DNA of 38,541 bases from Allosphingosinicella sp. (GTDB taxonomy: Bacteria > Pseudomonadota > Alphaproteobacteria > Sphingomonadales > Sphingomonadaceae). A model generated the notes under the pieces. It had not been told where the DNA came from. It saw only the letters and a list, made by a program, of their open reading frames with translations, and ran no database searches. Positions 1 to 38,541 of the stretch are shown here, piece after piece (within the stretch, counting starts at the first letter, position 1; each line of letters opens with the position of its first letter). The translations under genes and the position numbers were made by a program. Location: positions 1 to 38,541 of the forward strand of contig JAYRLF010000003.1 in NCBI GenBank assembly GCA_041905385.1, in the 5' to 3' direction.

Positions 1-155
1 GTATAGAGGCCCGATTGCTCGATCCCGGCGCGCTCGCCGAACGCGTCGGCGGCGCTGCTCACGGCATTGTCCTGGGCGACCGCCGGCGCGGCGGCCGCGA
101 GCGTCAGGGCCGTCCCGCCGATCCGGGACAAGGACGCGACGACGTCAGCGCGCAT
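1..155 (-). CDS. TonB-dependent receptor, N-terminal part (continues off the left edge)
   Basis: Not in the ORF track. Manual minus-strand translation from ATG at 155 gives MRADVVASLSRIGGTALTLAAAPAVAQDNAVSSAADAFGERAGIEQSGLY: a signal peptide (AVA|QD) followed by a DAFG...G.Y plug-start motif of the kind seen in alphaproteobacterial TonB receptors. Confidence 0.7.
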   Translation of the reverse strand, partial: MRADVVASLSRIGGTALTLAAAAPAVAQDNAVSSAADAFGERAGIEQSGLY

Positions 156-171
156 GGCGCGCCTCGACGAT

Positions 172-276
172 TAAAGCATCGTGCGAAAAAGTGGGAACCG
201 GTTTTTCGCAATAACGATGCGACAACAAACACCTAGAGCATCGTGCGCGATTCATAAATCGCCCGCGATGCTCTAG
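172..276. repeat. Alphaproteobacterial palindromic intergenic element (RIME/Bru-RS-like)
   Basis: Two hairpins: GCATCGT-GCGAAAAAGTGGGAACCGGTTTTTCGCA-ATA-ACGATGC and CTAGAGCATCG...CGATGCTCTAG. The AAAAGTGGGAACCGGTTTT core and CTAGAGCAT ends are typical of this repeat class. Confidence 0.75.
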
Positions 277-361
277 CAGTTGCGCGGCGCCGGTCATGAA
301 CTGCCTCCCTTGGCCATGTCGCGCTTAGGCTAGGGGCGTGGGTCGGCCGGCCGAACACGGC

Positions 362-393
362 TCGCTGCAGCGTTCCGGCATTTCGCTGCATCG
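362..393. promoter_or_regulatory. Putative LytTR-binding direct repeat
   Basis: TCGCTGCAgCG (362-372) and TCGCTGCAtCG (383-393), 21-bp period, between the divergent receptor gene and the LytS/LytTR pair. Confidence 0.55.
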
Positions 394-430
394 ATGCGGC
401 GTTTTCCGCGGCTTGGACTAAGGTCGCCTC

Positions 431-1534
431 ATGACTTCGTCCGCCTCACCTCCCGCGCAGCTGATCGGCTGGCGATGGATCGCCCTCTTCTGGGCCGCCG
501 CCGCGACCTTCGAGGCCACCCAGTCCATCTTCATCCAGCACAGCATGGGGCGGCACGGCGGCGAGGTCTTGCTCTTCCTGACCGAGCTGTTCGGTTGGCT
601 GCCCTGGGCGCTGGCGACGCCCTTCGTCATCGAGCTGGCGCGGCGCCATCCGATCGTTCCCGCCCCGACGCTACGCGGCATCGCCGCGCATCTCGCGACC
701 TTCCTGTTCGTCACCCTGATCGCGGAAGCCTGGTCGGCGGGCTTGCACATGCTCCTCAACCCCTGGGCGCATCGCCAGGCGCCGACCTTCTGGGACACGC
801 TGAGCGCGACCCTCATCTTCCACGGGCTGATCTGCGTATTCGCTTATGCATTGATCCTGGCCATCACCTATCTGGTCGACTCGAGCGAAAAGGTCGCGCG
901 CAAGGCGGCCGAGGCCGCCTCGCTCAACGAAGAGCTCTCCAAGGCCCAGCTCGCGGCGCTGCGCCGCCAGATGGAGCCGCATTTCATGTTCAACACGCTC
1001 AACAGCATCGCCGGCCTGGTCCGCGACGACCGCAAGGCCGCGGCGGTCGACATGATCGTCGGCCTCAGCGAGATCTTGCGACGCAGCTCCCAGGACCTGC
1101 ACAAGCCGGAGGTGACGCTGGCCGAGGAGGTCGAATATCTTCAGCGCTATGTCGATATCGAGAAGGTCCGCTTCGGCGAGCGGCTCGGCTACAGCGTCGA
1201 TATTCCGGAGACGTTGATGGAGGCGCGGGTTCCGAGCCTGCTGCTTCAGCCGCTGGTCGAGAATGCCATCAAGCACGGCCTCGCGACGCGCGTGGTCGGC
1301 GGCGAGATCCGCGTCGCGGCGACGGCGAAAGACGCGGCCCTCTGCCTCAGCGTCTACAATGACGGCGCGGCCTTCGCGGCCGATTGGGAATCGAACGGTG
1401 CCGGACTCGGTCTCGCCAATCTGCGCACGCGGCTGCGGATCATGCATGGCGACGCCGCCGAGCTCCTTGTCAGGAATGTCGAGAGCGGCGGTGTCGAAGT
1501 GGTCGTGACATTGCCTCTGGTCGGCATCGCATGA
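431..1534 (+). CDS. LytS/YehU-family sensor histidine kinase
   Basis: Four N-terminal TM segments, LRRQMEPHFMFNTLNSI H-box, LLQPLVENAIKHG N-box, NDG and GLGLANLR motifs. Confidence 0.93.
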   Translation: MTSSASPPAQLIGWRWIALFWAAAATFEATQSIFIQHSMGRHGGEVLLFLTELFGWLPWALATPFVIELARRHPIVPAPTLRGIAAHLATFLFVTLIAEAWSAGLHMLLNPWAHRQAPTFWDTLSATLIFHGLICVFAYALILAITYLVDSSEKVARKAAEAASLNEELSKAQLAALRRQMEPHFMFNTLNSIAGLVRDDRKAAAVDMIVGLSEILRRSSQDLHKPEVTLAEEVEYLQRYVDIEKVRFGERLGYSVDIPETLMEARVPSLLLQPLVENAIKHGLATRVVGGEIRVAATAKDAALCLSVYNDGAAFAADWESNGAGLGLANLRTRLRIMHGDAAELLVRNVESGGVEVVVTLPLVGIA

Positions 1535-2277
1535 CGTCGCCCGGCCGGCGCGCCACGCCGATCAGCGCGCTCGTCGTCGACGACGAGCCCCTCGCCCGGC
1601 GCAATCTCACTTTGCTGCTGCAGGGCGACCCCGACATCGGATCGATCGCGGAATGCGCGTCGGGCGCGGAAGCGGTCGCGGCGATCCGCCGCCGCAGGCC
1701 GGATCTGCTGTTCCTCGACATCCAGATGCCGGAATGCGACGGCTTCGACGTCCTCGAGCTGCTGGGCACCGAGCTGCCCCGGGCGATCATCTTCGTCACG
1801 GCGCACGACGATTACGCCCTTCGCGCCTTCGAGGCCGGCGCGCTCGACTATCTGCTGAAGCCGTTCGACGACGCGCGCTTCGCCAGGACGCTGGCCCGCG
1901 CCAGGGAAAAGATCGCGCGCTATGCGTCGGAGCCGGAGCCACTCCGGCGCCTCGTCGTGAAGGCGCCCCGCCAGCTGCTCTTCATCAATGCACCCGACGT
2001 CGATTGGGTCGAGGCCGCCAGCTATTATTCCTACCTGCACGTCGGCCGGGACACCCATGCGATCCGCCGCACCATGAACGAGCTCGAACGCGATCTCGGC
2101 GACGAATTCATGCGCATCCACCGCTCGACCATCGTCAATCTCGCGCGCGTCGCCGGGCTCGAGCTGCAGAGCTCGGGCGATTATGCAGTGGTGCTGCGCA
2201 GCGGCCAGCGGCTGCGGCTGAGCCGGGGATATCGGAAGGCGTTGCACGAGCGTTTGTTGCCGGCCTCCTCCGCATAG
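1531..2277 (+). CDS. LytTR-family response regulator
   Basis: ATGA overlap with the kinase stop. Receiver motifs VVDDEPLAR, FLDIQMP, IFVTA, DYLLKP; LytTR motif FMRIHRSTIVNL. Confidence 0.94.
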   Translation: MTSPGRRATPISALVVDDEPLARRNLTLLLQGDPDIGSIAECASGAEAVAAIRRRRPDLLFLDIQMPECDGFDVLELLGTELPRAIIFVTAHDDYALRAFEAGALDYLLKPFDDARFARTLARAREKIARYASEPEPLRRLVVKAPRQLLFINAPDVDWVEAASYYSYLHVGRDTHAIRRTMNELERDLGDEFMRIHRSTIVNLARVAGLELQSSGDYAVVLRSGQRLRLSRGYRKALHERLLPASSA

Positions 2278-2299
2278 CCGGGTGTCCCGCCGGATCGCA

Positions 2300-2332
2300 A
2301 TTTACCGGCAAAATGGGAAAATGCCGGCAAAT
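2300..2332. terminator. Possible terminator hairpin after the response regulator
   Basis: ATTTACCGGCA...TGCCGGCAAAT inverted repeat (one mismatch) about 22 nt after the stop codon. Confidence 0.35.
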
Positions 2333-2421
2333 GCCGAGATATCGTTGAGGTTGGCCTCGGGACAGGCTTCCTTCGTTAAGTACGACCCCAGCCGTTCGCA
2401 GCCTGACTGAATGTTATCCGG

Positions 2422-2447
2422 GTCCGCTTTCGACCCATTGCGGACAT
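2422..2447. repeat. Palindromic repeat R1 (GTCCGC-TTTCGACCCATT-GCGGAC)
   Basis: 6-bp stem. CGACCCATTGCGGACAT recurs exactly at 2821-2837. Confidence 0.75.
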
Positions 2448-2511
2448 ATGAGCGACAAGGCAATCTCGCGGTATGAGGCGAAGTAGGGACCGACCCCAGC
2501 GTCTGTGGAAA

Positions 2512-2781
2512 GTGAGCGACCGGCGAGGCGAAACGCTCGCGGATGACCTTCAAATCTTGCTAAGCGACCTTTGTAAGGGTGCTGGCTTCTGAAGTGCGCT
2601 TGCGAGTGACATTTTACTGGGGCGCGACACGCTGACAACAGATGCTTTCGCAACTGCGGTGCTGGCGGCGGAGGGCTGGCCCCACCCTGAGCATGAACAC
2701 GAGTGGCGACCGCAGTTCGTGAAACTGTTCATCGCTCGCTATGGGTCAGAAATCTCGGTGGCTACCTTTGAACGCGCCTAG
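2512..2781 (+). pseudogene. Small hypothetical protein (~89 aa) with one in-frame TGA
   Basis: GTG at 2512 reads MSDRRGETLADDLQILLSDLCKGAGF*SALASDILLGRDTLTTDAFATAVLAAEGWPHPEHEHEWRPQFVKLFIARYGSEISVATFERA. TGA at 2590-2592, TAG at 2779-2781. Fits between repeats R1 and R2. Confidence 0.6.
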
Positions 2782-2782
2782 T

Positions 2783-2839
2783 GAACGAGTGCTTTCCACC
2801 CTTAGCGGACCGGGCTTCATCGACCCATTGCGGACATTC
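2783..2839. repeat. Tandem palindromic repeats R2a/R2b
   Basis: GAGTGCTTTCCACCCTTAGCGGAC followed by ATCGACCCATTGCGGACATT, immediately after the 2781 stop. Confidence 0.7.
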
Positions 2840-2879
2840 GGCTCATCGGCCACGTTCGAGGTGTGGCTCGGAGAATGGC

Positions 2880-3476
2880 ATGAAACTTCCAATCAGGAAT
2901 TACACCTCCACAGGCCTCACGCTCTCCGTCGAGCCATATTGTGACGAGTATGAGATACCGCCTCAGGGAGAGGCACTCGTTATCCTCGATGATGGGGAGC
3001 CGCACTCGCTGGACTTCCATCCCGAAAACTTCGTGACGCTTTGGAACGAAGGTGGAGGCGATGCGATCGTGGAGATTGTCTCCAAGGAGCAGAATACTGT
3101 CGTTGAGGCGCTCGGCTTCACCAGAAGCTGGCTTCATCAGTATGGGCCGGAGGGCCTTAACGCTGTCAGAGACTTAGACGCCGCCATCGAACGCGAGGAG
3201 AAGGCCGTCGGCTACCTCCGCGCGCGCTTCGCCGCCTATCAAGCCTTGCGCGAAGGCTTTCGTACGAAGGCAGCGGAGATTCAGCCTGCGAGCGCCGATC
3301 TTCCACCATGGAGGGGCAGTGAGACCCTTGCAGGTGCTTACCGCGCTGGCGGCTTAGCTGCCTATTCCAACTATCGGACCCGGCTCAACCCTGGGCTAGT
3401 TGAGCTAGGTGAGGCCCCCTTTGACACTGATACGGCCCGTCGTAAGTTCGATGAGGCAGACGCAATGATCAGCTGA
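2880..3476 (+). CDS. Hypothetical protein (198 aa)
   Basis: ATG at 2880 preceded by GGAGA (MKLPIRNYTSTG...). More A/T-ending codons than flanking genes. No family recognised. Confidence 0.7.
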   Translation: MKLPIRNYTSTGLTLSVEPYCDEYEIPPQGEALVILDDGEPHSLDFHPENFVTLWNEGGGDAIVEIVSKEQNTVVEALGFTRSWLHQYGPEGLNAVRDLDAAIEREEKAVGYLRARFAAYQALREGFRTKAAEIQPASADLPPWRGSETLAGAYRAGGLAAYSNYRTRLNPGLVELGEAPFDTDTARRKFDEADAMIS

Positions 3477-3497
3477 AGCAGCTGGTCATTGACAGAC

Positions 3498-3525
3498 GAA
3501 TGTCCACTTTCCACTGCGGACAGTC
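3498..3525. repeat. Degenerate palindromic repeat R3
   Basis: GAATGTCCACTTTCCACTGCGGACAGTC matches the R1/R2 consensus with a short deletion; starts about 21 nt after the 3476 stop. Confidence 0.65.
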
Positions 3526-3533
3526 TGCAAACC

Positions 3534-4424
3534 TTAGCGAGCCCGTAAGGTGGCGATGGCCGCCCTAAGGTCGCCACCGGCCGCCTGCAATGTGGCCGCG
3601 GCGTGTGTCGGCGTCGCGCCCAAAGCGATCAGCGCCGCAAGCCTGATGTCGCCGTTCGCTTGCGCTAGCGCGTCTTCGGCAATCGATTTGTCCCCCTGCG
3701 CGATGGCGCGGACCATCTCGACCGCGCGGCCCTGGAGCTTGCGGTTCGACAGCCGCATGCTGACCATCAAGCCCGCATAGACGCGCCCCAACCGCAGCAT
3801 CACCGCCGTCGAGAAGGTGTTGAGCGCGATCTTCTGCGCGGTTCCGGCCTTCATGCGCGTGGAGCCGGCGACGATCTCGGCGCCCGTGTCGAGTAGGATC
3901 GGATGCGCGACCGCCGCGAGCAAGGGCGCGTCTTCATTGTTGGCGATTCCGATCGTCAGCGCGCCTGCCGCTTCGGCGGTGCGCAGGGCCGCGACGGTGT
4001 AGGGCGTGCGGCCGCTGGCGGCGACGCCGATCGCCACGTCGCTGGGCGTCGGCGCGAGGCCGCGCATCTCCGCCTCGCCGGCCGCCACATCGTCCTCGGC
4101 GCCCTCGACACTGGACAGGAGCGCGTCCGGGCCGCCGGCGAGCAAGGTGGCGACGCGCTCGCCACCCCAGTCGAACGTCGGACCCAGCTCCACGCCGTCG
4201 ATCGCCGCGATCCGCCCGGAGGTGCCCGCGCCGACATAGATGAGGCGGCCGTTCGGGCCCTTCAGCCGGTTTGCGGCCTCCTCCGCCGCATTGGCGATCC
4301 GCTCGGCCTGGGACTGGACCGCGGCCGCTGCAGCAAGCTGCCCTTCGAGCATGGCCTGCACCGCCTGCTCGGTCGGCCAGAGATCGAGCTCGGCAAATCG
4401 GGCGCTGACGTCTTCAGTCGACAA
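3534..4424 (-). CDS. murQ: N-acetylmuramic acid 6-phosphate etherase
   Basis: GRLIYVGAGTSGR, ELGPTF, EGAED, ASGRTPY, EIVAGSTRMKAGTAQK. TTG start at 4424 chosen for its upstream GGGAG RBS. Confidence 0.93.
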   Translation of the reverse strand: MSTEDVSARFAELDLWPTEQAVQAMLEGQLAAAAAVQSQAERIANAAEEAANRLKGPNGRLIYVGAGTSGRIAAIDGVELGPTFDWGGERVATLLAGGPDALLSSVEGAEDDVAAGEAEMRGLAPTPSDVAIGVAASGRTPYTVAALRTAEAAGALTIGIANNEDAPLLAAVAHPILLDTGAEIVAGSTRMKAGTAQKIALNTFSTAVMLRLGRVYAGLMVSMRLSNRKLQGRAVEMVRAIAQGDKSIAEDALAQANGDIRLAALIALGATPTHAAATLQAAGGDLRAAIATLRAR

Positions 4425-4526
4425 GTTTGCATCTCCCGCTTTCGATCGCGCGGTTCGAAACGGACGAAATCGACATCCCGCCGTCACGCTCTGTTGCTAT
4501 CATCGTTCGCCACGCTATCCGAGCAG

Positions 4527-5402
4527 ATGATGGAAATGTATCTTGGAATAGACGGCGGCGGCTCGCACACCCGCGCGCGGCTGGTTTCGGAGGACGGCGA
4601 GGTCCTGGGCAGCGGCGAAGCCGGGCCGGCCAACACGCCGTCCGGCCTGGCACAGGGGCTTTTGGCCATCGAGGATGCTTATTCCCAGGCGGTGGCCGAG
4701 GCCGGCCTGACGGCGACGCAAATCGCCTCGATCCATGCCGGCATGGGCATTGCCGGGCTCAACCGGCGCGGCGTCCTCGACGGTCTCAAGGCCCATCCCT
4801 TCCCGTTCGCGACGACCGGTTTCGCCAGCGACGCCGCGATCGCCAATCTCGGCGCGCACGCCGGCGGCGACGGCGCGATCATCGTCGTCGGGACCGGAAG
4901 CATCGGCTTCGCCCGCGTCGGCGAGGACATCTTCACGATCGGCGGCTACGGCTTTCCGCTCTCGGACGAAGGCAGCGGCGCCGAGCTCGGCCTGCGCTCC
5001 ATCCGCCGGGCCCTGTGGGCGCGCGACGGACGCATCCCCCACTCGCCAATGACGCAGGAGCTGCTCGATCGCTTTCACGGGTCGGCGGGCGAGATCGTCG
5101 ATTGGGCGATGCGGGCGACCCCGGCCGATTATGCGTCCTTCGCGCCGATGGTGCTGGACCATGCCCTCCATGGCGAGCCGAACGCGGAGCTGATCGTCCA
5201 GGAATCGGCGCGGCGGATCGAAGCGATCATTCGCACCATGCTGGAGCGCGGCGCGCCTTATTGCTGCCTGATGGGCGGCATGGCCACCGCCATGCGGGAC
5301 TGGCTGTCGCCGAGCATCCGGGAACAGCTGCGCGAGCCCCTCGGCGATCCGCTGGACGGCGCGATCCTCCTCGCCCGAGCGCGGGCGGGAAAACAGGACT
5401 AA
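4527..5402 (+). CDS. nagK: BadF/BadG/BcrA/BcrD-family N-acetylglucosamine/glucosamine kinase
   Basis: YLGIDGGGSHTRA, GTGSIG, GGYGFPLSDEGSGAELG; amino-sugar gene context. Start may be 4527, 4530 or 4536. Confidence 0.85.
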   Translation: MMEMYLGIDGGGSHTRARLVSEDGEVLGSGEAGPANTPSGLAQGLLAIEDAYSQAVAEAGLTATQIASIHAGMGIAGLNRRGVLDGLKAHPFPFATTGFASDAAIANLGAHAGGDGAIIVVGTGSIGFARVGEDIFTIGGYGFPLSDEGSGAELGLRSIRRALWARDGRIPHSPMTQELLDRFHGSAGEIVDWAMRATPADYASFAPMVLDHALHGEPNAELIVQESARRIEAIIRTMLERGAPYCCLMGGMATAMRDWLSPSIREQLREPLGDPLDGAILLARARAGKQD

Positions 5403-5421
5403 CGCGGGCTACAATCCAAGG

Positions 5422-5515
5422 GAGTCATTCCGGCGAAAGCCGGAACCCATGAACACTGCGGCTCGAAATCGGACACGGCGGTGTGTATGGGCCCCGGCTT
5501 TCGCCGGGGTGACTC
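5422..5515. repeat. REP-like inverted doublet between convergent genes
   Basis: GAGTCATTCCGGCGAAAGCCGGAACCCAT ... ATGGGCCCCGGCTTTCGCCGGGGTGACTC: two GAAA-loop hairpins in inverted orientation. Confidence 0.8.
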
Positions 5516-5535
5516 GGTGAGGATCTGGCCCGATT

Positions 5536-6666
5536 TCACCGCCCGGATATCCAGGTCTCGATCACCTCGCCCTTGCCATCGACCAGAACCAGATCGGCTC
5601 GCAGTCCGGCCCTGATCGAGCCGCGCTCGCCCGCAAATCCCATCACCGAAGCGGGCACCTCGCTCGCCATCCGGACCGCCGTCGCGAGGTCCACGCCCAT
5701 CAGCCGCACGGCGTTGCGGACGGCCGCGGCCATGTCGAGATTGGATCCCGCCAGCGTGCCGTCGGCGGACGTGCAGCGGTCGCCGTCGCACCGGATAAGC
5801 TGGCCGCCCAGCCGGAATTCGCTCTGGTCCGACCCGACCGGGGGCATGGCGTCGGTGACGAGCACCAGTTTCTCGGCGCCTTTCGCGGCGAGCGCGACGC
5901 GCAGACTGGCCGGGTGGACGTGGTGGCCGTCGACGATCAGGCCGCACCAGCTCGGCCGATGCTCGAGCGCCGCGCCGACCGCCCCCGGCTCGCGGCTGCC
6001 GAGCTGGGTCATCGCGTTGAACAGATGGGTGAACCCGCTCAGCCCCTCGGCGAAGGCGGCGCGCACATCTTCATAAGTGGCTGCCGTATGGCCGGCAGCG
6101 ACCACCACGCCGCGATCAACCAATGCGCGGATCGCGCCCGGCGGCGCCAGCTCCGGGGCAAGCGTGACCAAAGTGCGGCCGTGACGGAGCGAGGAAAGAA
6201 GGTCCACCGCCTGCTCGTCGAGGATCCGGAACTTGGCCGCATCGTGGATGCCCTTGCGCGCCTGATTCAGGAACGGCCCCTCGACATGGATACCGAGCAC
6301 GCCCGCTATTCCGCGCTCGATCGCGTCATCCACCGCCCGGATCGCGCGCGCCACAGTGTCGAGATCGTCGCTGATCAGGGTGGGCAGGAAGCCGGTCGTG
6401 CCGAAGCGCCGGTGCGCCTCGCCGATCGCCTTTATGCCCTCGACCGTAGGATGATCGTTGAACAGGATTCCGCCGCCGCCATTCACCTGCAGGTCGATGA
6501 AGCCCGGGACGAGGTCGCCGTCCAGCGCCCGTCGCGAGATATCGGCCGGACACGCCGCGGACGGCATCGCGTCGACGATCAGCCCTTCGTCCACAAGGAC
6601 GCACCAGTCCGGCTGGAACCCGTCCGGCGTCAGGACGCGCGAGGCATGGAGCGCGACCGGGCTCAT
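5536..6666 (-). CDS. nagA: N-acetylglucosamine-6-phosphate deacetylase
   Basis: PGFIDLQVNGGGG, GIHVEGPFL, TLAPE, THLFNAM, DGHHVHP, VTDAM, GTLAGS. Confidence 0.96.
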   Translation of the reverse strand: MSPVALHASRVLTPDGFQPDWCVLVDEGLIVDAMPSAACPADISRRALDGDLVPGFIDLQVNGGGGILFNDHPTVEGIKAIGEAHRRFGTTGFLPTLISDDLDTVARAIRAVDDAIERGIAGVLGIHVEGPFLNQARKGIHDAAKFRILDEQAVDLLSSLRHGRTLVTLAPELAPPGAIRALVDRGVVVAAGHTAATYEDVRAAFAEGLSGFTHLFNAMTQLGSREPGAVGAALEHRPSWCGLIVDGHHVHPASLRVALAAKGAEKLVLVTDAMPPVGSDQSEFRLGGQLIRCDGDRCTSADGTLAGSNLDMAAAVRNAVRLMGVDLATAVRMASEVPASVMGFAGERGSIRAGLRADLVLVDGKGEVIETWISGR

Positions 6667-7697
6667 CGCGTCTCGGTGACCTTGCGCAGGTGGGGCGGAC
6701 GATCCGGATCGAACCCGCGGGCGAGGCTCAGCGCGACGGCGAACCGGTAGAAGCTCTGGATCGTCGCGATCGGCGCGAGCGCCGGGTGAAGTCCTGGAAG
6801 GAAGGGGAGCGTCGACGCGCCCTCGCGCGCGCCGCCCGCCATCATGACCTGGGCGCCGCGATCGATGAAGTCGCCGGCGAGGGTGGCGAAGGCGTCGCGC
6901 CCTTCGTCATTGGGGATCAGCATCATGACCGGGAAACCGGCGCCGACCAGCGCCATCGGCCCGTGCTTCACTTCCGCGGCGCTATAGGCTTCCGCGTGGA
7001 GGCCGCAGGTCTCCTTGAGCTTCAGCGCCGCTTCCTGCGCGACCGCATAGCTCAAGCCGCGGCCGAGAACGAACAGGCTGCTTGCGCCGGACAAAGCGGC
7101 GACGGCCGGCGACCAGTCCAGCGCCCAGGCCTCGCGAAGCACCCGTGGGCTTTCCGCCAAGGCGCGGTGGAGATCCTCCTCGTCGACCCAGGCCGCCACC
7201 AGGCCCAATATGGCGAGCAGGGAGGCGATGAACGATTTGGTCGCGGCGACGCTCCGTTCCGAGCCGGCCAGGAGCGGGATCGTCACCTCGGCCAGCTCCG
7301 CCAGCGGCGAATCGACATCGTTGACGATCGCGACCACGCACGCCCCGGCCTCCTTCGCCGCCCGCGCCGAGACGAGGATGTCGGGGCTCCGCCCGGATTG
7401 CGAGATGGCGAGAAACAGCGCGCCGCCGAGATGCCGCCACGGCGTCGCGTAGAGCGACGAAGTCGAGGGGGCGAAGGAGGCGACCGGCGTGCGGGCGCGG
7501 GTCTCGATCAGATATTTGGCGAAGGTCGCCGCATGGTCGGAGCTCCCCCGCGCGCAAGTGATCACCAACGGCGGATCCTTCGCGCGAAGCCGCCGACCCA
7601 TCGCCTGCAGGTCCTGCTTCAGCTCGGCCAGCTGCCGCTCCGCGACGGACGCGGCTTCCGCCGCTTCCGCGTACATCAGCGTCGTCGTCGGGCCCAT
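6663..7697 (-). CDS. nagB: SIS-domain glucosamine-6-phosphate deaminase (NagB-II, GlmS C-terminal-like)
   Basis: ARGSSDHA, SQSGRSPD, VAATKSF, EAALKLKET, EVKHGP, HLRKVTET; translationally coupled to nagA. Confidence 0.88.
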   Translation of the reverse strand: MGPTTTLMYAEAAEAASVAERQLAELKQDLQAMGRRLRAKDPPLVITCARGSSDHAATFAKYLIETRARTPVASFAPSTSSLYATPWRHLGGALFLAISQSGRSPDILVSARAAKEAGACVVAIVNDVDSPLAELAEVTIPLLAGSERSVAATKSFIASLLAILGLVAAWVDEEDLHRALAESPRVLREAWALDWSPAVAALSGASSLFVLGRGLSYAVAQEAALKLKETCGLHAEAYSAAEVKHGPMALVGAGFPVMMLIPNDEGRDAFATLAGDFIDRGAQVMMAGGAREGASTLPFLPGLHPALAPIATIQSFYRFAVALSLARGFDPDRPPHLRKVTETR

Positions 7698-7763
7698 TCG
7701 GCAATCGTCCCTATCGTCCGGCGGTCCCTAACCGAGCCGAATTGGCAAAGCCACCGGCAGGGA

Positions 7764-8375
7764 TCACGCGGCGGTTCGGGCGCGCCGCTGCCGCACCGAC
7801 CGCACCAGGAAAAACAGCGCGAATTCCGTGGCGATGAGGATGGCGGAGGCCCACAGGCCGACCGTGGTCGGCGATTGCGACGAGCCCTGCAGCACGAAGC
7901 CGAGCGTGAGGAAGGTGAGGTTCCAGGGCAATATCCCCAGCGCGGCCGCGGCCGAGAACGAGGCCAGCGGCAGTCTCAGCACGCCGGCAGGCAGGCCCAG
8001 ATAGACGCGCGCGACCGGCACCGTCTGGCCCAGCATCGTGACGACGAAGCGATTGCCCCGATAGGACGCGGCCAGGCGATGATAGGTCGGCAGCTTGAAG
8101 AAGATATATTTGCCGTAACGCGCCACGGCGGCCTCGACCCGATGCTCGCCGAGCCATCGACCCAGGCCGTACCAGCCCAACGACCCGGCCAGCGATCCCG
8201 CGATGGTCACGACCAGAAGCGCGAGCAGCCCGGTTTGGCTCTCGGCCGTCATGCCGAGCAGCATGAACAGGACATAGGACGGCACGACCGGGATGAACTT
8301 CTCCAGAAAGGAGATGGCGAACATGCCGATCAGCCCGAAGCTGAGGAAGGTCGGGATGATCTCGCCGGGCGACAT
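7764..8375 (-). CDS. dedA: DedA-family membrane protein
   Basis: FLEKFIPVVPS, GSLAGSLGWYGLGR, PVARVYLGLPAG; multiple TM segments. Confidence 0.88.
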   Translation of the reverse strand: MSPGEIIPTFLSFGLIGMFAISFLEKFIPVVPSYVLFMLLGMTAESQTGLLALLVVTIAGSLAGSLGWYGLGRWLGEHRVEAAVARYGKYIFFKLPTYHRLAASYRGNRFVVTMLGQTVPVARVYLGLPAGVLRLPLASFSAAAALGILPWNLTFLTLGFVLQGSSQSPTTVGLWASAILIATEFALFFLVRSVRQRRARTAA

Positions 8376-8378
8376 GGA

Positions 8379-9032
8379 TCAGTTATCGTCCGCGGGGCGG
8401 CGGACGATCCTGTAGACCGCGGCCGGCGGCAGGTTGCGCAGCACCGTCCCGACCCGCTCGGCCTTGAGCCCGAGCCGATGGAGGATCTTGTCCGGGACGG
8501 AGCATTTGCGGCCGTAAGTGAACAGATAGAAGGCCGCGTCCGGAGCCATCAGCGCGAAGGCGCCGCGCAGCAGCGCCTCAAGCGGCTCGGGCCGCATGTT
8601 CATCAGCCCCAGCCCGCAAATGACGGCGCCGAACGGCGCAGTCTGCCCCGGAAACTCCGTCGCCAGCTCGGTGGCGTCCATCCGCACCACATGTGCAAGC
8701 GGAAACCGCAAGGCGAGCAGGCGCGCAAATTGCGCGTCATACTCGACCAGGGTCAGGTCCTGCGGCGCGACGCCGCGCTCGATCAGCGCCTGCGTGAAGA
8801 CGCCCGTCCCCGGGCCGAGCTCGAGCACCGGTCCAGTATCGGGGCCGACCTCCCGCGTGATCATCGCCGCCAGCGCCCGACCCGAAGGCGCGATCGCGGC
8901 GACCCGGCCGGGATTGCGCGACCAGGCGGAAAAGAACCGAAACTTGTCGATCGCCGAACCGGCATGCGCACGCGCGCGGCGCCTCGAGCCGTGCGACGTC
9001 CGAAAATTCATGGAGGAGCGATCCTGGGACAC
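8379..9032 (-). CDS. pmtA: Phospholipid N-methyltransferase (PmtA-like class I SAM methyltransferase)
   Basis: NPGRVAAIAPS, VLELGPGTGVFT, FTYG, RNLPPAAVY. Start may be ATG at 9011. Confidence 0.82.
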   Translation of the reverse strand: MSQDRSSMNFRTSHGSRRRARAHAGSAIDKFRFFSAWSRNPGRVAAIAPSGRALAAMITREVGPDTGPVLELGPGTGVFTQALIERGVAPQDLTLVEYDAQFARLLALRFPLAHVVRMDATELATEFPGQTAPFGAVICGLGLMNMRPEPLEALLRGAFALMAPDAAFYLFTYGRKCSVPDKILHRLGLKAERVGTVLRNLPPAAVYRIVRRPADDN

Positions 9033-9119
9033 GAATGTGGTTCCTAAAAACTCGGCCTCACAAGCGCGCCGGCGGCTGCCTCTTACTGATCTATCATGAA
9101 CCTGTCGTTGGGAATCGTC

Positions 9120-9165
9120 TGGCTGGGGCGGCAGGATTCGAACCTGCGAATGCCGGTACCAAAAA
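9120..9165 (-). tRNA. 3' half of tRNA-Gln(TTG); att site at the island boundary, not an intact tRNA
   Basis: Reverse complement TTTTTGGTACCGGCATTCGCAGGTTCGAATCCTGCCGCCCCAGCCA has the anticodon loop, T-arm (GGTTCGAATCC), acceptor 3' strand and CCA. No D-arm or 5' acceptor strand upstream. Confidence 0.88.
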
Positions 9166-9256
9166 TCTGGTGCCGCTTTGCCAGCCTAACCGAAACCCAT
9201 GGGAATCCATGGGCTTAACCATCGTAGAATCTGCTGAAATCGGGTCAAGTGAAAAA

Positions 9257-9280
9257 TAGGACACAAATTAGGACACAAAT
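9257..9280. repeat. Perfect 12-bp tandem repeat TAGGACACAAAT x2; probable integrase arm-type sites
   Basis: Copies at 9257-9268 and 9269-9280, about 90 bp inside the att core. Confidence 0.65.
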
Positions 9281-9908
9281 CTGGGAAATGCGTTGCCAAA
9301 GCGCAGGGCATTTGGGGGTGCGTGTTAGAAATTTCTTCCACATCGGCTTTTTGTGGATCGCCGGACGCCGGACGAAGGTTGGCCAGCCGTCATCGGCCCA
9401 GCCTTTGCCCAACGGGAAGCCATCATTGAATGAACGGTTCACACGAATAAGTACGAAAAGTCGCCGAGCGATAGTCACGCGGAATCGCAAGCCTTAGCGG
9501 GACCTTTCAGCGGCCGGACCTCCGCGTTCCAGCATCCCTAAGTTCTCCACCAGCCATTCACATGGCAACCCCACGCATAACCGCCACCGGCTGGGCCGTT
9601 TGATCCAAATCATCATGTCGAAGGCCCGCGCAGCAGCGTTCGACACAGCATTCAGAGCTCGTCGCCTCAGACAAGGGGGCTGCGCAAACTAACCACCCCA
9701 AATGGGGCCCGGCCATAATGGCCCAATTCAGATATAACGTCGGCATATTCTGCACTTGCCTTGCTTACAAAATTATTACAGGTTCGGCGTCGCAGCGAAT
9801 CAGTAGAGCGTATGATCTAATCCCGTTGGGCGTGACTTTACGCTCGGCATGAGGTCGTCTGCCCGATGATCGCAGATTACTTCCATTTTGGACCGAATGG
9901 GAACAGAT

Positions 9909-10553
9909 ATGGGCCGATTGCCAAGCATTTTCGGGCCGAGCGCAGAATTACCCGCCTCTCCGTTGGGAGGCCGCCAACCGGGCCAGCCGGCATCGAAGCA
10001 ACTTGCCTTGTCGATCCCCAAACAGGAGCAGAACAATTGGTGCTGGGCTGCGGTCGCGGCCGGCATAGGGGCATTTTACAACGGCCAGGCTGAGGCCCAA
10101 TGCGGCCTGGCCACCAAGGTGCTCGGCAAGTCACCGGACAACAAATGCTGCACCACCTCTCGCGGCGGTGAATGCGATCATCCATTCTATCTCGATTCAG
10201 CCCTGCAGGCGGTCGGCTGCTTCGTCGACCTCGACTACACCCTTCCCTTCCAGAAGGTGAGCGAGGAGATCGACCAGGACAGAACCTTGGGGATCCGCGT
10301 CGAATGGCCCAACGGAAGCGGCCATTTCGTCGCGGTCGGAGGCTGGCGGCGCAGCCCAAGCGCCGAGGAATATGTGACCGTGCACGATCCTTGGGAACCG
10401 CGCGTCGAAGAGGTTCGCCTTTCGGCGCTTCACGGCTCCTATGGCACCGACCGCGGAAGGTGGACCCACAGCTACCTCACCGCGAAGTCGCCGCCGGCCC
10501 GTCCAGCCTCGGGTCGTCACCTTCCGAGTCCAAGCCGGCGGAAGGGAGGCTGA
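9909..10553 (+). CDS. Papain-like cysteine protease (C39-like/AvrRpt2-C70-like)
   Basis: QEQNNWCWAA (oxyanion Gln and catalytic Cys), SGHFVAVGG (His), VTVHDPW (Asp). No signal peptide. Start at 9909 or 9897. Confidence 0.85.
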   Translation: MGRLPSIFGPSAELPASPLGGRQPGQPASKQLALSIPKQEQNNWCWAAVAAGIGAFYNGQAEAQCGLATKVLGKSPDNKCCTTSRGGECDHPFYLDSALQAVGCFVDLDYTLPFQKVSEEIDQDRTLGIRVEWPNGSGHFVAVGGWRRSPSAEEYVTVHDPWEPRVEEVRLSALHGSYGTDRGRWTHSYLTAKSPPARPASGRHLPSPSRRKGG

Positions 10554-10554
10554 G

Positions 10555-11163
10555 ATGAGTATCGTTCGCAGGACGCCTCCAGCGCACGTCGCGGCTCTGA
10601 TCCGAACGGGACTGATCGACATTTCGGCCGGCAAGGCCCGCATGCTCGGCGGGGCGATGCCGATCGAACTGACCGAGGCTCTGCCGCTCTACGGAGTCGA
10701 CACCGATCATCTGTTGCGGGGCCAGGGCACAGCTGCGCTGGTGCAGGTCGGCTGGCGCAGCATCGTAACCGATGACAAGGGCCAGCGGCTGTTCGCCGAC
10801 GTGGACGGCGTCGACAGTGACGCGCAATTTGCGCGGGTGGCCGCCGGCCCTGCCATCGGGCGGCTGATCGAGCGGGCCGAGCTTTCCGAGCGGGAACTGG
10901 CGGGCGGAGAAGCCGAACTCGAACTCAGGCTGTTCGAATCTCCCCAGTTGAAGATTGCCGCGCTCTGGCTTGCCGGCCCCACCACCTGGTTCCTTCCGTA
11001 TTCCGGGTCGAATACGAAAATACTGAGCGAAGACGCCTTCCTCGAGCTTCTGACCGAACGGGCGCGCGAGCGTCGCGCAAAGTTTTCCGACGAGCCGATC
11101 GACCTTGGCCGCTGGCGTGCGCGCCCGGAGGAAAGTGAGGAAGGCGAGTCGATCGAAAACTAG
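10555..11163 (+). CDS. Hypothetical soluble protein, protease partner
   Basis: ATG 1 nt after the protease stop, GGAGG RBS; motifs VGWRSIV and LRLFESPQLKIAALWL. Confidence 0.8.
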   Translation: MSIVRRTPPAHVAALIRTGLIDISAGKARMLGGAMPIELTEALPLYGVDTDHLLRGQGTAALVQVGWRSIVTDDKGQRLFADVDGVDSDAQFARVAAGPAIGRLIERAELSERELAGGEAELELRLFESPQLKIAALWLAGPTTWFLPYSGSNTKILSEDAFLELLTERARERRAKFSDEPIDLGRWRARPEESEEGESIEN

Positions 11164-11185
11164 CGAACCTTCCGGGGAGGGCGAC

Positions 11186-11668
11186 ATGTCGATCACGAGA
11201 GTCACGAGGGACTGGACATTCCGCAAGGCAGGACTCGGAGGCGCGAACAATCAGCAGGCGCTCGAGCAACTCACGCGCCACGTGCCGGTCGAAGCCATCG
11301 CCTTGTTCGTTGCGACGATGTCGATCGCGACGGCCCTGCTCCCGCAGCCCGCGGACTCGGCCTGGCGCCACATCACGCTCTGGCATGTCTATGGAGCATT
11401 TGTGACCGTCGTCACGCCGGCACTGGTGATCGGGCTGGCGCTGCGGAGCCATTCGCTGCTGCCGGCCCGACAGCCGGGTGAACCGGCGGTAGCGTTCAGC
11501 TTTCCGACGACCCCCTTGATACTGGCCGTCGTCGCCTTCGCGGCATGGGGGCTCTCCGTCCCGGGCCTCGTCACCACGGACAACGGCAAGATCCTTGCGC
11601 CATTCGCCGCGTCCGCGGTGTCAGTGTTTCTCTCCATCATCGAGCCGATCCTGCGGAGGTATCTATGA
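11186..11668 (+). CDS. Hypothetical membrane protein, about four TM segments
   Basis: GGGAGG RBS; hydrophobic segments follow LTRHVPVEAIALF. Confidence 0.8.
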   Translation: MSITRVTRDWTFRKAGLGGANNQQALEQLTRHVPVEAIALFVATMSIATALLPQPADSAWRHITLWHVYGAFVTVVTPALVIGLALRSHSLLPARQPGEPAVAFSFPTTPLILAVVAFAAWGLSVPGLVTTDNGKILAPFAASAVSVFLSIIEPILRRYL

Positions 11669-13149
11669 CCAGAAAAATCGCCGCCTCTGTCCTGTTGACG
11701 GCCGCTGCCCTCGCACTCGGTGGCTGCGTCTCGCTCGGGGTCGCCAACCGAGATCAGCTGGATCCGGGCAGTGCCGCGAGCCGGACCGGCGTGGAATATC
11801 GCCTCGGCTTCACCCAGATGACAGGTACGGTGACCTGGCGGCTGGTCGACTGCCAGACTCCGACAATCGCGGTAAAGACCGAAGGCGTAACGGTAGGCAG
11901 CGCGGCCGACCCGGAGCGGCGGTACGTGATCGACATGACCAGCCTGTCCAGCCCGTTGAAAACCTCGGCGCTGAGGGTCGAGCGCTGGCCCAATGGTCAA
12001 CTGCGCGCGATCAACGCTTCGGCCGAAGATCGATCCGCCGCCGTGCTCGGCAGCCTTATTTCCTCGGCAGTCCGCATCTTCTCGCCGGTTCCGGGGGGCG
12101 GCGGCCCGGCCGCCGCAAGTCACTGCACTCCCGATACCGAACGCGCGCTCGCCGACGCGCAACGGCTGAAGGGGGAACTCGCGACCAAGACGGCGGCCGT
12201 CAATGCGGCGACCGCGGATCTCAATGCTATCACGGAACGGGTGAGACAAGCCGGCGGCGCCGTCGATTCGCTCACCGCTAATCTGCTCGCCAATGCGGTC
12301 ACAGCGCTGGACCAGCGTCGCCGGGAGCAATTGGTACTGCAGACCCAGCTCGATCGCGCGCTCGAGAAAATCACCGCAAAGATCGAGTTCCGCTGGCCGC
12401 AGCGGGCGTCGGACAGTGGCCCCCATTTTCTCGAACTCCCTGCCGAGACGGCAAGCGAGTGGTTCACCAACGGGCCGGCGACGGCGCGAATTCGCAGCGG
12501 CAGCTGCGTGCAGCTTTGGCTGAGCCGGGCAAGCGGCGGCGGAGCCGGCGCCGTCGACGCGCCGGACGAAAGCATTCTCGAAGGCATTCGCTACCGCGAT
12601 CCCGAACCCGGGCTGTTCGAGGTTCGGGTAACCAAGGATGCGCAGGTGCCCCCAGCCGGCGGGCCGCCTTGCTTGGCGAGTCCCGGCAGCGAAACCGTGC
12701 TCAGCATGCCCGTCGACGTGCTCCAGTTCGGCCGCGTAATGACGCTGCCGTTCCACAACGCGATGTTCCAGAGCAACGCGCTTGAAGCCACCTGGGACGA
12801 ACAAGGCCGACTGACGATGGCAAGCTATGGCGTGCGCACGTCCAGCGCGGAGACGGCTGCGGCGCTGCTGTCGACGGGCGTGGACCAGGTCCGGGCCGGC
12901 ATTGCCGCGAACCGCGATGCGGAAACCCAGCGCCTGGTGCGCGAGAATGCGCTGCTCCAGGCGCAAATCGCCAACGCCGAACTCCAAGGCAAGCTGAACC
13001 CGCCGGTCCTCGACGAACGCTCGCAGGCGATTGCCAACTTCGACGCCCAGCGCGCCCTCGACAATGCGGAGGCCGCTGCAATCAACGCGCAGATCGCATT
13101 GCAGCGCGCACGGGCGGAGGCTGCCGCTGCCGGGATAGCGGTAAATTAG
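11665..13149 (+). CDS. Hypothetical lipoprotein with coiled-coil segments
   Basis: GGAGG RBS and ATGA overlap; lipobox ALGG-C; Ala/Gln-rich helical segments in the middle and at the C-terminus. Confidence 0.82.
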   Translation: MTRKIAASVLLTAAALALGGCVSLGVANRDQLDPGSAASRTGVEYRLGFTQMTGTVTWRLVDCQTPTIAVKTEGVTVGSAADPERRYVIDMTSLSSPLKTSALRVERWPNGQLRAINASAEDRSAAVLGSLISSAVRIFSPVPGGGGPAAASHCTPDTERALADAQRLKGELATKTAAVNAATADLNAITERVRQAGGAVDSLTANLLANAVTALDQRRREQLVLQTQLDRALEKITAKIEFRWPQRASDSGPHFLELPAETASEWFTNGPATARIRSGSCVQLWLSRASGGGAGAVDAPDESILEGIRYRDPEPGLFEVRVTKDAQVPPAGGPPCLASPGSETVLSMPVDVLQFGRVMTLPFHNAMFQSNALEATWDEQGRLTMASYGVRTSSAETAAALLSTGVDQVRAGIAANRDAETQRLVRENALLQAQIANAELQGKLNPPVLDERSQAIANFDAQRALDNAEAAAINAQIALQRARAEAAAAGIAVN

Positions 13150-13449
13150 GCGCACCCCGTGGACCCGAACCTGCGCCGCCGATTTTGGAGAGTTTCACCA
13201 ATCGCCGCCCGCGAGTCGGGTGATATCCAATAGTGATTCCCAGGTCAGTCCAAAGATCTCCTTGAGAACGCCGACGGTTAGCGCCTTCAGGCCGTGCCAG
13301 TTCAAGCCACGGCAGAGCATGGCAAGTAGGCTAGCGCACACCAAAAGGAAAATCATTCTAATATCCTAACGGGTCAATTCTCCTCAATTATTCGCCTTCT
13401 TGACTCGTGCCTGCGTTCCGAAAGACCATGAAACAGGGGGGAATCGATC

Positions 13450-14796
13450 TTGGACAGCAGCGAGATCTTCTGGCGATGGCTAACGGGCCTGGTTCGACGG
13501 GTATCGGTTGGCGTCCTCCTCTACTTTCTGTTCGCGATGGTTTCGGTCCTGCTGTATCTGTCAGAAGGCGAGCGGAATTCCGGCCTGGATGAATTAAGTC
13601 GCTATTCGAACGAGCATACGAGATACACCGAGGCCTTTGCCGACATAGCGCGCTACATGACAGCGCTCGGGAGCTCCAAATCGACAGCCCGGATCGCCAT
13701 CCAGCCACTGCGCCTCAGTCTGATGAGCGACCAGATACCCGGGCTTCCCGAATTCGCCTGTGCGGGGAGCTGGGTCGAGGGACTTCGGCGCCTTCAGTCG
13801 ATTCCGGCGGATCTCGCAGCGCGCTGCGCTCGCTCCGAGGAGCAATGCCAGGTCACCCGAGAGAGGCTCCTCCTTGATGATCTGGTGGCATTCGAGCGTG
13901 GCATCGCCTCCGTGCAGGACGCAGTCCAGGTGATGGACCGTTATTGCAACCGACGCGATGCCTACGAATCGATCTGCGGCTATTATCTCAGCGAAGGCAA
14001 TGAGATAGCGGCACTGAACTCGTTCGTTGGCTCTTATTATCGTGAGCGGCCCAGCAGGCCGGCAGGGGGATCGGAGCAAGGGCTGATATGCGATGCCGAT
14101 CGCGCGTCGCTGACCGGCGCGGCTCGGCTGGTCGCGGAGATCGATCCGACCGCTCGGCCGCGAACGCTCGCCGATTTCGAGCGGCTCGGGCGCACGGTCT
14201 CGGATGCGCGGGTGGCGATCCAGTCGCAGGACACCAGGATGAGCGGCGCGCCACCTGGAGGCATTATGACCGTCTCGATCCCCAAACAGGCGGGTCTTCC
14301 GACACTCGCCCTGTTCGGCCTGCTGGCCGCGCTCTATGCCATCCTCCAGATCCGCCGGCTGAAGCGCCTTGTCCTCTCTTACCGGCCGACCGAGGGAGAT
14401 GACATCTTCCGCCTCTACCCAGTCGCCTCGAGCGCGTTCACGATACCGGTTTTCGGTGGGGCTGGCGGCGCGCCAGGTGACGGAAACGGGACGCACCTCG
14501 CCGCGGTGCTGAACAATTGGCTGTTCGACCATATCCCGCTGCTCGCCTGGGCCCTGATGGTCTTCTCCATCGGCGGGCTGACCTATGTCCGCTGGAATGG
14601 CGGTACCCAGCTGTCCTTGGTCGGCATTGGCCTCGCTTGGCTATTCCTGATCCTGCAAGCCGCCGTCATCGTCGGCTTCTACTGCGAGCAGAGGGCCGTG
14701 CGCGCCCATTTCATCGACCGGATCGGCGATGCGCCGGCGGCCGAGCTTCATGGAAATCCGAAGGCAAAGGAGAGCGAAGATGCTGAAAGGTCTTAG
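13450..14796 (+). CDS. Hypothetical membrane protein with a large Cys-containing extracytoplasmic domain
   Basis: TTG start after GGGGGGAA; one N-terminal TM, about 240-aa loop with six Cys, three C-terminal TMs; overlaps the next gene. Confidence 0.72.
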   Translation: MDSSEIFWRWLTGLVRRVSVGVLLYFLFAMVSVLLYLSEGERNSGLDELSRYSNEHTRYTEAFADIARYMTALGSSKSTARIAIQPLRLSLMSDQIPGLPEFACAGSWVEGLRRLQSIPADLAARCARSEEQCQVTRERLLLDDLVAFERGIASVQDAVQVMDRYCNRRDAYESICGYYLSEGNEIAALNSFVGSYYRERPSRPAGGSEQGLICDADRASLTGAARLVAEIDPTARPRTLADFERLGRTVSDARVAIQSQDTRMSGAPPGGIMTVSIPKQAGLPTLALFGLLAALYAILQIRRLKRLVLSYRPTEGDDIFRLYPVASSAFTIPVFGGAGGAPGDGNGTHLAAVLNNWLFDHIPLLAWALMVFSIGGLTYVRWNGGTQLSLVGIGLAWLFLILQAAVIVGFYCEQRAVRAHFIDRIGDAPAAELHGNPKAKESEDAERS

Positions 14797-16225
14797 GTCC
14801 CAGACATTGTGCCGCACCATCGCGGTGGCTCTCTTGGTCGCCGCGCTCGCCGGGTGCGGCGGCACCGGCGACGAGACGACCACCGACCTGGTCGTCTGGC
14901 AGACGGAAACCGACCCAGCCGCCAAGGAGGCATTGGAGCAGCTGGCCACGTCATTCGAACGTTCGAATCCCGGGGTCGACGTGACGATTGAGTCCGTCCC
15001 CTGGGGCTCGCTGTCGGAACGGCTCGCCGCGGCTATTCGGAACAACGATCCGCCGGACATTGCGCACCTCCAGCCTTTCATGACCTACGGCTTGGTCGAG
15101 CAGGGCCAATTGAGCCCGATCGACGATGTCATCCGGGAACTCGAGGCCACGCACGGACCGATCCTGCCGGCGGTTCGCGATCTGCAGCTGTTCGATGGCC
15201 GTCGCTATGGCCTTGCTTATGCGGTCGGCGTCACCGGATGGACCTTCGACACCCGCAAGGCGGGAGGATTGGCGCTGCCTTACCCGCAGGACAGTGCCGG
15301 CACGATCACGGAAGACGCGTTGTTCAACTATCTGCGCCAGGTCCGGGCGCGCAATCGGCAAGCTACAGTCCTCCTTCCGGGCGGCACGCCATTCTTCATG
15401 GAGCAGCTGTTCGGTGAGCTCGTCGCCAATGCCGGCGGCCGGCTCTATGATCCCGCGACACGGCAGTTCCTTTTCACGAGCGAACCCGCCCGGCGCGCGC
15501 TACGCTTCTTCGTACGGCTCCGCCAAGCGGGGCTGGTCACCGCGGATTGGCAGGGTCAGCAATATGTCGACCAGTTCGGCAGGCTGGCCTCACCAGGCAG
15601 CGTCTTCCTCACTCCAGTCACCTATGCGCGGGCAAGCGTCGCAATCGAGCGCACCCTCGGCGACAACCGGCAGGAAGCGAACAGCAACGTCTTTCGATTC
15701 ATGTCGCCGCCGACCAACCAGCGCAACGGCCAGCCGGTCGCAACAATCGACGCCGAACCCTTCGTCATTTTCCAGCATACCGACCGGGAGCCAGCGCCGC
15801 GTGGGCAAACCAAGCGACAGCTGGCCGCCGCATTCCTGCGAGCCTTCTATGCCCGTGACAATTATCTCCGTTTCGTAAGGGCCGTGCCGATCCATCTGAC
15901 GCCCGTCTTCGAGCGGCTTGCCGAGGACGCCGCCTATACCCGCTGGATCCATGAAGGCTGGCTGGACTGGCATCGCCACACGCTCGCCTTCCTCCGCGAT
16001 CCCAACCTGACGCGTCCAATCCTGGTTCCGGGCCCGAATGCCTCGACGCTCGCGCAGGATCTGCGCAATCCCTATTTGCTGCAGCTACAGGCGCAGGGCG
16101 TCATCGCCCGCGCGGTGACTCAGGCGATGGAGCCGAATGCCGACGTGGATGCGATCCTCGCCAATGCGCAAGCTGCGGCGACGCGCATCGTGGAGCAACC
16201 GATTCAGCCGGCCGCCAGCCGCTGA
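14780..16225 (+). CDS. ABC transporter substrate-binding lipoprotein (carbohydrate/CUT1-like)
   Basis: AAGGAG RBS, lipobox LAG-C, FERSNPGVDVTIESVPW, AAIRNNDPPDIA, GQLSPIDD, DGRRYGL. Confidence 0.85.
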   Translation: MLKGLRSQTLCRTIAVALLVAALAGCGGTGDETTTDLVVWQTETDPAAKEALEQLATSFERSNPGVDVTIESVPWGSLSERLAAAIRNNDPPDIAHLQPFMTYGLVEQGQLSPIDDVIRELEATHGPILPAVRDLQLFDGRRYGLAYAVGVTGWTFDTRKAGGLALPYPQDSAGTITEDALFNYLRQVRARNRQATVLLPGGTPFFMEQLFGELVANAGGRLYDPATRQFLFTSEPARRALRFFVRLRQAGLVTADWQGQQYVDQFGRLASPGSVFLTPVTYARASVAIERTLGDNRQEANSNVFRFMSPPTNQRNGQPVATIDAEPFVIFQHTDREPAPRGQTKRQLAAAFLRAFYARDNYLRFVRAVPIHLTPVFERLAEDAAYTRWIHEGWLDWHRHTLAFLRDPNLTRPILVPGPNASTLAQDLRNPYLLQLQAQGVIARAVTQAMEPNADVDAILANAQAAATRIVEQPIQPAASR

Positions 16226-16230
16226 TTGCG

Positions 16231-17031
16231 ATGTCGGCGCGACTTCTTCTCGGCATTCAGATTGCACTGCTGGCGGGCTCGCTGGTGCTCGTCCTGCAGC
16301 TGTTGATAACCGGCCTTCCGTCTGGGTGGTCAGGCGAGAATTGGCTGCTGGCGGCGCCATTTGTCGCAAGGTCGCTGATCTACGCGTTCGTCACAGCCGC
16401 CACGCAAGTGGCGGTCGGGCTGGCGGCGGCGCTAACCATTCTCTGGCTGACGCAGGGACGACGCGCCCAATTGATACTGATCACGATCTTCCTGCTGCCC
16501 TATGCCGTGCCCGCGACGGTGATCGGGCTCGTATTTCGCTTCGGCCTCGGCGCGGAAAGCGCCTGGGCGGAAGCGGTAAGCCCGATATTCGGAGTGCCAA
16601 CGACCTACTGGCTCACCGAGCATGCCTTCGAGGCCTCCATCCTGGCCAGCATCTGGCAGTTCTTTCCGTTCGCCTTCCTGCTTTGCTTCCTCGCCCTCAA
16701 ATCGCTCGATCCGCAGATGCTGCGGGCGGCGCAGTCGGATGGTGCACCGTTCCGGGCGATGCTTTCACACATCATTCTCGCACGAATCTGGCCGATCCTC
16801 GTGGGCGTGTTCACCCTTCGACTGCTGTTCATGCTGGTCAAGTTCGACACGCCCTACGTCTTCACCGAGCTGATCAACTCGCTCGATGATACGGCAACGG
16901 TCGAACTGAGGCGGGCCGTGGTCGGCTCGAACAGTCCGGAACTCGGACTGATCGGCTGGTCGCTGCAGCTTTGCGCGTTGGTCGTGGCAGTCGCCCATGT
17001 CTTCCTCCAGCGCCGGACGCGAAACGGCTGA
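16231..17031 (+). CDS. ABC transporter permease (MalF-like, divergent)
   Basis: LLPYAVPATVIG, IWQFFPFAFL, degenerate EAA loop LRAAQSDGA. Confidence 0.82.
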   Translation: MSARLLLGIQIALLAGSLVLVLQLLITGLPSGWSGENWLLAAPFVARSLIYAFVTAATQVAVGLAAALTILWLTQGRRAQLILITIFLLPYAVPATVIGLVFRFGLGAESAWAEAVSPIFGVPTTYWLTEHAFEASILASIWQFFPFAFLLCFLALKSLDPQMLRAAQSDGAPFRAMLSHIILARIWPILVGVFTLRLLFMLVKFDTPYVFTELINSLDDTATVELRRAVVGSNSPELGLIGWSLQLCALVVAVAHVFLQRRTRNG

Positions 17032-17840
17032 TGGGACGGATCCTGCCAGCCCTTCTCGCTGCTTTGCTTGCCGGCTTCGCGCTGCTGCCCATTGCAATGC
17101 TTCTCCTGGCATCCGGACTTCCGCAATTGTCCGTTCGCCCGTCCGGAATCCCCTGGGATTCCTTTTCCGCCTGGCGGGGTCCAAGACTGTCTCTGCTCTG
17201 GGCCGAGTCCAATGCGGGCCTGCTCCAGTCGCTGCTTCGCACGACCTTGCTCGCGCTCGCCGCGTCGGTCACCGCCGCCTCCTTGTCCCTGGTCAGCGCC
17301 TATCTGATCACCCGGCGACGCTCCCGGCTGTTTCGGCAGGGCGTGCAAGCGCTTTCCCTCGCTGCCTATGGGCTTCCCAGCGTCTTCCTGTTCCTCGCCG
17401 TGGCGCCGCTGCTCACGGGTTCGCCCTTTCCGGCGTTGACGAAGGTCTGGATCATGCACACGCTCTATATCCTGCCGATGACGCTTGTCCTGGCGCTCGG
17501 CTATGCTGCGGCGCATCCCTTCCTGCTCGACCGAAGCGTCGCGATGGACGGCGCGCGATGGCCAAGTCGCTTCACCTTTGCCTACCGCGCGAAGCTTTGG
17601 CGGGCCCATCTCGCGCTCATATCGATTGGCATGTTGATCTCCTGGGGCGATCTCGTCTTCTCCCAGCAGATGCTGGCGGCCGACTCGAAGCTGCTTGCGG
17701 ATCTGTTCGACCTGCGCTTCTTCAACAATGATTCGACATTTCCGGACTATCCGAGCGCGGCGCTGTTCAGCCTGGTGCTGATGCTGATCGCAACTTGCCT
17801 CGCGTCCGTCATCGCCCTCACCAACCGGCGCGGCGCATGA
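17031..17840 (+). CDS. ABC transporter permease (MalG-like, divergent)
   Basis: TGATG coupling; about six TMs; degenerate EAA loop DRSVAMDGA; ISWGDLVFS. Confidence 0.8.
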   Translation: MGRILPALLAALLAGFALLPIAMLLLASGLPQLSVRPSGIPWDSFSAWRGPRLSLLWAESNAGLLQSLLRTTLLALAASVTAASLSLVSAYLITRRRSRLFRQGVQALSLAAYGLPSVFLFLAVAPLLTGSPFPALTKVWIMHTLYILPMTLVLALGYAAAHPFLLDRSVAMDGARWPSRFTFAYRAKLWRAHLALISIGMLISWGDLVFSQQMLAADSKLLADLFDLRFFNNDSTFPDYPSAALFSLVLMLIATCLASVIALTNRRGA

Positions 17841-18703
17841 CCGAGCGCATGCCCATCCTCGCCATGGCTGACGTCACGATCACGCGATCCAATGGCGAGC
17901 CATTGATCCGCAACCTCGACCTCTCGCTCGGCGCAGGCGACATCCTCGCCATCGTCGGTAAGTCGGGAATTGGAAAGTCCTCGGTCCTCAACGTGATCGC
18001 CGGCTTCATCATGCACCGGGAGCGCGGCCGGAGATCGCCGTGGCAATGGTTCGATGGCGACCGGGCCCTGCAATATTCCGGATCGGTCCATGTCGGTGGG
18101 ATCGAGATCGACTCCCTGCCGCCGGAGAAAAGGCGCGCTATCGCGATGGTGATGCAGGGTGGCGTCGTCTACGAGCACCTTTCCGTCCTTCAGAATGTCG
18201 CCTTCCCACTCCGCACGACCGGCAATCGCAACGCGCGCGACCTTCGCGCGCAGGCGGCGCGACTGCTGGCCGAGGTGGAGCTCACGCGCGACGGCGAGAC
18301 GGTGGAGCACATGTTCGAGGACAAGGCCGGTCAATTGTCGGCGGGACAGAGGCAGCGGCTTGCGCTGGCGCGGGCCATGGCCAAGGACCCGGACGTCTAT
18401 CTTCTGGACGAGGCCTTCGCCAATCTCGATCCACTCCTGCGACGGGAATTGTACGAGCGGTTCACGACCCTCATCATCGGCCAGCCTCGCTGCGCCGCCG
18501 TCGTAACGCACGATCTTTCGGACGTCAGCCGCGCGAGCTGCGTCCTCCTGCTCGGTCCTGCCATTGAAGGGTCGGGCCACTGGCTGTACCGAAGAGATGA
18601 CGACAACGCCCTCTTGCTTGAAAAGGGACGGGGCGGTGACTCAGGCTATTGGCAGAAATGGCATGCTGAAATTACCGGCGCGGCCGCGGCTGCTCATTGC
18701 TGA
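17837..18703 (+). CDS. ABC transporter ATP-binding protein
   Basis: Walker A GKSGIGKS, signature LSAGQRQR, Walker B LLDEAFANLD, VTHD. Confidence 0.9.
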   Translation: MTERMPILAMADVTITRSNGEPLIRNLDLSLGAGDILAIVGKSGIGKSSVLNVIAGFIMHRERGRRSPWQWFDGDRALQYSGSVHVGGIEIDSLPPEKRRAIAMVMQGGVVYEHLSVLQNVAFPLRTTGNRNARDLRAQAARLLAEVELTRDGETVEHMFEDKAGQLSAGQRQRLALARAMAKDPDVYLLDEAFANLDPLLRRELYERFTTLIIGQPRCAAVVTHDLSDVSRASCVLLLGPAIEGSGHWLYRRDDDNALLLEKGRGGDSGYWQKWHAEITGAAAAAHC

Positions 18704-19454
18704 TCCGACCGGCGGGGTCGCTCCGGTTCGCGACATTGCACCCGCCTCGGTGCTCCGACGGCTTTACCGGCGCCTGCGCCCCATTCCGCGATCGCCTGTG
18801 CCGCGCTCGGCAGACGTCGCGCACATGCTTCAACTGGTCCCGCAGGAGGCGCTCACCGAGCGTTTCGCATGGGCGTTGGAATTTCTTCAAAGGAAGCTGG
18901 GGACAGATCTCGGCAGCTATCTGGAATTCGGTGTCTACAACGGGAGCTCGATGCTCTGCCTGCTCGAGGCGCTGCGCCTGGCCGGCGACCCGCCGATGCG
19001 TCTCTACGGCTTCGATTCCTTCCAGGGCCTGCCGCCAGCCGCGGTCCATGACGACGGCGGCGTCTGGCAAGCTGGTCAATTCTCCTGCCCGCGACACTTT
19101 GCCGAGAAACGTATCTCGAGCGCACGCAACCATGGCCATCCGGTCGAGCTGATCGAGGGATGGTATGCCGACACATTGTCGCATGGCGACATCTACGGGA
19201 TCGGAAGCGCTTCTCTCGTCATGATCGACTCGGACACCTACAGTTCGGCGCAGCTTGCCCTCGCTTTCTCGGCGGGCCTGCTGACAAATCCGGCGATAAT
19301 CATGTTCGACGATTGGCGGCTGAACGATCTGGATGTGAAATCGCTTGGCGAATATCGCGCTTTCAAGGAATGGGTCGGGCAATATCCGGAAATTCGCGTC
19401 GAGAATGTCCGTTCCTACAACCGCAAGTCGGTCACGCTCATCCTGCGTTCCTGA
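18663..19454 (+). CDS. TylF/MycF/NovP-family O-methyltransferase
   Basis: YLEFGVYNGSS, GFDSFQGLP, LIEGWYADTL, MIDSDTYSS, IMFDDW, GEYRAF. Start uncertain (18663 or about 18825). Confidence 0.85.
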   Translation: MLKLPARPRLLIADPTGGVAPVRDIAPASVLRRLYRRLRPIPRSPVPRSADVAHMLQLVPQEALTERFAWALEFLQRKLGTDLGSYLEFGVYNGSSMLCLLEALRLAGDPPMRLYGFDSFQGLPPAAVHDDGGVWQAGQFSCPRHFAEKRISSARNHGHPVELIEGWYADTLSHGDIYGIGSASLVMIDSDTYSSAQLALAFSAGLLTNPAIIMFDDWRLNDLDVKSLGEYRAFKEWVGQYPEIRVENVRSYNRKSVTLILRS

Positions 19455-19516
19455 CCCGTGGTGCATCTATCGACGAGCGGTCGCGATGTTGGCGGCCGAA
19501 GCAGGAGCACATCAGA

Positions 19517-19660
19517 ATGATGTTGATCGAGCCTGCGAAGGCATTGATGGCCGCCTCCAAGCTTGAGCTGTTTTCGACACTCCTTCTGAGCGCGATAGGC
19601 ACGATGATCATATTCAGGTTGGTCAATTGGTGGGACCGCAGGAGCAGGAAAAAAGACTGA
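19517..19660 (+). CDS. Small single-TM protein (47 aa)
   Basis: CAGGAG RBS; MMLIEPAKALMAASKLELFSTLLLSAIGTMIIFRLVNWWDRRSRKKD, a hydrophobic helix with a basic tail. Confidence 0.5.
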   Translation: MMLIEPAKALMAASKLELFSTLLLSAIGTMIIFRLVNWWDRRSRKKD

Positions 19661-19840
19661 GCTCCGACCAGTCGGCCAAGGCGATAAGGCAGCCGATGAA
19701 GGGCATTTTGAAACTGTCGATCGAATGTCGGCCGACGCAAATTGACGACCGTAACGCACCTCTGAACCCACCGAGCAGTTCAACCGCGGCCAAGTGAGCC
19801 GGGTAAGATCGGTCTGACAATGTTGCTATTCTTGGTCGGC

Positions 19841-20833
19841 TCAGGGCAGCGCCGGGAAATCCCCGCGGCGAAAGCTGTCGACCATCTGGCGCAAGGCAGC
19901 CGGTTCGACGACCTCAACCTTGTCGCCCCAGCTATAGAGATGCCAGCACATTTCGAGCCGGCCACACGCGTCGAACGTGACCGTGATCGAGCCATCCTCA
20001 TTGTCGACAATCTGCTGGTCGGGATGAAACTGGTAGCTGCGCGCGCGCGGCGCCGCTTCAGGCAGGAACCGCCACACGATATGCTCGATCTCCGCGGGAT
20101 TGACGTAGGAGCTGAACCCCGACTTGGCATGGGCGGTGATGTCGAACGCCTCGTCGCCCTCGAAGCAGCTGTCGAGCAATTGCGCCTCGAGCACATCCTC
20201 GACCCGGTAGTGGCGCAGGATCTTGTCCTGCCGCTGCAGATCCCGCGCCACCAGATAGCGCCGCGTCCCCAGCAGCAGGCCGTGCGGCTCGACCTCGCGC
20301 CATCGCGGCGCCTTCTCCTTCACGTTGCGGTACAGGATCCGGACGCGGCGTCGCGCCTTGAGGGCGGTCGCAAGGACCTCGTCGACGCCGGGGTCGGAAC
20401 GCGGCCGCGGACCGGGCCGGGTCGCGAGGCCGAGCGCCTGCAGCAGCGCCTCTTCGTCCACCTCGATCCTGGTCCGCGACGGCGCCGGAATGCTGGCAAG
20501 CACCTTCTGCTCGAGCCCCTTGAGCGTCCGTGCCTCATTGGCGCCGCCGTCATGATCGAGCTTCTCGATGGCCCGCGCGAGCACGGCGAGCTCGTCCGGG
20601 GTCGGCGACAGGAAGGCCATGACCCCGGTCGACGGCAGCGGCCAGCGCGGCCGCCGCTCCTCGTCGACCCAGCGATCGGTCGCCGGGAAGGTCTCGACCA
20701 ACATGGCGGCGACGCGTTGCGCCGTCCGCCGGTCGCAATCGCAGATCTCCTCGATCTCGTCCAAGGTCACGCCGACCCGTCCGGCTGCAGCCAGTGCGAC
20801 CCGCAACAGATTGCCCGCCTTGCGATACGACAT
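19841..20833 (-). CDS. HTH-WYL-WCX transcriptional regulator, DriD-like
   Basis: True start MSYRKAGNLL at 20833 with GGGAGGGG RBS. wHTH VTLDEIEE..DRRTAQR; GPRP; REVEPHGLLLGTRRYLVA; YRVED; YQFHPDQ; EMCWHLYSWGDKVEV. Colinear with Caulobacter DriD as I recall its sequence. Confidence 0.92.
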   Translation of the reverse strand: MSYRKAGNLLRVALAAAGRVGVTLDEIEEICDCDRRTAQRVAAMLVETFPATDRWVDEERRPRWPLPSTGVMAFLSPTPDELAVLARAIEKLDHDGGANEARTLKGLEQKVLASIPAPSRTRIEVDEEALLQALGLATRPGPRPRSDPGVDEVLATALKARRRVRILYRNVKEKAPRWREVEPHGLLLGTRRYLVARDLQRQDKILRHYRVEDVLEAQLLDSCFEGDEAFDITAHAKSGFSSYVNPAEIEHIVWRFLPEAAPRARSYQFHPDQQIVDNEDGSITVTFDACGRLEMCWHLYSWGDKVEVVEPAALRQMVDSFRRGDFPALP

Positions 20834-20878
20834 GATTCGCCCCTCCCGCCGAACTGCCTTACGACATGAATCGGGAGG

Positions 20879-20898
20879 GCGACAGATTCTGACGCCTT
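20879..20898. promoter_or_regulatory. Putative WYL-regulator operator GCGAC-AGATTCT-GACGC
   Basis: Near-perfect palindrome of CGAC-N7-GTCG (DriD-type) geometry in the divergent promoter; a close copy lies at 24308-24325. Confidence 0.65.
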
Positions 20899-20956
20899 GT
20901 CGGTGCAGGATGCGAATCGCCGGCGATCGGGACGGCGCGAACTTGGGGGACTGGAA

Positions 20957-23900
20957 ATGCGACTGGTCGAAGGCACGCTCAGATTGTCCGCTTCGGACCT
21001 GATGCGCTTCAAGGTCTGCCGGCATGCGACCGCGCTCGATCTGCGCAAGGCCGAGATCGGGGACATCATTCCGGGCGCCGACAGCGAGGAGGCCGAACTG
21101 CTCCAGCGTCAGGGCGACGCGCATGAGGCGGCCTATCTCCAGTCGCTGAGGGACAAGGGCCTGACAATCGTCGAGATCCCGAAGGACGCGATCTCGCTCG
21201 AGCAATCCGCCGCCATGACCATCGAGGCGCTGCATAAGGGTGCCGACGTTATCTTTCAGGGCGCGTTCCTTTCGGGCGCCTGGGGCGGCTATTCGGACTT
21301 TCTCGAGCGCGTCGATCGGCCGTCGGCGCTGGGCGACTGGTCCTATGAGGTCATCGACACCAAGCTGAAGCGCTCGCCGGACCCCAAGCACGTCCTCCAG
21401 CTGGCGCTCTATTCCGACCTGCTCGCCGAGATCCAGGGCCGGCCCCCCGACCAGGCCCATCTCCAGCTTGGCGACGGCAGCCGCTATTCGATCCGGCTGC
21501 GCGACGTCGCCGCTTATTGCCGGCACGCGCGCGCGAAGTTCGAGGCCTTTCTCGACGAACGACCCCTGACGCGGCCCGAGCCGGTCTCGGGCTGCGGGCT
21601 CTGCCCGTGGCGCGAACGCTGCCAGGCCGAATGGGAGGCCGCGGACAGCCTGGTCCTCGTCGCCGGGATCAGCCGCAGCCAGCGCGAGAAGATCGAGGCT
21701 GCCGGCATCGCGACCATGACTGCCCTCGGCGCCCATGCGGATCGCGTGCCAAGGCTTGCGCCCGAGACCCAGAGGAAGCTGCAAGTACAGGCGCGCCTCC
21801 AGGCGGCACGCCGCGCCGGCGGCCCGCCAAGCTTCGAGCTTCGCGCCGCCGAGCCGGGCCGCGGCTTCGACCTGCTGCCCGAGCCCGACGATGGCGACGT
21901 CTTCTACGACATCGAGGGCGACCCCTATCATCCCGGCGGGCTCGAATATCTGCACGGTCTCTGGCTGCACGAGGGCGGCGCGTGGACATTCCAGCCTTAT
22001 TGGGCCCATGACCGCGCAGCGGAAGGCGAGGCCGTCGCGCGACTGCTCGGCTTCCTCTCCGCGCGGATGCGCGCCTTCCCGCGCGCCCATATCTATCATT
22101 ACGCAAATTACGAGATCGCCGCGCTCCGGCGCCTGACCGCGGCCCATTCCACCAGCGAGCTGGCGCTGGACCAGCTGCTGCGCGAGCAGAGGTTCGTCGA
22201 CCTGTTCAAGGTCGTCTCCGGGGGCCTCATCGCGTCGGAGGCCGGCTATTCGATCAAGGACCTCGAAGCCTTCTACATGGCCAAGCGCGAGGGCGATGTG
22301 GCGACCGCCGGCGCCAGCGTCGTCGTCTATGAGAAATGGCGGCAAAGCGGCGATCCGGACCTGCTCGGCCAGATCGAGGCTTATAACCGGACCGACTGTA
22401 TCTCGACCCAGCTCCTGCGCGACTGGCTGGTTGCCAAGGCGCGGCCGTCCACTTTGCCCTGGCCGATACTCGGCGAGGACCACCGGCCGACCGGTGCGAC
22501 CCGGCTCAGCGACGAAGAGGCCGAGATGGCGGCGCGCCACGCCCAGTTCGCGCCGGCACGGGCGCGCCTGGGCGACGCCGTCGGCGACCTTCTCTTCCAG
22601 CTCAACTATTTCCACGCGCGCGAGGACAAGCCTTATTATTGGGGCATCTTCGATCGGCTCGCCCAGGAGAGCGAGGCCCTGCTCGACGACCTCGAATGCA
22701 TCGCCGGGCTCGAGGCGATCGGGGCTGCCGTTCCCGACAAGCAGTCGACCGAGCGCCAGTACCGCTTTCCGCCGCAGGAAACCAAGATGCGCGCCGGTCC
22801 GCGCCAGCGGCCCTGCATCAAGCCGGCAGGCAAGCCGGAATCCGTCGGCCTGGTCGCGCTCGACATGGAAGCCTGCATCCTGACCTTGCGCCGCGGAAAG
22901 AAAGCGGGCGAGCTCCCGGACCGGCTCGACCTGCTGCCGTCACAGCCATTGCCGACGACCAAGATCCGCGAGGCGATCATGGCCGTCTCGGATGGGATCA
23001 TTGCCGACAATGGCGCCCACCGGGCGGTCGAACATCTGCTGCTCCGGACGCCGCCGACATTCACCGGAGGGCCGCGCCCGCTCGGCATCGTCGATGCCGA
23101 TGCCGACCTCGTGCTCGAGACGAGCAAGGCGATCGCGGCGATGGACGGGACCGTGCTGCCGATCCAGGGGCCGCCCGGGACGGGCAAGACCTATGTCAGC
23201 GCGTGGTCGATCATGGATCTCGTCCGCGCCGGCAAGCGCGTCGCCGTCGCCTCGCACAGCCACAAGGCAATCGACAATCTGCTCAAGGCCGTCGCCGACC
23301 GCGCAACCGAGCTCGGCGATCAGCCGATGATCGTCCACAAGGGCGGCGAGGAGGATGAAGGAGGCGCCACCAGCCATCCCTTGATCGGCATCATCGACGA
23401 CAATGAGGCGCCCGAGATCGGCATGGCCGACGTGGTCGGCGGCACCGTCTTCCTGTTCGCACGGATCGCCGAGCCGATCTTCGACTATCTGTTCGTCGAC
23501 GAGGCCGGCCAGGTCTCGCTCGCCAATCTGGTCGCCATGTCGCGCATCGCACGCAACATCGTCCTCGTCGGCGATCCGATGCAGCTGCCCCAGCCGACCC
23601 AGGCCAGCCATCCCGGCCAGAGCGGCCAGTCGGCGCTCGAATATCTGATCGGCGATCATCGCGTCGTGCCGGCCGATCGCGGCATCTTCATGCCGGTCAG
23701 CCGCAGGATGCACTGCGGCGTCTGCGGCTTCATCTCGGCCGCGGTCTATGAGGACCAGCTCACCAATGACGCGCTCGCAAGAGGCCAGCGGCTCGACGGT
23801 GCCGACGGCACTTCCCTGCTCGGCGCGCGGCTGAATGCGACCCCCCATGCAGGGCGATCGCAGATCTGCCCGGAAGAGATCGCGGCGATCCAGGCGTTCC

Positions 23901-24292
23901 TCGATATGCTGCTTGGCGCCGCCTATCTCGATCGCAAAGGCCGGACCCGCGCGATCGGCCGCGGCGATATCCTCGTCGTCGCCCCCTACAATGCCCAGGT
24001 CAACGCGCTCCGCTCCGCCTTGCCGGGGGTCCGGGTCGGCACGGTCGACAAGTTCCAGGGACAGGAAGCGCCGATCTGCCTGGTCTCGATGACCACATCG
24101 AGCGCCGAGGAAATGCCGCGCGATCTCGATTTCCTGTTCTCGCTCAATCGCATCAATGTCGCCCTCTCGCGCGCCCAGGCCATGGCGGCGGTGTTCGCGA
24201 GCCCGCTGCTGCTCGAGGTCCCCTGTCGCACGGTCGACGACATGATGCTCGTCAACACGCTGTGCCGCCTCCACGAGCATGGCGGCGGCTGA
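20957..24292 (+). CDS. TM0106-family RecB/Cas4-like nuclease + RNase H-like domain + SF1 (DNA2/NAM7-like) helicase
   Basis: LSASDL..F..CRH, YSDFL..YEVIDTK, QLALY, CGLCPWRERC; FYDIEG/YHYANYE/YNRTDC; GPPGTGKT, DEAGQ, GDPMQL, APYNAQ, GTVDKFQGQE, NRINVALSRA. Confidence 0.92.
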   Translation: MRLVEGTLRLSASDLMRFKVCRHATALDLRKAEIGDIIPGADSEEAELLQRQGDAHEAAYLQSLRDKGLTIVEIPKDAISLEQSAAMTIEALHKGADVIFQGAFLSGAWGGYSDFLERVDRPSALGDWSYEVIDTKLKRSPDPKHVLQLALYSDLLAEIQGRPPDQAHLQLGDGSRYSIRLRDVAAYCRHARAKFEAFLDERPLTRPEPVSGCGLCPWRERCQAEWEAADSLVLVAGISRSQREKIEAAGIATMTALGAHADRVPRLAPETQRKLQVQARLQAARRAGGPPSFELRAAEPGRGFDLLPEPDDGDVFYDIEGDPYHPGGLEYLHGLWLHEGGAWTFQPYWAHDRAAEGEAVARLLGFLSARMRAFPRAHIYHYANYEIAALRRLTAAHSTSELALDQLLREQRFVDLFKVVSGGLIASEAGYSIKDLEAFYMAKREGDVATAGASVVVYEKWRQSGDPDLLGQIEAYNRTDCISTQLLRDWLVAKARPSTLPWPILGEDHRPTGATRLSDEEAEMAARHAQFAPARARLGDAVGDLLFQLNYFHAREDKPYYWGIFDRLAQESEALLDDLECIAGLEAIGAAVPDKQSTERQYRFPPQETKMRAGPRQRPCIKPAGKPESVGLVALDMEACILTLRRGKKAGELPDRLDLLPSQPLPTTKIREAIMAVSDGIIADNGAHRAVEHLLLRTPPTFTGGPRPLGIVDADADLVLETSKAIAAMDGTVLPIQGPPGTGKTYVSAWSIMDLVRAGKRVAVASHSHKAIDNLLKAVADRATELGDQPMIVHKGGEEDEGGATSHPLIGIIDDNEAPEIGMADVVGGTVFLFARIAEPIFDYLFVDEAGQVSLANLVAMSRIARNIVLVGDPMQLPQPTQASHPGQSGQSALEYLIGDHRVVPADRGIFMPVSRRMHCGVCGFISAAVYEDQLTNDALARGQRLDGADGTSLLGARLNATPHAGRSQICPEEIAAIQAFLDMLLGAAYLDRKGRTRAIGRGDILVVAPYNAQVNALRSALPGVRVGTVDKFQGQEAPICLVSMTTSSAEEMPRDLDFLFSLNRINVALSRAQAMAAVFASPLLLEVPCRTVDDMMLVNTLCRLHEHGGG

Positions 24293-24307
24293 GTCCGGCA
24301 CGATCGG

Positions 24308-24325
24308 AAGGCGTCAGCATTTGTC
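24308..24325. promoter_or_regulatory. Second copy of the putative WYL operator
   Basis: AAGGCGTCAGCATTTGTC versus the reverse complement of 20881-20898 (AAGGCGTCAGAATCTGTC): 16/18 identical. Confidence 0.6.
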
Positions 24326-24375
24326 ATCCTCGGGCTGCATCCTCTTCGCATCGAAATCGAATCGAGGAGCCGATC

Positions 24376-24675
24376 ATGAACATCCAATCCGCTGATCGCG
24401 CCGAAAGGCGCTTCATCGTCGACATTGACGGCTGCCTGCGCGCAACCGAATCCCGCTGCCTGACCGCGCGCGACATCGCCGCGCTGCACGGCCGGCTGGC
24501 GGACGACACCTGCTTCGTCTGGGAGCAAAGGGGCGAGTCGATCCTGATCGGCCAATCCGATTGCGTCGAGCTGGACGAAAATAATGTCGCCTTCTTCCGG
24601 ACCTGCCGGCGCGTGCAGACCTTCCGCTCCCCGCTTGCGGCCCGGGACTATGACCGGACGGCGCTCGCAGCCTGA
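24376..24675 (+). CDS. Small protein (99 aa) resembling a multi-ubiquitin (beta-grasp) domain
   Basis: GAGGAG RBS. RFIVDIDG...LTARDIAALHG...FVWEQRGESILIGQSDCVELDENNVAFFRT resembles the Multi_ubiq pattern by eye only. Confidence 0.55.
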   Translation: MNIQSADRAERRFIVDIDGCLRATESRCLTARDIAALHGRLADDTCFVWEQRGESILIGQSDCVELDENNVAFFRTCRRVQTFRSPLAARDYDRTALAA

Positions 24676-24738
24676 TTGAAGGCGACGCAGTCTCGCAGAG
24701 GGACATGGTCCGGACATTTGCGATCCGGCCGCCAGGCG

Positions 24739-24960
24739 TCACCACAAGGCGCGCGAGTCGAGCCATTTCTGTACCTCCCGCATTCGAAAGCGCGGACATC
24801 TGCGATATTTGCTGGTGCCGCTGCCGAGCTCATATTCGCGCGGGAAGCCCGGCGGCCGCCGCTTCCGAAGCCGATCGATCTGGCGCCGCGACAATCGCGC
24901 CAGCCGCGCGAATTCCTCGACGGTCACCATCCCCTCGTCCGCCGGCATCGGCGCGCTCAC
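24739..24960 (-). CDS. AlpA/excisionase-like HTH protein
   Basis: MVTVEEFARLARLSRRQIDRL, GFP, RFRMREVQKWL; coupled to the DUF2274 gene. Confidence 0.75.
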   Translation of the reverse strand: MSAPMPADEGMVTVEEFARLARLSRRQIDRLRKRRPPGFPREYELGSGTSKYRRCPRFRMREVQKWLDSRALW

Positions 24961-25181
24961 GGCGCCGCCCTCGCCTTGCGCATGCGGGCGAATTCCCGGT
25001 CGCTGTCGAGGAAACTGGCGAGCATGAACGGAATCAGGTCGACGATCGCCTCGGCCTGGCCATAGGCCGCCTCATAGGCGGAAGCATAGTCGTCGAGCGC
25101 GCGTTTCAGATCGGGCGATACGCTGATCGCCAGTCTGACCGCATTGCGGTCGGGCAGCCGGCCCAGCCTGAGCTCAGCCAT
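24957..25181 (-). CDS. DUF2274-family protein
   Basis: LRLGRLPDR...L.DYA..Y...YG....DLIPFMLASFLDSDREF; usual position after trbI. Confidence 0.9.
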   Translation of the reverse strand: MAELRLGRLPDRNAVRLAISVSPDLKRALDDYASAYEAAYGQAEAIVDLIPFMLASFLDSDREFARMRKARAAP

Positions 25182-26400
25182 TGGCGCCGCCCGCCGGCCG
25201 CAACACGATGTCCTTGTGAACCACCACCCGCAACGGCCAGCCCGGGCGGATCCTCAGGGTCGGCTGGATCTCGAGGCTGCGCCCGACCAGCTGTTCTCCT
25301 GCCCTGGCGCCCCCGCGCTGCGCGGATTCGCGGATCGCCTCGACCAGGTCGCTCTCGCCGCTGGCGAAGCTGAGCTCGCTGCCGACGCCGAGCAAGGTCG
25401 ACAGCGCGACGCCCCTGAGCAACTGCCAGCCGTGCCGGTCGATCCGGTCCGACAGGCCGGCATGACCGGCCAGATCCGTCGCGGGAAGATTGTCGATGCG
25501 GATCGAGGATCCGTCCGGCATCAGGATCCGCTGCCACACGACAAGCGCGCGGCTCTGCCCGAACGCGACCACCGAATCATAGCTGCCGACCAGCCTGGCC
25601 CCTTGCGGAACCAGCAGGATCCGCCCGGTCGCGCTGTCATGGACATTCTCGGTCACCTGGGCCGTGACGAAGCCGGGCAGGTCCGAATTCAGCCCAGTGA
25701 TCAGGCTCGCCGCGATGATGCTGCCGGCTCGAAGCGTGTAAGGTGAGACAGCGGCGACCAGACGGTGCGGGCTGACCTCGTCATCATCATTGGCGCGGCC
25801 GACCAGCCGTTCGCGACGCGTCGGCGCCGCTTCCTGGATGGCAGCACCCGGGATCGCGGCACGATCCGCGCCCGGGCCGGGCGCGGTTGCCGGCAAGGGC
25901 GCGGCGGCGGCGGCGCCAGCGAGCTGCATCATCACTGCGGACTGGCGGGCCGACTGCTGCTCGGCCAGCAGGCGCTGCCGCTCCGCCTCGGCCGCCTGGG
26001 CCGCGCGCTCGGCCGCCGCCGCGCGCGCATCCGGCGGCGCCTGCTCGGGGATCGCGATGCCGGTTTCGCGCTGGCGCTGGAGGATCGGGCGGCCGAGGTC
26101 GCCGGGGAGCGGCGGACCGAGCTGCGGCACGTCGCCATAGGAGCGGGGCGCGCCGGCCAGCGCCTCCGGCGGCGCGCCCGCCGCGACCTTCAATCGGTCC
26201 TCCTCGCTCGTGACCAGGCTCAATGTGGCGGGGCGCAGCGCCAGCCAGGCGACCGCGACCAGGGCGGTGGAGCCGGCCGCGGCGATGGCGATGATCGCGC
26301 CGCGCCGGAACCGGGTCACCCGCCCCGGGCTGCCGCGCAGGACCAGCGTCTCCGGATCGACCTTGCCGGACGGAGGCGGCGGAGCGGCCGGCTCGGTCAT
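25174..26400 (-). CDS. trbI: Conjugal transfer protein TrbI (VirB10)
   Basis: AGSIIAASLITGLNSDLPG, QVTENVHDS, VPQGARLVG, IQPTLRIRPG. Confidence 0.95.
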   Translation of the reverse strand: MTEPAAPPPPSGKVDPETLVLRGSPGRVTRFRRGAIIAIAAAGSTALVAVAWLALRPATLSLVTSEEDRLKVAAGAPPEALAGAPRSYGDVPQLGPPLPGDLGRPILQRQRETGIAIPEQAPPDARAAAAERAAQAAEAERQRLLAEQQSARQSAVMMQLAGAAAAAPLPATAPGPGADRAAIPGAAIQEAAPTRRERLVGRANDDDEVSPHRLVAAVSPYTLRAGSIIAASLITGLNSDLPGFVTAQVTENVHDSATGRILLVPQGARLVGSYDSVVAFGQSRALVVWQRILMPDGSSIRIDNLPATDLAGHAGLSDRIDRHGWQLLRGVALSTLLGVGSELSFASGESDLVEAIRESAQRGGARAGEQLVGRSLEIQPTLRIRPGWPLRVVVHKDIVLRPAGGANG

Positions 26401-27254
26401 GGCGTCCTCCGCTGGCGCCGCGCCCGCCGGTCGCTGCGCGGATCATTGCCGCGCGCGATCCGCACGATCTGCTGGCGGCGCGCGCCAAGCCGCAGCTCGG
26501 CCAGGTCGAACAGGCGGTCGACGACATAATAGCGCCCGGCCATGCGATAGTTGACGAGCTGGGCCGCCCCGTCCTCGCCAATCACGAACAAAGGCGGCGC
26601 TTCGCCCTGCGCAATGCTCGCCGGAAACTCGACATAGGTCTGGCGGCCGTCGTCGAACGCGCGCAGCGGCCGCCAGCGCGGCTGGTCGCCCGAGATGCGA
26701 TAGCCGAAATCGAGCCGCTCGACCGCGAGGCCCTCCGCGACCGGCCGCGCCGTCCCGGTCGCCGCGGCCTCGCGGCGCAGCGCGACCAGTTCGTCCTGCG
26801 GATAGGTCCAGGAGATCGCCATCATCGCGGTGCGCGCCAGGCTCTCCAGCTGGAGATGATAGGCGCGCCGGTCGGTGGTGATGACCAGATTGGTGCGCAG
26901 GTCCGCCGAGAAGGGCTTGATCAGGATATGAACCCGCCGCCCCTCGCCGCTGCCGCTGGTCGTGTCGCCGACCGTCCAGCGCACGGTGTCGCCGGCTGCG
27001 ACCGAGACCAGGGTCTCGCCCGGCTGCAGCGCGATGTCGGTCACGCGTTCCGGCGCCGCATAGAGGCGGTAGAGCGTGCCGTCCGCATAAGGATAGACCT
27101 GCACCGCGTTGACGAAGCCGGCGCCGGACGGCTCGCGCAGCGCCGCGCGATTGGCGGCGGAGACCGAGCCCGGCCCGGGCGCCGGGCGACTCTGCGCCGC
27201 GAGCGGCGCTGCCAGGCCGATCAGGCTGGCCGAGACGAGGCAGAAGCGAATCAT
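26397..27254 (-). CDS. trbG: Conjugal transfer protein TrbG (VirB9)
   Basis: Signal peptide; VTDIALQPGE, AGDTVRW, TNLVITTDRRAY, AFDDGRQTY, LVNYR. Confidence 0.95.
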   Translation of the reverse strand: MIRFCLVSASLIGLAAPLAAQSRPAPGPGSVSAANRAALREPSGAGFVNAVQVYPYADGTLYRLYAAPERVTDIALQPGETLVSVAAGDTVRWTVGDTTSGSGEGRRVHILIKPFSADLRTNLVITTDRRAYHLQLESLARTAMMAISWTYPQDELVALRREAAATGTARPVAEGLAVERLDFGYRISGDQPRWRPLRAFDDGRQTYVEFPASIAQGEAPPLFVIGEDGAAQLVNYRMAGRYYVVDRLFDLAELRLGARRQQIVRIARGNDPRSDRRARRQRRTP

Positions 27255-28069
27255 GAGGAACTCCTTTCGGCAGGGATGGCGGGACTGGCCGGGTCTGCAC
27301 CGAGGGTCGGATCGAGCGGCGAGCCCGTCGGGATCGTGACCGGCGCTGGCGGATCGGCCGGGGGCGGCGCAGGCGGCGGCGGCGGGCTGTCGAGCTCACG
27401 GCTCCAGTCGACCGCGTCGACGTAAAGGCCGAGCGGATTGCGCCGCAGGATCTCGGCCGAACGCGGCGGGCGCACCAGCACGGTGAGGATCGCGGTCCAG
27501 CGCGACGTGCCGGCGAGGCTGCCGCGCTCATACGCGCTCTCGGTCCACTTGACCTGGAACGAGCTGTCGGACGCGCGGACGATGCTGGTGACCTGGACCG
27601 ACACAGTTCGCCGGCCGACCTCGGCAAACGGATTTGCGGCGCGGGCATATTCGCCGAGGAACAAAGCGCCGCGCTCGGACGCGAAATCATAGGCCGAAAG
27701 CCAGTTCTGCCGCATCAGCACCGGGTCGAGCGAGCGCGAGCGGATGCTGGCGACGAACCGTCCGAGATGCCATGCGATCTGCGGATCGGTCGGCCGGTAG
27801 TCGCATGCCGCCGGCGCCACCGCCCGCGCCTCGCCGAGCGCGTCGACCTCGACCACATAGGGGACCACCCGGCTCTGCATCGACTGCCAGACCAGAGCGC
27901 CGGACAGGCCGGTCGCGAGGATCAGGCTGCCGAACGCCATCATTCGCCAGCTCTGCGCCTGGACCCGGGCCGAACCGATCCGCTCGTCCCATAGCTGGCC
28001 GGCCCGCTGATAGGGGGTCTCGGGATCGGGCGTTCGCCCGTAACGTTGCACCGCTCGCCTGAATCGCAT
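27251..28069 (-). CDS. trbF: Conjugal transfer protein TrbF (VirB8), with Pro-rich C-terminal tail
   Basis: PETPYQRAGQLWDERIGSARVQA, PYVVEVD, NPLGLYV. Confidence 0.95.
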   Translation of the reverse strand: MRFRRAVQRYGRTPDPETPYQRAGQLWDERIGSARVQAQSWRMMAFGSLILATGLSGALVWQSMQSRVVPYVVEVDALGEARAVAPAACDYRPTDPQIAWHLGRFVASIRSRSLDPVLMRQNWLSAYDFASERGALFLGEYARAANPFAEVGRRTVSVQVTSIVRASDSSFQVKWTESAYERGSLAGTSRWTAILTVLVRPPRSAEILRRNPLGLYVDAVDWSRELDSPPPPPAPPPADPPAPVTIPTGSPLDPTLGADPASPAIPAERSSS

Positions 28070-28072
28070 CGA

Positions 28073-29374
28073 TCAGTCCCTTTCGCTGATATCCGGAGAG
28101 ATGCCGCCGCCGCCCTTGTCGCCCTCGCGCAGGGCATGAAGCGCGACCTGGCGGCGAGCGCGCGACGCCTGCTCGGTGCGCAGCTGGCGGGCCCAGGCCG
28201 GCGGCTCCGCCGAAGAGTCCGTCAGGGCGGCGGCGCCGCCACTGCGGCTGCCAGCGCGCAAGGCCGCATTCTGCCCGCGCGCCGCCGCCTCGCGCAGCCC
28301 GAGCGCGCCGCCGGCGCGGCTCGCGCCGTCGCCGATCGCGCCCCTCGCCGCGCTCGCCATGCCGCGCATGCCGGCGCCGACGGTGCGTGATCCCGAGGTC
28401 TCCTGGCCGAGCCGGTATGAGGTCGAGGCCGCCGCACCCATGCTGGTGCCGGCCCGGATCGCGCCGAGGCCGGCGCCGGCCGCGAGCCGCGCTCCGCCGG
28501 CTACCGCCGCCCCGCCAACCGCCAGGGTCGCGCCGGCGCCGGCGACGGTGCCGATCGCCGCGCCCGCACCGAGCTGCGGCGCGCCCGAGACCAGGCCGGT
28601 CGCGATCCCCGGGCCGAAGATGCCGAGCCCGAACAAGGCGATGCTCGCCAGCATCAGCGCCATCGCCTGGTCGATATTGATCTCGCCGGTGAGGGCTCCG
28701 GTGAACTGGCCGAAAAAGCCGGAGCCGATGCCGACGATCACAGCCAGCACCATCACCTTGATGCCCGAGCTGACGACATTGCCGAGCACCCGCTCGGCCA
28801 GGAAGCCGGTCCGGTTCCACAAGGCGAACGGCACCAGCACGAAGCCCGCCAGCGCGGTCAGCTTGAACTCGAGGATGGTGACGAACAGTTGCACGGCGAG
28901 GATGAAGAAGGCGATGATCACGATCACCCAGGCGATCATCAGCACCGCGATCTCCAGGAAATTCTCGAAGAAGGCGATCGGGCCGACGAGCTCGGCGACC
29001 TTGTCGAGCAGGGGCGCCGCCGCCTCGAACCCGGTGCCGGCGAGCCGCCCGGGGCGGAGCAGGTCGTCGGCCGACATCGTGCCCCCGCCGGCGGTGAGGC
29101 CAAGCCCGGCGAACGAGCGGAAGATGATGTCTGCAAGCGTCGAAAAGCTGTTGAGGATCAGGGCGAACACGCCGACGAACAGGATCTTCTTGAGGAACTT
29201 GGCGATGATGTCGTCCTCGCCGCCCAAGGCCCAGAACAGGCCGGCAAGTGTGATGTCGATGCCGATCAGGATCGTGGTCAGGAAGGCGACGTCGGGCCCA
29301 AGCAGTCCGAAGCCGCTGTCGATATAGCGGATGAACGCGTCCATGAACTGGTCGATGACATTGAGGTCGTCCAC
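28073..29374 (-). CDS. trbL: Conjugal transfer protein TrbL (VirB6)
   Basis: FIRYIDSGFGLL, QLFVTILEFKL, FLAERVLGNVVSSGIK, GLVSGAPQLGAG. Confidence 0.95.
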   Translation of the reverse strand: MDDLNVIDQFMDAFIRYIDSGFGLLGPDVAFLTTILIGIDITLAGLFWALGGEDDIIAKFLKKILFVGVFALILNSFSTLADIIFRSFAGLGLTAGGGTMSADDLLRPGRLAGTGFEAAAPLLDKVAELVGPIAFFENFLEIAVLMIAWVIVIIAFFILAVQLFVTILEFKLTALAGFVLVPFALWNRTGFLAERVLGNVVSSGIKVMVLAVIVGIGSGFFGQFTGALTGEINIDQAMALMLASIALFGLGIFGPGIATGLVSGAPQLGAGAAIGTVAGAGATLAVGGAAVAGGARLAAGAGLGAIRAGTSMGAAASTSYRLGQETSGSRTVGAGMRGMASAARGAIGDGASRAGGALGLREAAARGQNAALRAGSRSGGAAALTDSSAEPPAWARQLRTEQASRARRQVALHALREGDKGGGGISPDISERD

Positions 29375-29497
29375 TGCTCTGCAATCCTGTTCCGAGGGTT
29401 TTGCCGCGGGGCCCGGAGGCCGGGGGGAAGGACTCGACGGGCCCCGCGACGGGACGCGCGCCGGCGAGAGGGCTTGTGCCGGCGCCGCCCCTTTTCG

Positions 29498-30232
29498 TCA
29501 GTTGCGCGGGCTGTAGGCGCGGCCATCGCCGAGGAATCGCCGGGTCGACTCGCGGGCCTCGCGCTCGATCTGGCCGCGCCGGCCCTGCTCGACCGACTCG
29601 GCACGGAACTGCGCCGCCATCAGCTGCTGGATCTGGAGCTGCTGCTTCGCCGCAAGCGCGAGCAGCTGGTTGGTCGCCTGCTGCGCCTGGAGCGAGCCTT
29701 CCGCGCCCTGGCTTCGGCCAACGATGTCGCGCAGGGTCTCGGCATCGTCGCGGACATTGGTGACGATCTCGTTCTGCAGAGCCATGGCCGACCGGAACCC
29801 GCCCATCGCCGCCTCGAGCTGGGCGCGGGCGCGCTGGACGCGCTGGTCGCGGCCGAACAGGCGCTGGAAGTCGTTCGGGTAGAGCTGGCGCAGTTGCGCC
29901 TCGAGCTGATCGACCCGGAAATCGACGCCCTGGGCCTGGCCCATCAGCCGGTCGATCTGGCCGAGCCGCTGCTGCAGTTGCTGCATCTGCGGGAAGTCGA
30001 CCCGGGCCAGGTTGCGGGCCATGTTGGTCAGCATCATCGCCTCATTCTGCAGCTGCTGGATCTGCTGGTTGATCGAGGTGAGGGTGCGGGCGGCGGTCAA
30101 CACATTCTGGGCATAATTGGAGGGATCGAACACGCTGAGCTGGGCCGCGGCGGGGACGCTGATCATGCTCGTGCCGATCGCGCCGGCGATGGTGCAGCCG
30201 AGCAAGGCGGCGGTCAGGGCAGTCTTCATCAT
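29498..30232 (-). CDS. trbJ: Conjugal transfer protein TrbJ (VirB5)
   Basis: VFDPSNYAQNVLTAAR, SQGAEGSLQAQQATNQLLAL. Confidence 0.95.
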   Translation of the reverse strand: MMKTALTAALLGCTIAGAIGTSMISVPAAAQLSVFDPSNYAQNVLTAARTLTSINQQIQQLQNEAMMLTNMARNLARVDFPQMQQLQQRLGQIDRLMGQAQGVDFRVDQLEAQLRQLYPNDFQRLFGRDQRVQRARAQLEAAMGGFRSAMALQNEIVTNVRDDAETLRDIVGRSQGAEGSLQAQQATNQLLALAAKQQLQIQQLMAAQFRAESVEQGRRGQIEREARESTRRFLGDGRAYSPRN

Positions 30233-32678
30233 TCAGTCTCCTTCTGGGGCGGGGTCGGGAAAGTCGGCGAGCAGGGACGCGGCCCAGTCGAGGCCTTGGG
30301 CCGCGAGGAAGCGCGCGGCGAAGCCCTTGGCGCCATGTTCGGCGAGCAGGGCGTCGATCCGCTTCCTTGTGTCGGCATCGGACGCGCCGCACAGGGCGAG
30401 GGCGACCGGTCCGAGGCCGAGCTCGAACAGGCGATTGCCGCGCGCGGACTGGAGATAATATTGCCGCTTCGGCACGGCCCGGCTGATCAGCTCGAGCTGC
30501 CGCTCGTTGAGCCCGAACCGGACATAGAAGGCGCGGCTCTGCGGCTCGATCGCCCGGTCATTGGGCAGCAGGATGCGGGCAGCTCTCGATGATCGCCGGC
30601 GCGATCGTTGAATCGGCGATGTCGGCAAGACTCTGGGTGGCGAAGACCACCGCGACGTTGCGCTTGCGCAGCACCTTGAGCCATTCGCGGATGCGCGCCG
30701 CGAACAGGGGATGGTCGAGGAAGACCCAGGCCTCGTCGAGGATCAGCAGGGTCGGCCGGCCGGTGAACCGTTCCTCGAGCCGGTGGAACAGGTAGGTCAG
30801 CACCGGCGCCACCACCCCGGCCTGCCCCATCAGCCCTTCGGTCTCGAAGCACTGGATGTCGGCGAGCGCGCCCACCCCATCCTCGGCCGCGTCCAGCAGC
30901 CGCCCGAACGGGCCCTCGAGCGTATAGGGGGCGAGCGCTGCGCGCAGCGCGGTCGACTGGAGCAGCAGCGACAGGCCGGTCAGCGTGCGCTCCTCGACCG
31001 GCGCCGATGCGAGGCTGGTCAGCGCGGTCCAGACCGTCTCCTTGACCTCGGCGGTGACCAGCACCTTCTCGTGCGCCAGCAGGGCGGCGATCCACTCGGC
31101 CGCCCAGGCGCGTTCGTCGCCGCGGTCGATGCGGGCCAGCGGTTGGAATGCGATCGCCCGCGCGCCGCCCTCATCGCCGCCGAGCCCCAGGGCATGATGC
31201 GCGCCGCCCATCGCCAGCACCGCGGCGCGGGCGGAATGGCCCTTGTCGAAGATGTAGACCTGGGCGCCGGGATAGCGGCGGAACTGGAGCGCGAGCAAAG
31301 CCAGCAGCACCGACTTGCCGGCCCCGGTCGGGCCGACCACCAGCATGTGGCCGACATCGCCGACATGGGTGGAGAGGCGGAACGGGGTCGTCCCGCTGGT
31401 CTCGGCGAAGAGCAAGGGCGGTCCGCCGAGATGGGCGTTGCGCGCCGGCCCCGCCCAGACCGACGACAGGGGCATGAGGTGGGCAAGGTTCAGGCTGTGG
31501 ACGAGCGGCTGGCGGACATTGGCGTAGACATGGCCCGGCAGCGAGCCGAGCCAGGCCTCGAGCGCGTTCATGCTCTCGCGGATGCAGGTGAAGCCGAGCC
31601 CGTTGACGACCCGCTCGACGCTGCGCACCTTCTCCTCGACCCGGCCACGGTCCGCGTCGAACAGGCTGATCGTCGCGGTCAGATAGCCGAACGCGACATG
31701 GTCCGCGCCGAGCGCCTGCAGCGCCAGGTCCGCATCCGCGACCTTGTTGTCGGCGTCGCTGTCAAGCAGCTGGACGGGCTGGTTGTAGAGCACCTCGCGC
31801 AGCAAAGCGGTGATCGACTTGCGCTTGTTGAACCATTGCCGGCGCAGCCGGGTCAGCGCCCGGGTCGCGTCGGTCTTGTCGAGCGCGATGAATCGGGTGA
31901 CCCAGCGATAGCCGAAATCCTGGTGGTTGAGCGCGTCGAGGATGCCGGGCCGGCTGAGCCCCGGAAAGCCGAGAATGGTGAGGGTGCGCAGATGCTGCTG
32001 GCCGAGCCTCGGCTCCAGCCCGCCGGTGAGGGGCATGTCGGCGAGCAGGCCGTCCAGGTAGAAGGGCGTGCGGGGGACCGCGACGCGGTGGCGGCGGGTC
32101 GAGATCGTCCCGTGCAGGTAGGTCAGCATCGCCTCGTCGCCCAAGGCGGCGATCTCGGGCATGAAGCCGGCGAACAGGTCGAGCGCACGGTCGGTCTCGG
32201 CGACGAAGCCGGCGAGCGCCTCGCGCCAGTCGCGCCCCTTCAGGTCGTCGCTGCGCTCGATCAGCATGCGGCCGGCGCTGTCCGCCTGGTCCGGCGGCGG
32301 CAGGAAGGTCAGGGTCAGATGGTACCGGCTTTCGAAATGCCGGCCGGCCGCGTGGAAGGCGGCGCGGCGTTCCTCGTCGACCAGCCATGAGGCCGGGTCC
32401 GGAAAGGCGCTGACCGGATGATCGAGCGCCTCGCGCCGCTCGGCCTCGACGTGGAGCGCCCAGCCCGAGCCGAAGCGCTTCAGAACATTGTTGGCGCGGG
32501 CGCAGGCCGCGACCAGCTCCGCCTCGGTCGCCGATTCGAGGTCGGGACCGCGGAACCGGAAGGTGCGCATGAAGGCGCCGTCCTTGTTGAGCACCACGCC
32601 GGGCGCGACCAGCGCCGCCCAGGGCAGATGGTCGGCGAGGCGGTCGGCGCGGGCCCGATATTCGCGCAGCGCTAGCAC
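30233..32678 (-). pseudogene. trbE: Conjugal transfer ATPase TrbE (VirB4), frameshifted near 30575
   Basis: Starts MLALREYRARADRLADHLPW; GPTGAGKS, ILDEAW, FATQSLADI. The frame breaks at IIESCP and resumes as RILLPNDRAIEPQ in another frame. Confidence 0.88.
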
Positions 32679-32935
32679 GACAGGTGGCCGCGCTGGCGCA
32701 GATGGCGGACGAGCACCGCCGCAAAATCCGGATCCCGCTTCGCGGCGAACAGGGCGAGGCTGTGGCCGACCGCCCACAAAGCGAGCCCTGCGACCCATTG
32801 CTGCAGGCCAAGGCCGAGGGCGGCGGCGACCGTGCCATTGACGATCGCGACCGCCCGCGGCGCCCCGCCGAGCAGGATCGGCTCGGCGAGCGCGCGGTGG
32901 AGCGGCGCCTCATAGCCTTCGACATGGCCGGTCAT
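32672..32935 (-). CDS. trbD: Conjugal transfer protein TrbD (VirB3)
   Basis: PLHRALAEPILLGGAPR...AAKRDPDF; ATG at 32935. Confidence 0.92.
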   Translation of the reverse strand: MTGHVEGYEAPLHRALAEPILLGGAPRAVAIVNGTVAAALGLGLQQWVAGLALWAVGHSLALFAAKRDPDFAAVLVRHLRQRGHLSC

Positions 32936-33267
32936 GCCACCAGCGCTCCGCCGCCGAAGCTGAAGAAGCTGAGGAAGAAACTCGACGCGGCGAACGCGAT
33001 CGACAGGCCGAAAATGATCTGGATGAGCCGGCGGAACCCGCCGGCAGTCTCGCCGAACGCCAGGGTGAGCCCGGTCATGATGATGATGATCACCGCGATG
33101 ATCTTGGCGACCGGCCCCTGGACAGATTCGAGCACCTGCTGCAGCGGCTCCTCCCAGGGCATACCGGAGCCGGCGGCCTGCGCGGTCGCCGCGACCGCCA
33201 GAGCGAGCGCCGCAGCGACGGCGAGACGCGGCCGGGAGGGGCGATAGGACAAGCGGCGGAGGGTCAT
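32932..33267 (-). CDS. trbC: Pilin TrbC (VirB2)
   Basis: AAGSGMPWEEPLQQVLESVQGPVAK...FGLSIAFAASSFFLSFFSFGGGA; ATG at 33267 after AGGAG. Confidence 0.94.
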   Translation of the reverse strand: MTLRRLSYRPSRPRLAVAAALALAVAATAQAAGSGMPWEEPLQQVLESVQGPVAKIIAVIIIIMTGLTLAFGETAGGFRRLIQIIFGLSIAFAASSFFLSFFSFGGGALVA

Positions 33268-33269
33268 GG

Positions 33270-34270
<1,001 letters not shown>

Positions 34271-34274
<4 letters not shown>

Positions 34275-34672
34275 TGCCCGCCCTCGCCATCGGCTGCCGG
34301 GATCGAGCGCCTGCCGGAACCGATCTGGCGGCCGACCTGGGCCACGAACGCCTCGAACCGCTCCCGCCCGGCGGCTCGGGCGGCGCTGTCGGCCTCCGGC
34401 AGCGGCGCGGTCACGGTCAGCTGGTAGCGGACGAACAAGGAGAGGCTCTCGAGCAGCACCTCCATGTCGCGCCCGATCCGGCCGAGCTCGCGCGACATGC
34501 GGTCGAGCCGCAGCTTGAGCGCGTCGTCAACCTGGGCGGCGCCGCGGCGGCGGATCCAGGCGCCGAGCGCCTCATTGACGACCCCGCTCTTGGTCGCGCC
34601 AGGGGCGGCCGCGAGCATATCGAGCGCCCGGCTGAGCTCGAGATCGATGTAGAGATTCTGGCGCAGCTTCAT
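34271..34672 (-). CDS. CopG/ribbon-helix-helix protein
   Basis: MKLRQNLYID...KSGVVNEAL; ESLSLFVRYQLTVTAPLPE; usual position between traG and trbB. Confidence 0.85.
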
Positions 34673-34682
34673 GACGCCCTCC

Positions 34683-36776
34683 TCACAGACCCGGCAGGAC
34701 GTCATGGTCCTGCCCCTGGTTGAGGGCATGGCCGCGGACCACGCCGGTCAGCGAGCGCGCCCTGTCCATCGCCTTCTGGTCGGTCGCCGGGTCGGCCTCA
34801 TCCGCATCGAGACCGAGCGGGTCGGCGGTCAGCGCCCCGTCGCGGCGGACCGGCAGATCCTCGCCGAGCTCGGGGTGGCGCTGCTGCTGGAGCCCGCCCT
34901 CCTCGGCCAGCGCCTCCTCCGCGGCGCCAGCGCCAAGGCGGACATCCTGGCCGCGCGCGAAGCCTGCCCAGACATCCTGGCGAGGCGCCGGGCGGTCGGC
35001 ATTGTCGCCCGCGGCGAGGCGCGGCGGTGGTGCGGCGCGGCGCCGGAAATTGGCGTCCTCGAAATAGCGCAGCTTGCGCGCCCGGATCGGCGGCATGCCA
35101 GAGACCAGCACCAGCTCGTCGGACGGCGGCAGCTGCATCACCTCACCCTGGGTCAGCAGCGGCCGGGCGGTCTCCTGCCGGCTGACCATGACATGGGCGA
35201 GCCAGGGAGCGAGCCGGTGGCCGGCATAGTTGCGCATTGCCCTTTGCTCGGTGGCGACCCCGAGCGCGTCCGAGATCCGCCGCGCGGTGCGCTCGTCATT
35301 GGTCGCGAAGGCGATGCGGACATGGCAATTGTCGAGGATCGCATTGTGCTCGCCATAGGCCTTCTCGATCTGGTTCAGGCTCTGGGCGATCAGGAAGGCG
35401 CGGATGCCGTAGCCGGCCATGAAAGCCAAGGCGGTCTCGAAGAAATCGAGCCGGCCGAGCGCCGGAAACTCGTCCAGCATCAGCAACAGGTCCCGCCGGC
35501 GCCCGTCGCTCCGGGCGTCGAGGCGCTCGGTGAGGCGGCGACCGATCTGGTTCAGCACCAGCCGCACCAGCGGCTTGGTCCGCGAGATGTCTGACGGCGG
35601 AATGACCAGGTAGAGCGAGAGCGGGCGATCCGCCTCGACCAGGTCCTGGATCCGCCAGTCACAGCGCGAGGTCACCGCGGCGACGGTCGGGTCGCGATAG
35701 AGGCCGAGAAAGCTCATCGCGGTCGACAGCACGCCGGAGCGCTCATTCTCGCTCTTGTTGAGCAATTCGCGCGCGGCGGAGGCGACCACCGGGTGGACCA
35801 TGGGCGCTTCGGCGCTGCCGAGATGGTTGGTCGCCATCATCCGCCGCAGGGTCGCTGCGAACGAACGCTGCGGATCGGAGAGGAAGGTCGCGACCCGGGC
35901 GAGCGTCTTCTCCTCCTCCGAATAGAGGATGTGGAGAATCGCACCGACCAGCAGGCTGTGGCTGGTTTTCTCCCAATGGCTGCGCCGCTCGAGAGCGCCC
36001 TCCGGATCGACGAGGATGTCGGCGATATTCTGGACGTCGCGCACCTCCTGCGCGCCGCGCCGGACCTCGAGCAGCGGGTTGTAGCGGGCCGAGGCCGGAT
36101 CGGTCGGGTTGAACAGCAGCGCATGGCTGAACCGGGCACGCCAACCGGCGGTCAGTTGCCAGTTCTCACCCTTGATGTCGTGGACGACGACCGAGCCGGT
36201 CCAGCTGAGCAGCGTCGGGACGACCAGCCCGACGCCCTTGCCGGACCGGGTGGGGGCGAAGGCCATGACATGCTCGGGCCCGTCATGACGCAGGTAGCGG
36301 CCGTGCAGGCGCCCCAGGAAGAGGCCGGCATCGCCGAACAGGCCAGCGTTGGGGGCGGGGGGGGGCGGGGCCCCGCGCGGGGCGGCGGCAGGGGGGGGGC
36401 ACAGGGGCGGGGGCGCGTTGGCGACGTCGCGCGCCGTCGCCCAGCGCGCTGAGCCATAAGTGGTTACGAACCGCGCCTGGCGCGCGCGCCAGAGCGAACC
36501 GCCGACCGCGGCGGCGCAGCCGATGAACCCGCTGGCCGCGGCGAGGGTGCCGGCCCGGTCGAATATCTCGGGCGCATAGGCTTCATATTGATACCACCAG
36601 CCAAACAGCGCCCAGGGCCGATAGACCGGCCATTCACCGAGCTGGAACCAGGGGGACCCAAGCTGCGGCTGGTAGCTCAGCATCGCCGCGCACCACTGGG
36701 TTGCCCCCCAGACGCCGGCGAGCACGATCGCGAGTACGATCAGGATTTGGCCGATGAGCAGCTTGGTCGGTGTCAT
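34683..36776 (-). CDS. traG: Type IV coupling protein TraG (VirD4)
   Basis: TYGSARWA, FAPTRSGKGVGLVVPTLL, HDIKGENW, MLDEFPALG, IAQSLNQI. Confidence 0.96.
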   Translation of the reverse strand: MTPTKLLIGQILIVLAIVLAGVWGATQWCAAMLSYQPQLGSPWFQLGEWPVYRPWALFGWWYQYEAYAPEIFDRAGTLAAASGFIGCAAAVGGSLWRARQARFVTTYGSARWATARDVANAPPPLCPPPAAAPRGAPPPPAPNAGLFGDAGLFLGRLHGRYLRHDGPEHVMAFAPTRSGKGVGLVVPTLLSWTGSVVVHDIKGENWQLTAGWRARFSHALLFNPTDPASARYNPLLEVRRGAQEVRDVQNIADILVDPEGALERRSHWEKTSHSLLVGAILHILYSEEEKTLARVATFLSDPQRSFAATLRRMMATNHLGSAEAPMVHPVVASAARELLNKSENERSGVLSTAMSFLGLYRDPTVAAVTSRCDWRIQDLVEADRPLSLYLVIPPSDISRTKPLVRLVLNQIGRRLTERLDARSDGRRRDLLLMLDEFPALGRLDFFETALAFMAGYGIRAFLIAQSLNQIEKAYGEHNAILDNCHVRIAFATNDERTARRISDALGVATEQRAMRNYAGHRLAPWLAHVMVSRQETARPLLTQGEVMQLPPSDELVLVSGMPPIRARKLRYFEDANFRRRAAPPPRLAAGDNADRPAPRQDVWAGFARGQDVRLGAGAAEEALAEEGGLQQQRHPELGEDLPVRRDGALTADPLGLDADEADPATDQKAMDRARSLTGVVRGHALNQGQDHDVLPGL
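36346..36421. repeat. 69-bp in-frame G-run insertion in traG flanked by a GCGTTGG direct repeat
   Basis: GCGTTGG at 36346-36352 and 36415-36421; the interior has G runs up to 9 nt. Confidence 0.7.
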
Positions 36777-36947
36777 GGGACCCTCTTCCCGGACCGTCCG
36801 TCCGGATCAGGGCCCCAGGATCGGACCAGGGCGGCGATTCAGCGATGACGGTCGTGGCGCGGTGGAACGCGGGATGACGCAGGACGCACGATCATCCGTT
36901 CAGGCCTTCGCCCGCGGCGCGCCGTCCTGGCCTCGGGCCGAAGCGAT

Positions 36948-38540
36948 TCAGCCGTCTGCCGCGTCCGCCGCCTCGATTATCTCGACGGCCGTGAGCGCGA
37001 CCAGATCGTTCGAGGCGGCGTCGGGCATGGCCTCGACGTCGCGCAGCTGGCGATCGACGGCACGGCGGCGAACGCCGGCCGCCTCAACCACATTCTGGGC
37101 CTCGCCAAGCTTCTTCTGGACCTTGTCCAGCACGTCGCCGAACTTGCCGAACTCGTGCTTGACCTTGCCGAGCACGCTCCAGACCTCGCCGGAGCGCTGC
37201 TGGATGGCAAGCGTCCGGAATCCCATCCGGATCGCCGACAGGATCGCGGCGAGATTGGTCGGCCCGGCGACGGTGACGCGATAGTCGCGCTGCAGCGTGT
37301 CGACCAGGCCCGGGCGACGCAGCACCTCGGCATAAAGGCCTTCGTTCGGCAGGAACATTATGCCGAGATCGGTGCTGTGCGGCGGGCAGATATATTTGTC
37401 GTGGATGTTCTTCGCCGACTGCCTGATCGCGCGCTCGATCCCCTTGCCCGCCTCCTCGACCGCCGCGACGTCGCCGCGCTCGGTCGCCTCGACCAGCCGC
37501 TCATAATCCTCGGTCGGCATCTTGGCGTCGATCGGCAGCCACAAGGGCGCGTCCTCGTCGCCCGGCAGCTTGATCGCATATTCGACGCGCTGGCCCGAGT
37601 GCGGCTTCACCTCGACATTCTCGGCATATTGGTCGCACGTCATCACCTGCTCGAGCAGCAGCCCGAGCGTCACCTCGCCCCAAGTGCCGCGGCTCTTGAC
37701 ATTGGTCAGCACGCGCTTGAGGTCGCCGACACCGGTCGCGAGGGTCTGCATCTCGCCGACCGACTTGTAGACCCGCTCGAGATTCTCGTTGACCTGGGTG
37801 AAGGAGGCGCCGAGCCGCGCCTCGAGCGTGCCCTGCAACTTCTCGTCGACCGTGACCCGCATCTGCTCGAGCTTCTCGGCATTCTCGTTGCGGATCGAGT
37901 CGAGCCGCCCCTCCACCGTCAGCCGCAGCGCCTCCTGCCGCCGCTCATTGGCCTCGGTCATCTCCTTGATCGAGCCGGCCACCGACGCGAGGCCCTCCGA
38001 CTGGCGCCGGGCCGCGGCCTCGAGTCCTTCCGCCTGCTTGCCGGCGGCCGCGTCCAGCGCCTCCGCCTGCTTCTTCGCCGCCGCATCCAGGGCCTCGGTC
38101 TGCTTCCTGGCGGCGGCGTCGAGCGAATCGACGAGACGCGTTCCCAGCGTCGACAGGGTCTGGCCGACCTCCTCGCGCAGCGCCTTGCCTTGCGCCTCGC
38201 TGGCCGAGCGGCCGTCGCTGAGCTGGGTCGCGAAGCCGTCGAGCCGTTCGCCTTGGGCCAAGCCGAGCGCGGTGACGGCGCCGGTCAGGCTGGTACCGAA
38301 GCCATCGAGTCGGGTCGCCATCTCCTCACGCGCCATGCGCGCCGAGGCCGCATTCTCCTCGCGCAGGCCGGCGAAACCGGCCTGGGCCGCGGCGACACTC
38401 TCGGTGAGCCGCCCCGACATCTCGTCGAGCTTGACCTGCAGCGCCGCCGTCCCCTCGCGCGAGCGGATCAGGAGATAGGTCGCGGCGATGGCGACCAGGT
38501 TGAGCGCAAGCAAAGCGAGGATGGGGATCTCGAAACTCAT
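36948..38540 (-). CDS. rmuC: DNA recombination protein RmuC family
   Basis: N-terminal TM, long coiled coil, KLEQMRVTVDEKL, NVKSRGTWGE, LPIDAKMP, MFLPNEGLY, GPTNL. Confidence 0.92.
   Translation of the reverse strand: MSFEIPILALLALNLVAIAATYLLIRSREGTAALQVKLDEMSGRLTESVAAAQAGFAGLREENAASARMAREEMATRLDGFGTSLTGAVTALGLAQGERLDGFATQLSDGRSASEAQGKALREEVGQTLSTLGTRLVDSLDAAARKQTEALDAAAKKQAEALDAAAGKQAEGLEAAARRQSEGLASVAGSIKEMTEANERRQEALRLTVEGRLDSIRNENAEKLEQMRVTVDEKLQGTLEARLGASFTQVNENLERVYKSVGEMQTLATGVGDLKRVLTNVKSRGTWGEVTLGLLLEQVMTCDQYAENVEVKPHSGQRVEYAIKLPGDEDAPLWLPIDAKMPTEDYERLVEATERGDVAAVEEAGKGIERAIRQSAKNIHDKYICPPHSTDLGIMFLPNEGLYAEVLRRPGLVDTLQRDYRVTVAGPTNLAAILSAIRMGFRTLAIQQRSGEVWSVLGKVKHEFGKFGDVLDKVQKKLGEAQNVVEAAGVRRRAVDRQLRDVEAMPDAASNDLVALTAVEIIEAADAADG
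37989..38123 (-). repeat. Four 33-bp (11-aa) tandem repeats within rmuC
   Basis: LDAAARKQTEA / LDAAAKKQAEA / LDAAAGKQAEG / LEAAARRQSEG. Confidence 0.8.
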
Positions 38541-38541
38541 C

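Follow-up and report, generated by a model that had tools for sequence, protein, structure and literature searches.

Genes 1 and 2 of the cassette described here, which specify a cysteine protease of papain fold and its partner protein, are a conserved unit, and the four-gene cassette around them is probably a hitherto undescribed envelope-acting device that is switched by a protease. The combination of a putative brake encoded by a separate gene, a small membrane protein and a lipoprotein found beside very different proteases leads us to this conclusion. As a mechanism we tentatively favor, at slightly less than an even chance for the scheme as a whole, a latent Gly-Gly protease that would cut the tail of a four-transmembrane (four-TM) protein and then act on a lipoprotein effector of the envelope. 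The partner would act as a prodomain made apart from the enzyme, clamping over the protease active site and keeping it latent, and the C-terminal Gly-Gly may serve as a product-like plug. Release of the partner would free the protease for cleavage after the (L)GG in the four-TM tail, the four-TM protein might open an inner-membrane route for the signal-less enzyme, and the lipoprotein, the likely protease-switched effector, would be activated.

Locus layout and genomic context

The window (the whole 38,541-nt stretch of DNA analyzed) carries the cassette as four open reading frames on the forward strand with intergenic gaps of 1, 22 and –4 nt, in line with the tight coupling claimed in a preliminary description of the locus (Table 1). 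Its position at the att end of an integrative element was likewise borne out: the partial tRNA-Gln gene upstream has an intact copy on contig C43, where it is followed by an integrase-like ORF, and both element ends share the same repeats. The window also contains a trb type IV secretion cluster at 25–37 kb. The four genes have GC3 values of 0.73–0.82, and promoter and terminator signals at the cassette showed no excess over shuffles. A fifth gene (13450–14796) was absent from 85 related loci and was left out of the system.

Table 1. Coordinates of cassette and element features in the window
Feature	Position	Strand	Description
Gene 1	9909–10553	+	214 aa papain-fold cysteine protease (Pfam C70) without signal peptide; Q39/C45/H139/D160
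Gene 2	10555–11163	+	202 aa prodomain-like partner domain; many relatives have it as a fusion with the protease
Gene 3	11186–11668	+	160 aa four-TM protein; N-terminal tail LGG at 11234–11242
Gene 4	11665–13149	+	494 aa lipoprotein, Cys21 lipobox; PGGGG linker at 12091–12105
3′ part of tRNA-Gln(TTG), att end of integrative element	9120–9174	–	64-nt match, 93.75%, to intact tRNA-Gln (contig C43)
Two AGGACACAAAT repeats	9258–9280		Likely integrase arm-type sites; same repeats at C43 end
LGG, protease N-terminal tether	9963–9971	+	Residues 19–21; candidate self-processing site
Protease C-terminal Gly-Gly-stop	10545–10553	+	Codons double as GGAGG ribosome-binding site of gene 2
Partner LGG loop	10645–10653	+	Residues 31–33; candidate bait/latch over active site

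Just one further genome (L014) had the complete set of four genes, so the idea of a conserved four-gene system was not supported; the same gene order is kept in a gammaproteobacterial genome at 36–47% identity. As cargo of an integrative element, the cassette might serve abortive infection, a phage cue freeing the protease and leading to a membrane pore and cell death, which amounts to our favored mechanism with phage as the trigger; effectors with swapped protease classes are a pattern known from defense modules, according to the accessible text of PMC12642450. However, PADLOC matched none of the four genes, the cassette has no sensor domain, and many of the proteases paired with gene 4 relatives are secreted. 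When 119 neighbors at 23 related loci were scanned, a clear defense gene lay near just two loci; the genes recorded were Shedu at L183 and a type I restriction–modification system at L235, along with a Fic-type match at L011. The neighborhoods hence lend no support to the anti-phage role raised earlier as one possibility, which we regard as distinctly unlikely.

The protease–partner module and its Gly-Gly motifs

Gene 1 scores above the Pfam Peptidase_C70 cut-off (PF12385; E 8.6e-6; 26.2 bits vs. a cut-off of 19). In an alignment of 79 relatives, Q39, C45, H139, D160 and also C65 were invariant and C80, C81 and C89 at least 90% conserved, confirming the intact Cys-His-Asp triad and the extra cysteines reported before. 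The missing signal peptide was confirmed as well: no hydrophobic stretch was found at the N-terminus of gene 1, and 101 of 102 C70-type proteases lack one. This location conflict, between an exported lipoprotein and a protease devoid of an export signal, counts against our main reading. For a fused relative, L028, rather than for gene 1 itself, the catalytic domain is predicted to adopt the staphopain fold (Z 17.0, rmsd 2.6, 156 aligned), and further matches were to C39 double-Gly proteases (Z 13.5–13.9) and to phytochelatin synthase 2btw of the same fold group (Z 12.8). The top PDB sequence match of the protease profile was the double-Gly protease 6mpz (E 0.0042), whose substrates end in Gly-Gly, Gly-Ala or Gly-Ser as far as the accessible part of PMC6363468 describes them. 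SAKe matches of gene 1 proved to be repeat artefacts. C70-type proteases are present across environmental phyla, and the viral contigs searched yielded one weak match.

Genes 1 and 2, and not the complete cassette, are the unit that is conserved. The partner domain was present in 94 of 102 C70-type protease loci (81 of 85 in another locus set) and fused to the protease in 47 of those 94, counts of loci and modules taking in many related genomes. The predicted protease–partner complex scored 0.88 and the best control 0.01; the mark set for this score was reached by 116/157 solved pairs vs. 2/215 mismatched pairs. Prediction runs shared at least 78% of contacts, with a partner pLDDT of at least 81. 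About 200 contacts make up the predicted interface, which comprises protease residues 42–43, 91–92 and 133–139 and partner residues 28 and 30–32; protease residues 211–214 also touch the partner in the model. The two proteins very probably form a complex, and inhibition of the protease by the partner seems fairly likely. The partner fold matched prostaphopain B residues 41–191 weakly (Z 5.5, rmsd 5.3, 124 aligned), with YpmB scoring equally well, and a Foldseek search with the partner returned nothing at E 0.001. Fusions, predicted complex and the weak prodomain match all favor the earlier suggestion of a separately encoded prodomain or inhibitor. Genes 2–4 had no Pfam, PHROGs or PADLOC match and two weak NCBIfam matches far under the cut-offs, and neither these searches nor PDB sequence searches supplied names for them or their families; databases list module members as 'papain-like cysteine protease family protein' plus 'hypothetical protein'.

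Since most protease–partner modules have no conserved third gene, their targets lie elsewhere, a point against our main reading. Such stand-alone modules would also suit a self-contained toxin–immunity or housekeeping pair, with genes 3 and 4 as mere passengers of the mobile element; the varied N-terminal domains on the proteases, followed by the partner, give a toxin–immunity-like layout, and the gene 3 and gene 4 families both occur without C70 as well. Yet the four-gene order is kept in the gammaproteobacterial genome, the C70–lipoprotein pairing is seen in three separate parts of the protease tree, and fusion in half of the modules would be unusual for an immunity protein. We consider a pair of this kind very unlikely.

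Gly-[Gly/Ala/Ser]-stop ends 73 of the 94 modules, compared with a background of 23 in 958 other genes. In these 73 ends the penultimate Gly is invariant and the last residue small, the preceding residue being M (35 cases), K (9), T (9) or L (8), among others. Likewise, 71 of 136 relatives carry GG in one partner loop (32 ± 4 in shuffles; 0/2000 shuffles reach 71). Among split proteases, a tether GG was found in 6/9 of those ending in a GG-type C-terminus and in 3/38 of the rest. Because the motif recurs at module ends and in partner loops at these frequencies, the sequences suggest that the enzyme is specific for double glycine and is latched by a substrate-like motif of its own. Specificity of the protease for GG is, on these patterns, quite likely; the preliminary description had hinted at it from a single tail, and the family-wide motif makes a much stronger case.

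Three observations run against this part of our reading. The terminal GG/GA codons of the protease overlap the partner ribosome-binding site in this copy and six relatives; this gene 1 copy lacks the Asp and the hydrophobic residue of the terminal motif; and an AlphaFold2 model of a fused relative gives the last four residues a pLDDT below 50 and so lends no support to a docked tail. For partners and fusions, a mere ribosome-binding-site artefact was dismissed, as 55 of 66 ends lack both a coupled gene and an SD-like sequence. For the seven tailed proteases, an artefact may account for the motif. A rule by which GG sits on just one of the two proteins held for these seven but was not significant overall (p 0.14), and 13 of 18 partners combine loop GG with C-terminal GG; the rule was dropped.

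The invariant penultimate Gly and small last residue would also fit a transpeptidase that cuts between hydrophobic-Gly and [Gly/Ala/Ser]-COOH, sheds the last residue and joins the tail protein to an amine, for instance that of the lipoprotein or peptidoglycan. According to the text available for each source, staphopain, the closest fold, binds IGTS as P2–P2′ and so takes hydrophobic-Gly ahead of the cut (PMC7863939), and phytochelatin synthase, in the same fold group, removes a C-terminal Gly (PMC10318531); recurrent neighbors included no E1-like gene. However, the residue before Gly varies and fits P3 better than P2, the loop motif reads simply as a cut site, and the fused model shows no structure in the tail, leaving a transpeptidase highly improbable.

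The four-TM protein and the lipoprotein family

Hydrophobicity peaks near 33, 68, 101–111 and 134 mark four segments in gene 3, and the KAGLGG previously noticed in its short N-terminal tail was located at residues 14–19. The five closest TM proteins have an LGG tail vs. 3/38 others. Gene 3 is an accessory, most of its family being devoid of the tail; C70–lipoprotein pairs at four loci (L127, L134, L183, L191) have no small TM gene. A close homolog from the same genus (L240) has no protease nearby, which again counts against our main reading. From sequence, cleavage of the gene 3 tail by the protease is a possibility that falls just short of evenly balanced.

Gene 4 bears an LGGC lipobox and two related repeats (internal repeat, hhalign 91.8%) around a coiled-coil hairpin that we judge likely from sequence and weak PDB matches. 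By the searches made, its lipoprotein family is undescribed and unnamed. Members adjoin a protease (C70, S8, trypsin, C1 or M6) in 13/18 loci of the genus and, without the C70-linked seeds, in 9/14; the host-genome figure for comparison is 18 out of 2993 genes. Proteases also adjoin the family in 2/5 loci of a class-wide sample and 4/4 metagenome loci, and with astacin-like enzymes the neighboring classes number six. The plasmids searched held no gene 4 match. GG after the first helix was seen in 4/6 C70-linked members vs. 5/16 others, so that a GG linker tracking C70 was unsupported, and kinship to A9, the other secreted family found beside C70, was dismissed (hhalign 0.7%). Possible resemblances between gene 4 and DUF4831, and between A9 and CsgG, found no backing in Pfam.

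With its family paired with at least six protease classes, the lipoprotein is a better-supported effector candidate than the TM protein, to which this role had first been assigned; whether the lipoprotein is the target of the protease we see as evenly poised. Alternatively, it could be a dock or export aid for the adjoining protease, which would be active at the surface with the partner as folding chaperone or permanent subunit. The six classes differ in specificity and many members have signal peptides, the protease–partner interface is large, the four conserved extra cysteines would suit an oxidizing compartment, relatives carry peptidoglycan-binding or BTRD1 domains, and a defense-island signal is absent, all of which agree with docking. 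Yet docking leaves unexplained the free G[GAS] C-terminus and the GG loop that the model places at the active-site interface, one dock for unrelated folds is hard to imagine, and the C70 protease has no export signal; we hold this explanation to be unlikely. A bolder version of our own proposal, somewhat unlikely in our estimate, would have gene 4 found a class of exported, lipid-anchored effectors switched by interchangeable proteases, genes 1 and 2 form a widespread zymogen of staphopain type, reversed and split, that is latched or even works as a ligase via its free C-terminal GG, and the TM protein act as a GG-gated conduit through which the signal-less protease gains access to the lipoprotein; such effectors would parallel gasdermin logic on the envelope side.

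Comparison with known systems

Staphopains and prostaphopain B (MEROPS C47; PDB 1x9y, 8oig) are the top match to the catalytic fold of the fused relative, and their prodomain is a weak, joint-best match of the partner. Staphopains are secreted and have an N-terminal prodomain, whereas the module has its catalytic domain first and its partner C-terminal or separate, has no signal peptide, and shares 10–13% identity with them. The protease had no Pfam C47 match, and no staphostatin was found. GG motifs are not known in staphopains. The C39 double-glycine peptidases of PCAT transporters (LahT 6mpz, ComA, PCAT1) share a similar fold and the G-[GAS] pattern; the module differs in that its partner domain is obligate and its own subunits bear the motif. 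Neither the long forms scanned nor the recurrent neighbors showed a fusion to an ABC transporter, and no precursor peptides were seen. With C70 peptidases (AvrRpt2, EvpQ, RumIc1), gene 1 has the PF12385 match and the triad in common. Among the characterized members are effectors delivered by injection and an immunity peptidase anchored in the membrane, and no such partner is described for them in the accessible text of PMC7991086 and the RumC1 preprint; by fold, AvrRpt2 ranks low (Z 10.8).

The analysis provides a testable identity for a protease module that spans phyla (among them Pseudomonadota, Bacteroidota, Actinomycetota and Acidobacteriota), a cleavage motif predicted from the module's own sequences, and a possible extension of the staphopain prodomain fold well beyond staphylococci, and brings to light a lipoprotein family accompanying six protease classes. 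In the openly accessible literature, searched by title and abstract, no description of the module came to light, nor of protease-gated effector systems in the periplasm or outer membrane. Neither a defense-catalog match nor the defense-island context of protease–effector modules was found here. The words 'papain' and 'lipoprotein' are absent from the main text of PMC12642450, and its accessible part describes sensor-fused proteases and effectors not called lipoproteins. What the gasdermin, Pepco, EACC1 and MBL defense modules treated there have in common with gene 4 is one effector family served by interchangeable protease classes and, putatively here, a latent system opened by site-specific cleavage. 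If the lipoprotein is indeed a cleavage-activated effector, protease-gated effector systems would reach into the periplasm and outer membrane.

Conservation of the protease and its partner

A genome scan returned 314 relatives of the gene 1 protease, the best 80 of which were retrieved and, with five genus loci, gave a set of 85. A profile grown from gene 2 found the partner at 81 of these, whereas genes 3 and 4 were found only at L014, a Lysobacterales genome carrying all four genes in an order identical to that of the window. In a wider set, the partner accompanied 94 of 102 proteases, a lower bound as two loci scored negative matched it in other searches, and 47 of the 94 partner-bearing loci encoded fusions, with the partner as the C-terminal part. 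When 1100 neighbours drawn from 81 loci were clustered, no further gene proved common to them beyond close kin. Of the four-gene unit put forward in the preliminary description, linkage and fusion of protease and partner held up, while co-occurrence of genes 3 and 4 did not extend beyond L014 among the 85 loci; what is conserved is the protease together with its partner.

Four relatives bear extra N-terminal domains, namely BTRD1 repeats, which are polyglycine hydrolase-like, domains for peptidoglycan binding, or repeats of lectin-like appearance (see table).

The AlphaFold2 model of the fused relative L028 (pLDDT 86.6) matched staphopain best (Z 17.0, rmsd 2.6, 156 aligned residues), followed by prostaphopain B (14.5) and C39 double-glycine proteases (13.5–13.9); AvrRpt2 scored 10.8, and Foldseek was in agreement. 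For gene 2 (pLDDT 88.1), two top matches tied at Z 5.5, a value that alone may reflect merely a common arrangement: YpmB and prostaphopain B residues 41–191, the prodomain, which blocks the active site. In favour of the prodomain match, each of the two halves leads on its own to one and the same zymogen. The gene 1 and gene 2 products, a pairing earlier put forward for modelling, were predicted to bind (0.88 vs. 0.01 for the best control), with contacts agreeing to at least 78% and a partner pLDDT of at least 81. This supports rather than demonstrates their interaction; 116 of 157 solved pairs attain the mark for such scores, as do 2 of 215 mismatched ones, and split-gene halves tend to pass. 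The predicted interface includes protease residues 4–15, 42–43, 91–92, 133–139, 162–170 and 211–214 and partner residues 28, 30–32 and 91–100, and would therefore lay the partner across the face that bears the cleft, its MLG residues touching the protease.

Gly-Gly signature

Gly-[Gly/Ala/Ser]-stop terminated 73 of 94 modules (44 of 47 fusions), compared to 23 of 958 for the remaining genes of these loci, and 63 of the 73 additionally had Asp or Glu just upstream. In most cases the motif is carried by the partner or by the fusion protein. Seven split modules, that of the window among them, have it on a 21–28 residue protease tail, and their partners lack it. Gene 1 itself ends in RRKGG, without Asp. 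A ribosome-binding artefact was rejected for partners and fusions, as 55 of 66 lacked both a coupled gene and an SD-like sequence, and each of the four Gly codons was in use; in the seven tailed proteases, the motif codons do overlap the partner's SD.

A second site emerged in the loop after partner helix 1, alignable in 136 of 150 representatives. GG occurred here in 71 of 136 partners, against 32.1 ± 4.3 in shuffles (reached by 0 of 2000) and 91 of 1028 in other windows. Leu preceded it in 31 cases and Ala, Gly or Ser followed in 61. As many rows are kin, the counts for module ends and loops overstate independence, though on a quick tree the motif was present in several phyla. This family-wide motif, at module ends and in partner loops, is consistent at the sequence level with the Gly-Gly specificity envisaged earlier. 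The last four residues of the L028 model fell below pLDDT 50, counting against a docked tail. A rival reading is a transpeptidase cutting in an alternative register, with hydrophobic-Gly before the scissile bond; it parallels staphostatin–staphopain, where hydrophobic-Gly precedes the cut (PMC7863939).

The mobile element and genes 3 and 4

The four ORFs are present as described, spaced by 1, 22 and −4 nt, and so are the triad and lipobox. Gene 1 exceeded the Pfam C70 cut-off, whereas genes 2–4 had no useful match in Pfam, NCBIfam, PADLOC or PHROGs, so that the proposed PADLOC check gave nothing for them. The cassette starts ~730 nt inward of a tRNA-Gln 3′ part, in agreement with its reported position near the att end; the intact tRNA-Gln is on a separate contig, together with repeats shared with the window and an integrase-like ORF, and Pfam located a trb cluster at 25–37 kb of the window. 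An integrative conjugative element carries the cassette among its cargo.

Features of the window and of related loci in other genomes (L-numbers)
Location	Feature	Observation
Window:13450-14796	Unnamed 448-aa protein	About four hydrophobic segments; overlaps ABC solute-binding gene start; no family match
Window:14729-19454	ABC solute-binding, permease, ATPase genes, then TylF-like O-methyltransferase	Element cargo
Window:20897-24292	TM0106-family RecB-like nuclease fused to superfamily 1 helicase	Partial matches to Mokosh models; possible defence gene, same element as cassette
L132:2635-7467	Further C70-partner-lipoprotein-TM cassette	Same genus; adjoins tRNA-Gln(TTG) and integrase
L019:5197-6486	Relative with extra N-terminal domains	No signal peptide
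L020:164-1690	Relative with extra N-terminal domains	No signal peptide
L023:5500-6471	Relative with extra N-terminal domains	No signal peptide
L126:7247-8746	Relative with extra N-terminal domains	No signal peptide
L010:3770-7224	Distant C70 protease, no partner detected	Neighbours taken by us, from sequence, as Cys-rich precursor peptide and YcaO/ThiF-like genes; likely RiPP cluster
L099:6807-9147	Protease-partner pair beside another lipoprotein (VGGGG linker)	Burkholderia plasmid; T6SS locus edge
L097:7598-7981	Two-TM family	
L132:4386-4757	Two-TM family	
L182:2234-2656	Two-TM family	
L130:7589-8179	Two-TM family	
L128:7455-8792	A9	Beside C70
L129:7623-9065	A9	Beside C70
L130:8176-9693	A9	Beside C70
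L133:1534-3186	A9	Beside C70
L009:7625-8905	A9	Beside C70
L011:5323-6753	A9	Beside C70
L198:5429-6904	A9	Beside C70

Gene 3 belongs to a set of 43 relatives, itself counted. The LGG tail was shared by the five closest of these, itself included and probably one clade, vs. 3 of the 38 others; both of the two among the five with available genomic context were C70-linked. Searches covering the order (400 genomes), the genus (155) and the order of L014 (300) gave six distant matches with no C70 gene within 1.5 kb, one closer match with no protease in 7.8 kb, and one further weak match. Because matches elsewhere lack C70 or a protease, gene 3 is regarded as accessory, and the motif behind the postulated Gly-Gly site in its tail is present in the closest relatives but in few of the wider family. 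P0063 (a partner relative) and P0015 (a gene 3 relative) each derive from a contig of 1291 bases, which may represent a third partner–TM linkage.

An unnamed two-TM family, distinct from gene 3, precedes or follows signal-less proteases at four loci, three with C70 and one with S8, with exported neighbours alongside. This placement hints at a conduit role, and the family is a possible holin-like partner; other signal-less protease pairs had no two-TM gene of this kind.

Gene 4 comprises two related repeats (hhalign 91.8%) on either side of a likely coiled-coil hairpin. Its family was matched in 21 of 156 genus genomes; 18 loci with E <1e-10 were kept and four weak ones dropped. Four of the 18 adjoin C70 plus partner, all of them profile seeds, and 9 of the 14 non-seed loci had an S8, trypsin-like, C1 or M6 protease within two genes (one scoring below the Pfam cut-off). 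The host-genome baseline was 18 of 2993 genes, an underestimate given that seven proteases were found using 15 queries and one profile. Protease neighbours also occurred at two of five inspected loci in a class-wide sample (a sixth, weak match was dropped) and at four of four metagenome loci, two apparently one cassette. C70–lipoprotein pairing maps to three tree positions, which sit on long branches, and the GG linker after the first helix did not clearly track C70 (4 of 6 C70-linked vs. 5 of 16 others).

A second unnamed secreted family, A9, lies beside C70 at seven genus loci, mostly with GG immediately ahead of a hydrophobic helix; its member at L211 lacks C70 and adjoins a trypsin. Profile comparison ruled out a relationship to gene 4.

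Proposed mechanism and known systems

On the most likely reading, genes 1 and 2 constitute a GG-specific zymogen of the staphopain type, split and reversed in order, which would be held latched by substrate-like motifs of its subunits themselves and would act on the gene 3 TM tail and the gene 4 lipoprotein. Linkage and motif statistics are observed here and folds and binding predicted, while latency, cleavage and effector activity are what we infer. Compartment is the weak point of this mechanism, since the proteases are mostly devoid of a hydrophobic N-terminus (such a stretch was found in 1 of 102). The main rival casts the lipoprotein as a dock or export aid.

Phage defence is a minority reading. 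Exchange of protease classes around a single effector also characterises the defence modules of PMC12642450; the words 'papain' and 'lipoprotein' do not occur in the main text of that paper. However, few defence genes were found among 119 neighbours: clear ones at two of 23 related loci, which does not point to the defence-island enrichment put forward as a check, plus a Fic-type match at a third and four matches to domains judged generic.

In the literature searched, neither the partner nor the GG signature nor the lipoprotein family was described, and the passages of PMC10318531 consulted treat C70 solely as peptidases of plant pathogens. Gene 1 belongs to Pfam C70 and is neither a staphopain nor a PCAT peptidase, yet appears to work like both.
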